A stretch of DNA of 64,000 nt, taken from positions 76,818,001 through 76,882,000 of the forward strand of contig OX597817.1 of the NCBI GenBank assembly GCA_951406725.2, given 5' to 3'. The position numbers and the translations under genes were made by a program. Below are positions 1 through 64,000 of the stretch, one piece after another (within the stretch, counting starts at the first letter, position 1; each line of letters begins with the position of its first letter). The notes under the pieces were generated by a model, which worked only from the letters and a program-made list of their open reading frames with translations, did no database searches and was not told the origin of the DNA. The DNA comes from Octopus vulgaris. Taxonomy: Eukaryota.

Positions 1-439
1 TAGCCTCGCAAAGCCGGAATGCATCATCTTGCTCTAAAGCTGATACAAAACATTGAATCTTCAACAGCCTTAAAGTACTTGTTATTAAATCATTACCCGA
101 GGATGTTGTCAAGTTATCTCAGAGATGACAAAGAGTCAGGAAGAACAGGATAAGAGAGGTGGCATATAACAACTGATAAAAACGGTTTGTAATGGCGTAT
201 GAAACACCGTAAACTTGGACAAAGCTTTTGTTTTTATATGTATATATATACTTTTTTGACACTAAATGTAATCGAACAGATATTTTACAATCCAAGTTGA
301 CATAAAGATTATAAAAATTACATTCAAGCTAGCCCTCAGGGAAGTAAGACTTAGCTACACACATACACGCGCCCAGACACACACGTGCGCGCACTCACAC
401 ATGCACACACATACACATACTAAGACCTATTTTTTTTCA

Positions 440-780
440 TCTTCTTTCTTTCACTGGTTTAAGTTATTAGACTACAGCCATGCTGGAGCAAATGCCTTGA
501 GGAATTTTAGTCGAACAACTCGGCTATTTCACTTATTTTTTAATGTCTGGTACGTACGTAGTTTTTTTTCTGTCGGTTTTAACTTGCAGAACCGCCAGTT
601 AAGCGGACATAAATATACCACCACCGGTTGTCAAGAGGTGGTGAGGGACAAACACAGAGTCAAAGAGACACACGTATACACACACACACACATACACGAT
701 GGGCTTCTTTTAGTTTTCGTCTACCAAATCAGCTCATAGGACTTTGGTTGGTCCGAAGTTATAGCAGAAGACATTTGCCC
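440..780 (-). mobile_element. SINE family A (tRNA-derived, internal microsatellite), degenerate copy
   Basis: Reverse complement aligns with the full copy at 33521-33927 (gggcttctttcagtttccgtctaccaaat, gccatgctggagca, ccggttgtcaag). Confidence 0.85.
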
Positions 781-794
781 AGAGCGTGTGTGTA

Positions 795-1066
795 GTATTC
801 TTTAATTCTTTTATTTGTCTCAGTCATTTGACTGTGGCCATGCTGGAGCACCACCTTATTCTTTGTAAGCCTAGTACTTATTCTATCGGTTCGTTTTGGC
901 GCTATGTTACGGGAACATAACATACCAACATCGATTGTCAAGTGATAGCAGAGGGAAGGGAGAAATATAGACACAAACACACACAATATATATATATACT
1001 CATACAGATGTATATTCAAGGCGGTGCTGAAGCTTGGTCACAGTCAATTGACTAAAACAAGGAAAA

Positions 1067-1070
<4 letters not shown>
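795..1070. mobile_element. SINE family A fragments (3' half on -, 3' tip on +)
   Basis: cagtcatttgactgtggccatgctggagcacc...aagcctagtacttattctatcgg at 820-890 (-) and aaggcggtgctg...gactaaaacaag at ~1018-1065 (+). Confidence 0.75.
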
Positions 1071-1133
<63 letters not shown>

Positions 1134-1140
1134 CATGTGT

Positions 1141-1446
1141 GTGGAGGCGCTTTGGCGCAGTGGTTAGGGCAGCGGACTCGCGTTTGTAGGATCACGGTTT
1201 CGGTTCCCAGACCGGGCGTTGTAAGTGTTTATTGAGCGAAAACACCTAAAAGCTCCACGAGGCTCCGGCAGAGGGTGGTGGCGCTCCCAGCTGTACTCTT
1301 TCGCCACAACTTCCTCTCACTCTTTCTTCTGTTGGCCTGCTCGCTTAGCCAGCGGGGTGGCATCATTTGAAGGCTAAAGCAATGCAAAGCGCATTGTGAC
1401 CAGCGATGTGTAGCAACAGCTGATATCCTGGTCGGTCACGGTGATA
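1141..1446 (+). mobile_element. tRNA(Arg)-like SINE (second family)
   Basis: A-box TGGCGCAGTGG, anticodon-arm-like cggactcgcgtttg (TCG) and B-box-like GGTTTCGGTTCCC, followed by a ~230 bp non-tRNA body, flanked by TA repeats. Confidence 0.8.
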
Positions 1447-1852
1447 TATACATGTATATATATGGATATATATATATTCATATATACGTGTATGCATGTA
1501 TTTATGTATTTGTACATACAACACACACACACACATATGCACGCACACACACATACGAACTATAGAAAGCCAGGAAGTATGAGAAGTGAAATATATTTAT
1601 TTAGTCACTATGTGTCCTTACGATTACGACCGTTTCGCAGTGATCTTCATGTAGAAAATAATTATTATTACAAGAGGAATGTTGCGAAATGGCTGTAACC
1701 GTACGGATTTCAAGTGGTTAATTAACTGTATTCACATCTTATACCTCCGAGATCTTTATCGTTTATATATTCCTTTATGGTTTATATATTCCACAAATAT
1801 TCCACACACACGCGCGCGGGCGGGCTCATGCATAGATAAATAAATACACACA

Positions 1853-1908
<56 letters not shown>

Positions 1909-1914
1909 TATGTA

Positions 1915-2105
1915 ATACAAAATGGAGCAAGAACGTAAAACATCTAGACAGTTTGGTGATAAAAAAGGGATAACAAAAAAATCCAGATAGACGATAATAA
2001 GAAAACAAAGTCGGGTCATTCGGAGTCTTCTTTCCTCAGTCCAGTTCCAGATTATCTTCGCAATTTCGGCTGGTTATACTCGAGATTGGAGATTGCTCTA
2101 ATCTG

Positions 2106-2106
<1 letters not shown>
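1915..2106 (-). mobile_element. Fragment of the putative PLE-derived repeat seen at 54126-54800
   Basis: Reverse complement matches 54630-54790 (cgagtataaccagccgaaa..tgc.aagataatctggaact.gactga...gaatgacccg). Confidence 0.75.
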
Positions 2107-2203
<97 letters not shown>

Positions 2204-2314
2204 AGAGAGAGCGAGAGAGAGAGAGAGAGAGAGATAGATAGTTAGATAGATAGATAGATAGATAGATACATACATACATACATACATACATAGATAAATA
2301 AATGAATAAATAGC

Positions 2315-2385
<71 letters not shown>

Positions 2386-2737
2386 GTAGCTGACTAGATA
2401 TGCATACAAACATACCTGCGTATATATAACAGATAGACCAAAACGTTACAAAATATGCATCGCTCACTAAAACATATACATTCATGTACATATGTATGTA
2501 TATCATTATTCTGTTTTATTTCAAGATTTCTTGCCAACATTCCCTCATTGGAATTTCAACATCAGCAACAGGGCATTTTTGTATGTATGCTTGTATGTTT
2601 GTATATATGTATGTAAGTATGTCTGTATGTATGTATGTAAGTATGTATGTATGTATGTATGTATGTATGTATGTATGTATGTATGTATGTATTTATGTAT
2701 GCATGCATGCATGCATGCATGTATACGTTTATGTATG

Positions 2738-2800
<63 letters not shown>
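2102..2800. repeat. Compound microsatellites (CT, AT, AG, GATA, TATG)
   Basis: Directly visible tandem di- and tetranucleotide runs. Confidence 0.95.
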
Positions 2801-2802
<2 letters not shown>

Positions 2803-2807
2803 GTATA

Positions 2808-2998
2808 TAGGGAGAGTTTACGAAAAAACCAAAAGACGAAGACAGGTGGTGTACAAAACAAACAGATATATTAGTATAACGTTCAGGAATAGAAAAAGTC
2901 TTTTACGTTTCGAGCCTACGCTCTTCTACAGAAAGGGGCACAGAAAAAACAAGGAGAGAAAAAAATGTGTGTTGTGGCCCACGATCTATCATGGCGAC
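2808..2998 (-). mobile_element. Short PLE-terminal-like repeat with hammerhead-like motif
   Basis: Reverse complement matches 63135-63302. Contains GAAGAGCGTAGGCTCGAAACGT and sits next to a (TA)n tract. Confidence 0.7.
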
Positions 2999-3068
2999 AT
3001 ACATATATATAGTCATACATATATCTATGTTTCTATAGCTTTCTCTCACGCTCTCTCATTCTAACTAT

Positions 3069-3216
3069 ATATAAAATACAGTGTACATTTAAACACATTA
3101 AGAGGATTCCATCATAGGAATCCTTTACGCTAGAAAGAACAGCTAAAGTCCAAACCACTAAGGATTCCTATGATGGAAACCTCTTAATGTGTTTAAATGT
3201 ACACTGTATTTTATAT
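3069..3216. repeat. Long inverted repeat (57 bp arms, 34 nt spacer)
   Basis: 3069-3125 is the reverse complement of 3160-3216 with one mismatch. Confidence 0.95.
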
Positions 3217-4776
3217 GAATAATATAGTCTATTGACTAAATTTTTCTATACGCTAGGCCACTGGTAGTAAAAAATTCTAAAATCTTTATTACCCTGATAT
3301 TATTAATTGTTTCTATATATATATATATATACGAAACTGTGCCTCGCTGCTGGAGAGCTATTAGAAAATAGATTTTAATTCTAGGCGTTTAGTGGGTGTG
3401 TTATGAGTGTTTGCGTGTGCGCGTATGTGTCGGTGTGTGCTCCTACATGCAGATCTGAGTTTAAAAGAGATAAATTATAACACGTAACTTGATTGATACT
3501 TTATCGGCACTATGAGGTTGCTCTTGTTTGGATTTGAACTCAGAGCGTAGATAGCCAGAACAAATATCGCAATGCATTATATATAATCCGACGCTCTGAT
3601 GTTTTATAATGTCCGCGATGATAACGAACGATGACGGCAATCAGCACGAAGACGATGACAACGGCGATGACGACAACGACGATGACGACAACGACGACGA
3701 GACTGACGGCTGCAATGACGACTGCAATGACGATGAGAGTGATGGCGATAATAACTAAGTCGACGACAATGAAATGTCAATGGAATCACCGACAAATAAT
3801 AAATTTAATGGACACCTTTTTTTCTATTTAAATTCTTTTCCTACGTTTTTTCTTAATTTTTTTTTTTTTTCAGATAAAAGTAGTATTTCTTCAAATAATT
3901 CGAAAAATTTTCGAAATAAACTAAGAAAAAGACTTTAACAAAAGAAAATAAACAACATTTCATCGATCAAGCGAAATTTAATAAGAGTATAAAATATGGT
4001 AGACTTCTAGTTTCTTTAGATCTGCACACAATAAACTCTGACTGCTTTTCAAAAACAGCCATCGACTTTGCTGTCAAAGAAGAAACAGAAAATTTTGTTA
4101 TTTATCAGTGTTAAATCGTTAAGGTGGGCGATTGGTCGTCACAAAGGATTAGTATTAAAAGTAGCCCCTAGAAAACACATACACATATGAATATATATGA
4201 AATAATATACTTACATAGGTACATATAAAACAAAGACCACACGTCTGTAACATGCATATTTGACACATACAAGGAGATACATACCTACATACATTCACAG
4301 AGAGGCTTAGAGACAACAGAGAAATTGAATATAATAAATATTAAAATAATATCCTATAATCTAAATAACTAAAATAAAGAAGAATTGGTTATAATACAGT
4401 TAGAATTCAATTAAGGGTGCAATAAATTTTCTACCCGACAACTGTCGTTTTTAACCCCCTTCCCGCCACCAACTCGACCGCCGCCGCTTGCGCCAGTTCC
4501 ACAACCAGCACCACCACTACTACGTCCAACGCCGACGCCGACGCCGTTACTGTCACGGCTACCAAAATTCAATTCCTTGTTTCCAGTAGATAATAGGAAA
4601 ACTAACGGGGATTCTCGGCTGATCTATTTCTCTTCCATTACGATCAAAAACATCCAGCTCGATTTATTTAAGATCATTTAATATACGTGTGTATGTGTAT
4701 ATATATTCATATATATGTGTGTGTGTGTGTGTGTATATATACATACATTTATACAAAAACATGTATAACTTACATG

Positions 4777-4819
<43 letters not shown>

Positions 4820-4843
4820 TGTATATATATGTATGTATATATA

Positions 4844-4925
<82 letters not shown>

Positions 4926-5099
4926 ACATGTATATTTGTGTGTGTAATATATACATGCGCACATATATGAGCCTGTGTGTAATATGCACAATATGCATCT
5001 AATCAATGCATGTATATATGTATGTAATATATATTTATATACATATGCACATATAAACTTACATGTTTGATTTGGTACACACACACACACACACAAACA

Positions 5100-5138
<39 letters not shown>

Positions 5139-5283
5139 TAAATCAAATAAATATATGAGTATGTGTATGTTTATATATGCGTATGTCTATAAAATATATG
5201 ATATTTTATATATACGCACACACGCACACACACACACACACACACACACGTACACACACACAAATATATGTATATAAAGTGAA

Positions 5284-5480
5284 TTACAGACATTTAACGA
5301 TAATTTTCGGTACAAAGATGACTTATTGACCTTTATTGATGGGCGAAAGAAAGTTTTATTCAAAGAATTCCACTCACCCGAACTTCAGATAAAACCAGGA
5401 AATTTAAATGACAAAGAGGTTACGTTTCCAAACTTCGACTTTATTTATTGCCAATCTCAAAGTCATTTCTGAATCATACA
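5284..5480 (+). pseudogene. Penelope-like reverse transcriptase fragment
   Basis: Translates LQTFNDNFRYKDDLLTFIDG...FHSPELQIK..NLNDKEVTFPNFD, resembling the PLE RT FRYIDDLL...YPxEL...FLDL region. Confidence 0.6.
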
Positions 5481-6038
5481 CACCAAAATGAATATAAGTC
5501 ACTCGTAACTTTGTTTCCTCTATGAATACGACAATTTATTATATAAAGTATTTCTATTATTCACTATTTTCTGGTAACGGTATATTTTCGTATTTTTCTT
5601 TTGCTTCCTATTTTCTTTCCGTGTTTTGTATTTCGTTTTTCTTATCTGCTGCTCCTGAGAATAAAGGCATTTGTCTATAACCTGTATTAAAACAGGGTCC
5701 TTAAGTAAAGCACAAATATATTACATGAGGGCTAAGTGTTCGGGATACGGCATGTACGGTAGTGTGTGTATGTGTGTAAATGTCCACAATATACATAATT
5801 TCGAGCCATAAAGTTGAAGCCTTCCAGTCGGCATCGTATTATATTCCTCCACTAAACGGTGATAACATATTAACTACTTGGGTTGACTTGTCCTACAATT
5901 ATTCTCCGGAAAAAGTATGAGCATAAGAATATTTTCTAAACTCTTTCATTTAAAATGTAGACAAAAACAAATAGTATATACATTTAGTTACATACACAGG
6001 CACATACACACACGCATATATATGTGTGTATACATAGA

Positions 6039-6084
<46 letters not shown>

Positions 6085-6109
6085 CACACACATATATATA
6101 TATATACAT

Positions 6110-6162
<53 letters not shown>

Positions 6163-6604
6163 CATACATACATATTCATACATACATATACATATAATAT
6201 ATATATATGTGTGTGAGTGTGTGTGTATGTATGTAATTATGAAAGTAGGAAAAAATCTATTCTATGTCCTCTCGAAGCACATCTACTTATTCCAGTATTA
6301 CAATCTAGTATGTAGTTGTTGTCGCCCTGTTGTTGATGTGATGTAAATATAAAACTTTAAAATTCTGAAAATATTGCTTCAGGAATAATTACATAAAAAA
6401 ATCATTAAGTAGCAAATTTTTTTTGGCATTAAACATGTTTCATTTGCTAATAGGAATCACAAAGTTGTACATGTTGGATAAAACATGTAAGAAATTTCAT
6501 ATTAGAAATTCTTCAGGTTCAGAAACAGATTATAGTATCAACTGATACTCTGAATAATACCAAAATATTTTCCAGCTTCCTGCTTTTGTTATATATATAT
6601 ACGA

Positions 6605-6738
6605 AGCCTGCTTCTCAACCACAAGGTTCAGGTTTCAGACCCACTGCATGGCATCTTCGGCGAGTGTCTTCTACTATAGCTTTGGGCCGACAAAAGCCTT
6701 GTGAGTGATTTGTTAGACGGAAACTGAAAGAAGCCCAT

Positions 6739-6785
<47 letters not shown>

Positions 6786-7240
6786 GTATATGTATGTATG
6801 TATAAAACAGATTATAGCAGCCACTCCAGCTAAGAATATCTGAAGAAGGAATATTATTCCGAAATATCATATCAGACTATGGATGACTAGCTTACAACAG
6901 GTATATAGCCCATTGTCTGTATTATTGTGCATTGTTTGTACCATTCAAACTTATTATTCTTTACAAACAATACACAATGCTTCAAGCGAACTACAATATT
7001 CTGCTATATATTTGTGTGTTTATGTCTGTGTTTGTCCCCCACCATCGCTTGACAGCACATGCTGAGGTGTTTACATCTCCGTGACTTAGCGGTCCGGCAA
7101 AAGTGAGCGACAGAATAGAATAAGTAGCAAACGTACAAAGAATAAGTCCAGGGATCGATTTCTTCGACTTAAAAAGGCGGCGCTCCAGCAAGGCCTAAGT
7201 CAAAATTGTCCGAAACAAATAAAAAAGATAAAAGAATAAA
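6605..7240 (+). mobile_element. SINE family A split by an insertion in its internal microsatellite
   Basis: 5' half 6605-6740 and 3' half ~7010-7240 match 33521-33927. Unrelated sequence 6800-7000 with a hammerhead-like core lies between them. Confidence 0.8.
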
Positions 7241-7482
7241 AACTACACACATAAGCACATTTCGACATCCTCGTTCATACATACTTACATACAAATATTC
7301 TTTCTTACATACATACGTACGAATCTGGCCACCCGAATTTTGGCCTGCACATCGCAATGACGTGAAACTCGAGCTGAGTTTCAATAAAAATACATAGTCT
7401 CAAGAAAATATATTAGGCACAGTTCTCTACTGCGTGGGACATAAAGTAAAATACGTATTTATCTATCAATATATCTATGTAG

Positions 7483-7513
<31 letters not shown>

Positions 7514-7534
7514 TTAATATTGTCCAAAAAATAT

Positions 7535-7715
7535 TGGAGAAATTGTTAAACTACAAAGACTTCGAATTTGAAGCATTCAAAATGTTGGGCATGAAGGTAA
7601 AAACAATACCAATAATAATTGGAACACTTTGGCATGATAAAAAACGTGTGAACAAAAACGTAGCTCTGCTAGGAACAGCCCACATCCTACGCAATATACT
7701 ATCAATTCAGTAATA
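7535..7715 (+). pseudogene. R4/Dong-like LINE, degenerate 3' end of ORF
   Basis: EKLLNYKDFEFE..KM..MKVKTIPIIIG...VALLGTAHILRNILSIQ*, homologous to 28390-28617. Confidence 0.8.
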
Positions 7716-7949
7716 CAACTTAAACAAAATAACCCACAAACACAAAACGCACTCGACAGCAATTACCCAATGAAATAAACTTCCACCAGCAATCTTAACA
7801 ACCAGTGCATTACACACTCAACAGACAATACAAGCAGTAATACAGTAAAAGACTGCACCACACCCCAAGACAAAAACAATCTGAGGCAAAACAATACTGG
7901 GAATAGTTTGTGTCCCTCCAACATCAGAAAAGATCACACAAAGCCGAAA

Positions 7950-8095
7950 ATTTTGTGGGAGTGAGACAGACGATTACATTGACGCCGAAAGAATGAAACG
8001 CAAAATCGTCCTCGGCATAATTTTAATTCAGAACATAAAGGCGAACGAAATGCTGCGACGCATTTTGTCTGGCGTGCTAACGAATTGGCCACGTC

Positions 8096-8097
<2 letters not shown>
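7950..8097 (-). mobile_element. SINE family B, degenerate
   Basis: Reverse complement resembles 59756-59945 (cgttagcacgcc...ttctga.ttaaaatt..gccgagg). Confidence 0.65.
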
Positions 8098-8155
<58 letters not shown>

Positions 8156-8244
8156 GTAACAATAACAACAACAATGATGATGATGATGATGTTGATGATG
8201 ATGATGATGATGATGATGAAGACAATGATGACGATGATGATTAT

Positions 8245-8647
8245 AATGTCCTAAAGCTGTGCAAGGCAGTGAGTTGTCATGGCTTCTGGTCTTAACTGAT
8301 TGGAAGCGTTATCATGTACATGGTTTGTCTTGGTGCAAACGATGGAGGCTATAGCAAATATTCTGATCAATACTACAGGTTTGCTTGTCAGTTGCTCAAC
8401 CGTAACCAGTTGAGCATGTCCATTTGTGGTTGCCGATATGCTTTTGTCTGCTCACGAAAGGAGTAGTGGTGAGAGGCATCATAGCTATGTGGTGAGAGAA
8501 ATTATTTTGAGATTTGAATAAATCACACCCTAGAAACACGAGTGTTTCGTTCATCATCCTTTAACAAACCTTATTCAGGACCTTTTGAGTGGAATGGTCT
8601 ACTCGACCTGATGTGTCGCTTTCATGGAATGTACTGCTCTCTCGCGC
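8245..8647 (+). mobile_element. AAT-associated ~550 bp non-coding element, internally deleted copy
   Basis: Aligns to 52669-53220 from the 5' end to ctactcgacctga, then jumps to the 3' terminal gtgtcgcttt...actgctctctc. Flanked by GAT/AAT/AAC repeats. Confidence 0.85.
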
Positions 8648-8711
8648 AACAACAACAACAACAACAACACCAACAACAACAATAATGATTATAATAATAA
8701 AATAAATAAAG

Positions 8712-8963
8712 TAAATGCGCTCTTTTAAAGCCTAGCCAGGCTCATGGGCCCGGTTTCCCGGTTTCAGTGGCGCATGTGTTCCCCAGCTGGATGGGACGCC
8801 GGTCCGTCGCAGCGTTACTCATTTTTGGCGACTGAGTTGACAGGAGGAACATGAAATGAAGTGATTTGCTCAAGAACACAACATGTCGCCCGGTTCAGGA
8901 ATCGAAACGACAATCTTACGATCATGATGCTGACACCCTTAACACTAAGCCACACGCCTCCAC
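8712..8963 (-). mobile_element. tRNA-derived SINE (third family) with conserved-domain-like body
   Basis: Minus strand has A-box tggcttagtg, B-box gtttcgattcc, then tgtgttcttgagcaa and tgcgacggaccggcgtcccatccag...gaaaccggg, ending in an ATTT tail. Confidence 0.8.
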
Positions 8964-9006
<43 letters not shown>

Positions 9007-9007
9007 T

Positions 9008-9343
9008 GGAAATACCAAGCCCTGGAAATAGAGGTAAAATACAAAGACATGGAAACGGAGATAACTCGAATGTGGAGTCTAAAAAAGGAAACAATTCCTA
9101 TCATAGAAAGCGCATTAGGTGTGATAAAAAATATTCAGGCAAATACATAACAAAAGCACCAGGGCTAACAAGTATATATAACATACAGAAAGTAGTACTA
9201 CTAGGCACAGGACACACATCCTACGTGGAACACTTTCAGTACATTAAAAATAACAGCATCACAGCAAACCACAGCATATACCCAAGGCACACAGAGCTGC
9301 GTTCGGTAGAACAGTGAAAGCATATGATAGAAATAAGACTACG
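9008..9343 (+). mobile_element. 5'-truncated R4/Dong-like LINE 3' end inserted in (AAT)n
   Basis: KYKDMETEITRMWSLKKETIPII..ALG..., with a 3'UTR closely matching 28620-28714. AAT repeats on both sides. Confidence 0.9.
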
Positions 9344-9431
<88 letters not shown>

Positions 9432-9458
9432 GTAATAATAATAATCTATATGTGTGTA

Positions 9459-9508
<50 letters not shown>

Positions 9509-11099
9509 AACACTTGTTACTCAAGCCAGAGCACGCAGTTTTAGAAGTCAATGCCATGTGCAGACTAAAGTAAAATACATAGATCTATGTACACATGGGT
9601 GTGTTTATGTGTGTTTATGTGTGTGCGTGATTATATACGTGTATATGTGTGTGCATCTGTAAGAAAGTTTAAGGAGAGGTAAATTCCTTTTAAAATAATA
9701 AAAAAAAACCTTATTTTCGAAATCTAATGTGTTTCACCAACGTATTAAATGGTGAATGGGTGGCGATGAACTCTCCTGCGATGTATTGATGGCGGTGAAC
9801 TAATCTGTAATACTGAAATAGCGACAGCACCACTTTGAAATGGCTCTTTCCATTTCGAAATATATAGCACAAAATTTTGATCATAGATTAGTTAGCTGAG
9901 TTCTGTCTTAATGCTAGGAGTTAAATAAATAGCTGTGACCCATGATCGAGAAGGGCTTGAGAAAATGTACGTGCTTTTGTTAATTGTTTTAGGAGTCTTT
10001 GTAGTCGCGAACATAGATACCATTTAGACTCTTCCAGTTCTGGATTCTGCGGCACATCTAGGAAAATGATTGGAAGCTGCACTAGTATACGGCTGGTACT
10101 AAATTTCACTTGAATTGACTGGAGCAATGTAAAAGGAAGCAACTCGTCCAAGGACGCAACGCATAGCCCGGTCCAGGTACTGAACCATCTAACTCCTAGG
10201 ACAAGCGCCTTCACTATTAAGAGATATTCCGCGGGTATAATGATAAAAAATCACCAGAATATTCCTTCAGTCTCTTAGAAGCTCCATCATCGCCTTGCTA
10301 CACGCAACCTGGTACCTTCAAATGTTCTAATGCACACATTAGTGTTGTTACGAAAGAGAATTGTAAAAATGATCTGAGGAATTACAGATGTATACATTTG
10401 TTTGGGATAGATTGTGCCTGTAGTGAAAGGTAATATATACATTCTCCTGTAATAATATTGGTCACTCAATGAGGGGTAGTGTAATAAACTAACACTGGTA
10501 TCTCTTAACTTTTCAATGTAATGCACCTGAGATTTTAGTGATATACAAGGTCACTACATATTTCTATGTTGTAATATTTTCAGACCTGTAGTTTTGATTC
10601 ACTCCTTGCTACTCTTTACTGTCCCTATACTGTAACAACAGCTGTAGTAGTGTTAGTAGAAGTAGTTGTTGTAACGTTGCGGTTATTGTTGATTCTATTG
10701 TTTGTATTACCTTCTTGTTGTTGATGCAATCGTTTTTACTGCTATTGATGTTTTTAATGTTATTTCTGATGAGGAGTTTTTAATCTTTTTGTTCTTGATG
10801 TGTTTGAGTGCCATGTTCTTTTTGTTGTTGTGGAGGGGGACGTGTTTTATTGTTATTATTTTGCTGTTGTGGTTGAGATTTTATTATTACAGTAATTTTT
10901 TATTTTTATTACGTATTTACTTAACTTTTTATTTGATTATTTTGAATTTGAAATTAAAAATCAAATCAAATCAAACACGTTAAAAGTATAAATAAACACA
11001 TAATAAAATTAAACTTGTTAATTGACAGCGCTCAACAAAATTGCATGCATAAGACAAGAAGGAATAAACAACAGCAACAATAACAAATACAACAAAACG

Positions 11100-12140
11100 C
11101 AGCAATAAGTAAATAAGTAAATAAAAAAACAACTAATGAATACTAGATTAAGATTAAAAATATATAAATAAATAAATAATTTGGAATGTCTGAACAACGA
11201 TTAAACGATTCAGAAAAGAGGATGAAAATAAAAACAGGAGTAGAGTGAATAAAAATGAAATGAAATAAATACACAGACAGAAGGAAAGAAAGACAATGAG
11301 AAAGAAAGAATGAAAAAGAATGAATGAAAGAGAGAAAGACTGCAAAAAAGAATGAAAAATAGAGGAAGATAGTAAAAAGGAAGATAGACAATTGAAAAGA
11401 GAGAATGAGGGAAAGAGAAAGAAACACATTCAGAACGAAATAATGAAAGAAAGATGGGGAAAGGGAAGAATGAAAGAAAGCGAGAAGAAATAAAGAAAAA
11501 GAGAGGAAGGAAGTAAAAGTGAGAAAGACAGAGAGGAATGAAGAAAAGAAAGAAAAGAATAAAAAAAGAAATGAGAAAGACAGAAAAAAATTTCTAATAA
11601 AATAAAGAGAAAATAAATTGATGAATAAAAGGAAAAAGATGGAAAGAAACTAAGGAATGAATGATTGAATGAATGAAAGAAGGAAAGAAATCAAAAATAG
11701 GGAAAAATGGAAAGGCGCTAGGGAAATACAAAAGTATGGAATATGCTAAAGAACAAAGGAAGAAAATGAAAAAGGAAAGGAGAAAAAAGGAAAAGGAAGG
11801 TCGAAAAGAAAGAAACCATCAGAAAAGAACGAAGACAAAGAAATAATGAAAACAAATGAATGATCAATTAAAAGGGAAGGAAGGAATCAAAATACAAGGA
11901 AGGAGGGAGGAAGGAAAGAAGGAGAGAAGGACGGAAGGAAGACAAAAACAGACAAAAAAGAGAAAGAGAGAGAGAGACTGAAAGAGCGCGAAATGAGAGA
12001 GAGAGAGTGACTGAAAGGGGAGGCAGAAAGCAAGAAGACAAAAAGAAAAGGACGATGGAGTAAGAATATAAAAAAAATTAAATTGGGAGAAGAGAGAGAG
12101 AGAGAGAGAAAGAAAGAGAGAGAAAAGAAAAGAGAAGACA
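11100..12140. repeat. GA-rich low-complexity tract
   Basis: Purine-rich degenerate GAAA/AGAG sequence. Confidence 0.9.
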
Positions 12141-13029
12141 AACCCTATTCTAGTCTAGTAAAAAAGTACAAGAGAATGACAAATGAACTATATACATTTG
12201 TGAATGTGTGTATAAATATATGTGTATGTATGTATATATATATATATATAAATACATATATGTATGTATGTATGTATACACAAACACACACACACACATA
12301 TATATATCTATATGCATACATACATACATACATACATACATACATACATACATACATACATACATACATACATACATACATGCATACATACATGCATACA
12401 TACATGAATAAGCATATAAACGTCGAAGACAAAGAAAACAATACCGAAACGTCAAAAAAGAACAAAATACTCAGAAACTAGTAAAATAGAAAGCAGAAGA
12501 TACAAGAGAAGACAAAATATAATATAACACACAAAAAAAATGCATCACTGATAACTTGTTTCGTTCTTTTTTCTTTCTTTCCATCTTTCTTTTCTTCTCT
12601 ATAACACAGAATCAAAATTTCTTTCAATTTTTCTATTTCTTTTATTGCTTTGGAAATGACAGTAGATAGGGCTCCCTCTCATACTCATTCTGGTTTTCAT
12701 TCACTCTTTCGTTAACTATGTCTTTCATTCTATTAGTTTCATATGTCTATTTTCACTGAATTAATACATAGCTCTGCTCTGGAAATAAATGGTTTCATGA
12801 ATGACTTGCTTTCCTCCAATAAAATATGTGACCTGGTTCCTATCTTAGAAATCGGTTGTTTAAAGGGGCCGTTTATTTCCAGATCAACTTTGATCGAGTA
12901 ACACCTTCACAGTTACGACCATCTTGCCTTTTCCCTAGGAACACCGCATTTTTCAATGTAGACTCTTTATTGTTTAGCCCAATATCTTTGTTGCTTATTA
13001 AAAAAATAGATATTAGCGCCAGAGCCAGT

Positions 13030-13560
13030 ATTAATACTGAGAGATAATATGTATCCCCACTAAGTGATATTCTCGCATCATTACATAAGAACAACACCAA
13101 GGGCGGACTCTCAGTTGTAAATGTCCAGACTCAAGAATCTGTCCAGTAATGAATGATTAAATCCGTCATATATTAGGCAGAAGTTACACCAACGCTAGAT
13201 GGTAACAACCGAAAAGAGCAATATCGGACTATGTGAAGGTGAATTCAAAACTCGGTGTGCTAACCACATATCTTCCTTCTGACACAGGGACAAAAGTAAA
13301 GCTATTAGTTGGCTAGCCATGTATGAGGTTTGAAAGAGAACTCCACACCACATATTATAAAGTGGAAAATAGTCGAAAAATCCTCATCATATGTTAATGG
13401 ATCAAAAAATTGTAAGCTATGCTCAGCTGAATGAAATCAAATCCTTTTCAGATATATATACTCTAACACACTACTGAATTCTAAATCAGAAATTTTCAGC
13501 GGTTGTAAACATATGGCTAAGTTCCTATTGACGAATTGGAAAGCACCACCCTCTCTAGAC
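13030..13560 (+). pseudogene. Penelope-like GIY-YIG endonuclease remnant
   Basis: CKCPDSRICP..KSVIY*AEVT...IGLCEGEFKTRCANHISSF...IKWKIVEKSSSYVNGSKNCKLC...LLNSKSEIFSGCKH, with stops and frameshifts. This is a typical PLE C-terminus. Confidence 0.8.
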
Positions 13561-13653
13561 CACTATCTTTTCAGACTTATAATTTACGGTCAAAGGGGAA
13601 ATAACTCTAATTTCCGCCACCATCTCTTTTTGCTTCTGTCTGTTTCGTTTTCC

Positions 13654-13729
<76 letters not shown>

Positions 13730-14429
13730 TGTAAGCGTTCTGAATCCTTGAAATTTGACATCTCGCTTACTGCTGTTACCAAAGGAACCAACAAATAATT
13801 AAAAAATTGATCTACCTTCAGTGGAGGCGGCGATGATCTCAAGAAATCAAGAATTTATCTTGCATGTTATTTGATATAACCTTATTCGTCTTTTATTGTT
13901 CAGATATGTGCCACTAGCCACTGTGAGTTATTGCACTCAGTTCGTTTATACTAAAACAGCGTTGGGCTGCAAACAATCCAAAAGTGAACAATATTGTGCT
14001 ACTACGCTGTCGCATGAGCCAATGAAGACACCATTCTGTTGAAGTTTGACCTGTAGAAATAGCAAATAAATATGTCACTTTGCACCAAGCTGTCTTCAAA
14101 AAAAAAAATATTTAGGAAAGACGCGTGGATAATAAGTTCTTGGATCCACTGTATCTGAGTAAATGATTGGATTGTGTTGTCAATGCTGGAAGGCTTGAAT
14201 TATAGGCATGCACAGTGTAGACTGATATGGGGCTAAACGTCAACAAGAACAACAACTATGACAACAGACAACACAGCAACACTCATGCTGTCGCAACCAT
14301 TGCGCTAGCGATGAGAGATTACGTCATATACAGTGACCTTGTCATCCAACGTCACAGCAGGATCTCTTGACGTCAGACAGTTTCAGTTAGTTGTTCAGTT
14401 ACCTTCGTACATGATGGCGGCTTCTTTAT

Positions 14430-14544
14430 TCCCTAACCCAGTCGCTTACACATTCTCTCTTTCGCTTTACCTTCTCTTCCTCGCCCTCCTTTCTGTTGTT
14501 TACTCATTCTCTTTCTCTGTTTTCTTTTCTCCCTCTCTTTGTCC

Positions 14545-14578
<34 letters not shown>

Positions 14579-14853
14579 TCATCTCTCTTTTCTCTTCTCT
14601 CGTCCATTTCTTATTCCCTTCTCTCAAATAATCACTGTCTGACATGCACATACACATATACAGATGGATGTACGACAAACTCACGCGCACGCGTACACAC
14701 AAGGCTGCACACACATGCATGCATACACACTTGTACACATGCATGAACACATAATAGTACGCACACACACAGCATGACAAATCAAACATCTTTCACACAT
14801 CTCTTTCACGTTGAAACATGCAATCTTTTCTCCTTCAACTTCCTACTTTCCTT

Positions 14854-14894
<41 letters not shown>

Positions 14895-15188
14895 GTGTGC
14901 GCGCACACACATACACATACACATTGGCGCACATGTACATAGACACACAATACAGACGCACACATGCACATACACTCACTATCTTTCTTTTTCTCTCTCT
15001 TTCTCTTTCTATCTCTCTCTTCTTCTGTCACTCCCTCTTTCTCTCTCTCTCTCTTTCTCTCTCACTCTCTCTTTCTCGCCCTCTCTTCGAATGTCTGTCA
15101 TTCTCTGAGTCTTTACTCTCTGTCTTTCGTTCTCTCTTCCTCATTCTCTTACACGCTCAAGCACACACACACACACACACACACATTC

Positions 15189-15238
<50 letters not shown>

Positions 15239-15839
15239 CACACACACAAAACCCTTTGTGTGCCTCCATCATTCTCTGTCATTTTGTCTCTTGAAAAGCC
15301 TCTCTCACACCCACACACTCACACAAACACACACATACACACACACGCGCACAAGTACACATCCTTAAGACACAAACAATCTCCCCCGTTGTGTGTGCCT
15401 CTATCATTCTCTTTCTCTTCTGTAAGTAACTTTCTCTCTGTAGAATCCCTCTTTCTCCTTTCGTCTATCTTTCTCTCTTTCTCTCTCACACACACACACA
15501 TACACACTCACAAACATACTCACACACACTATTTCTATGAAACAGAGTCTAACTCTCTCACACACACACTAATACACATACATGTATGTACACATGCTTT
15601 AACACACTATATCAGACACACGCGTGCGAGCATACACACACATTTCCTTCGTCTGTCGCCATTATTCCCTCTATTCTGTCAATAATCTTTCTCTCTAAAT
15701 GATTTTCTCTCTCCTTTCTCTCCCACCCCCGCCTTTCACACGCACACACACGAACGCAAGCATGTACACACAAACACGCTGTCTTCATTTATATTACTTC
15801 CCCCACCCCTTTCTATCGATATTTGTCAATATATTTATC

Positions 15840-15936
<97 letters not shown>

Positions 15937-15999
15937 GTGTATCTATCTATCTATCTATATATCTATCTATCTATTTATATATCTACCTATCTATCTATA

Positions 16000-16043
<44 letters not shown>

Positions 16044-16045
16044 AA

Positions 16046-16088
<43 letters not shown>

Positions 16089-16229
16089 ACCTGTATGTCT
16101 GACTGTCTGCCTCTCTGCCTGTCTGTCAGTCTATCTCTCTCTCTATCTATCTGACTGTCTGTTTGTCTATCTTTCTGTCTGCTTCTCTCTCTGTCTATCT
16201 CTCTATATGTCTGACCGTTTGTCTCTCTG

Positions 16230-16295
<66 letters not shown>

Positions 16296-16542
16296 ACATA
16301 CAATGTGTGATACATATCAGCTACTCTCTTACAAACAGGGCCACATCTTGTTCACTTCTTACTTCAACTCTTTCTCAAAAATTATATAACAATTTCTATA
16401 ACACCTCTTCTTTCTCTTAACTTTTTTCTTTTTTTTCTCTCTCTCTCTCCTTGTCTCTTTTTCTCTGTTGCTTTCTTTTTCGTTTCTTTTCTCATCTATG
16501 CTCCTCATAGTATTATGTTTGTTCCTATTCCCCCTCCGTATC

Positions 16543-16583
<41 letters not shown>

Positions 16584-16900
16584 TCTTCTTCTTCTTCTTC
16601 TTCTTTTCCAAAGATACACACACGCATGCGCATAAGAAAACATATATTTAACTTCTCGTCATTCTCGTTATTCTCTCTCTCGTTCCCTTCCCTTCCACTT
16701 ACTGTCTCTCTTTTCCCCCCTCTCTCTCTCTCTCTCCTTCTCTCACTTTCCTATACACACTCTTCTTTCCAGACTGTCTTTTAAGAATTTCTTTTTTCTT
16801 AATATATTCCTCTTCTTATCCACGTTTTATGCCCATTTTCTTTGTGCCATTTTAAATGTCCTCTTTCTCGAACTCTCTCACTGACTCCTTCTCTCAATAT
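14430..16900. repeat. CT/CA/ATCT/GTCT low-complexity and microsatellite block
   Basis: Visible runs. These explain the 303 aa and 188 aa spurious ORFs. Confidence 0.9.
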
Positions 16901-16920
16901 ATTATATATATATATATACA

Positions 16921-17165
16921 CATGGATGTCTCTTGACAACATTTTCCGTCTTATAAAGGTAATAATACCCGAGTTTTCTGCTGCTTAAACAGCGATGCTG
17001 CGTTCGATATACCACCTTCCTGTTTGTATCGTACACCACATATTCGACGCTTCTAAAAACCAAATTTGAGTTTGTTTATATACTCAGGTGGTTGTTACAT
17101 ATATATATATATATATATATACATACATACATACATACATACATACATACATACGTACATAATAC

Positions 17166-17213
<48 letters not shown>

Positions 17214-17293
17214 GCAGCATCGCCTTTAAAACAGCAGAAAAATTGGGTATTATTACCTTTATAACACGGATAATGCTGTCAAGAAACAGCCAT
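16921..17293. mobile_element. MITE-like element with ~80 bp imperfect terminal inverted repeats
   Basis: 16922-17003 is the approximate reverse complement of 17212-17293 (ttataaaggtaataataccc...gcgatgctgcgt). Flanked by (TA)n. Confidence 0.65.
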
Positions 17294-17517
17294 ATATATA
17301 TATATATACATACGCTTACTTAAATATATTTACGAGAGAAGGTTGAGAGAAAATCGGAATTTTCGGCTAACAAGCAGTCTAATGACGGTTACTAAAATGA
17401 CATTTCAATATGACTATCAAACTGTAAAGCTTATTAAATGTGTATTCTACTAAAAAGTATTGGGTAAGCCTTCAATTTAAAGCTACATTGATTTTATATA
17501 TAAATTTACATAAGTCA

Positions 17518-17561
<44 letters not shown>

Positions 17562-18589
17562 TATATATTCTTTTATTTTTGTATTTGTTTCAGTCAATTT
17601 ATCTCATATCATACCCCAGTGATGAGAGTAAAACCAGTTATGTAATCCTTGATAAACTGAAAATAATGACAGTATTGTCAGAGCTGAAATGAATAGAGGC
17701 TTTAGGCATAGGTGTATTCAAACAGGTCTGACATGGGGGCTAATTAGTAAGACCAGTTAAACCCATAACTTATTAAGATGCACAGTCTTAAATATCAATC
17801 TTGTTACTTAGGATAAGTAATCAACACGCAAAAATAAAAGATTAAAATACGTGATGAGTGGAATATTTGCAGCAAAATCTCAAGGATGTAGACAACGATT
17901 GCTCAACAATAAAACTACAATCCCACCTTTAATTCTTGTGTCCGTTCCACCACCATCAGTTTGTGTCCCCTCTCACCTACTGTCTTACCACATTATCTCT
18001 CAACGTACCAACCTATAGAGCAACGGTCAGCGAACCCAGTTAAATTACTCCAAGTGAAGTATAAATTAAATTCTTGGGGGTAATGAGGAGTCATTAGACA
18101 TAAGTAAAATTGTATAGAAAACGTGTTCCTTGTTAGGACAGAATTTGTTTTCTTTTGGCAACACTGTATCTGTCCAATGTAAAGGATGTGTAAAAAGAAT
18201 GAATCATATAAGTAGACTCAATAAGATAGATTCAATAAACGTTTTGCATTCAAAGAATCTATGATTTTCTTGCTTTCAAATCAAGTGGAGTAAATAAATA
18301 TATTTTGGGGTATTTGGTTAAAAAAAAAAGTTCCTCGACCCCTGCATAGAGTTTTCGTTTCATCCTATCTGACTCAGCTTTTTGCCATGCTTTTTGGGAA
18401 ATCCTCTTCTCTTCCGATGCGACCGTAATATGTGTGACCTCCCTGCAATTCCTTGATCCCTCGCCACATCTGAAAATGATCGTTTCTTATTTTCTTTTAC
18501 TCCTACTGAAACATGAAAATATGTAATTTTTTCTTTCAGAATATCTGATCCTTAGTTGAACTTGGCTCAGCTTTTTGAGTCAGCGAGTA

Positions 18590-18915
18590 TTTCAGTATTT
18601 CAGCTGTACATGAACATCATCAAATGCATAAAAAGTCATTTCTACGGCTTATTGTATATCGAAGAAACTAGTTGTCTATCGAGTGGTCATTTTGGGAAAT
18701 AGCTTTTGGACGTCTGGTGTAACAACGTAGAATCACTTTGGTTTGTAGCCTGTCATTTCAGTTCTTCCTGTCACGTCAACCCGCATCTCGATATTTGCAG
18801 CATTGCACAGCACCACGTAACTTCCCACTCCCGATTGCACCATGAACAACAATTAATTTGCCAGTTAAATACACTTAATCTCACAGGGATTAATAACCAA
18901 GTTGCTATCCTCTAA
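18590..18915 (+). pseudogene. Penelope-like GIY-YIG endonuclease remnant (second type)
   Basis: GLLYIEETS...VACHFSSSCH...SRLHHEQQLICQLNTLNLTGINNQ*, matching the PLE YIGET...VAxHF...H...E..xI..L.TL.P.GLN pattern. Confidence 0.75.
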
Positions 18916-19519
18916 GAACACTACCTTCTCCTTATATTCCCATTCACTGATAAGCGTCCAACATACGATTTCCTCCGTTTCCACTCACGTATACACATAC
19001 TGCATTAAACATTTATCACACAATGACATATACATAAAAATATATTTTATTTATTCCACTCACACAGTAGCATACCACGTTTACATCTATCCTCTTGCAC
19101 ATATACACACACACAGCCGGTCAACCTGTCCACACATTTCGCCCCCAATCCTACACGTTTCATTCTCTGCTTACACCAACCGTACAAAACTAGCTCATGT
19201 TTACTTCCTATTCCTGCGCGCACACACATACTCTTACACTTAAACACACAACCTACTCGCATACTTGACTTTCTACTCTCTCAACACAATCTACCAACAC
19301 ACTTGACATCTTACTCGCACACAAAAACGCACATACTTTATTACAACTTCACACATTCATTTAACTCATTTCGCAAACATCATGTTGCAATCACCCTTCA
19401 ACCCACATTCAAACTGCCCACTTCCTTTTTGCCACCCATCCTACTGGTCCACTGAAATCAATGCCTTTATTTCAACATTTCTTTTCTTGTTTGTTATTTT
19501 CTCTTTTCTGTTCTCATTT

Positions 19520-19845
19520 CTTTTCTAGACAAACAACCACTATCCGAAGTGTTTAATACTTCCTTCTCTATCACCATTCCTCACAATATAATTGTACTAA
19601 CATTGTATCCATGTATCCATATTCGTTGATTCTGATTTGATTTTTTTCCTATTCTAGGTTTTCTTGCAACTCTACTGAGATATAGCATCATTGATGATTC
19701 TAGACAAAGGACCACTCTCCGAAGCGTTTAGCACATCCCATTATCTTTCTTCATATCATAATTATACTACCTTTATATCCTTATTTGTTGCTCCTGTTTT
19801 GATTTTGATTTTACTCTGGTATTTCTATTGACTCTACAATGATTC
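19520..19845 (+). repeat. Diverged ~175 bp tandem duplication downstream of PLE remnant (pseudo-LTR-like)
   Basis: ctagacaaa...accact.tccgaag.gttta and ataatt.tacta appear twice (~19525 and ~19700). Confidence 0.6.
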
Positions 19846-20039
19846 TATACGAAAAACAAATGGTATGGAATGTATGAATTGGTTACCAGAACGCAATTGT
19901 CATAGTTTCCGTCAGAGTTTCCCTCCATCAATACATTTACCATTGTTGATTGATTTTGTCGATATTTACCTTGGTACATCAAATATAGAAAGCAGTCGTA
20001 AAGATATAAAGATGGAATTGTAAAACTGAAATCAATCCC

Positions 20040-22135
20040 TATCATGTGAAACCAACCTACATGCAGGCAAAAGTGCTATTGGATAAGTTAACTATATCTT
20101 GTATATGGATTATCTGAAACTATATGTTACAGATGTTAAACAGTTCAATACATTACTACACACATTGTATGCGTTTAGAAAAAGAAAACAGCATGAAATT
20201 TAGTTCAGAAAAGTATACAAAGGCCACCTTGTGAGTGAAGAAGTTATAAAATCCAGTAATATCATGTTAGAAAATGGCACGAATCTGTAAGAATTACACC
20301 AAAGACATGCGTACAAACACTTAGAGATCAAAAAATTAGGCAGAGTACTCAGGCAGATTATTTTCAAACGTGTTAAATTGATGCTTGGTTATGCAGTAAA
20401 TGGTTTAAATGCTAAAAGTAAGAAATAGCTATTAAAATCCTACGTGTTCCTTTAAATGAGTTATAGTTATACTATTTTCAACTGGAAGTTCGGTGAATTA
20501 TGAATACTAGAATGGAAAATAAGAAAGATAACTATATTTAGAGTGCACCACCTAAAGCTACCAGAGAACGGTTACATTTTCTAGGAACATGGTTAAGTAT
20601 GTGACTTCTGTAATTAGAATGCTATTATAAATATCTATGTAGGAAACAACATCAAATACCTGCACAAAATGAATGAAGCAAAAGAAAATGCCTTCCATTT
20701 CTAAGGAAACTAATAGATGTAAAAGAAAGGCTGATGAAATACACAGCTCAAGGGAGTATTGAGAAACAATAGAAAATGCTTCAGACTACAAAATTCGATG
20801 TAAAAGAATTTGTTATTAAGATTGAGCAAAGCATAGTTGAATCGTTTGAAATGCTAGCATTGACTGAAAATCTCAGGACTCAAGTCTAATGTTAAAAATG
20901 TATTTTCAAGCGCGATACGCGGTCAAAAACCTTCACAGCACAAACGATGAAAAACATGTAATGAAACAGAGATGGATGAAGAAACTATTGCCAAAAATAT
21001 CTGAGTCACATTGATTTCGTGTGATTTAAGCAGTTCAAAAACTTTTAGAATGGAAATCTTTAATTACTCAATAATTTGAGGCTGCAAAGAAACAGGTAAT
21101 CCCATTATTTTTATTTCCTTAGTTTTTAACAAAACTATATAAAACAGACGTTAAAGTATTCGAGCTTTCAAACACGGAAAAAAACTACACTGCATAAATG
21201 GAAGCGTAGAGAATATTAGTGGTACAATTATACACTGCAAAATATTCTAGAGGAGTTTGTGACATATAGATTCACAGAGATACAAAGGTTAAGGTTAAAT
21301 ATTATGGAGGAATTATATCGGGTGAACCCCATGTCTTCTGGTCAATATATGAATTCTAACGGACGGTAATATGCTGCATTTTATCATGGAGATGTCACAA
21401 TATTTCATACTTGGTTCTAACTGAAAAACCTGGAGTGCGATACACGGGGCAAAGTTAAACCTATGATGGGGAAAACATTTTGTACCAGAATTTAACATTA
21501 AATTAGGGACGCGACTTATACATGAAGAAAAAACAGTATTTATGAAGCAAATATAGATACGATCCAACTATCCAAATGAAACAAAAATCATCTGTGAAGT
21601 TTGAAAATAGAAACAGCTGGCTCAGGACCAAAGGCTTTCGACTAAAATTAACCATAAAATTATAATGAAGCAGAATACAGTTTGTAACTTCGGAATATGT
21701 GGAGAAGAAAAAAAAACAAAAAGCAAAAAACAAATTAGCTACATTATATTATCTGGCCGCCCTGTCTCAGTCAAGAAAGAATTAATTGACAGACATGACA
21801 AAGTTGGGACTTATAAACATTGAAAGTTATATCAGCATGAGGAAATACCAACAGAAAAGATATGGTATAGACATATGCAAGAAAAGGTCTCCGAGAATGG
21901 CAAAGCAACCGTATTCTAGAATATGTCAAAACACTCAGACAACGAGATCAAGATTAACCACTCAGTTATTGTTGTAAAGAACCGCCATAAAAAGAAAAAC
22001 GTCCTAATCAACATATCAATCCCAACACATAACAATGTAACTCTAGAATATATGGAGAAATAATACAAATACAAAAATCTGGAAACAGAGATAATCTGAA
22101 TGTGGGACCTTAAAATACAAACCATCTCTATAATA
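20040..22135 (+). pseudogene. Old R4/Dong-like LINE (RT to endonuclease), heavily degraded
   Basis: ILYMDYLKLY at 20096-20125 (YMDDLKLY motif), MKFSSEKYTKATL and HPKATRERLH. 21600-22135 aligns to 27940-28475 and runs into (AAT)n. Confidence 0.75.
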
Positions 22136-22137
22136 AT

Positions 22138-22205
<68 letters not shown>

Positions 22206-22228
22206 TGATGATGATGATGATGATGATG

Positions 22229-22299
<71 letters not shown>

Positions 22300-22490
22300 C
22301 CTTTCTACTATAGGAACAAGGCCTGAAATTTGGGGGGGGAGTGGACAAGTCGCTTACATCGACCCCAGTGTTTCAATGGTACTTAGTTTATCGACCCCGA
22401 TAGGCAAAGTCAAACTCGGTACTCAGAACTTCAAGACGGACTAAACACCGTTAAGCCTTTCGCACGGCGTGCTAACGATACTGCCTGTTC

Positions 22491-22492
<2 letters not shown>
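22300..22492 (-). mobile_element. SINE family B
   Basis: Reverse complement of the 59756-59945 type, embedded in (AAT)n. Confidence 0.75.
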
Positions 22493-22561
<69 letters not shown>

Positions 22562-22989
22562 GTAAAACTTATAAAATTAAAAGGAAAATTTAAAAAATCC
22601 CAAAATTCAAAAGTTCCACCCGGTAAACATTAGTATATATATATCATTATTTTTCTGTCCGTAATTTAAAACAGAACAAGGTGAATTGATTGCTTCCAAA
22701 GTCAAGGTCAGCGCTCTCACTGATCGCTAGTAGTAGTAAACACGTTTGACATCTGCTGACCGCAAGGATGTGACGCTTCTTTTGTCCCCCAATCACACAG
22801 GAATGCGAAACCCCATTATTGATCTCCTTCTCACCATCTGCCGAACCTGTTTACAGACCTGTGGAACTTGGACTATTCACCAAGCTGCTCTTCTTTCTCC
22901 TACTGTCTCCGCCAACCCTCACATATCTACGATTATCTCAAGTACAAGACAAAAGTCGAAACTAAACAACATTTAATAATACCACACAG

Positions 22990-23410
22990 TAGTAAGAGCA
23001 AAGATAGCATCTCAAGACGGTCACAATACCTGTGATTGTAGGAGCACTTGAAATGATCGAAAAATGGACTGAAAATTATTTAAGAATGGCCCCTGGATTA
23101 CCATCCATGCAGGAAGAGCAAAAGATTGTATTAACTGGTACGTCACACGTATTGAGAAGAGTATTGTCGCTGTGAATTTTATTTCCCTTTTTTGCCCTTT
23201 ATTTTCTTTTTTTATTTTTATAGCTTATATTTTTCCATTTTCTCTCTGTCTATCTTCCCCTTTTTCTATCACATGACTTTGAAAATGAACTATCTAATGT
23301 GATTATATTAATGGCCTACAAATGTATACAGTGCGTTTCTCTGCCTTAGGTGCCAGGATGGTAGTCGACAAGAAAAGGAAACAGAATTGAAAGATGATAA
23401 GGAAAGTGAT
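22990..23410 (+). mobile_element. R4/Dong-like LINE 3' fragment (different subfamily)
   Basis: HLKTVTIPVIVGALEMIEK...QKIVLTGTSHVLRRVLSL*, then a 3'UTR ending in a short AAT run. Confidence 0.75.
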
Positions 23411-23989
23411 AATAATAATAATTATTAACGGAACCCATAACAAAACCAAGCAAAAGAACGGCGGACGGATAATCATAACTACTATAAAATAGTTCACACA
23501 CACACACACACACACACACTACTATGCAACACCCCTCCAAAAGCATATACGAATAAATTCATACTGTAAATACCCAACAAAATTAAGAGAACACACATGT
23601 GCCACATAGAAGGCCGATACCCGACAGAAGAACACAGCCTGCGCTACACGAACAGCACACAATATAAAGACTTATACAACAGAAGACTCAAACAAAGCCC
23701 CATAACAAAACGTACTGATACAATACAATATCCCCCACCTCCCAAAAAATGCAGCACACACCACACCGCCAGCACAAAGGTGCAACAAATGATGCAATAT
23801 AAAGCTGCTTGAAACTTACAGATGTCGAAAAATAATAGTGGTGATGGCGATGTCAACGAACGTTACCTTACTTCAGTTTATGGGACACAGGAGTTTCCGA
23901 AGAAGTCTAGTTGTAACATCGAAAATGAAGCTGGACCTTTAAGGGAATGCCTCTCGCTCGGCAGTGGATCAGTAAAAATGCAGAGTAAT

Positions 23990-26209
23990 ATTTAGGATAA
24001 ACCAGTCAATCATAATGGAGATGCAGTATAGTTAAAGAAAGTGAGAGAAGAATTAGTGAGTGAGAAGCAGCCAGATCTAAAATGAACTAGTGCATTAATG
24101 AGTAAAGTGTTAGGAAAATGTCAAATTGGATGGGCTCAGGACCAGATTTAGTTCAAGTTTACTGGCTAAAGAATAGTTTGCATGGGAGGCTGAGGAAACA
24201 ACTTCAGGATTGCTTTAATGGAAGAGTAGGACCAGATTGGATGAATAGAGGGAGGACAATACTCATTATGAAGGATAAAAGCGAGGGTAATACAGCTAGC
24301 AACTATAGACCAATCACATGCCTACTATTAGTATGGATACTGTTAACAGGAATGCTTCCAGAAAGCATTTACAAGCATCTTGATAACCAGGATTTACTAC
24401 TAGAAGAACAGATAGGTTGCAGAAGAACGGAAGGCCAGAGGAACACATGATCTATTATATATAGACAAAGCAGTTCTAAATGAAGTAAGATCTAGAAAGT
24501 AAAATCTGACAATAGGATGGATAAATTATAGGAAAGCCTATAACATGATCCTACACTAATGAATAAGAGAATATTTGGGTATAGTCGGTATAGCATATAA
24601 CACAAGAGAATTAATTCACTTTAGCATGAAGAAATAGAAAGTAGATCTCTACTAAAGTGACACACTTAGGGAAAGTTAATTCCAGAAGAGGAATTTTCCA
24701 GGGGGACTCGTTGTCCCTTTAATATTTGTCTTATGTTTGATTCCCGTCAGTTTAGTATTAAGGAAAGCAATACTAGGCAGGGTATCAGTACAGAAATAGT
24801 AAGAATAAAAAAAGAGATAGATTCTTTAATACAGACTGTAAAACTCTTCATCAAAGATATAGGCATGGGATTTGGCATAGATAAGTGTGCAATATTAGTC
24901 ATGAGAAGGGGACAGGTAGTTAACAGCGATGACATCCAATTACCAGATGACCAGACATTAAAATCATTGAAAGGAAAAGAGAGTTATTAGTATCTAAGAG
25001 TATTAGAATATGACAGAATACTAATTACAGAAATAGTACATCAGAGGAGTGAGGAAGCTAAATGGTCAGAATCTTGTGAAGGGTGTAAATACTTAGATAC
25101 TGAGCGGATTTTGTAGATTGGACAAAAACTAAATTAGCAAAGCTAGACAGAACTAGGAAGGTATTCAATATGAATGGAGGACTACAACCAAGGGCGGGAG
25201 TAGCAAGATTATACCTACCTAGAAAGAAAGGTGGAAGAGAGTTAATATCAATAGAAGCCTTCGTAGAGTTAGCTTGAGTAGATATAGACTCCTTTGTAGG
25301 TAATAGTGAAGGAAGTTTATTAAAAGCTGCTAGAGTCACAGCAAGACATACGGAAACCAAAACACTAAACGAACTTAAAAACCAGAAAAAAAGAAGAGGA
25401 ATTATCTAACTGACAGGTGAATGCGTTGCATGGTAGATTCTCAAGGATAGTTTCAACAAATAATAGTGGTGAGACATGATTATGGTTGCCGAAAGGAAAG
25501 CTGAAGAGGGAAACTGAAGGTTTGTTAGTAGCTGCATAAAATCATGCATTAAGGACTAATTGGACAAGTAGATTCCCAGTGTAGATTATGCGAATCAAAA
25601 GAGGAAAGTGCTACTTATATGATAAGTGAATGTAGCTCGTGGCACAGAAAGAATACAAGAAAAAACATGACAATCTATGATTTGAACATACTGATAAATG
25701 AACACGAATCTAGTAAAGTACTAGGGAAAAGGTAATGGTCGAAAGGGGAAATCGTCTGGAACTTTGATTTCCTGACAACGTGTCAGAGCACCGAAGGCCT
25801 GATATAGTAACATTCAGGAAGGACAAACATGAGTGCCTAATAGTTGACGTAGCAGTGCTAGATCAACATACCAACATGAAAGAAAGAGGAAAAGCTGATA
25901 AATATGGAGACCTGAGAATTGAGATTGCTAAGATGTGGCAGCTACGAGAGTCGAACATAAAGTGTATCCCTATTGTCATCGGAGCATTGGGTTCAATACC
26001 ACCCAGTCTGAAAAAAACATCTGAAAATCTTAGAGATACCCTATAATCTAGATGTATTGCAAAAGTCGGCATTACTGGGAACTGCACACATATTGCGTAA
26101 AGTACTGTCTGTCTGAGGTCCTTGTTGTGGCAACACAAACAGTACAAACCCCCGGTAGACACATTATCTTCAATCAACAACCTTACGATATTGTATTCTG
26201 TGCAACGTC

Positions 26210-26210
<1 letters not shown>
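23990..26210 (+). pseudogene. R4/Dong-like non-LTR retrotransposon (RT + RLE), 5'-truncated and inactivated
   Basis: GPDLVQVYWLK, NYRPITCL, EEQIGCR, RRGIFQGDSLSP, DIGMGFGIDKCA, RLYLPRKKGGR, CRLC, HRRPDIV, KADKYGDL, IPIVIGALG, LQKSALLGTAHILRKVL*. The YMDD segment is deleted and there are many stops. Ends in (AAT)n. Confidence 0.9.
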
Positions 26211-28761
<2,551 letters not shown>

Positions 28762-28861
28762 TAATAATAATAATAACAACAACAACAACAACAACAACAA
28801 TAACAATAATAATAACAATTATAATAACAATAATAACAATAATAATAACAATAATAATAAC

Positions 28862-28986
<125 letters not shown>

Positions 28987-29002
28987 TAATAACAACAATA
29001 AT

Positions 29003-29072
29003 GTCCTCATGAAATACCAGGCAGTGGTTCTCACGGCGTCTGATAGTAACTGATTGGGAGTATTATCATGAA
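29003..29072 (+). mobile_element. 5' tip of the AAT-associated non-coding element
   Basis: taccaggcagtgg.tctca.ggc.tctgat...aactgattgg.agt.ttatcatg, as at 52680-52735. Confidence 0.75.
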
Positions 29073-29363
29073 AACCCTCTGCAATTTTTAAGAAATATTG
29101 CACTCAATTTGTCGTAAGAATTTTTTTAACAAATTAAACTTTCTTATCCTAACTCTGCTTCACAACGTACTCGCTGTATCCTATTGTTGTAATAAAATGT
29201 TTGCTAAAATTTAATTTTTTCTTTCTTTATCCCAAACTATATTATTTTTGAAATGTTGTGATGAGTCTTTTTCCTAGAATCTTGCTCGATGGGAGAACAT
29301 TAATGTGACCCCCATCTCAATTCAAGAAGATTATAAAGATTATTTTCTGTCTCACCTTCAGAT

Positions 29364-29405
<42 letters not shown>

Positions 29406-29648
29406 TGAGTAACAGACAGATTAAATAACATAGGTATTGACCGACGGTCTACAGAAACTGACCACGGTGATTATTAGCGGGAGTAGCTTATATTAGAAGT
29501 CTGTCCATGGGTGTAAATTGCTATGGTGGAATATACCGTGGTGGAATTTACCTAGAACCTATGATATATATATATATATGTGTGTGTATACATACATATA
29601 TATGCATGTAATTATGTGCCTGTGCATATATATACATATATGTATATG

Positions 29649-29725
<77 letters not shown>

Positions 29726-29782
29726 GTATATCTATCTATATATATATATATATATAGTAGAAATATGTTACAAAAAGAAAAA

Positions 29783-29856
<74 letters not shown>

Positions 29857-30404
29857 GTATGTTTGTATGTATGTTTGTATCTGTATTCTGCTTAAATAAT
29901 TAGTCCTATACTCTCTTCATCGAGGTCCACTATTGCTTCGTTTCCTTTCCTAAACGAAACGCTAACTGATTCTCCTACTCCTAAATTTTTCCTGTACCTG
30001 CAGCCTTCTTAAATTCGATCTTCGCCTGCGCCTTTCATACCGAAAATTGACCAAGACGTAATTCATGTCCAACAGCGCCTACATCAATCATACAAAACTG
30101 AGACGTCCTACTAATGTCACGGACATTGTATTCATCCTCTCCTGACAGACATATAAAGATTCTAACAAGATTCGTGAAGAGGCTCCAACTCTTCATAGAA
30201 AACTAGTCACGGTTTGTCGAGAACTTACACGCTATTATTGATCCTATCAATTTATTTACGGTGAAGGGATCTGCTTGATAAAGACATTAACAACTCAGAT
30301 TTGTTGGTGCTGGGATTGTTGGCCGTATGCCAGCTTTCTGGAAGAAAATCACTTTCAGTGATTATTTAGTTATTTCCTTTAAAATCAATTCCATTTTCTG
30401 TCTT

Positions 30405-30840
30405 CAACTTGTTTCAGTTAATGAATTGCGACCAGGTTTGGGCACTGCTTTGAAGCGTTTTAATTGAACATATTGATCCCAGTATTTTTTAAATCTAAAG
30501 TCCGGTACTTATATCGGCCTCTTTTGCCAAACTACTAGAGTAAGTGGGTATAAACAAACCAACATAGGTTGTCAAGCGGCGGATAGGGAACGATAAACAC
30601 AACTACAGCCACAACCACACACATGCATACATACACGCACATATCTATATACTTATACACGACGGTCGCCCACTCTGTTGCTGTCTAACAGTTTCACAAA
30701 GTACTGGTTGATCAGGAGCTATAGGAGAAGATACTTAACCAAAGTGCCACGTAAATTCCACCGAGGTCAACTTCGCCTTTCATCCTTTCTAGGTCGATAA
30801 AATAAGTACCAGTTGAGCCTTGTGTCAAAAGTTGAAACCA
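30405..30840. mobile_element. Degenerate SINE A (-) fused to a SINE B fragment (+)
   Basis: SINE A motifs at 30405-30752, then aaattccaccgaggtcaacttcgcctttcatcctt...gtcgataaaataagtacc with an ATT tail. Confidence 0.7.
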
Positions 30841-30867
30841 TCATTATTATCATTATTATTATTATTT

Positions 30868-30924
<57 letters not shown>

Positions 30925-30927
30925 TTA

Positions 30928-30976
<49 letters not shown>

Positions 30977-31824
30977 TTAAATATTTATCGTGTTGTTAAA
31001 ATATAGTTTGTCAGGGTCAGTTTTAACGTAAAAATTTAATTTTAAAAAGCTGCTCAGGTATTAATTTTTTCAAAAAAAATCTTAGTTACTTAACATTAAT
31101 AAAATAGTCTTTGAAACAAGAAGACACTGTTTTATGCCCTATATTTTAATCAGGTATTGCTCCTCAGATTCAGGTCATGGTATCTTTAGAAAGTAAGCTA
31201 CACTGATATAAATATCCTGAAATTGAAGAACTACACTTAAATATAAAATTCTGCCTTTATATTTCGATAATTTCATGTTTTAAAATCTTGCCGTTTTTCA
31301 AGGAAACCTTTATTAAGTCAAAATATTCAGCAGTTTACCATAAAGATTTTTTTTCTTTGAAAACAAATTTCTTGCAAATATAATATAAAATAAAGCAAAA
31401 TATGAACAATGAAGTTAGCATGTATGCTAATCTATTTCAATAAAGAATTAAGAGAAACGTGACTATCTCAGTTATTCGCCATCAAAAAACATTCTTTTTT
31501 TCTTCTTTCTTTTTGCCTATTCACAGCTTCTTCCAGACTCCGATTTATTCGATATATGTTTAAACCTGTCTTCCATTCAGAGTGACAAAACAGAATAGAA
31601 GAGAATAAAATATATAAGTTTCCTTTGATTCATTATCCTAATCAGATATTTATATTTCTTTGCCAAAAGTAAAATCTCGATATGTTTACCAAAAGAAGCA
31701 GGAGGTACATAAGGAAGAGAAAAGAGAAGAGAAGAGGTGATGGGTAGAGAACGGGAAAGACGATTCAGATAGAGGCAGACAGATAGAGGAAACGAAGTGG
31801 ATAATAAAGAAAATTAACAAACTA

Positions 31825-31947
<123 letters not shown>

Positions 31948-32618
31948 TAAAAAATAGAATATGATTCTAATGAAGAAGTTAAGAAAGAAGTAGGAAGAGG
32001 AAAGAAGAAGTATGTGGGCCATTTTATCTTAATACATTTGTATGGGAAATAATTTTGCTCGGACAATATCCCTCTCATTTATTTTCTTCATGAATCTTTT
32101 AATGAGAATAGAAGAAAAAAAAATGAATGAAAAGCAGACGATAAACGATTCATATAAAAAAAAATGTAAAATAGATAAAGAAAATGGGATAAAAGATTCT
32201 ATTGCTAAGAAAGAATTAGCGAAGCTGCAAATATACAGAAGTTTTGCTTGATCCAGAATGAATTCATTTGAAAAGAGACGTGGAAGTAAGTCTATAAGAA
32301 TCGAATCCACGTCTATATTAACTTTTGTCTGGCTTGTTCTGATAAAACCGCTATCGATCAGGCGTGTCAGATGGTGGACAAGAATGGCTTGATTACTTAC
32401 CGAACGCCTTTTTCTCCATTCATTTCAATGTAACCAGGTCAGCATATAAATAGAGTTTTAAATCGATATAAATAGAGTTAAAATCGATCGCCTGCCGAAT
32501 GGTTATAGATTTTACTAAATGACCTACAGATTTCACCAGCGTGGAAATTCTGTCGGACAAAAATTAGAAAATATTGCATGAAAATCTCTCTTAGTCGCTT
32601 TGTCTTTGTGTGTGTGTA

Positions 32619-32670
<52 letters not shown>

Positions 32671-33520
32671 TGTGCATATATACATTCATACACATACATA
32701 CGTGCACGCACACGCACGCGCACACACATATATCTCTTTACACACACAAACAAAAGCAGTACCTATCTTTATTCATGTGTGCGTGTTCATATTAATTATC
32801 TTCTGCAGTTCTCCATTTTTATTTAATATTCATCTTATATTCAACAAAAGCATTAAAAAAACAATGATGTTAATTTTTTTTTTCTTCTTTTTGCAATTTG
32901 TCTTCAGATAATGATGAGTCTGTTAACAATTATATCCGAATACATACTTACCCACCTACATGCGTGGATGATCCACATATATACATTTTATTGTGTGCTA
33001 GCAGTTGTACAAAGATTTTGAAGCTGCTAATGCATCGATTCTGCGATCCGGGTTTGATTTCAGGTTGAGCTGTTTTATTTCATTTATCTTAACACTCTAC
33101 CTGAAGAACAAATTTTCAGTGGTGACTCCCTTGACGCTTTTTTTTTTTTTACAAATTACAAAGTTAGAGACAGATTCGTTCTATAAGAATAATCCAATAG
33201 TATATAGAGGTGCGCATGTGAATATGCTTAGAGAGTATTTCTTATAGATGCCAAATGTATATACGTTAACGAATCATGAGATCGCGTTTCTTTTGTGACA
33301 TCATACGGTTTATTAGTCAAGTTGTGTTGCCTTTTACGCTTTCTACATCTATTCTGTCTCTTAGAATTACAGAAGAAGATAAAGATTAGTCGTAAAGACT
33401 GTATCATATGAAAATAATAAAACGATGCATGGAGGTGTGCATTTTAATACGTTCAGAATGAATTAGCACTAGAAGGATTGAGTGCGTTATATGACGCACT
33501 TTGAAATCTTAATTACACAC

Positions 33521-33692
33521 AGGCATAGGAGTGGCTGTGTGGTAAGTAGCTTGCTTACCAACCACGTGGTTCCGGGTTCAGTGCCACTGCGTGGCACCTT
33601 GAGCAAGTGTCTTCTACTATAATCTCCGGTCGACCAAAGCCTTGTGAGTGGATTTGGTAGACGGAAACTGAAAGAAGCCCATCGTATATATG

Positions 33693-33740
<48 letters not shown>

Positions 33741-33927
33741 AACATCGCTTGACAACCGATGCTGGTGTGTTTACGCCCCCGTAACTTAGCGGTTCGGCAA
33801 AAGAGACCGATAGAATAAGTACTAGGCTTACAAAGAATAAGTCCTGGGGTCGATTTGCTCGACTAAAGGCGGTGCTCCAGCATGGCCACGGTCACATGAC
33901 TGAAACAAGTAAAAGAGTAAAAGAGTA
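33521..33927 (+). mobile_element. SINE family A, full-length copy
   Basis: A-box tggctgtgtgg, B-box ggttcagtgcc, caccttgagcaagtgtctt, internal (TA)/(TG) microsatellite, (GTAAAAGA)n tail. About ten homologous copies occur in the window. Confidence 0.9.
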
Positions 33928-34477
33928 ATTCAAAAACAATTGTAGATTTTGACATCATGTTGCTTGGATTTTCATAGTTTTATGATATGTATATACACTA
34001 TGGATTATAGGTTGTTTGCACCACCCAAAAAAACAAATTACATACTACCTATAAGGACCACATGCGTCAATTGATGCATTGATAAATTCTGAAACTTGCA
34101 CCTGCTTTTGTTTATGAGTACATGTGATAAGGTTTTAAATATTCAGTAATTGCACAGCCTTTACAGCTCACAAAACAAAACAGCAGAACAGAAGGGAGTT
34201 ACCAGAAGTAGTAAAGCAGGTGAAACCAGTTCACGAAATTGGTTTTGAAATCCACAGAGAAGCCAACTGTCACACATCGTACCTATGCAAAAAATCAAAA
34301 TCTGTTGTCGTTTTGAGTAGTTTACATCAAAAGAGAAAAACAGAAACTGGTTTACTTGTGAATGCATCAAAGTAAATATATAACTAATGGATAGTTAAAT
34401 GTTTCATAAGTAATGGTTTACTTTGGCAGAATTATCTTGTATGAGAATATATGAAGGATGCATCATAAACGATACAA

Positions 34478-34682
34478 TGGTTTCAAACTTTGGCATAAGG
34501 CAAGCAATTTTCGGGGAGTGGGTAAATTGTTTACATCGTCTCCAATGTTCATGTGGTACTTATTTTATCGACTCTGAAAGGATGAAGACAAAATCGACCA
34601 CGGCGAAATTTGAACTCATAGCGTAAATGCTGACGAAATGCCGCTAAGCAGTTTTCCCCGCTTACGATTCTGTCAGCTTGGT
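34478..34682 (-). mobile_element. SINE family B
   Basis: ggtacttattttatcgac...gaaaggatgaag...tcgaccacggcgaaatttgaactc. Confidence 0.75.
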
Positions 34683-35899
34683 TCCTTGACATCATAAACG
34701 ATATAATGACAGAATGCATCACATCTTAAGCTCTGATAAAGTCTTGACTCAAATTTTATCTTAGTGATTACACAAAGAGAATCATTGTCGTAGAAGTCAG
34801 GCAGAGACTCGGATATACCTATTCGATAAGGTATTGACAAACAGAAACAAAAACAAAAAAAAGAAAGAAAATCGTTAGTTTTTGGAGTTAATGCACAGTA
34901 TCTTTCATAGAACCAATTTTAAAAACTTAACTTTTAGTGACGCTTTTACTCTTAATTAGATATAACTATGTGAAAGCATTCACTACTGTAAGCTGTCGTA
35001 TGTCGTCAGTTTCTTTTTATTTTTCGTTTTTTGCTACACATTGTATTGACATGGCTTTTACGATAGAGCGATGTTCTATGCATGATTTGTGGAGCATAGT
35101 CATAATGACTAAAGACTAAAGTCATGCACGGGTTTCATGTCCTCAGTGAAATTTATGAAAGGATTTACATCACATTTAGTGTATTTCATAGAGCCAAAAC
35201 CGTTACACATACACTACACATCTAGTGTTTTGAATTCATAAGGTGTTTCTAAATAAGAAATTGATATTACGGCAGTTAAAAACAATGACTTGAGAAAAAT
35301 AGAAGATCAGTTATATTTTGTTTTGGCCCCGCTTAACGTCCCATATTCAGCTCTCACGTTATTCGTTTATATTTCTTTCATCTTACGTGGGGAACAATTC
35401 TATAAGTGCCAGTCATGTAATTAGTATATTCTACCGTCAAATTTGTGACAGTTCCTCCATATTATTAAACATTATTAAAAAAGAGTCAAAAAGAGCCACT
35501 ACGTAGTTGTTCAGCCTACTAGAAAATCATTTATATCCCCCTTAATAATAGTTAATGATAACAAAATGGAAGGAAGAACTCGTTAGATAACACATTGCCA
35601 GCTACCTTAAAACGCTGAGATAATTATAACATGAATACCTTTCATCATAGCTCGACACGATGAGAACTGACTTGAATTAAGTAAACAACAAAAACTGATA
35701 GTCAAAAAAGCAAAATGGAGGACACCGTACAGAAAACAATAAGCTCCCGGCAACTGTGGCTCACTAATGCGACAAATATCCTCTTAAATGGTATAAATTT
35801 TACACCATTCCATTACCCTTCTCAAATACTAAAGGCACTCGCTACTTTTTTCTTCTATTTTGCGCTTTTCTTTACGACAATATTATCATATGTGTGATA

Positions 35900-36115
35900 T
35901 ATCTCTGGTCATGATGCATTGTAACCAGAGATGTATATTCATCCTTTGATTGTATCGTACATTTCCATTTAGGCTTGAAGAATATTTATTTTCCTATCAT
36001 CTTGGGAATCTTCTGAATGATCTCTTTTGATCTCTTCGGTACAATTCGACAACACTACAGGTCTACTTGATATCAGCCTTGCAGTATGCCCGTTCCAGTG
36101 TAACTTGTGCATTTG
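35900..36115 (-). pseudogene. RTE-like LINE C-terminal remnant
   Basis: Minus strand MHKLHWNGHTARL...VVELYRRDQKR..R resembles the RTE terminal LRWAGHVAR...W.PR..KR..GRP motif. Confidence 0.5.
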
Positions 36116-36759
36116 GTATTCTAGATCTCATAGGGTAGCGAACCTAGAAAAAAGAAAAAGGAGCAACAACTAATGAAGAAGTACAAAGAAAGAGGTTGAA
36201 AGGGAAGAAATAAAGGATGAAATCATTACAACGGAACATAGATAATTTATCTATAATTATATAAGCTATAACATAACCTTCAAATCCCCGCTTTTATTTA
36301 CCGAAATTCAGTAGTTGATCACATACAAAGTACTCTGCCATTTGTAGTAAACTAATGTTCTTCTAGTATTGTTATTGTTATTGTTTTACCGCATGACATT
36401 CTTCTTTAAACAAATATATAATCAAAGACGTTCCATCCGTGACCACGTCATCACATTTTTCAGACATTATTCATTTCGATTATACTATCTAATTTGATCT
36501 TACACCCTATAACGGTTGAGAGTGATTTCAAGGAAATTTAACTGCTATTTCTAACAAAATTAGTGTCCACGTACAGGTTTTTCCTGTGGTTAGTCTTCTA
36601 TTATTTTTATATCAGAATAATTTAATAAAATTAACGTGTTTAAGCTAAATATTTAGCATATCCTGGCTGCATGTGAAGGTCAAAACATTTGCACTAAATC
36701 AATTGTTTTAGTTCTCTTGGCCACTCTACAGATCAAAAGTTTGCATGCGCATACCTAAA

Positions 36760-36820
<61 letters not shown>

Positions 36821-36827
36821 TATTATG

Positions 36828-36863
<36 letters not shown>

Positions 36864-37844
36864 CTTTTGTGTTCTGTTTTTTTTTATTTCATTTGATACA
36901 TATATATATATGTGTGTGTGTGCACGTGTGTATGTATGTGTGTGTATTTACGTACGTATGTAAGTATGTGCGTACTTATGTATGCGTACATATATTATAT
37001 ACACACATACGTACATACATACACACACACATATGAAGACCAACTAATGGAAAATAGAGAGTTGTACTTCATTAAAATCTATTTAATTAAAATCATTTTC
37101 TTTATATTAAATCCCGACACGTGTTTTCGCTGAATAAATGTCTTAGCTTCCTTTGTTGTGATAGTTTTTGATTTCTATTGAATTAATTGTAGACCAAATT
37201 CTTATCCAAAGGTTGACAATCTTACACAAATTTACATCAATGTGTTTTTTGCATCCTGCAAGACGAAGCAAACTCAAGAATTCTGATACGAAATATAAAT
37301 TCCTGAAATCTCCTTGGTGTGGGAATATAAGAGATTAGGACAACAGACAATGGAAATAGTAATGAGATATGGTATGCCCAGATATCTAGCTATATTTAAA
37401 CTCAGAATGACCCATTGGAAACTGAGTAGATTACTATACTGTTATTTATAGTAGTAGCAGCCTTATTCAGGTCAAGATGAATTAGTATTGCTGATCGATC
37501 ATGCTTAAAACAATATAAATATATATTCTTGTATATATATAAACCAATATGATTCTTAATATATATATATGTAAAACAATATATTCTCCCAAAAAGGGGA
37601 GAAGCTAATATTGTCGTCATTGGGCAACGGCGTGTACCCATATTAAAAGCATTCAAACCTTAGAATGTTCTTATTTATTGAATCAAATACAACTCTAATA
37701 GAAGTATGTATATTAGCTGAATTTTTAAATTAGTGCTTCTAAATTAAACTCATGTTAAATTAATTTGAGAATATTTGATTAGCGTTACGTATGCCACCCA
37801 TTTTTCTAAGTAAATTCATACTGAAAATATTTACCAGGGAATTA

Positions 37845-38290
37845 TTTAAGTGTTTTTATATATGGATTCAAGCATTTTATTGTTAATTCATTTCCATAGT
37901 CTAATAACTTATATTTGGAGATAAGGATAAGGAGTGTTTCTTTAAGGCAAATATTGCATTTACTATTACTACCAATATAGTGTGAAGCACTTATAATAAT
38001 TGACCATTTAATATCATATTTAGTATTCTTATCGTTTAAAGTTCAAATGTGGTTACATAAAATTGTATAATTATTTTTTCTCTATTTCTGAAAGAAGAAA
38101 GGTAATTATTTGATATGTTTTTAAAGTCCGTACCGTAGAGCAAGTCAAGAAAGTATGTAACAGCGTGCAATACCATAAGCTGTTACCGTGCATTTATATA
38201 CTAAATTATTTTCAAGATATTTATTCTCAATTGGACATTGGAAATTGTTGCTACAATTACGAAGAAGTTTTATCCGTAACATTATATTCA
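37845..38290 (-). pseudogene. Penelope-like GIY-YIG endonuclease remnant
   Basis: Minus strand NCSNNFQCPIENKYLENNLVYKCTVT...YI; FKNISNNYLSSFRNR; YDIKWSII..ASHY..SKCNICLKE...ELTIKC. Confidence 0.75.
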
Positions 38291-38294
38291 TTAG

Positions 38295-38880
38295 GCTCAA
38301 GGTAGCTTATCTCGCGTTCTCCGGGACCTTATTCGCTCCACATTGTAATATACAATCAATTGTGATAGGTCGTTTCATCATTTGTGATTGATCTTTTCAA
38401 AAATGTATTATTTTTCTTGCTTTTCAACAGAGAATAGCAGATAGAAATGCAGTTCATTAATTTTCTTCCGGTAAGTTATGAAGCAACAAAACATCATCGT
38501 GATTCACGTATCCAAGTGTTTTTAAATACTTTATAGCATTTTATGAGATACGTGAAGTATCTTGGCAATGTCTCATGCCATGTGACCGGAATTAATTTGA
38601 ATGAGTGCTTCTAATTAGTCGTCATCAATGACTGTAGGCCTACAGGAATGTTCCCATCCTCACAGCCTTCCAGATCAAAAGTTTCATTCTTAAACCTAGA
38701 AAACTACTTACGAACAAGCCTCTCAGCCGTGGTACAATCTCCATAAGCTGGACATATTTTTTCGATGTTTAAGACCACCGAATGACGAACGTGTATATTA
38801 TCATTTCCATTTCAACTATAAAATTAAACTATCAGCACAATAATCGTACAGAAAGTCTCAGTGAAATGTTATCTTTCTGA
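38295..38880 (-). pseudogene. Degenerate mariner transposase, N-terminal half
   Basis: Minus strand ICPAYGD...RFKNETFDLE...RPTVIDDD...DIAKILHVSH...LKTLGYV...ISICYSLLK...FLKRSITNDE...IVYYNVERIRS. Confidence 0.75.
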
Positions 38881-39174
38881 AAATATATATGCCTATACCT
38901 TCTTAAAAATATATCTTCTTTCTCGTTTCATGAGACTGGGAGTTCAATAAAGCTTCCCACTATTATAATGAAGTACTTCCTATGAGTCATGTTACGGATA
39001 ACATCTTTTACAGCTATAAATACACAAGATAAAATTTACTAATGTACTATAAAAACAGATGAACGCTCTATGAATTAACTGATTTTGATTTAAGCAAAAG
39101 TCCCGTTTCCGTATAGGCTAAGATACTGCTTGAATTAAATTTTTCTTCTTTTCCCGCATAATATTCGATATATT

Positions 39175-39242
<68 letters not shown>

Positions 39243-39439
39243 CATATACATATACGAGGGGCGTTCAATAAGTAATGCCCCTGACACACTTCCCATAGTA
39301 GTAGAGCAACGAAACTTGGCACAGTTATTAGTCATTTTCTACATAGGAACCACCCAGAGTTACGCATTTCTCTCATCGTTTGATGCAGCTCTGGAGACCG
39401 TTTTTGTAGAAGACCCCAGCTTGGTCTTCTAACCACGAC

Positions 39440-40361
39440 GTGACTTCAGAGTGTCGAGCAGTGATCCGGTTTTTGTATTTGAAAGGACGCACACCACGGG
39501 AGACTTTTGATGAAATGAAAGTAACTTATGGTGATGATGCCCCATCATATGACCTTGTAAAACGCTGGCTTCGTGAATTCAAACATGGTCAGAACTCTGT
39601 GGAAACAGCTCCCAGATCTGGTCGCCCCCCTTCTGCCATTGATGAGGTATCTGTCCGTTAAGTTGAGGCTGCCATTTTGGAAGATCGACGCATAACTATT
39701 CGCCAAATAGCCCATGAGGTCAAGATTAGTACCGGGTCTGTGGGAACTATCATTCATGACCATTTGCATATGCAAAAGGTGTCTGCCAGATGGATTCCCA
39801 GGTTGCTCACACCTTTCCAGAAGCAAGAACGCGTCGAGTGCTCGAGGGTGAATTTGGAGATGTGCCAAGAAGATGAGTCTAAATTTTTCAAAAGACTGAT
39901 TACACAGGATGAAACCTGGATTCATCACTATGATCCAGAGACCAAACCCCAGTCAATGCAGTGGAAGCACCGTGACTCACCTCCTCCAAAGAAGGCAAGG
40001 GTGCAGCCCTCCGCTGGCAAGATCATGCTCACAGTCTCCTGGGAGCAGGACGGAGTAGTGATGACAGATTTCCTGGCAAAGGGTACCACAATTACAGGAG
40101 CCTATTATGCTTCACTTTTGAGGAAATTAAGAGAAGCTATCAAAATCAAGAGGTGGGGCAAGATCAGCAAAGGCATCCTCCTCCTGCAAGACAACGCTCC
40201 GGTCCACAACTCGCGTGTCGCCAGATCAGAAACACAGGCGTGCGGCTATGAACTCCTCCCCATCCCCCTACTCTCCTGACCTTGCACCCTCTAATGTTCA
40301 CCTCTTCCCAGCCATGAAGTTGTTTTTGAAAGGAAAGCGTTTCCCAGATGATGCAGCTTTG
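39440..40361 (+). pseudogene. Mariner transposase pseudogene
   Basis: HTH region, RSGRP, RWIPRLLT, ITQDETWIHHYDPE, LLQDNAPVH, YSPDLAPSN (third catalytic D changed to N). Stop at 39659-39661, frameshift near 40260, C-terminus replaced. Confidence 0.93.
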
Positions 40362-40600
40362 AAGTCCGTACCGTAGAGCAAGTCAAGAAAGTATGTAACA
40401 GCGTGCAATACCATAAGCTGTTACCGTGCATTTATATACTAAATTATTTTCAAGATATTTATTCTCAATTGGACATTGGAAATTGTTGCTACAATTACGA
40501 AGAAGTTTTATCCGTAACATTATATTCATTAGGCTCAAGGTAGCTTATCTCGCGTTCTCCAGGACCTTATTCGCTCCACATTGTAATATACAATCAATTG
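40362..40600 (+). repeat. 239 bp direct duplicate of 38124-38362
   Basis: Identical apart from one substitution (ccgggacc vs ccaggacc). Confidence 0.97.
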
Positions 40601-40732
40601 GCACATCTCCAAATTCATCCTCGAGCACTCGACGCGTTCTTGCTTCTGGAAAGGTGTGAGCAACCTGGGAATCCATCTGGCAGACACCTTTTGCATATGC
40701 AAATGGTCATGAATGATAGTTTCCACGGACCC
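40598..40732 (-). repeat. 135 bp inverted duplicate of transposase segment 39734-39868
   Basis: Reverse complement matches with three substitutions. Confidence 0.97.
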
Positions 40733-40759
40733 TTATTGAACGCCCCTCGTATATATATT

Positions 40760-40799
<40 letters not shown>

Positions 40800-41467
40800 T
40801 AAATACATACATAAATACAAACATACATACACACACATACACATACACACACACATACACACACACGCGCGCGCACACACACACATATATATATGTATAT
40901 ATAGAGATAAGTAGCAGCCCAGTCTTAAATACCAATTTGAAATTTCTTCATGCAGTTACTTATGCTGATGATTCAGGTTCATCCGATGAGTCCGCAACAT
41001 TTTATAATGTATGGAGCCGAAACAAACTGCTATTAAATGAATAAATATGATATACCTATACGTGGTCAGGTGTCTTCTACTATAGCCTCGGGCTGATCTT
41101 AGTGAGTGGATGTGGAAGACGGAAAATGAAAGAAGCTCGTCGTATGCATATATAAATACACATACATACATATACGTACACACACACACACACCCACCCA
41201 TATATAACGATGAATAGCCCACGCGCAAACCAATTGGTTCGTTTCGGTCTCTTACATTTTTATTATTATTATTAACTTCTTATAATCATCTCATAATAAT
41301 GACCTTTATGACTCGTATTACTACATCAGTCAATCTAAATGTATATATTTGTCACTACCTGTCATAAACAGCCTTTTTCTATCTGCAATATGCATTTTCG
41401 TTGATTTTTCCTATTTTACCCTTATATTTCGACGTGTATTATATAATTTCTTTTCGTAACATATTTC

Positions 41468-41548
<81 letters not shown>

Positions 41549-41664
41549 ACAGACTTCTTTCAGTTTCCGTCTACCAAATTCACTCACAAAGATTTGATCG
41601 CCTCGAGGCTATAGTAAAAGATATTTACCTAAGGTGCTATGCAGTGGGACTGAACTCGCCTGTG

Positions 41665-41722
<58 letters not shown>

Positions 41723-42670
41723 AACACATGTCAGGTTTAACCATTTCATTAAGTATTATCCGTATATATTTAATAGTTCTATCATATTTCGACTGAAAGT
41801 ATTATTTCCGATTCGCATCGACGTTTCAAGACGATCCATGTCTTATCTTCTGTATGAAATGATTTAAACGGTGGCTGTCACTGATGACTTCTTCTAGACG
41901 TATATCATGTTGAGGGTGCTGTATTCGTAGCTCATTCCTTATCACTCACACTTGAAATATTTTGACCGAAGAAGTCAGGTTTCTTTCAGCAATCAGTAAA
42001 ATAAATTGTCCATTGTCTGGTGTCTCTGATGATAGTTACCAATGTTGTTGTTGTTGTTGGTGGTGGTGGTTGAGGTGGTGGGGGACGGTGATTGTGGTAG
42101 TGGTTGTAGTGATGAATTCGTCATTGTTGCCGATTAGCCAAAGGTAAGCATTTCTGAAAGAGCCATATGAGTAAAGATTTTACGATCATAACTATCCTGG
42201 TTCAATAGATACCTTACATACATGCATACATACACTCACACAGACGCATACATAATTCATACATGCATATATGCATACATACAAATGTGCATACATCGAA
42301 AACTAAAGATCCGATCCAACATTGGAAGTGTAAAAATTCGTAAAACTTTCTAGAAGTCTATTATTTTTAAGCATGTATGTGCATGTCTAGACATGCAGCT
42401 ATATGCATGAGAATACATACATAAAACAAGATATACAAATCTACACACGCACAGACTCCAAATGATGCACACATTCACTCATACAAACAAATATACCCTA
42501 ATGAGGTTGCTGAAATTGCAATGAAGGATCCTTGGATTTAGATTAGAAATATGCTCTTTGTCTATTAACAAGAAATCTTGAAATAGACTGAATTATGACA
42601 TACATACATACAGATATGCAAACATACATATATTCATATGTGTGTGTGTACGTGTGCGCGTGTATGTACG

Positions 42671-42797
<127 letters not shown>

Positions 42798-42889
42798 CTG
42801 TAATGAGTGGGATTCGTGTTGATATGCTAAAATAAGGAATATGCTTAAATAAGGCAGACATTAAAAGAAATATTTCGAAGGAGCTATCT

Positions 42890-43250
42890 TTTACTTTTTT
42901 CAGGCATTATACAACGACCATGCTGGGGCACCGCCTTAAAGAATTTTGGCCGAAGGAATCGACACCGGTCATCGTTATCTGGTACTTATTCTATCGGTCG
43001 GTTTCGTCGAACTGCTTCGTTACGAGAACATAAATGCACCATCACCGGTTGTCAACCGGTGGTAGGAAATAAGCACTGACACAAAGACACACACACACAC
43101 ATATGTGTATATTCGATGGAATTCTTTCAGTCTCCGTGTACCAAACCTGCTCACAAGGCTTTTGTCATCCTATGGCTATAGTAGCAGACAGTTGACCAAA
43201 GGGCAACGCAATGAGACTGAACCCAGAACCGAAAAGCAAACTTCTTACCA
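42890..43250 (-). mobile_element. SINE family A, degenerate
   Basis: ccatgctggggcaccgcc, ggtacttattctatcggt, ccggttgtcaa, ctcacaaggcttt. Confidence 0.8.
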
Positions 43251-44978
43251 TGAAAAGCAAACACCACCACGCAAGTACAACTTGATTGAATGATTCAGAT
43301 TATAAGAGATATACTCTAATTGCCAAGATGCAGTTCTAACAAATGTTTCTGGAATAGGAAAGAAGGGAACATCTGAACTCTGGCTGTAATTTTGTTATAT
43401 GTAGAAGTTCGCTATAACGAAGATAGCCAAGAATGTAACTCTCTACATCTAAGGTAGTAAACAATTAAGATATATTTTGATGTGGTGAGGGTAAAATATT
43501 TACAGAAGCTGAATGATTAAATGGAGGACATGGTTGAAACATGATAAAGATTTTGTATAGTTACTGACGGATGCAGTTTAATGTGATATACAGGGCATAC
43601 ATATGTATTAAACCAAAATGAATTAAGAGAAATAACACAAAGCGACCAAATTCAAGTACATTAATAACAAAGACAAAAACCAGTTTGTCAAATACCATAC
43701 TACATAAATGTTTAATTTATTAATATCATTTATGCCTTTAAACGATGTAACATAATTATCACGTCGTAATTGAGACCAGTTCCATTACAGAAGGCAAGAT
43801 AATCTCAAGAATCAAGAGTTCTCTAAATTTGACAAGCCATTAAAGAAAAGGTTGGGCGTATTGTCTGGAGATAATGAGACAGTGTTTCTGCTTCGATAAA
43901 CGTCATCAGCATGACAGTTATACTATGTTATCCTCTAGTCTTTTCAAAAAGAAGTAGAATACATTTATGGTTTAGATAATTTGCATAATTAAATGAAAAT
44001 TACCTAAGAGAATTAATTCAAAGTGGTCAGTGGTATGTATATAAAAGAAAACAGAAAAATACATGCATATCCAATAACATACAATATAATTGTTTTATTT
44101 ACAAAATTCATCGCCACCTCTAGATGATATGTTACAATTAACATATGGTGATTGAAACCTGCTCTGATCTTTGTTATAGAAGGAGTGAGCGAGAAATACT
44201 AGACGTAAGATGGAGAGAACAGAAACAAGAGATAGAGGAATTAATGGAACTATGGAAGTATGAGAGAAAATTGCTCACTAATGCGCTTTGTGTGTCAGGA
44301 ATGAATTTACACTTACACGACACGCTAATTGGAAAATAATAAATCAATGCTAATTAGTCTTGTTGTGTCAGAATTAAAACAGAGGAACCATGTACGAGAA
44401 CGATAGATGGGAGAATATGTGCAGGCATGAAAAAGAGATGGAGAGATAGAGAGAGGATTGAAAGCGAAGTGAGAGTAGGGACGAATATAGGAGTAAGAAA
44501 GATAGATATGACGATGTAACTGATGTGTTCCTTTATGTCATTCAAAATGATTCTGAAATAACAACGTAAGGGACAATATTAGTGATGAATTTGTAAATGG
44601 CTGACACTGAATTTGAAGAAAGAAAATGGAGGCCGACTTTCATCCAAGTGTAATTCGCATTTGTTTATTTATTTAATTTGATTTAATGCTATTTTTTGCT
44701 TGCTGTGCTTTTTAGTCTTAAAGAAAGTGAAAACAGAAAAAAGAAATTAACAATAAACAATTAGCAATAAAAGATTTGAAAAATCACTAGAGATTTAGAA
44801 TTGAATAAATTAGAATAATGATGAGATAATTAAAAATACAAAAGATTGGGTAAAGTTATTTAGTACGGCGGTATTGGAGAGGGGAAAATGTTACTTTTGT
44901 GTGATAAGAATAACAGATAAGAATTCAGATGGAAAGAAGTCAACGTGTTTAGCGGTGTAGTCTGTTATGCCAAAATAT

Positions 44979-45086
<108 letters not shown>

Positions 45087-45411
45087 GTGTGTATATATAT
45101 ATATATATATATCCATATGAAAAGTGATGATTTATAAATTATATATCCACGGTAACTGAGAGTTCAATGTCTAGCATAGCCCAGAACATTCCTGATGATT
45201 TAGGATAACATTGCTTTAAATTAATTTCAATTAATTAATGCTGCTCAATTAATATAATACTTGATTAAATTATATTAATATTAATTAATTAGGTATTTAA
45301 ATTATGTAATTATAGAATTAATGATATTTATCCTTAAAGGAACAGTTGTTCAGTTGTTAAAATTATGATCTATCTGTGATAGTTTTTCTTTTCTACTTCG
45401 TATTCAATATA

Positions 45412-46678
45412 TTCAGTCAAAAATTATCTGCATTTTCGCCAAAACCTTCTTTGGCTTGGCTACATTGCCTTCAATACTCAAGCGGTAAAAGATAGTACTT
45501 TTGTGGTTACGCAACCGAGGTTTGATGTTGATCACTCCAGTTTTCTTTCTTCTGTTATCGAGTAAACATGGCTGCTCCGGTAGCAATGGAAGAACAGAAG
45601 TCACTCATCCAATTTCTCTGGTATGAATGTGTATCAGGGGCTGAGATTCATTGCAGGCTTTCAGTACAAATCGGAGACTCACTTGACCGCGTAGAAGTGT
45701 CCATGAGTGAATCGACAATTCTAAAAATGACCGGACAAGTGCAATGATCGAAGAGGGAGCAGGACGATTATCAACCTCCACTACTGATGCGAAGATTCAA
45801 CAAACTTGAGAGATGGTTCTGGTGAACCGACGCGTGACCATTGATTACATGGCATGTTCTCTGCAAATTAATCATGGTTTCACACACGAAATCATCCGCG
45901 ACAAGTTTCGCTTCCGTAAAGTTTGTGAGAAATGGATGCCAAGATAGCTTATCGAATCGGATAAGCAGAACCGTGTAATCTGTCAACACTTACTCGACCG
46001 CTACAAGGATTAAAGGTAAAGCTTTTTTGGAGAGAATAATCACAGGGTCCATCACGTTGAATCAGAATCCAAGAGGCAGTGTATGCAGTGGAAACTCCCG
46101 GGATCGCCAGCGAAAAAGAAATTGAAGAAACCTTCAGCAGAAAAAGTGATGCTAATCGTGTTTTGGGACACAAAAAGGCCTATACTGGAACATTGCCGAG
46201 AAAATGGGTTTACAATTAGCATAAACTACAGTGAAATGCTGGCCAACAAACCGATATCAGCAATTCGCACCAAACGCTGAAGTCTATTGTGAAATCAAGA
46301 GTTATTATTGTACGACAATGCCTGTCCACATACGGCCGCCCACACCGTTGAAACCATTGAAAAATTGGATCCCGGATTGCCAGAACACCTGCTTACTGTT
46401 CAGTTCTCGTTTTTTTCCGACTATCACTTCTTTGGACCGCTTAAACATCGTTTACGAGATCGTCGATTTGCTACGGATGAAGAAGTGCAAGAAGGGCTGC
46501 ATAAATGACTGCGCAACAAGCCGAAATGCTTCTTCTATGATGGAATGAGCAAACTTGTTGATCGCTGGAAGAAGTGCATCGAAAAACAAGGACACTATGT
46601 TGAAAAATGATGTAAGTGTTCGATCCCTGCTTTTGCGTTAATAAATTCCAGAAACAATAGAGCGTATAATTTTTGACG
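45412..46678 (+). mobile_element. Degenerate mariner element with transposase pseudogene (~45580-46610)
   Basis: NRRVTID, RKVCEKWMPR, SKRQCMQWK.PGSP, KVMLIVFWD, YDNACPH, SDYHFFGPLK, LVDRWKKCIEKQGHYVEK*. TIR remnants gtcaaaaattatctgc and gcgtataatttttgac. Confidence 0.88.
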
Positions 46679-46679
46679 A

Positions 46680-46855
46680 TGTGTCTGTGTTTGTCTCCAC
46701 TTGACAACTCTGTAACTTGGCGGTTCTGCAAAAGAGGCCGATAGACTAAATACCAGGCTTAAAAAAGAACTGGAGTCGATTTATCTGGCTAAAAATTCTT
46801 CAAGTTGGTACCCCAGTATGGCTGTTATCTCACGACTGAAACAAATGGAAGAGAA
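46680..46855 (+). mobile_element. SINE family A, 3' half
   Basis: gtaacttggcggttctgcaaaagaggccgataga...gactgaaacaa. Confidence 0.7.
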
Positions 46856-47087
46856 AATTTAAAAGCTGTTGCTGAATTCAAATGAGTAGCACCGATGAGA
46901 GCCGGATTAATAATCGAAAAGCCATGGGCTACAAGGATATGGAGCTCGCCATAATGCTTGCAAAAGGAAAAAATAGAGAGAATTTAAATCTATTATTCAA
47001 ATTCTTTATAATTATCTTTAAATACACTCGGAACAATTTCAAAGAATCTGGATGCAATACCTGAGATCCTAGGTATACAAGATATAT

Positions 47088-47300
47088 TGATTTCAAATTT
47101 TAGCACAATGCCAGCAGTTATGGGGGCGGGGCTGAGTAGATGAAATCGACCCTAGTGTTCAACTAAAACTTGTTTTTTCCACCCCGAAAGGATGAAAGAA
47201 AAAACCAACCCCGACGTAATTTGAACTCAGAACGTAAAAACGGGCGAAATGTCGTTAAGCATTTTGCTCGGCGTGCTTATGATTCTGTCACCTCGCTGTC
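47088..47300 (-). mobile_element. SINE family B
   Basis: ccccgaaaggatgaaag...aatttgaactcagaacgtaaa...gattctgtcacctcgc. Confidence 0.75.
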
Positions 47301-47324
47301 TTTACAATGGTAATAATGATGCAT

Positions 47325-47890
47325 TTGGACTTAAATCAGAAACAGAGGATTTCATTATAGAAGCTAACAAACAAGCATGCTTTAAAATGGTGCTGATCCT
47401 GCTTGCTACTTTTATAATGCAACCAGAGAAACAAGTGACCACCTCATCTCTGGATGAATACATGATAAACTTAGATAGTATTTGCACTGGATTATATGCC
47501 GTAAATCTTGACTGCCGTATGAGAAGAACTGGTGGGAACATAAGTCAACCAAAGTAGTAAAAAATAAGACATCACTGTTCGTTGAGAATTTAGCCTTGAA
47601 ACTGATCGTACTATTCAGGTTAATAGACTAGATATTGTGGTAAAATGTCAGGTTGACAAGACTGCAACAATTCTGTAAAATATTTGAATAATTAAGTAAA
47701 TATAAGGATCTTGGGAGAGAAATCTCAAAAATGGCATCTAAGAACAACCGTCCCCGTGATCATTACAGCTTTGGGGACAATACGAAATGGTGCTCTTAAA
47801 CACTATGGTAAAATAGCAGGATATCTCAAGTTATCAGAATTGTTCTCATGGGTAGCATTCGCATCCGAAAAAAGTCATTGTCAACACTTT
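47325..47890 (+). pseudogene. Highly degraded R4/Dong-like LINE 3' region
   Basis: GLKSETEDFIIEA, ETSDHLISG, KWHLRTTVPVIITALG. Confidence 0.65.
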
Positions 47891-49774
47891 CAAAATTGAA
47901 ATATTACAAATTTAATAGAATTTTTGTTCTCAGATTCTGATCTCATTACCCTACAATATATTACCGCTGATCATAAATTACACCAATAACAAAACGTTTT
48001 ACTTGTTGTTACCTGAGTTCTTTGGATTAAACTGGAAACAACTCGTATAAAACAAAGCAACAATTACGTAAACAAGAACCATAACAACAGTAATAATAAA
48101 ACATTATTTTAATAAAACAGAGGCTTTGTTTACTTAGTAGTGTACTATTCATATTTACCACCGTGTACATCTGCATAAATATTTGCCTCCTGCATTAACA
48201 TTTAGTAGAGCTTACTATAGAAGTCAAAGACTTATACAATTAAATTATATTAGACCTTGAATCAGTCATTTTTGCTTCACTCATAGCTGAATGTTCTATT
48301 CTTATTTTAATCGCGAGAAAGATTTTTTATGCTTAAAGTATGAATATTGTATATGTCTTAAATATTCTACCCTAAGAAAAAACTCCGATCCCTCTGAACA
48401 TCCGGACGTCTTCTATAACACATCCTTCACATTTGCTACCTAATAGTGGGCTTCCATCTTCCCACTTACAGGGAGATGGTACTACCCAAATGATCTGAAG
48501 AAAGTTGTAGCCAAATCACTCTAAACCACAGCTTACTGCACTGAAATATATTACATGTTCAATAATGTACTCCTAGACACATTAGCTATAAATAAAACAC
48601 AGGATGATAACGACTGCTCGCCGGTCTTCTAGGTTAGGGATATTATCTCTTGTATCTTTCGTAAACAAAGTCAGGAGACGTGTTAGCTCCTACTGTCCTA
48701 AATTATTTACCAAAGATCTTCCACCCTCACACATAGGATGCTCATCTTTTCTCTTGGTGGTAGATATAGTTTTCTAAATTTTTTTGTTAAGGAAGAATAC
48801 AACCAATCGATTTTCCTTATGTGACATCATTCAGAACTAATAGAGGAGAGCCAACGAGCGGTCTTTATTACCTTATCTGACCTGTTGGAAATAACAGTCC
48901 CGTCTTACTCATATCAAGCAATTTATCATTTTACTCTTATATATATATATATTTAATGTTCTGGTTCTAGATGCAACACGTCCGAGGTAAAAGGAAATAT
49001 AAAAATGGCAAGAATACTTCTGGTTTTGGCTCTGCTGAAGCAGAGTTGACCTTGTGCTAAATAAGGACATCAACCATAACAACAGCAACAACCACAACGA
49101 CGGCGACGGCGACGACGATGACAAGGACAACAGCATCAAAAGATATTGCCGCCTTATATTGTTCACTCGATTTGCCAAATTCCGAAGCCGAGCAATAAAT
49201 TGCGTAACAATATTTTATAAAAGCGAAAAATAATATAAAAGGAACATAAAATTTTAAAATAAAAGAGAAATAATGAGAAGTTTAGTTAATGAGTCAACGG
49301 TGTGTGCGTTGTTATGAATATTGTACTGCTGTGAATTTAGAATATTTTCTGTTCTTTGCCAAAGATTTATCTGGGAAAAAGAAGAAAAAAATGCATTTAG
49401 AGTCGTCGAAAAGAAATTGCTGAGAAAAAGAAAAACAAAACACAAATTAAAATGATAATGAATATACACTTCTGTATAAATTTGGCTTCACATTCAAAAT
49501 ACAAAATAATAAAAAAAGAAAAAGAGAAGTTGGAAAAGCGAAATATTCAAATAATTCAGAAATAAAATAAAGTAAATTAAATTGGTTTTACTTACTTGTT
49601 CAAAGTGTTAATTCAAAAGGATTTGTTGAGTTGTAGTTAGGCGGTGTAATAAACAATGTAAGAAGATCTCATTGAATTAACCCAGAAAAACGTTTTCTTT
49701 ATAAATCATTTGTTATTGGTTAATCCCAATACATCTCTAGTCTAGAACATCTAGGATCAAAGGCATTCCAGCCG

Positions 49775-50490
49775 TGACTATACCGTTGTTTTTTTTTCCT
49801 TATGTGTAAGTAATAGTAAGAAAGGTCGTGGCGGAATTTTAAATAAAATTTGATTGATATTTTTAATAGTTCGAATAAAACGTAGACCTGACATCATTTT
49901 TCTCGAGAAGCCGGCCGCATGAGACAGCTCATCAGCTAGCGGACCGAGCAAAAAAGAAAAAAATTCAAGGTGACTTTTCGCTAGACTTGCCATTCAGAAA
50001 GTCCCTCGGATTACAGTTTGTCCAAGGCTGACGGAGATATTTCAATGTTGTCTTGTTTAAAAGTGGACCACAGAAGAATATGTATTACACATGAACTTCA
50101 CATCCCTTTCCTTCTGATTTCCGTTAATGATATCGACGTCCAACTGTGACCATGCCGTTATTTCTTATGAGTAGCAATAAGATAGGTCTTGGCGGAATTT
50201 GAATAGAGATTTCTTTGTTAATTCTAATACGTCGATTAAATACGTAGATTAGGTATGTGCAACCTATTTTCGAGATGTAACTCCTCATCAGGCAGGATGC
50301 ACTTATAAAAAAATCATGGTGATTTTTCGCTGGGCTTTTTATTCAGAAAGTCACGCGGACCGCAGTTTCCCCTTGACTGACGTAGCTATTCGTATGTTGT
50401 CTTGTTTAAAAGTAAGTCACGGAAAGAGATGTATTACCCACGAACTGCACATTACTTCCCTTTCGATCTCGGCTATTGATGTTGATGTCA
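49775..50490 (-). repeat. Two diverged ~355 bp tandem units, each with a hammerhead-like CTGATGA core on the minus strand
   Basis: Shared blocks tggcggaattt, ctcatcag (49928 and 50284), ttcagaaagtc, atgttgtcttgtttaaaagt, atgtattac. Confidence 0.75.
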
Positions 50491-51149
50491 CGTTCGGACA
50501 TCTTAAGTCCAGGTAAATGTCCTCAAGAGTAAAGCGTGAACAGAAGGAGATACAATTTGGAATCTGAACGGTGAGTTGCAATAATGCTAAGAAGGACCAC
50601 ATAGTCGTGTTAAGCAGGATGGTGCGTTAGGTTTACATACCCAGCTTACTCTACATACGGAGTAGTTAGAGAAAATACATGGAGAGAGGGAAGAAAGATC
50701 TCGAGCAAGGGCGTGGAAAGAAAAAGAAAGACGGAGAAAGATAAAAGTAAAAATTAAAAACAAAGAGAGAAACAGCTTGATAGCATCTGGCGGAAAATGT
50801 AAATCTTGAACCTTATCAGACATAGAATAAATACAGACCAGATATTCGTCACTCGCGAGCGACAATGGGTTGGCTGCATATACTATACCTTCGTTAATTG
50901 TTTAGGTGCCGTATTGTCAGGAACGGATATAGATGATCAAATACACTTTCCGCTCCATGATCATAGAGCAAGCGGTACATCCAGGATATGACCTCTAGTG
51001 AGGCAGAGACCTACACCAGAACTTGGAAGTACTCCTTTACTGGTGACAAGATTGGAGCAACGCGAAATGTGCCTTGCTCAAGAAAGCATCTACGAATTTT
51101 AAATTGATGCATTAGTTTCTGCTATGTAAGAACAATAATTTAAAGCTAT

Positions 51150-52100
51150 GCAAAATATAGCGTCGATAGATGTTGAATCACTTATTGTAGATTTTGTACA
51201 TAAAATGGTGAATATATTTGCTAAGTAATGAGTGAATGTAGTAGACTGGCACAAAAAGAATAAAAAAGAAACACGACAAAAGAAACAATATCGCACGCAT
51301 TGTTCATTGGAAACCATGAGGAAAGTAATATTTAGACAGAGCTGTAAAGTGTTATATTACTTAAACTAGCACCATGTCGTGGAAAACAAAAGGAAGAACT
51401 GAAGCTGTTGTGGGATTTAAGCGTCCAATTTGATCAAATGACTGAAGCAAGAAGCCAGACATTGTTATCTTTATATATAAAAGTGAGGTTGTGTGCTGTC
51501 TGTCTCCTACGATTTAGATTCCTAACTACTCCCACATTTTGCGGTACAGTTTAACCAAAACCGGGTATCTTATAGTCGTGATTCATAACGAGCCCTTCTG
51601 GGTATTAGCGCGCGTCTACGATGAGTCTACGATTAAAAAAAATTTACCATCAATTTTTCCCATTTTAATGCATTTTTGGCATATATAAGGGAAGTAACTC
51701 TCTAAAAATGTATGATTACATCTCAGAACGTAAAAAGCTACAGTAACATCCCTCCTTTGTGGTTAGCCATATTGAGATGGCTATTATACTTTACATCTCT
51801 AAAAATGCTAATATAGTCATTTCCCTTACAAACCCGAGCAACGCCGGGCGATACTGCTAGTCGTCAATAAAAAAGGATAGACGCAGTGGAACAACTTATG
51901 TAGTATCTCTCGGTGACTACAGTGTGCATGAGAAAGTAAAAAGAAATTTAAGAATTATCAAGTTATGAAAAGGTGTAATAAAGGGAAAACAGTTGAAATT
52001 GTGCGGATCGAAGTGTTATACATAGAAAAAGAAATAAACATGGATGAAGAAGACTGCAATTTACATTCCAACGGAATGCAAACCACAATCTTATTATCAT
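51150..52100 (+). pseudogene. Degraded RLE-type LINE 3' region interrupted by a Helitron
   Basis: MSECSRLAQKE, NIARIVHWK, LKLLWDLSVQFDQMTEAR. PDIV|IVNK is restored when 51468-51860 is removed. Confidence 0.75.
51468..51860 (+). mobile_element. Non-autonomous Helitron (393 bp)
   Basis: Starts TC and ends CTAG. Subterminal GC hairpin CCCGagcaacgcCGGG at 51833-51848. Inserted between A and T with no target duplication. Confidence 0.9.
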
Positions 52101-52307
52101 GTTATTAACGAAAGAAAATCCTATTCTTCAGAACTGCAAGTGGCCTGAAGAAGGTTCTTGAAAATTGAATTGTTGAGACATTCCCAAATGGTTCCCGGGT
52201 ATTGCTTAAAACTTGGTCCTTGACTTATAAAAACGACGCCAGATATGTGTGACATGGAGAGTAACAACATCAACAACAACAAAAACAACAACAACAACAA
52301 CAACAAC

Positions 52308-52375
<68 letters not shown>

Positions 52376-52385
52376 TAACAATAAC

Positions 52386-52419
<34 letters not shown>

Positions 52420-52421
<2 letters not shown>

Positions 52422-52552
52422 CTTTTCTACAAAAGGCACAAGACTTGAAATTTGAGAGGATGAGACAAGTCAATTACATCGACTTTAGTGTTTCACTGGT
52501 ACTTAATTTATCGACCCCGAAGGGATGAAAAGTAAAGTCGACCTCGGTGGAA
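52420..52552 (-). mobile_element. SINE family B, 3' part
   Basis: actggtacttaatttatcgaccccgaagggatgaaaagtaaagtcgacctcgg, next to (AAT)n. Confidence 0.8.
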
Positions 52553-52601
52553 CAACAACAACCACAACCACAACCACCACCACCACCACCACCACAACAA
52601 C

Positions 52602-52668
<67 letters not shown>

Positions 52669-53219
52669 GACCTGATGCAGTACCAGGCAGTGGCTCTCAT
52701 GGCTTCTGATCTTAACTGATTGGAAGTGTTACCATGTACATTGTTTTGTCTTGCTATAAAACATGGGTTACAGCAAATATTCTGCTCAATACCACAGATT
52801 TGCTTTTTAGTGGATTGATCTTAACCAGTTAAGCATGTCCCTTAGTGCCTGACGATATGTGCATCTCTGATCACGAGCAGAAGTAGTGGGAGAGCATCAT
52901 AGCCATGTGTTCAAAGGAATTCTTTGGGATCTGGATAATTCACCTCTGGAAACATGGATGATTCGTTCAACATCCTTAAACAACCCTTATTCAGGAACCA
53001 TTTGAGTGGGATGGGCTACTCGACCTGAAGAAAATTCTAACTGGGCCCCACCTGCAAGGTCATGTGCTGTTTATCTTGATATGTATCCTCATGTCGCGCA
53101 CATATTGTTGTGATGTATGTGCCTGGTATACCCTTATCAGACGGGTATTCATGATGGGTATACTGGGCTTCGTATATTTAACCCCAGTGTCACTTTGTTG
53201 GCTTGCACTGCTCTCCCAC

Positions 53220-53220
<1 letters not shown>
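52669..53220 (+). mobile_element. AAT-associated ~550 bp non-coding element, apparently full length
   Basis: Homologous to 8245-8647, 29003-29072, 54075-54125 and 56305-56797. Pure (AAT)n on both sides. Confidence 0.88.
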
Positions 53221-53282
<62 letters not shown>

Positions 53283-54005
53283 CAACAAACAAATTAATCA
53301 GTAGTTCCTACATATTTCACATAACATACCACATGTGAAATTTTAAAGAGTTTATATGTAACTAGCTCCATCCAGATCTGAAAACGCTTTATGTAAAATG
53401 ATACCCAACTTCCTGCCCTTGCTACAAAATCTCATTTTCTTTTATTGCTATTCAACTGGCTTTTGCAGCCGATAATCTCTTGCTGTAGACAGCAATCCAA
53501 CCCAGTTCTATTGTAGTGAAGTTTACGTTTTATCCAATCAGACGTCTTGATATCTATTACGTACGATGGTAATAAAAATATTTAAAAGCACTAACTATAA
53601 AATACCATTCCTTTGATTCATTGTTAGATGGTAATAACGTCTTTCGTTTTGTTTATTTTTTCAAGAAAAGAAAAGAAGAAATAAAGAAAGAAAGAAAGAA
53701 ACGAAAGAAAGAAAGAAAGAAAGTGGTAATCCGTGAGATATGTCTGATCCATAGATTCCATTGATTGAACTGCAAAATAATTCTTTCATTGATTTCTCTT
53801 CAATCATTCCCGATTATTTTTAGACTATTTACAATGCTTCAACTAACCACACCCCTTACTGTAATTCTATTTTCGTGAAATTTCATCGCTCACTATTGGT
53901 TTTATAATTATTATAATGATGATAATTATGATGATGTCGACTACGATGATGACAGTGATGTAGATAATGATGTTGATAATGAGGATGATAATGATTTCTT
54001 TTATA

Positions 54006-54066
<61 letters not shown>

Positions 54067-54125
54067 CTTGCTAGTTGCAGTTGAGTATGTTCTTTGGTGC
54101 CTGACGATATGCGCTTCTCTGATCA

Positions 54126-54800
54126 CAACAGGTGTCTTTCGACTAAGGACGAATTAAATTAAGCTAGCGTGTGTGGAAGTGAAGCCTTACGGCAGGGATA
54201 TAGGCCTTCCCTTCATTCTCGCCTTCCCTCATCTTTCACTTCGCTCTGTCCCTTTTCTTTTTTCTCGTCCCTCCCTAATTATTTTATCCCTCTGCCTCTA
54301 CATCTCTTCCCACTTCCCCTCTTTCCACTTGACCGGTGTTCGGCCAAGCGCGACCTTTCTTTCTTGGTTCGACTAGCATCCGTGCAACATCTATATTCCT
54401 TCCCATCCCTGTCATTTCTTGTGCTCCTACCGTAAGGCTTTATTTCCACACACGCGAGCTTAATTTAATTCGTCCTTAGTCGAAAGACACCTGTTGTTAT
54501 GTCCTGTTATTTGTATTTGTATTTGTGTACCATTTCTCCGGGTGTTTTTCCGTTGTTTTTTTCGTATACATTCGGTGCTTTCTTCCACGGAATCTAGTGC
54601 ACTTAGCTTAGATTTTCCTTGGAGCAGGCCAGATTGGAGCAGTCACGAGTATAACCAGCCGAAACTGCAAAGATAATCTGGAACTCGACTGACAAAAGAA
54701 AATTCTGAATGACCCGTCTTTGTCTTTAATTGTCCTTTTTTGTATCAACTAACTGTCCGGATGATTTTCGTTCTTGTCCCATTTTAAAATTCTTTTTTTA
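54126..54800 (+). mobile_element. Putative Penelope-derived element with inverted 5' duplication
   Basis: 54126-54197 is the reverse complement of 54425-54496 (~4 mismatches). The element continues past the right arm and matches 1915-2106. Confidence 0.65.
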
Positions 54801-54867
54801 TATATATAGCGGCTTTGGTCTCATATATATATATATTTATTATCCTACGTATGTGTCTATATATAAT

Positions 54868-54912
<45 letters not shown>

Positions 54913-55504
54913 CTGTGTGTGTGTGTGTGTATGTGTGTGAGTGTGCGTGTGTGCGTATCGTCATAATTATCATAATCACATCTCCTTTTCTCCTCTTCAT
55001 GCTCCACTTTCTACTCCTCGCTCTGCTCCTTGCATTCTATATGTATGCATGTACGTATGTCTGTATGTCTGGATATATACATTATATACATACATGTAAG
55101 TGTATATACTTATATATGTATATATACACACATACACACACATATACATACACACATATATATACATGTACACGCATATATGTAAACAACGCACACATGT
55201 ACATACACCCACGTATACAGACACACGTTCAAAAGCAAATTCACGCATACACACGGACATATACGCACAAGCAATACATTTTCTACTCTACTCCTTTGAA
55301 CGAGGGATTCGATTCCATTTCTGTTCAAATTAAAATATCTCAACTGTGTTAAATCACTAGGATCGATATTCAGCTATCATGACGAGACATGATTCTTTTT
55401 ACCATAGCCTTTACTGCAGTATACAATATAAAACGTTGCCAAATTATCGATGCATCATATTTTTGTGTGCTTAGCATACAAGGAGATATAGACTCCTTTA
55501 TACA

Positions 55505-55608
<104 letters not shown>

Positions 55609-55825
55609 GTATATATATTTATATATGTATATGTGTGTGTATGTATATATAAATATAAATACATACATATATACACATACATATACATATATGTGTGTGT
55701 ATGTACGTAAATATATATAAATATACATACATGCATATATATATATATATATATGTATGTATATTCATACATGCATACACATATATATATATATGCGCGT
55801 GTGTGTGCATAGTGCACATATATAC

Positions 55826-55874
<49 letters not shown>

Positions 55875-56028
55875 GGTGCGTGTCTTTGAGTTAAACAATA
55901 AGTGATTCGATCGATAGTGTATGTGGTCTCTAGGCAAGCCAATTGCTCATTTTTTATATATTCCTTTTTTGTACAACCACAAGAAGCTAGTATTGCTAGT
56001 GATATCAGTAATAGTGGTAGCAGCACTT

Positions 56029-56060
<32 letters not shown>

Positions 56061-56228
56061 TGTTGTTGTTGTTGTAGTAGTTGATGACAGATGCGTTATT
56101 GCCATCTACCCTCCTATGTCCACACATGCATATGCACATACACAGAAATCAAGTTATAGGATATCCATAGCGTTATAGATGACTTTTGGTAACCGTCTGC
56201 GAGAAGGAGTGGTGTGCAAAAATATACG

Positions 56229-56288
<60 letters not shown>

Positions 56289-56304
56289 CAACAACAACAA
56301 TAAT

Positions 56305-56971
<667 letters not shown>

Positions 56972-57329
56972 GAAATAATAATAACTATAATAATTCCTCA
57001 TTTTTGCTATCAGGGTGAAGAATAAGCGGGACAATACAAAAACACACGTGAAGTGTCGGCGTTTACATATAATGAAATGAAAAAAGTGAAAGTATATACG
57101 TCATAGAATAAAAAACAAAGAAGGGAAATATATCTAGTATACAACAGTAAAATAATATGAGAAAGAAAAAGGGTGATAGTGATGTAGTCCTCCTGATACA
57201 AGAGGATTTCTAAGGATACTCGAGGATCCCCACCGTCCAAGACCTCCCTGGACACCGCAGCAAGTGCCTTCTCCAATTCCTTTTCTCCGACTCACTGGTT
57301 CTACACTTAGAGCAGTATCTATAATAGTA

Positions 57330-57700
57330 ATAGCTTTAAATTTTGGCAAAGCGCCATCAGTTTTTGATGGGAGGGTGAAGTCGATCCAGTATTTGACTTG
57401 CACTTATTTTATCGACCCAAAATGATAAATAGCAAGGTCGATCTCGCCGGAATTTGAACTCCGAACATAATCAGCCAAAAGAAATTTTGTTAAGCGTTTG
57501 GCCCGGCGTGTTAACAATTTTCCCTGTTCGCTACCTTTAATGGTTTCTAATTTAGGCTGAAGCCCGCAATTTTAGGGATAGGGATTAATCGATACCATTG
57601 ATATCCCTACTTGATCAGTACTTTATTTTACTAATCGATCCCTAATGAATGAAAGGTAAACTTGACCTCGATGAAATTTGATCTCAGAACATAAAGAGTA
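57330..57700 (-). mobile_element. Two adjacent SINE family B copies
   Basis: Repeated aggtcga.ctcg...gaatttga.ctc.gaacata motif at ~57435-57470 and ~57655-57692. Confidence 0.7.
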
Positions 57701-58902
57701 GAATAATACCCTGGTGTCGTGTCGTTTAGCTTTCATTGGATGTACATAAATCTATGTTTCTACTGCAATCTGCAGCGATATTCTGAACATAATAACTTGG
57801 ACCTATATATTGTTAGGTGAGACTAAACAACGTTTATGTTTTGTATATGTATCGATACGAAGGGTGGTAACATGGCCATGTTATCCAGTAAATGTATATA
57901 TATCCCCATAGAGATAAGTTAAGATGTTCAGAGCCCATTTGCTGTAATCGGTTTCCTGATCCAGTCGAAAACTCTAACCCCCTTGTTGGTGGATTCTAGT
58001 AGTTAGAGCATTAGGCTAGAGTTATTTATGTCTGAAATGCGATTTCTGGATTTCCGTTACTGTAATGTATCCTTCTAATAAAACAAGGGCCAACCGGATC
58101 CAAATGAGATTACGTCAATGGGGAGTCTTGTGTTTCACGCCGCGTAAACAATGACAACAGGACAATCACCAGTTCAATGACACTTCTTGTAGAAATACAC
58201 TTATACATACATACATTGCTATGTATACATAAATATAATATAGAGTATAAATATAGTTTACCTCTATAAATTTTCAATAGAATTCGGAGCCATCAAGCAA
58301 GTTACTATGTAGACGTATTCGCATACGAAACGATGTAATTTACAGTGTTGGTTCTGGATTCTTGGAAAATTTATAGTTAAGCTTCATCCTGAGACAGTTA
58401 CTCAACTTAACAACTTAACAATAATTACCAGAGGAAATCTAATATTTTACTCCAGAAATATGTATGTATCTAAGTATGTATTCCATTATTTAGTTTTATT
58501 TCAATATTTCTCGTTAATAGAGGAGTAGTCACTTTCTAACCTAAATACAAAACTTCTTCATTGGAATTTCAACATCAACAATAGGGTTTTTTTGTTTGTA
58601 TGCATACGTGCAGATTTGTATGTTTTTGTTTTATGCATGTTTTCTCATAGATATACTTGTATATCTAAACGTGTTCATATATACTCAAATGATAAACTTC
58701 TGGAAAGTTTTAGAAATTTTTACAGTTCCAATGATGGATTGGATCTGTAGTCTCGGAACCAGCTTTCCCCTTCCTGATTTTGAGAAGCTAAATTTCTCAA
58801 AATTGGTATTTTGGCAGTGTTCCATATCCCAGTGTCCCAATATTTACAGGTATAAACTTGAACTTGTAACCTGCATGGAGTAACTGGAGATTTTAATCTA
58901 TG

Positions 58903-58936
<34 letters not shown>

Positions 58937-59055
58937 TGTATGTATGTATGTATGTATGTATGCATGTATGCATGCATATATGTATGTATATATGAATGTT
59001 TGTATGTATGTATGTATGTATGTATGTATGTATGTATGTATATGTATGTATGTAA

Positions 59056-59471
59056 ACTCTTTACTCTTTTACTCTTTTACTTGTTTCAGTCATTTGACTG
59101 CGGCCATGCTGCACCCCCGCCTTTAATCGAGCAAATCAACCCCAGGATTTATTCTTTGTAAGCCTAGTACTTATTATATCGGTCTCTTTTGCCGAGACGC
59201 TAGTTTAAGGGGACGTAAACACACCAGCATCGGTTGTCTAGCGTTATTGGGGGGACAAACACGGACACAGAAACACACAAGTATATATATATAAATATAC
59301 TTACATACGACGGGCTTCTTTCAGTTTCCGTCTACCAAATCCACTCACAAGGCTTTGGTCGGCCCGAGGCTATAGTAGAAGACAATTGTCCAAGGTGCCA
59401 CGCAGTGGGACTGAACCCGGAACCATGTGGCTGGTAAGCAAGCTACTTACCACACAGTCACTCCTGCGCCT
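59056..59471 (-). mobile_element. SINE family A, full-length copy
   Basis: Reverse complement of 33521-33927, including head and (GTAAAAGA)n tail. Confidence 0.9.
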
Positions 59472-59755
59472 GTATGTATGTATCTCTCTCTCTCTCTTTC
59501 TCTATCTGTCTGTCTATCTATCTATCTAGCTATGAACTCATTAGCGTTAATGGCCATCGAACAGCTGGGCGAGAGATGCCCCTAGTCTTTGTTTAGAAGG
59601 AAATTCTGAAATAACAGCCACCTAATTGCAAAACCGGAGATCTTGCTTTTGCATGTTTGTTGTTTATTTAGCCAACTATGTAACAATCTTAGAAATTTTG
59701 AATTTTAGCACAGGTATTGCTGACAACCATTGTCTTTAATATCTAGGATACGATA

Positions 59756-59950
59756 AGGCGGTGAGCTAACAGAATCGTTAGCACACTCCGCAAAACGTTC
59801 GTCCATTTTTACGTGCTGAGTTGAAATTCTACCGAAGTCGATTTTGTCTTTCATCCTTTCACGTTCAATTAAATAACCGATGGAGCAGTGAGGTCGATGT
59901 AATCGACTTACCCTTCCCTTGAAATATTGCTGACCTTGTGCCAAAATGTC
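59756..59950 (+). mobile_element. SINE family B
   Basis: aggcggtgagctaacagaatcgttagcac...gagttgaaattctaccgaagtcga...tttcatcctttc. B-box-like motif; eight or more homologues in the window. Confidence 0.78.
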
Positions 59951-60295
59951 AAATCAATACCTACATTAATATAATTTGTCAGTGATGGTCACACTCATCT
60001 ACGAATTAACAGCCACCATGTATGTATGTATGCATGTATGTATGAATGTATGTATGTGTGTAGGTATGTTTGTATGAATGCATGTATGTATGTATGTTTG
60101 CATGTATGTATGTACGCACGTATAAATATGACGTACGTAGGTATGCATGTGTGTATTGATATATGTGTGTATGAATGGATAGCCACGTGGATGAATGCAT
60201 GATTGCATGTATGTTGAATGCATGTAATAATAATAATGATAATATATATATATGCATGTATGTATATGTATATGTATGTATGTATATATATATAT

Positions 60296-60348
<53 letters not shown>

Positions 60349-61821
60349 TACAGGCATACATGTATGTATATGTGTGTGTATGTATGTTTGCATGTATGTA
60401 TGTGTGCGAATGGAAGTATTTATCTATAATTGTACATAAATCAATTTCTTACTAAAATAATTTCGTGATAACAGAAATAAATCACAATGGAAAATAATTT
60501 AAATGAATTAATAAAAACAAGTTTCACGAATTTTAAAGATAATGAAAATGCGAAACCCCATAAAAGCTAAGAAAGAGACTGCATATCTTTCAGGTTTGCA
60601 GTAATATTTGTCTCTAAACAAAGATTATCAAGGCTAAAATGTTACACAATGCGCAGACATCCATGAACATGCATTTATGCGTGCATTTGTGTGGGTGCGG
60701 CGGGACGTAAGACGTTGCGCATGCGTACATGCATTTAAGGGGCGGTTCTTGACAGAATATACGTATGGTACGACATATTTTTTTTCTGAGAAAATTTGAA
60801 TAAACAAGCCTAATTTTCCTTATCAAGAACAGCATTGGTTTATTTCTGAGAAACATGGGCTGCGATGTCATGTTCGTTTTAAGTATTGATTGCAGGCAGG
60901 ATACTTGATTGTCCATGCCCCTACTGTCAACTTGCTGTGGGGAACAATAGCCAGAGTTTCATGACAGAAATATCTACAATATCAACAGTTCACATTCTAT
61001 GGAAAATTTTGGTCTCTAGAAAAGTATTTTAACCGAAACTTGTCTTGGATGCCAGGGAATAGCAAAAATGGTTATTTTCTTTCATTCTTTTATTAGTTCC
61101 CGTCTTTAGATAGTGGCTATGCTGGGATACCAATTTCTATGGTATTTTAGTTACATCATATTGACATTAGCACATATTTCATTGATGCATATTTGCCCAA
61201 ACGATCAGCTACAGTACATATCGTCACTGAAGTATAAGCAGCGCCTGTTGTATTCTATAAACATAGACAGCTGCGTACACATTCAAAGAGTCACATATTT
61301 ATGATTACCATACGATTTCTGTTTGCAGTAATGAACTTTATCCTCGATCTCAGGCCCAGCGCCAGGGTATTCAATGTTAGGCCAAACTTATGTGCGTCCC
61401 ATTCTTCCAAGCGTAGAGAGAAATTCCTTCTCCATTTTTTCTAAAATATTCTCCCACGTCATTCCCAAAATGTTTTAATCAGCATTCCACTCCCATCATT
61501 CGCATTCATTTCATCAGGTAAAAAATATAGTTGAAATATAATTAATTTGAAAGCAAGAAATCTACATAGTCTTATAATTCGCATATCACGGAGTAAATCA
61601 CAAGGCAAAATTTCAAAAAATTTAACAGTTCATAATTTACCACACTCCTCTCGATACCCTCGCACCCAACTATATTCTCCATACTTTGTTCCGAGAGTAT
61701 AAACCCCCAGTTCTTACTCTCTTACTTCGATGTTAAATTTGCGTGCAGTTACAGAAACTTTTAAACTTATTTGTGCCCCACCCTTACTTAGCACTCGAGG
61801 CGAACCACGGGCCCTAATCAA

Positions 61822-61958
<137 letters not shown>

Positions 61959-62199
61959 CTTGCAGACAGTTTTTCGAAATCAGTGACGGAAGTTACTAGA
62001 AAAACAATAAGCATTTGCAAACAGGTCTCCCTTTCATCGTAAACCGGTGACTACCGTACGCCGAAGACTGGCAAATAGCTAGAAACTGCAGTCCGTGCGT
62101 GTCATTTAGGTTTACGAGAGAGGGATGACCTCCCTTTGCAAATACCATAAGGGCACAGAAAGTGTGCCTAAAGCCAGCTGGAGACGATGATCTCCTGGG

Positions 62200-62295
62200 G
62201 CTAACAGCTACAGTAACACCCACCCTTAGTGGTTAGCCACTTTGGGATGGCTAGTATATTTTACGTTGTCGAGCAGTTACTGTTTACATCTCGTT
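62200..62295 (+). mobile_element. Fragment related to Helitron 51468-51860
   Basis: agctacagtaaca.cc..cctt.gtggttagcca..ttg.gatggcta.tata is shared with 51737-51790. Confidence 0.65.
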
Positions 62296-62324
62296 CAGAG
62301 ATTTATTATTGCTATATATATTCT

Positions 62325-62727
62325 GTTATTATTTTACGTGTTTCAATCATTTGACTACGGCCTTGCTGGAGCATCGCCTTAAAGAGTTTTAGACGAAACC
62401 AGGATTTATTCTTTGTAAGCCTAGCACTTATTCTATAAATCTTGTTTGCCAATCCACTAAGTTACGGACATGTAAACATACCAACATTTGTTATCAAGTG
62501 ATGCTAGGAGACGAACGCAAACACACATACACGAATACATACATGCATACACATACACACACACATATATATATATATTTCAGTTTCTGTCTACCAAATC
62601 CACTCACAAGGCTTTGGTCGACCCGAGGCTATCGTAGAAGAAACTTGCCCAAGGTGCAATGCAGTGGGACTGAACTTGGAATCTGGTGGCTGGAAGCAAG
62701 CTTCTTACCACAAAACCATGCCAGCCC
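62325..62727 (-). mobile_element. SINE family A, near full length, diverged
   Basis: tctaccaaatccactcacaaggctttggtcgacccgaggctat...gcagtgggactgaac. Confidence 0.85.
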
Positions 62728-62776
62728 CTATGTATGCATGTATGTGTACACACACACACATATATATATATATATG

Positions 62777-62923
<147 letters not shown>

Positions 62924-63134
62924 AACAAGTATATTTCGGTCATTTGAGACCTTTTCACTGTAACGATTAAATAATTAAATTTAGAAAAATTAGAAGAAAA
63001 GTTTTTAAAGAATATTTCTGTAGTAGTGTTCAGATATAAAGATTCTGCCTTTCTCTGACTGTCATATATAAATATATATATATATATATCAACTCGTGTG
63101 TTCCTTTCCACCCTATACATATATATATATAAGT

Positions 63135-63430
<296 letters not shown>

Positions 63431-63680
63431 CGGCGTATAGCTCAATGATTAGAGCGTTGGGCTCACAATGTTCGATTCCCGGACAGGCTGTGTGCTGTGT
63501 TCTTGATCAAGAGACCTTATTTCATGTTGCTCCAGCACCGTCACTGGTGCTATGCTGCATCGGCCTTTGCCTTTCGCTTGAATAACATTGGTGGCGTGGA
63601 GGCGCGATGAGGGTATGCATGGGTGACCGTTGGTCTCCCTTATATAACTTTGCCCGGATTTGTGTCCTAGAGGGCATTCA
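63431..63680 (+). mobile_element. tRNA-derived SINE, degenerate
   Basis: A-box tagctcaatga, B-box gttcgattccc, then tgtgttcttgatcaag..ttatttcatgttgctccag as in the 8712-8963 family. Confidence 0.7.
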
Positions 63681-64000
63681 TGACAGAAGTCATTTATGTA
63701 TATCTAAAAGTTATGGCTGGTCATAGAATGACCATTGGATTCGCTCCTATGAAGCGCTTAGCTTTGTATATGTACTACTGACGATATATGACGATACACA
63801 CACATATATATAATTACATACATACATACATACGTACATATATATATATATACATATATACATATGTATATATACACATACATATATAATATATATAGAA
63901 GTATATGTGTGTGCGTATGTGTGTGTATGTAAGTATGTATGTATCTATCTAAATGTATGATAATTTATTTCGCAATGGTAGGGCTCTGTTGAGAAAATTA

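What the first reader, a model, noticed from the sequence alone, without database searches (positions are those of the whole stretch)
39255..40749. Mariner whose right arm was rebuilt by serial template switching (captured neighbour DNA + inverted self-copy + restored TIR)
Seen: after ...PDDAAL the transposase breaks off. It is followed by a 239 bp copy of 38124-38362 (1 mismatch), then a 135 bp inverted copy of its own 39734-39868 (3 mismatches), then 18 bp of TIR and TA. The second junction shares TTG between both templates. The donor segment spans the border of two unrelated fossils (a PLE GIY-YIG remnant and another mariner), so it was probably copied from this locus and is not a dispersed repeat. 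Known: abortive gap repair after DNA-transposon excision produces such filler DNA. Inferred: a non-autonomous derivative that could carry captured local DNA in trans.
Basis: partly seen in the sequence, partly recalled or inferred. Interest (0 to 1): 0.72.

Follow-up and report, generated by a model that had tools for sequence, protein, structure and literature searches.

The report
Repair scar inside a mariner transposon
A dead jumping gene has one arm flipped to the wrong end and holds a 239-letter copy of nearby DNA; it has not spread, and it is likely a scar from patching a DNA break inside the element, a kind of event already described in animal genomes.

Summary
But the anatomy is incomplete. 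Against the family consensus, the left end (39255-39450) is the element's 3' arm, inverted, and it resumes two bases after the point where the transposase breaks off (consensus 1095 / 1098). So there are four junctions, each with 1-3 bp microhomology, and the 5' arm is gone. The junctions and the donor occur once in the 2.8 Gb assembly, so the chimera has not transposed. One of four public runs has a contig across junctions 1 and 2. The capture is younger than the insertion (1 mismatch against about 10 expected). The 'self-copy' shares none of the core's two private changes, so its source is open. Best reading: a break inside a long-resident copy, repaired by microhomology-guided template switching. 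This works like the single-copy Pack-TIRs and complex templated insertions already described. Repair after excision and mobility in trans are not supported. It is real and neatly resolved, but ordinary in kind.

The parts
39253..39254 (.). left TA target-site duplication, at the end of a (TA)n-rich tract
39255..39450 (-). family 3' (right) arm, consensus 1293>1098: right TIR (39255-39291) plus the last ~39 codons of the transposase; 6 substitutions in 196 bp
39449..40362 (+). transposase core, consensus 180>1095; no start codon, stop at 39659-39661, two 1 bp deletions near 40258 and 40264; 19 substitutions in 914 bp; HTH_48 and Transposase_1 hits
40362..40600 (+). captured 239 bp copy of 38124-38362, 1 mismatch at 40561; junction 1 has 1 bp exact microhomology (imperfect over 4 bp), junction 2 has TTG
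40598..40732 (-). internal mariner piece, consensus 599>465; same orientation as the 3' arm; 1 change from consensus, 3 from the core
40732..40749 (.). 18 bp TIR stub (junction 3, 1 bp microhomology); carries the right-TIR-type base at position 7
40750..40751 (.). right TA target-site duplication
38124..38362 (+). donor of the captured DNA, 2238 bp upstream of its copy; effectively single copy
37000..38293 (-). old repeat fossil (59-70% to relatives); PLE GIY-YIG-like by recalled motifs, tool support weak; left limit is the edge of the stretch examined
38299..38900 (-). old mariner fossil of another family (63-74% to relatives)

Best explanation
This is a single-copy, broken mariner whose 3' arm sits inverted at its left end and which holds a 239 bp copy of DNA from 2.2 kb away; it likely arose when a break inside the long-resident element was patched by microhomology-guided template switching, without excision. 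Shown: the order of pieces (3' arm 1293>1098, core 180>1095, donor copy, 599>465, TIR stub), four junctions with 1-3 bp microhomology, single copy, capture younger than insertion. Inferred steps: (1) the element originally lay on the minus strand, because the 3' arm, the 599>465 piece and the stub then all keep their order and orientation (about 70%); (2) it broke at consensus 1096-1097; (3) the arm-side end primed at 180 on the opposite strand and copied to the broken end at 1095, or the 180-1095 fragment was cut out and re-joined flipped (these two cannot be told apart); (4) the free end primed at 38124, copied 239 nt and joined at TTG to consensus 599; (5) bases 19-464 were lost in the same event, or later as a deletion trimming the inverted repeat the event would have left. 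The product is predicted to be immobile and neutral.
For: All 29 other copies fetched first have the normal order, and the window's left end maps to their right arm. The two halves abut with 2 bp lost; two independent breakpoints would fall that close about 0.5% of the time (arithmetic). Microhomology at all four junctions, P about 0.013. Donor single copy and 2.2 kb away. Junctions 0, 1, 3 found once each, while 22-mers inside the family are found 616 and 1058 times. The element is of ordinary age (25 of 1110 changes, 2.25%; 23 unbiased same-subfamily copies average 2.55%), yet donor and copy differ at 1 site against 9.8 expected if capture dated from insertion (P 0.0006; 0.003 using run X2's version). 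A one-event cis model fits at about 0.3 of the element's age (range 0.1-0.7; fit p 0.26-0.49). Tan et al. 2021 (PMC8277862, section 8 read) report the same profile for single-copy Pack-TIRs: nearby parent, median 2 bp microhomology, capture after insertion, internal breakpoints.
Against: The 599>465 piece shares 0 of the core's 2 private changes and has 1 of its own; a model with a separate template for it fits 4-7.5 times better before priors, and 3 of 17 other copies with that change match it over all 135 bp. The stub has G at position 7, found in 3 of 24 left TIRs of the closest subgroup but 20 of 21 right TIRs, which argues against it being the original left TIR left in place. Junctions 0 and 3 were not seen in reads. 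The unrearranged allele was not observed. Six of 106 sampled copies keep a stop-free frame of 348-354 codons, so late excision is not excluded. The mutation rates behind the dating come from copies chosen for similarity.
Confidence: 0.55

Rival explanations
1. Two-step or two-copy origin. First an early event made a long inverted repeat (the 5' arm replaced by a copy of the 3' arm, or a second copy inserted in opposite orientation). Much later a break at the inner end of that repeat was filled with the neighbouring DNA. The 599>465 piece is then not a copy of this core but comes from another copy, in place or in trans.
For: Explains why core and inverted piece share no private changes while the donor pair is young (likelihood ratio 4.6-10.8, Bayes factor 4-7.5). 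Explains the right-type stub (3 of 24 against 20 of 21). Arm replacement occurs in this family (1 of 110 copies, L056) and in other mariners (PMC4161770; PMC4678618 reports a 221 bp 3' part replacing the 5' part). Three other copies match the piece exactly.
Against: Needs more events. The 1095/1098 abutment needs a separate cause. Core, arm and piece all fit the same subfamily (0 of 12 and 0 of 14 alleles of the two other subfamilies in core and arm), which was 23 of 60 unbiased copies. The one-event model is not rejected (fit p 0.26-0.49; binomial p 0.16). No intermediate with junction 0 exists elsewhere in the assembly.
Confidence: 0.25
2. Abortive gap repair after transposase excision. The whole element was cut out, and re-synthesis from the sister chromatid switched templates four times before the ends were joined.
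For: Both termini and both TA sites are kept. Microhomology at all junctions. Six of 106 sampled copies have an open full-length frame. Invasion of the wrong TIR would explain the right-type stub. Abortive gap repair is the standard account of internal deletions (cited in PMC4161770; the original paper was not held).
Against: Does not predict that the two halves abut at 1095/1098, unless synthesis stalled on its own D-loop (speculative). Capture is well after the burst that spread the family. Tan et al. found most single-copy captures arise from internal breaks after insertion. Wallau et al. state that complex rearrangements are not easily explained by it.
Confidence: 0.17
3. Assembly chimera built from a high-copy repeat and nearby unique DNA.
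For: The family has at least 1674 copies and both flanks are microsatellites. Only 1 of 4 runs laid on the capture shows it. Junctions 0 and 3 are untested in reads.
Against: Run X2 has one 299 bp contig over 40338-40622 with a single difference. Its depth of 75 fits donor plus copy both at full dose (74.8-75.9 predicted if another contig at 45.7 is single copy). The copy differs from the donor, and each piece has its own changes.
Confidence: 0.03

Closest known systems
Single-copy Pack-TIRs made by transposition-independent gap filling (Tan et al. 2021, PMC8277862; abstract, passages, sections 8 and 14 read)
   Same: A TIR element holding a >100 bp near-identical copy of DNA from under 5 kb away; single copy; 1-3 bp microhomology; capture after insertion; internal breakpoints.
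   Different: Here the captured DNA is itself old transposon fossil, which their filter would exclude; the capture comes with a 914 bp inversion, loss of the 5' arm and four junctions, whereas their median gap was 4.6% of the element; nothing genic was captured.
Complex microhomology-mediated templated insertions and in-place inversions, MMBIR-like (Osia et al. 2021, PMC8421209; passages read)
   Same: Several consecutive switches to nearby templates, an inversion in place, short or imperfect microhomology at junctions, persistence as a germ-line variant.
   Different: Tracts here are 135-914 bp and lie in an invertebrate transposon; the enzymes are untested.
Mariner arm-replacement derivatives with long TIRs (Wallau et al. 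2014, PMC4161770; Filee et al. 2015, PMC4678618, Rpmar49 and Rpmar17; passages read)
   Same: A 3' arm of about 200 bp stands at the 5' end in inverted orientation.
   Different: Those keep the arm at both ends and have amplified. Here the arm is present once, the other end is an 18 bp stub, and there is one copy.
Mariner-like elements, DD34D (parent family)
   Same: 1293 bp, TA duplication, one 348-codon transposase with D158, D252, D287 (34 residues between the last two), Pfam Transposase_1 and HTH_48, Mos1 as best solved relative (E 2.5e-45).
   Different: This copy is broken and rearranged; the mariner subfamily was not determined.

Membership tests
Mariner (DD34D) - parent family | about 1.3 kb, short TIRs, TA duplication | tested here: met
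   1293 bp consensus, TIRs alike over 37 bp, TA at both ends
Mariner (DD34D) - parent family | single transposase with DD(34)D triad and Mos1-type HTH | tested here: met
   D158, D252, D287; PF01359 and PF17906 above cut-off; Mos1 E 2.5e-45
Complex microhomology-mediated templated insertion (MMBIR-like) | inserted DNA has identifiable nearby templates | tested here: met
   donor at 38124-38362, single copy; other pieces map to the consensus
Complex microhomology-mediated templated insertion (MMBIR-like) | microhomology at the junctions | tested here: met
   2, 1, 3, 1 bp; joint P about 0.013, though no single junction is significant (0.05-0.45)
Complex microhomology-mediated templated insertion (MMBIR-like) | all switches in one event | tested here: inconclusive
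   one-event model fits (p 0.26-0.49) but a separate template fits 4-7.5 times better
Complex microhomology-mediated templated insertion (MMBIR-like) | made by replicative repair enzymes | not testable with these tools
   no genetic test is possible on a fossil event
Single-copy Pack-TIR (Tan et al. 2021 criteria) | flanked by one TIR element with at least 10 bp of each terminus | tested here: met
   37 bp TIR and 18 bp stub
Single-copy Pack-TIR (Tan et al. 2021 criteria) | internal sequence 100-5000 bp with a unique parent at 90% or more and length ratio 80-120% | tested here: met
   239 bp, 99.6%, next hits 72-82% over parts
Single-copy Pack-TIR (Tan et al. 2021 criteria) | parent has no transposon within 100 bp (captured DNA is non-transposon) | tested here: not met
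   the donor lies across two old repeat fossils; so it works like a Pack-TIR but is not filed as one
Single-copy Pack-TIR (Tan et al. 2021 criteria) | orthologous element without the capture in an outgroup | not testable with these tools
   no related assembly is held; contigs break at the microsatellite flanks
Non-autonomous mobile derivative (MITE-like) | two or more copies with the same junctions at different sites | tested here: not met
   1 match each for junctions 0, 1, 3; donor found only in the window
Non-autonomous mobile derivative (MITE-like) | two complete TIRs | tested here: not met
   right end keeps 18 of about 37 bp; in Mos1, HTH1 contacts base 22 and near 26 (PMC4505599)
Long-TIR arm-replacement mariners (Rpmar49 type) | the same arm at both ends | tested here: not met
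   the 196 bp arm is present once
Penelope-like GIY-YIG element (left fossil under the donor) | GIY-YIG endonuclease domain | tested here: inconclusive
   no Pfam hit; Atlas lead 0.86 to a cluster 15% PF01541; motif match is recalled

The most novel reading that the evidence does not exclude
One germ-line repair event used three kinds of template in series - its own broken fragment copied to the very end, unique DNA 2 kb away, and another copy of the family elsewhere in the genome - and the product still segregates. The thousands of near-identical mariner copies in this genome would then be a natural record of template choice in microhomology-mediated repair, where run-off at the break is readable from abutting coordinates.
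Probability: 0.12. Interest if true: 0.45.

Novelty: new member of a known kind. Interest (0 to 1): 0.2.

Why it matters
Little as biology: it is one dead copy that captured only fossil repeat DNA and has not moved. Its value is as a base-resolved example of how breaks inside TIR transposons capture neighbouring DNA without transposition. The known consensus lets each switch be placed exactly, and complex mariner rearrangements were called unexplained in PMC4161770. It also shows that reading such an element without its consensus misplaces the arms.

Tried and rejected
1. Spread of the chimera: patterns for junction 3 (exact), junction 0 (1 mismatch) and junction 1 (2 mismatches), and a DNA search with the capture (10 of 10 candidates scored), found only the window. 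2. Junction 3 as an inherited deletion subfamily: rejected (exact match only). 3. Core from the other main subfamily because it has G at consensus 579 (616 against 1058 exact matches): rejected, it has 0 of 12 linked alleles. 4. A named trans donor for the inverted piece: 17 other copies carry its private change, none near the locus; 3 match all 135 bp but are about 5% from the window's core; inconclusive. 5. Transposase-made junctions (auto-integration): no TIR end or TA target at junctions 0-2. 6. Strong hairpins at the breakpoints: folding energies only -2 to -7 kcal/mol, no shuffle control run. 7. Raw-read support: 3 raw-read runs gave 2, 6 and 0 reads on a family of over a thousand copies, so no test. 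8. Presence or absence in other samples: X1 showed donor-path contigs only; X15 and X3 had no cover of the capture; holes prove nothing. 9. Pfam for the left fossil: nothing. 10. Rfam on 5 of 8 near-identical array loci: 0 matches. 11. Earlier findings near the locus and by words: none. 12. An extra short switch at junction 1 (the joined sequence also matches consensus 1100-1106) was noticed and not adopted: it needs one more event. 13. Rubin and Levy 1997 was not held.

Full report
Check of the observation. Direct comparison confirms each count: 40362-40600 equals 38124-38362 with one mismatch; 40598-40732 is the reverse complement of 39734-39868 with three; 40732-40749 is 18 bp of TIR followed by TA; TTG is shared at the second junction. 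The donor straddles two old repeat families, whose relatives stop at 38293 or start at about 38299. The right one is an old mariner (HTH_48 E 0.008, below cut-off). The PLE GIY-YIG label for the left one has only a weak tool lead and otherwise rests on recalled motifs.

The family. The window is G000:C4:76818001-76882000 in a 2.8 Gb assembly. Earlier notes on this genome call it an octopus; I did not test that. The element belongs to a young mariner family: 2622 first-look candidates, and 616 plus 1058 exact matches to two allelic 22-mers. A majority consensus from the 29 other top-ranked loci fetched (of 40 scored) is 1293 bp, with a 348-codon DD34D transposase, Pfam Transposase_1 and HTH_48 and Mos1 as best solved relative. 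Eight of those 29 loci are near-identical duplicates including flanks. A consensus from 60 copies of the window's own subfamily differs at only three positions.

Corrected anatomy. In consensus coordinates the window reads 1293>1098 (39255-39450), 180>1095 (39449-40362), donor copy, 599>465 (40598-40732), TIR stub. Only two bases (1096-1097) are missing between core and arm. The 5' arm with the start codon is gone. There are four junctions with 2, 1, 3 and 1 bp of microhomology. No single one is significant (P 0.05-0.45); jointly P is about 0.013 against random joins of the same templates. Read on the minus strand, the stub, the 599>465 piece and the 3' arm are in normal order and orientation, and it is the core that is flipped.

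Is it real, and has it moved? A search with the capture scored 10 of 10 candidates and found only the two window copies at high identity. Junction 0 (1 mismatch allowed), junction 1 (2 mismatches) and junction 3 (exact) each match once. Of four runs laid on 40338-40622, one (X2) has a single 299 bp contig over the whole stretch with one difference. It has at most 28 letters left of junction 1 and 32 right of junction 2, so junction 1 falls just under the tool's 31-letter rule for bridging. Its depth of 75 matches 74.8-75.9 predicted for donor plus copy at full dose, assuming another contig at 45.7 is single copy. I do not know whether X2 is independent of the assembly. X1 showed only contigs that follow the donor; X15 and X3 did not cover the capture; three raw-read runs gave no test. 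Junctions 0 and 3 are untested in reads. Among 110 family copies fetched (chosen as top hits or for holding a short exact word, so biased to intact ones), 90 are plain full-length, none shows a core inversion or a local capture, and one (L056) has 67 bp of the 5' end replacing the 3' end.

Timing. Core and arm carry 25 changes in 1110 bp (2.25%), ordinary for the subfamily (mean 2.55% in 23 unbiased copies). Donor and copy differ at one site against 9.8 expected had the capture dated from insertion (P 0.0006; 0.003 with X2's version). The capture therefore postdates the insertion, unless the two were later homogenised. The 599>465 piece shares neither of the core's two private changes and has one of its own. 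The core's G at 579 is common in another subfamily, but the core has 0 of 12 of that subfamily's linked alleles, so it is probably recurrent. A single cis event at about 0.3 of the element's age (0.1-0.7) fits acceptably (p 0.26-0.49). A separate template for that piece fits 4-7.5 times better before allowing that it needs the same subfamily (23 of 60 unbiased copies) and more events. Three of 17 other copies with the same change match the piece exactly. 'Self-copy' is thus unproven.

The stub. Its position 7 is G, as in 20 of 21 right TIRs but only 3 of 24 left TIRs of the closest subgroup. In Mos1 the linker binds bases 15-18 and HTH1 contacts base 22 and near 26 (PMC4505599, passages). By analogy an 18 bp end would bind poorly, in line with the single copy.

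Mechanism. Most likely (0.55) a break at 1096-1097 inside a resident copy, healed by serial microhomology-guided switching: arm end to 180, copy to the broken end at 1095 (or cut-and-flip of that fragment), switch to the donor, join to 599, with loss of 19-464 then or later. The abutment at 1095/1098 (chance about 0.5%) and the late date point to an internal break, not excision. Rivals: a two-step or two-copy history through a long inverted repeat (0.25), abortive gap repair after excision (0.17; six of 106 copies still have an open frame of 348-354 codons), and assembly error (0.03).

Comparison with what is known. Tan et al. 2021 (PMC8277862; abstract, passages and sections 8 and 14 read; supplements not seen) describe 370 Pack-TIRs in 100 animal genomes. 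Single-copy ones mostly capture nearby DNA through internal breaks after insertion, with a median 2 bp microhomology. This locus works like them but fails their filter, since the donor is itself transposon fossil. Osia et al. 2021 (PMC8421209, passages) describe complex templated insertions and in-place inversions as germ-line variants and note that replicative and cut-and-paste routes give the same inversion. Arm replacement in mariners is described in PMC4161770 and PMC4678618 (passages). PMC3814204 was seen as a search listing only. Rubin and Levy 1997 was not held and is cited through PMC4161770. Searches returned no paper on this locus or family; the library lacks most subscription journals.

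Verdict. New member of a known kind; interest 0.2.

Noticed in passing
L056:799-865 (G000:C1 near 58.08 Mb): A copy of the same family whose 3' end is replaced by an inverted copy of the first 67 bp, with about 11 bp overlap at the join: an arm replacement of the kind described in Drosophila mariners.
   Followed up: partly
L007, L009, L011, L013, L015, L017, L018, L024 (contigs C21, C35, C36, C44): Eight copies share flanks at 97-99.8%: one mariner inside a larger unit repeated on small contigs; no Rfam match in 5 of the 8.
   Followed up: partly
L002, L005, L023, L029, L030, L089: Six of 106 sampled copies keep a stop-free transposase frame of 348-354 codons.
   Followed up: no
family-wide (L043-L120): At least three subfamilies with linked alleles; one carries a deletion near consensus 991-1012 that removes the YSPDL motif and still spread (about 9 of 30 copies in one sample).
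   Followed up: partly
window 45723-46607: Another, older mariner-like copy, 32% amino-acid identity to the consensus transposase over 301 residues.
   Followed up: no
window 27895-28428: 178-codon open frame that looks like the C-terminal zinc-knuckle region of a LINE (recalled resemblance).
   Followed up: no
window 33514-33928, 59061-59478, 62319-62718; 9036-9444 and 28407-28815: Dispersed repeats at 77-89% identity within the window.
   Followed up: no
runs X21-X23: Three raw-read runs with the same species label as the best holder have almost no reads on this high-copy family, so the label may cover different organisms or reads were filtered.
   Followed up: no
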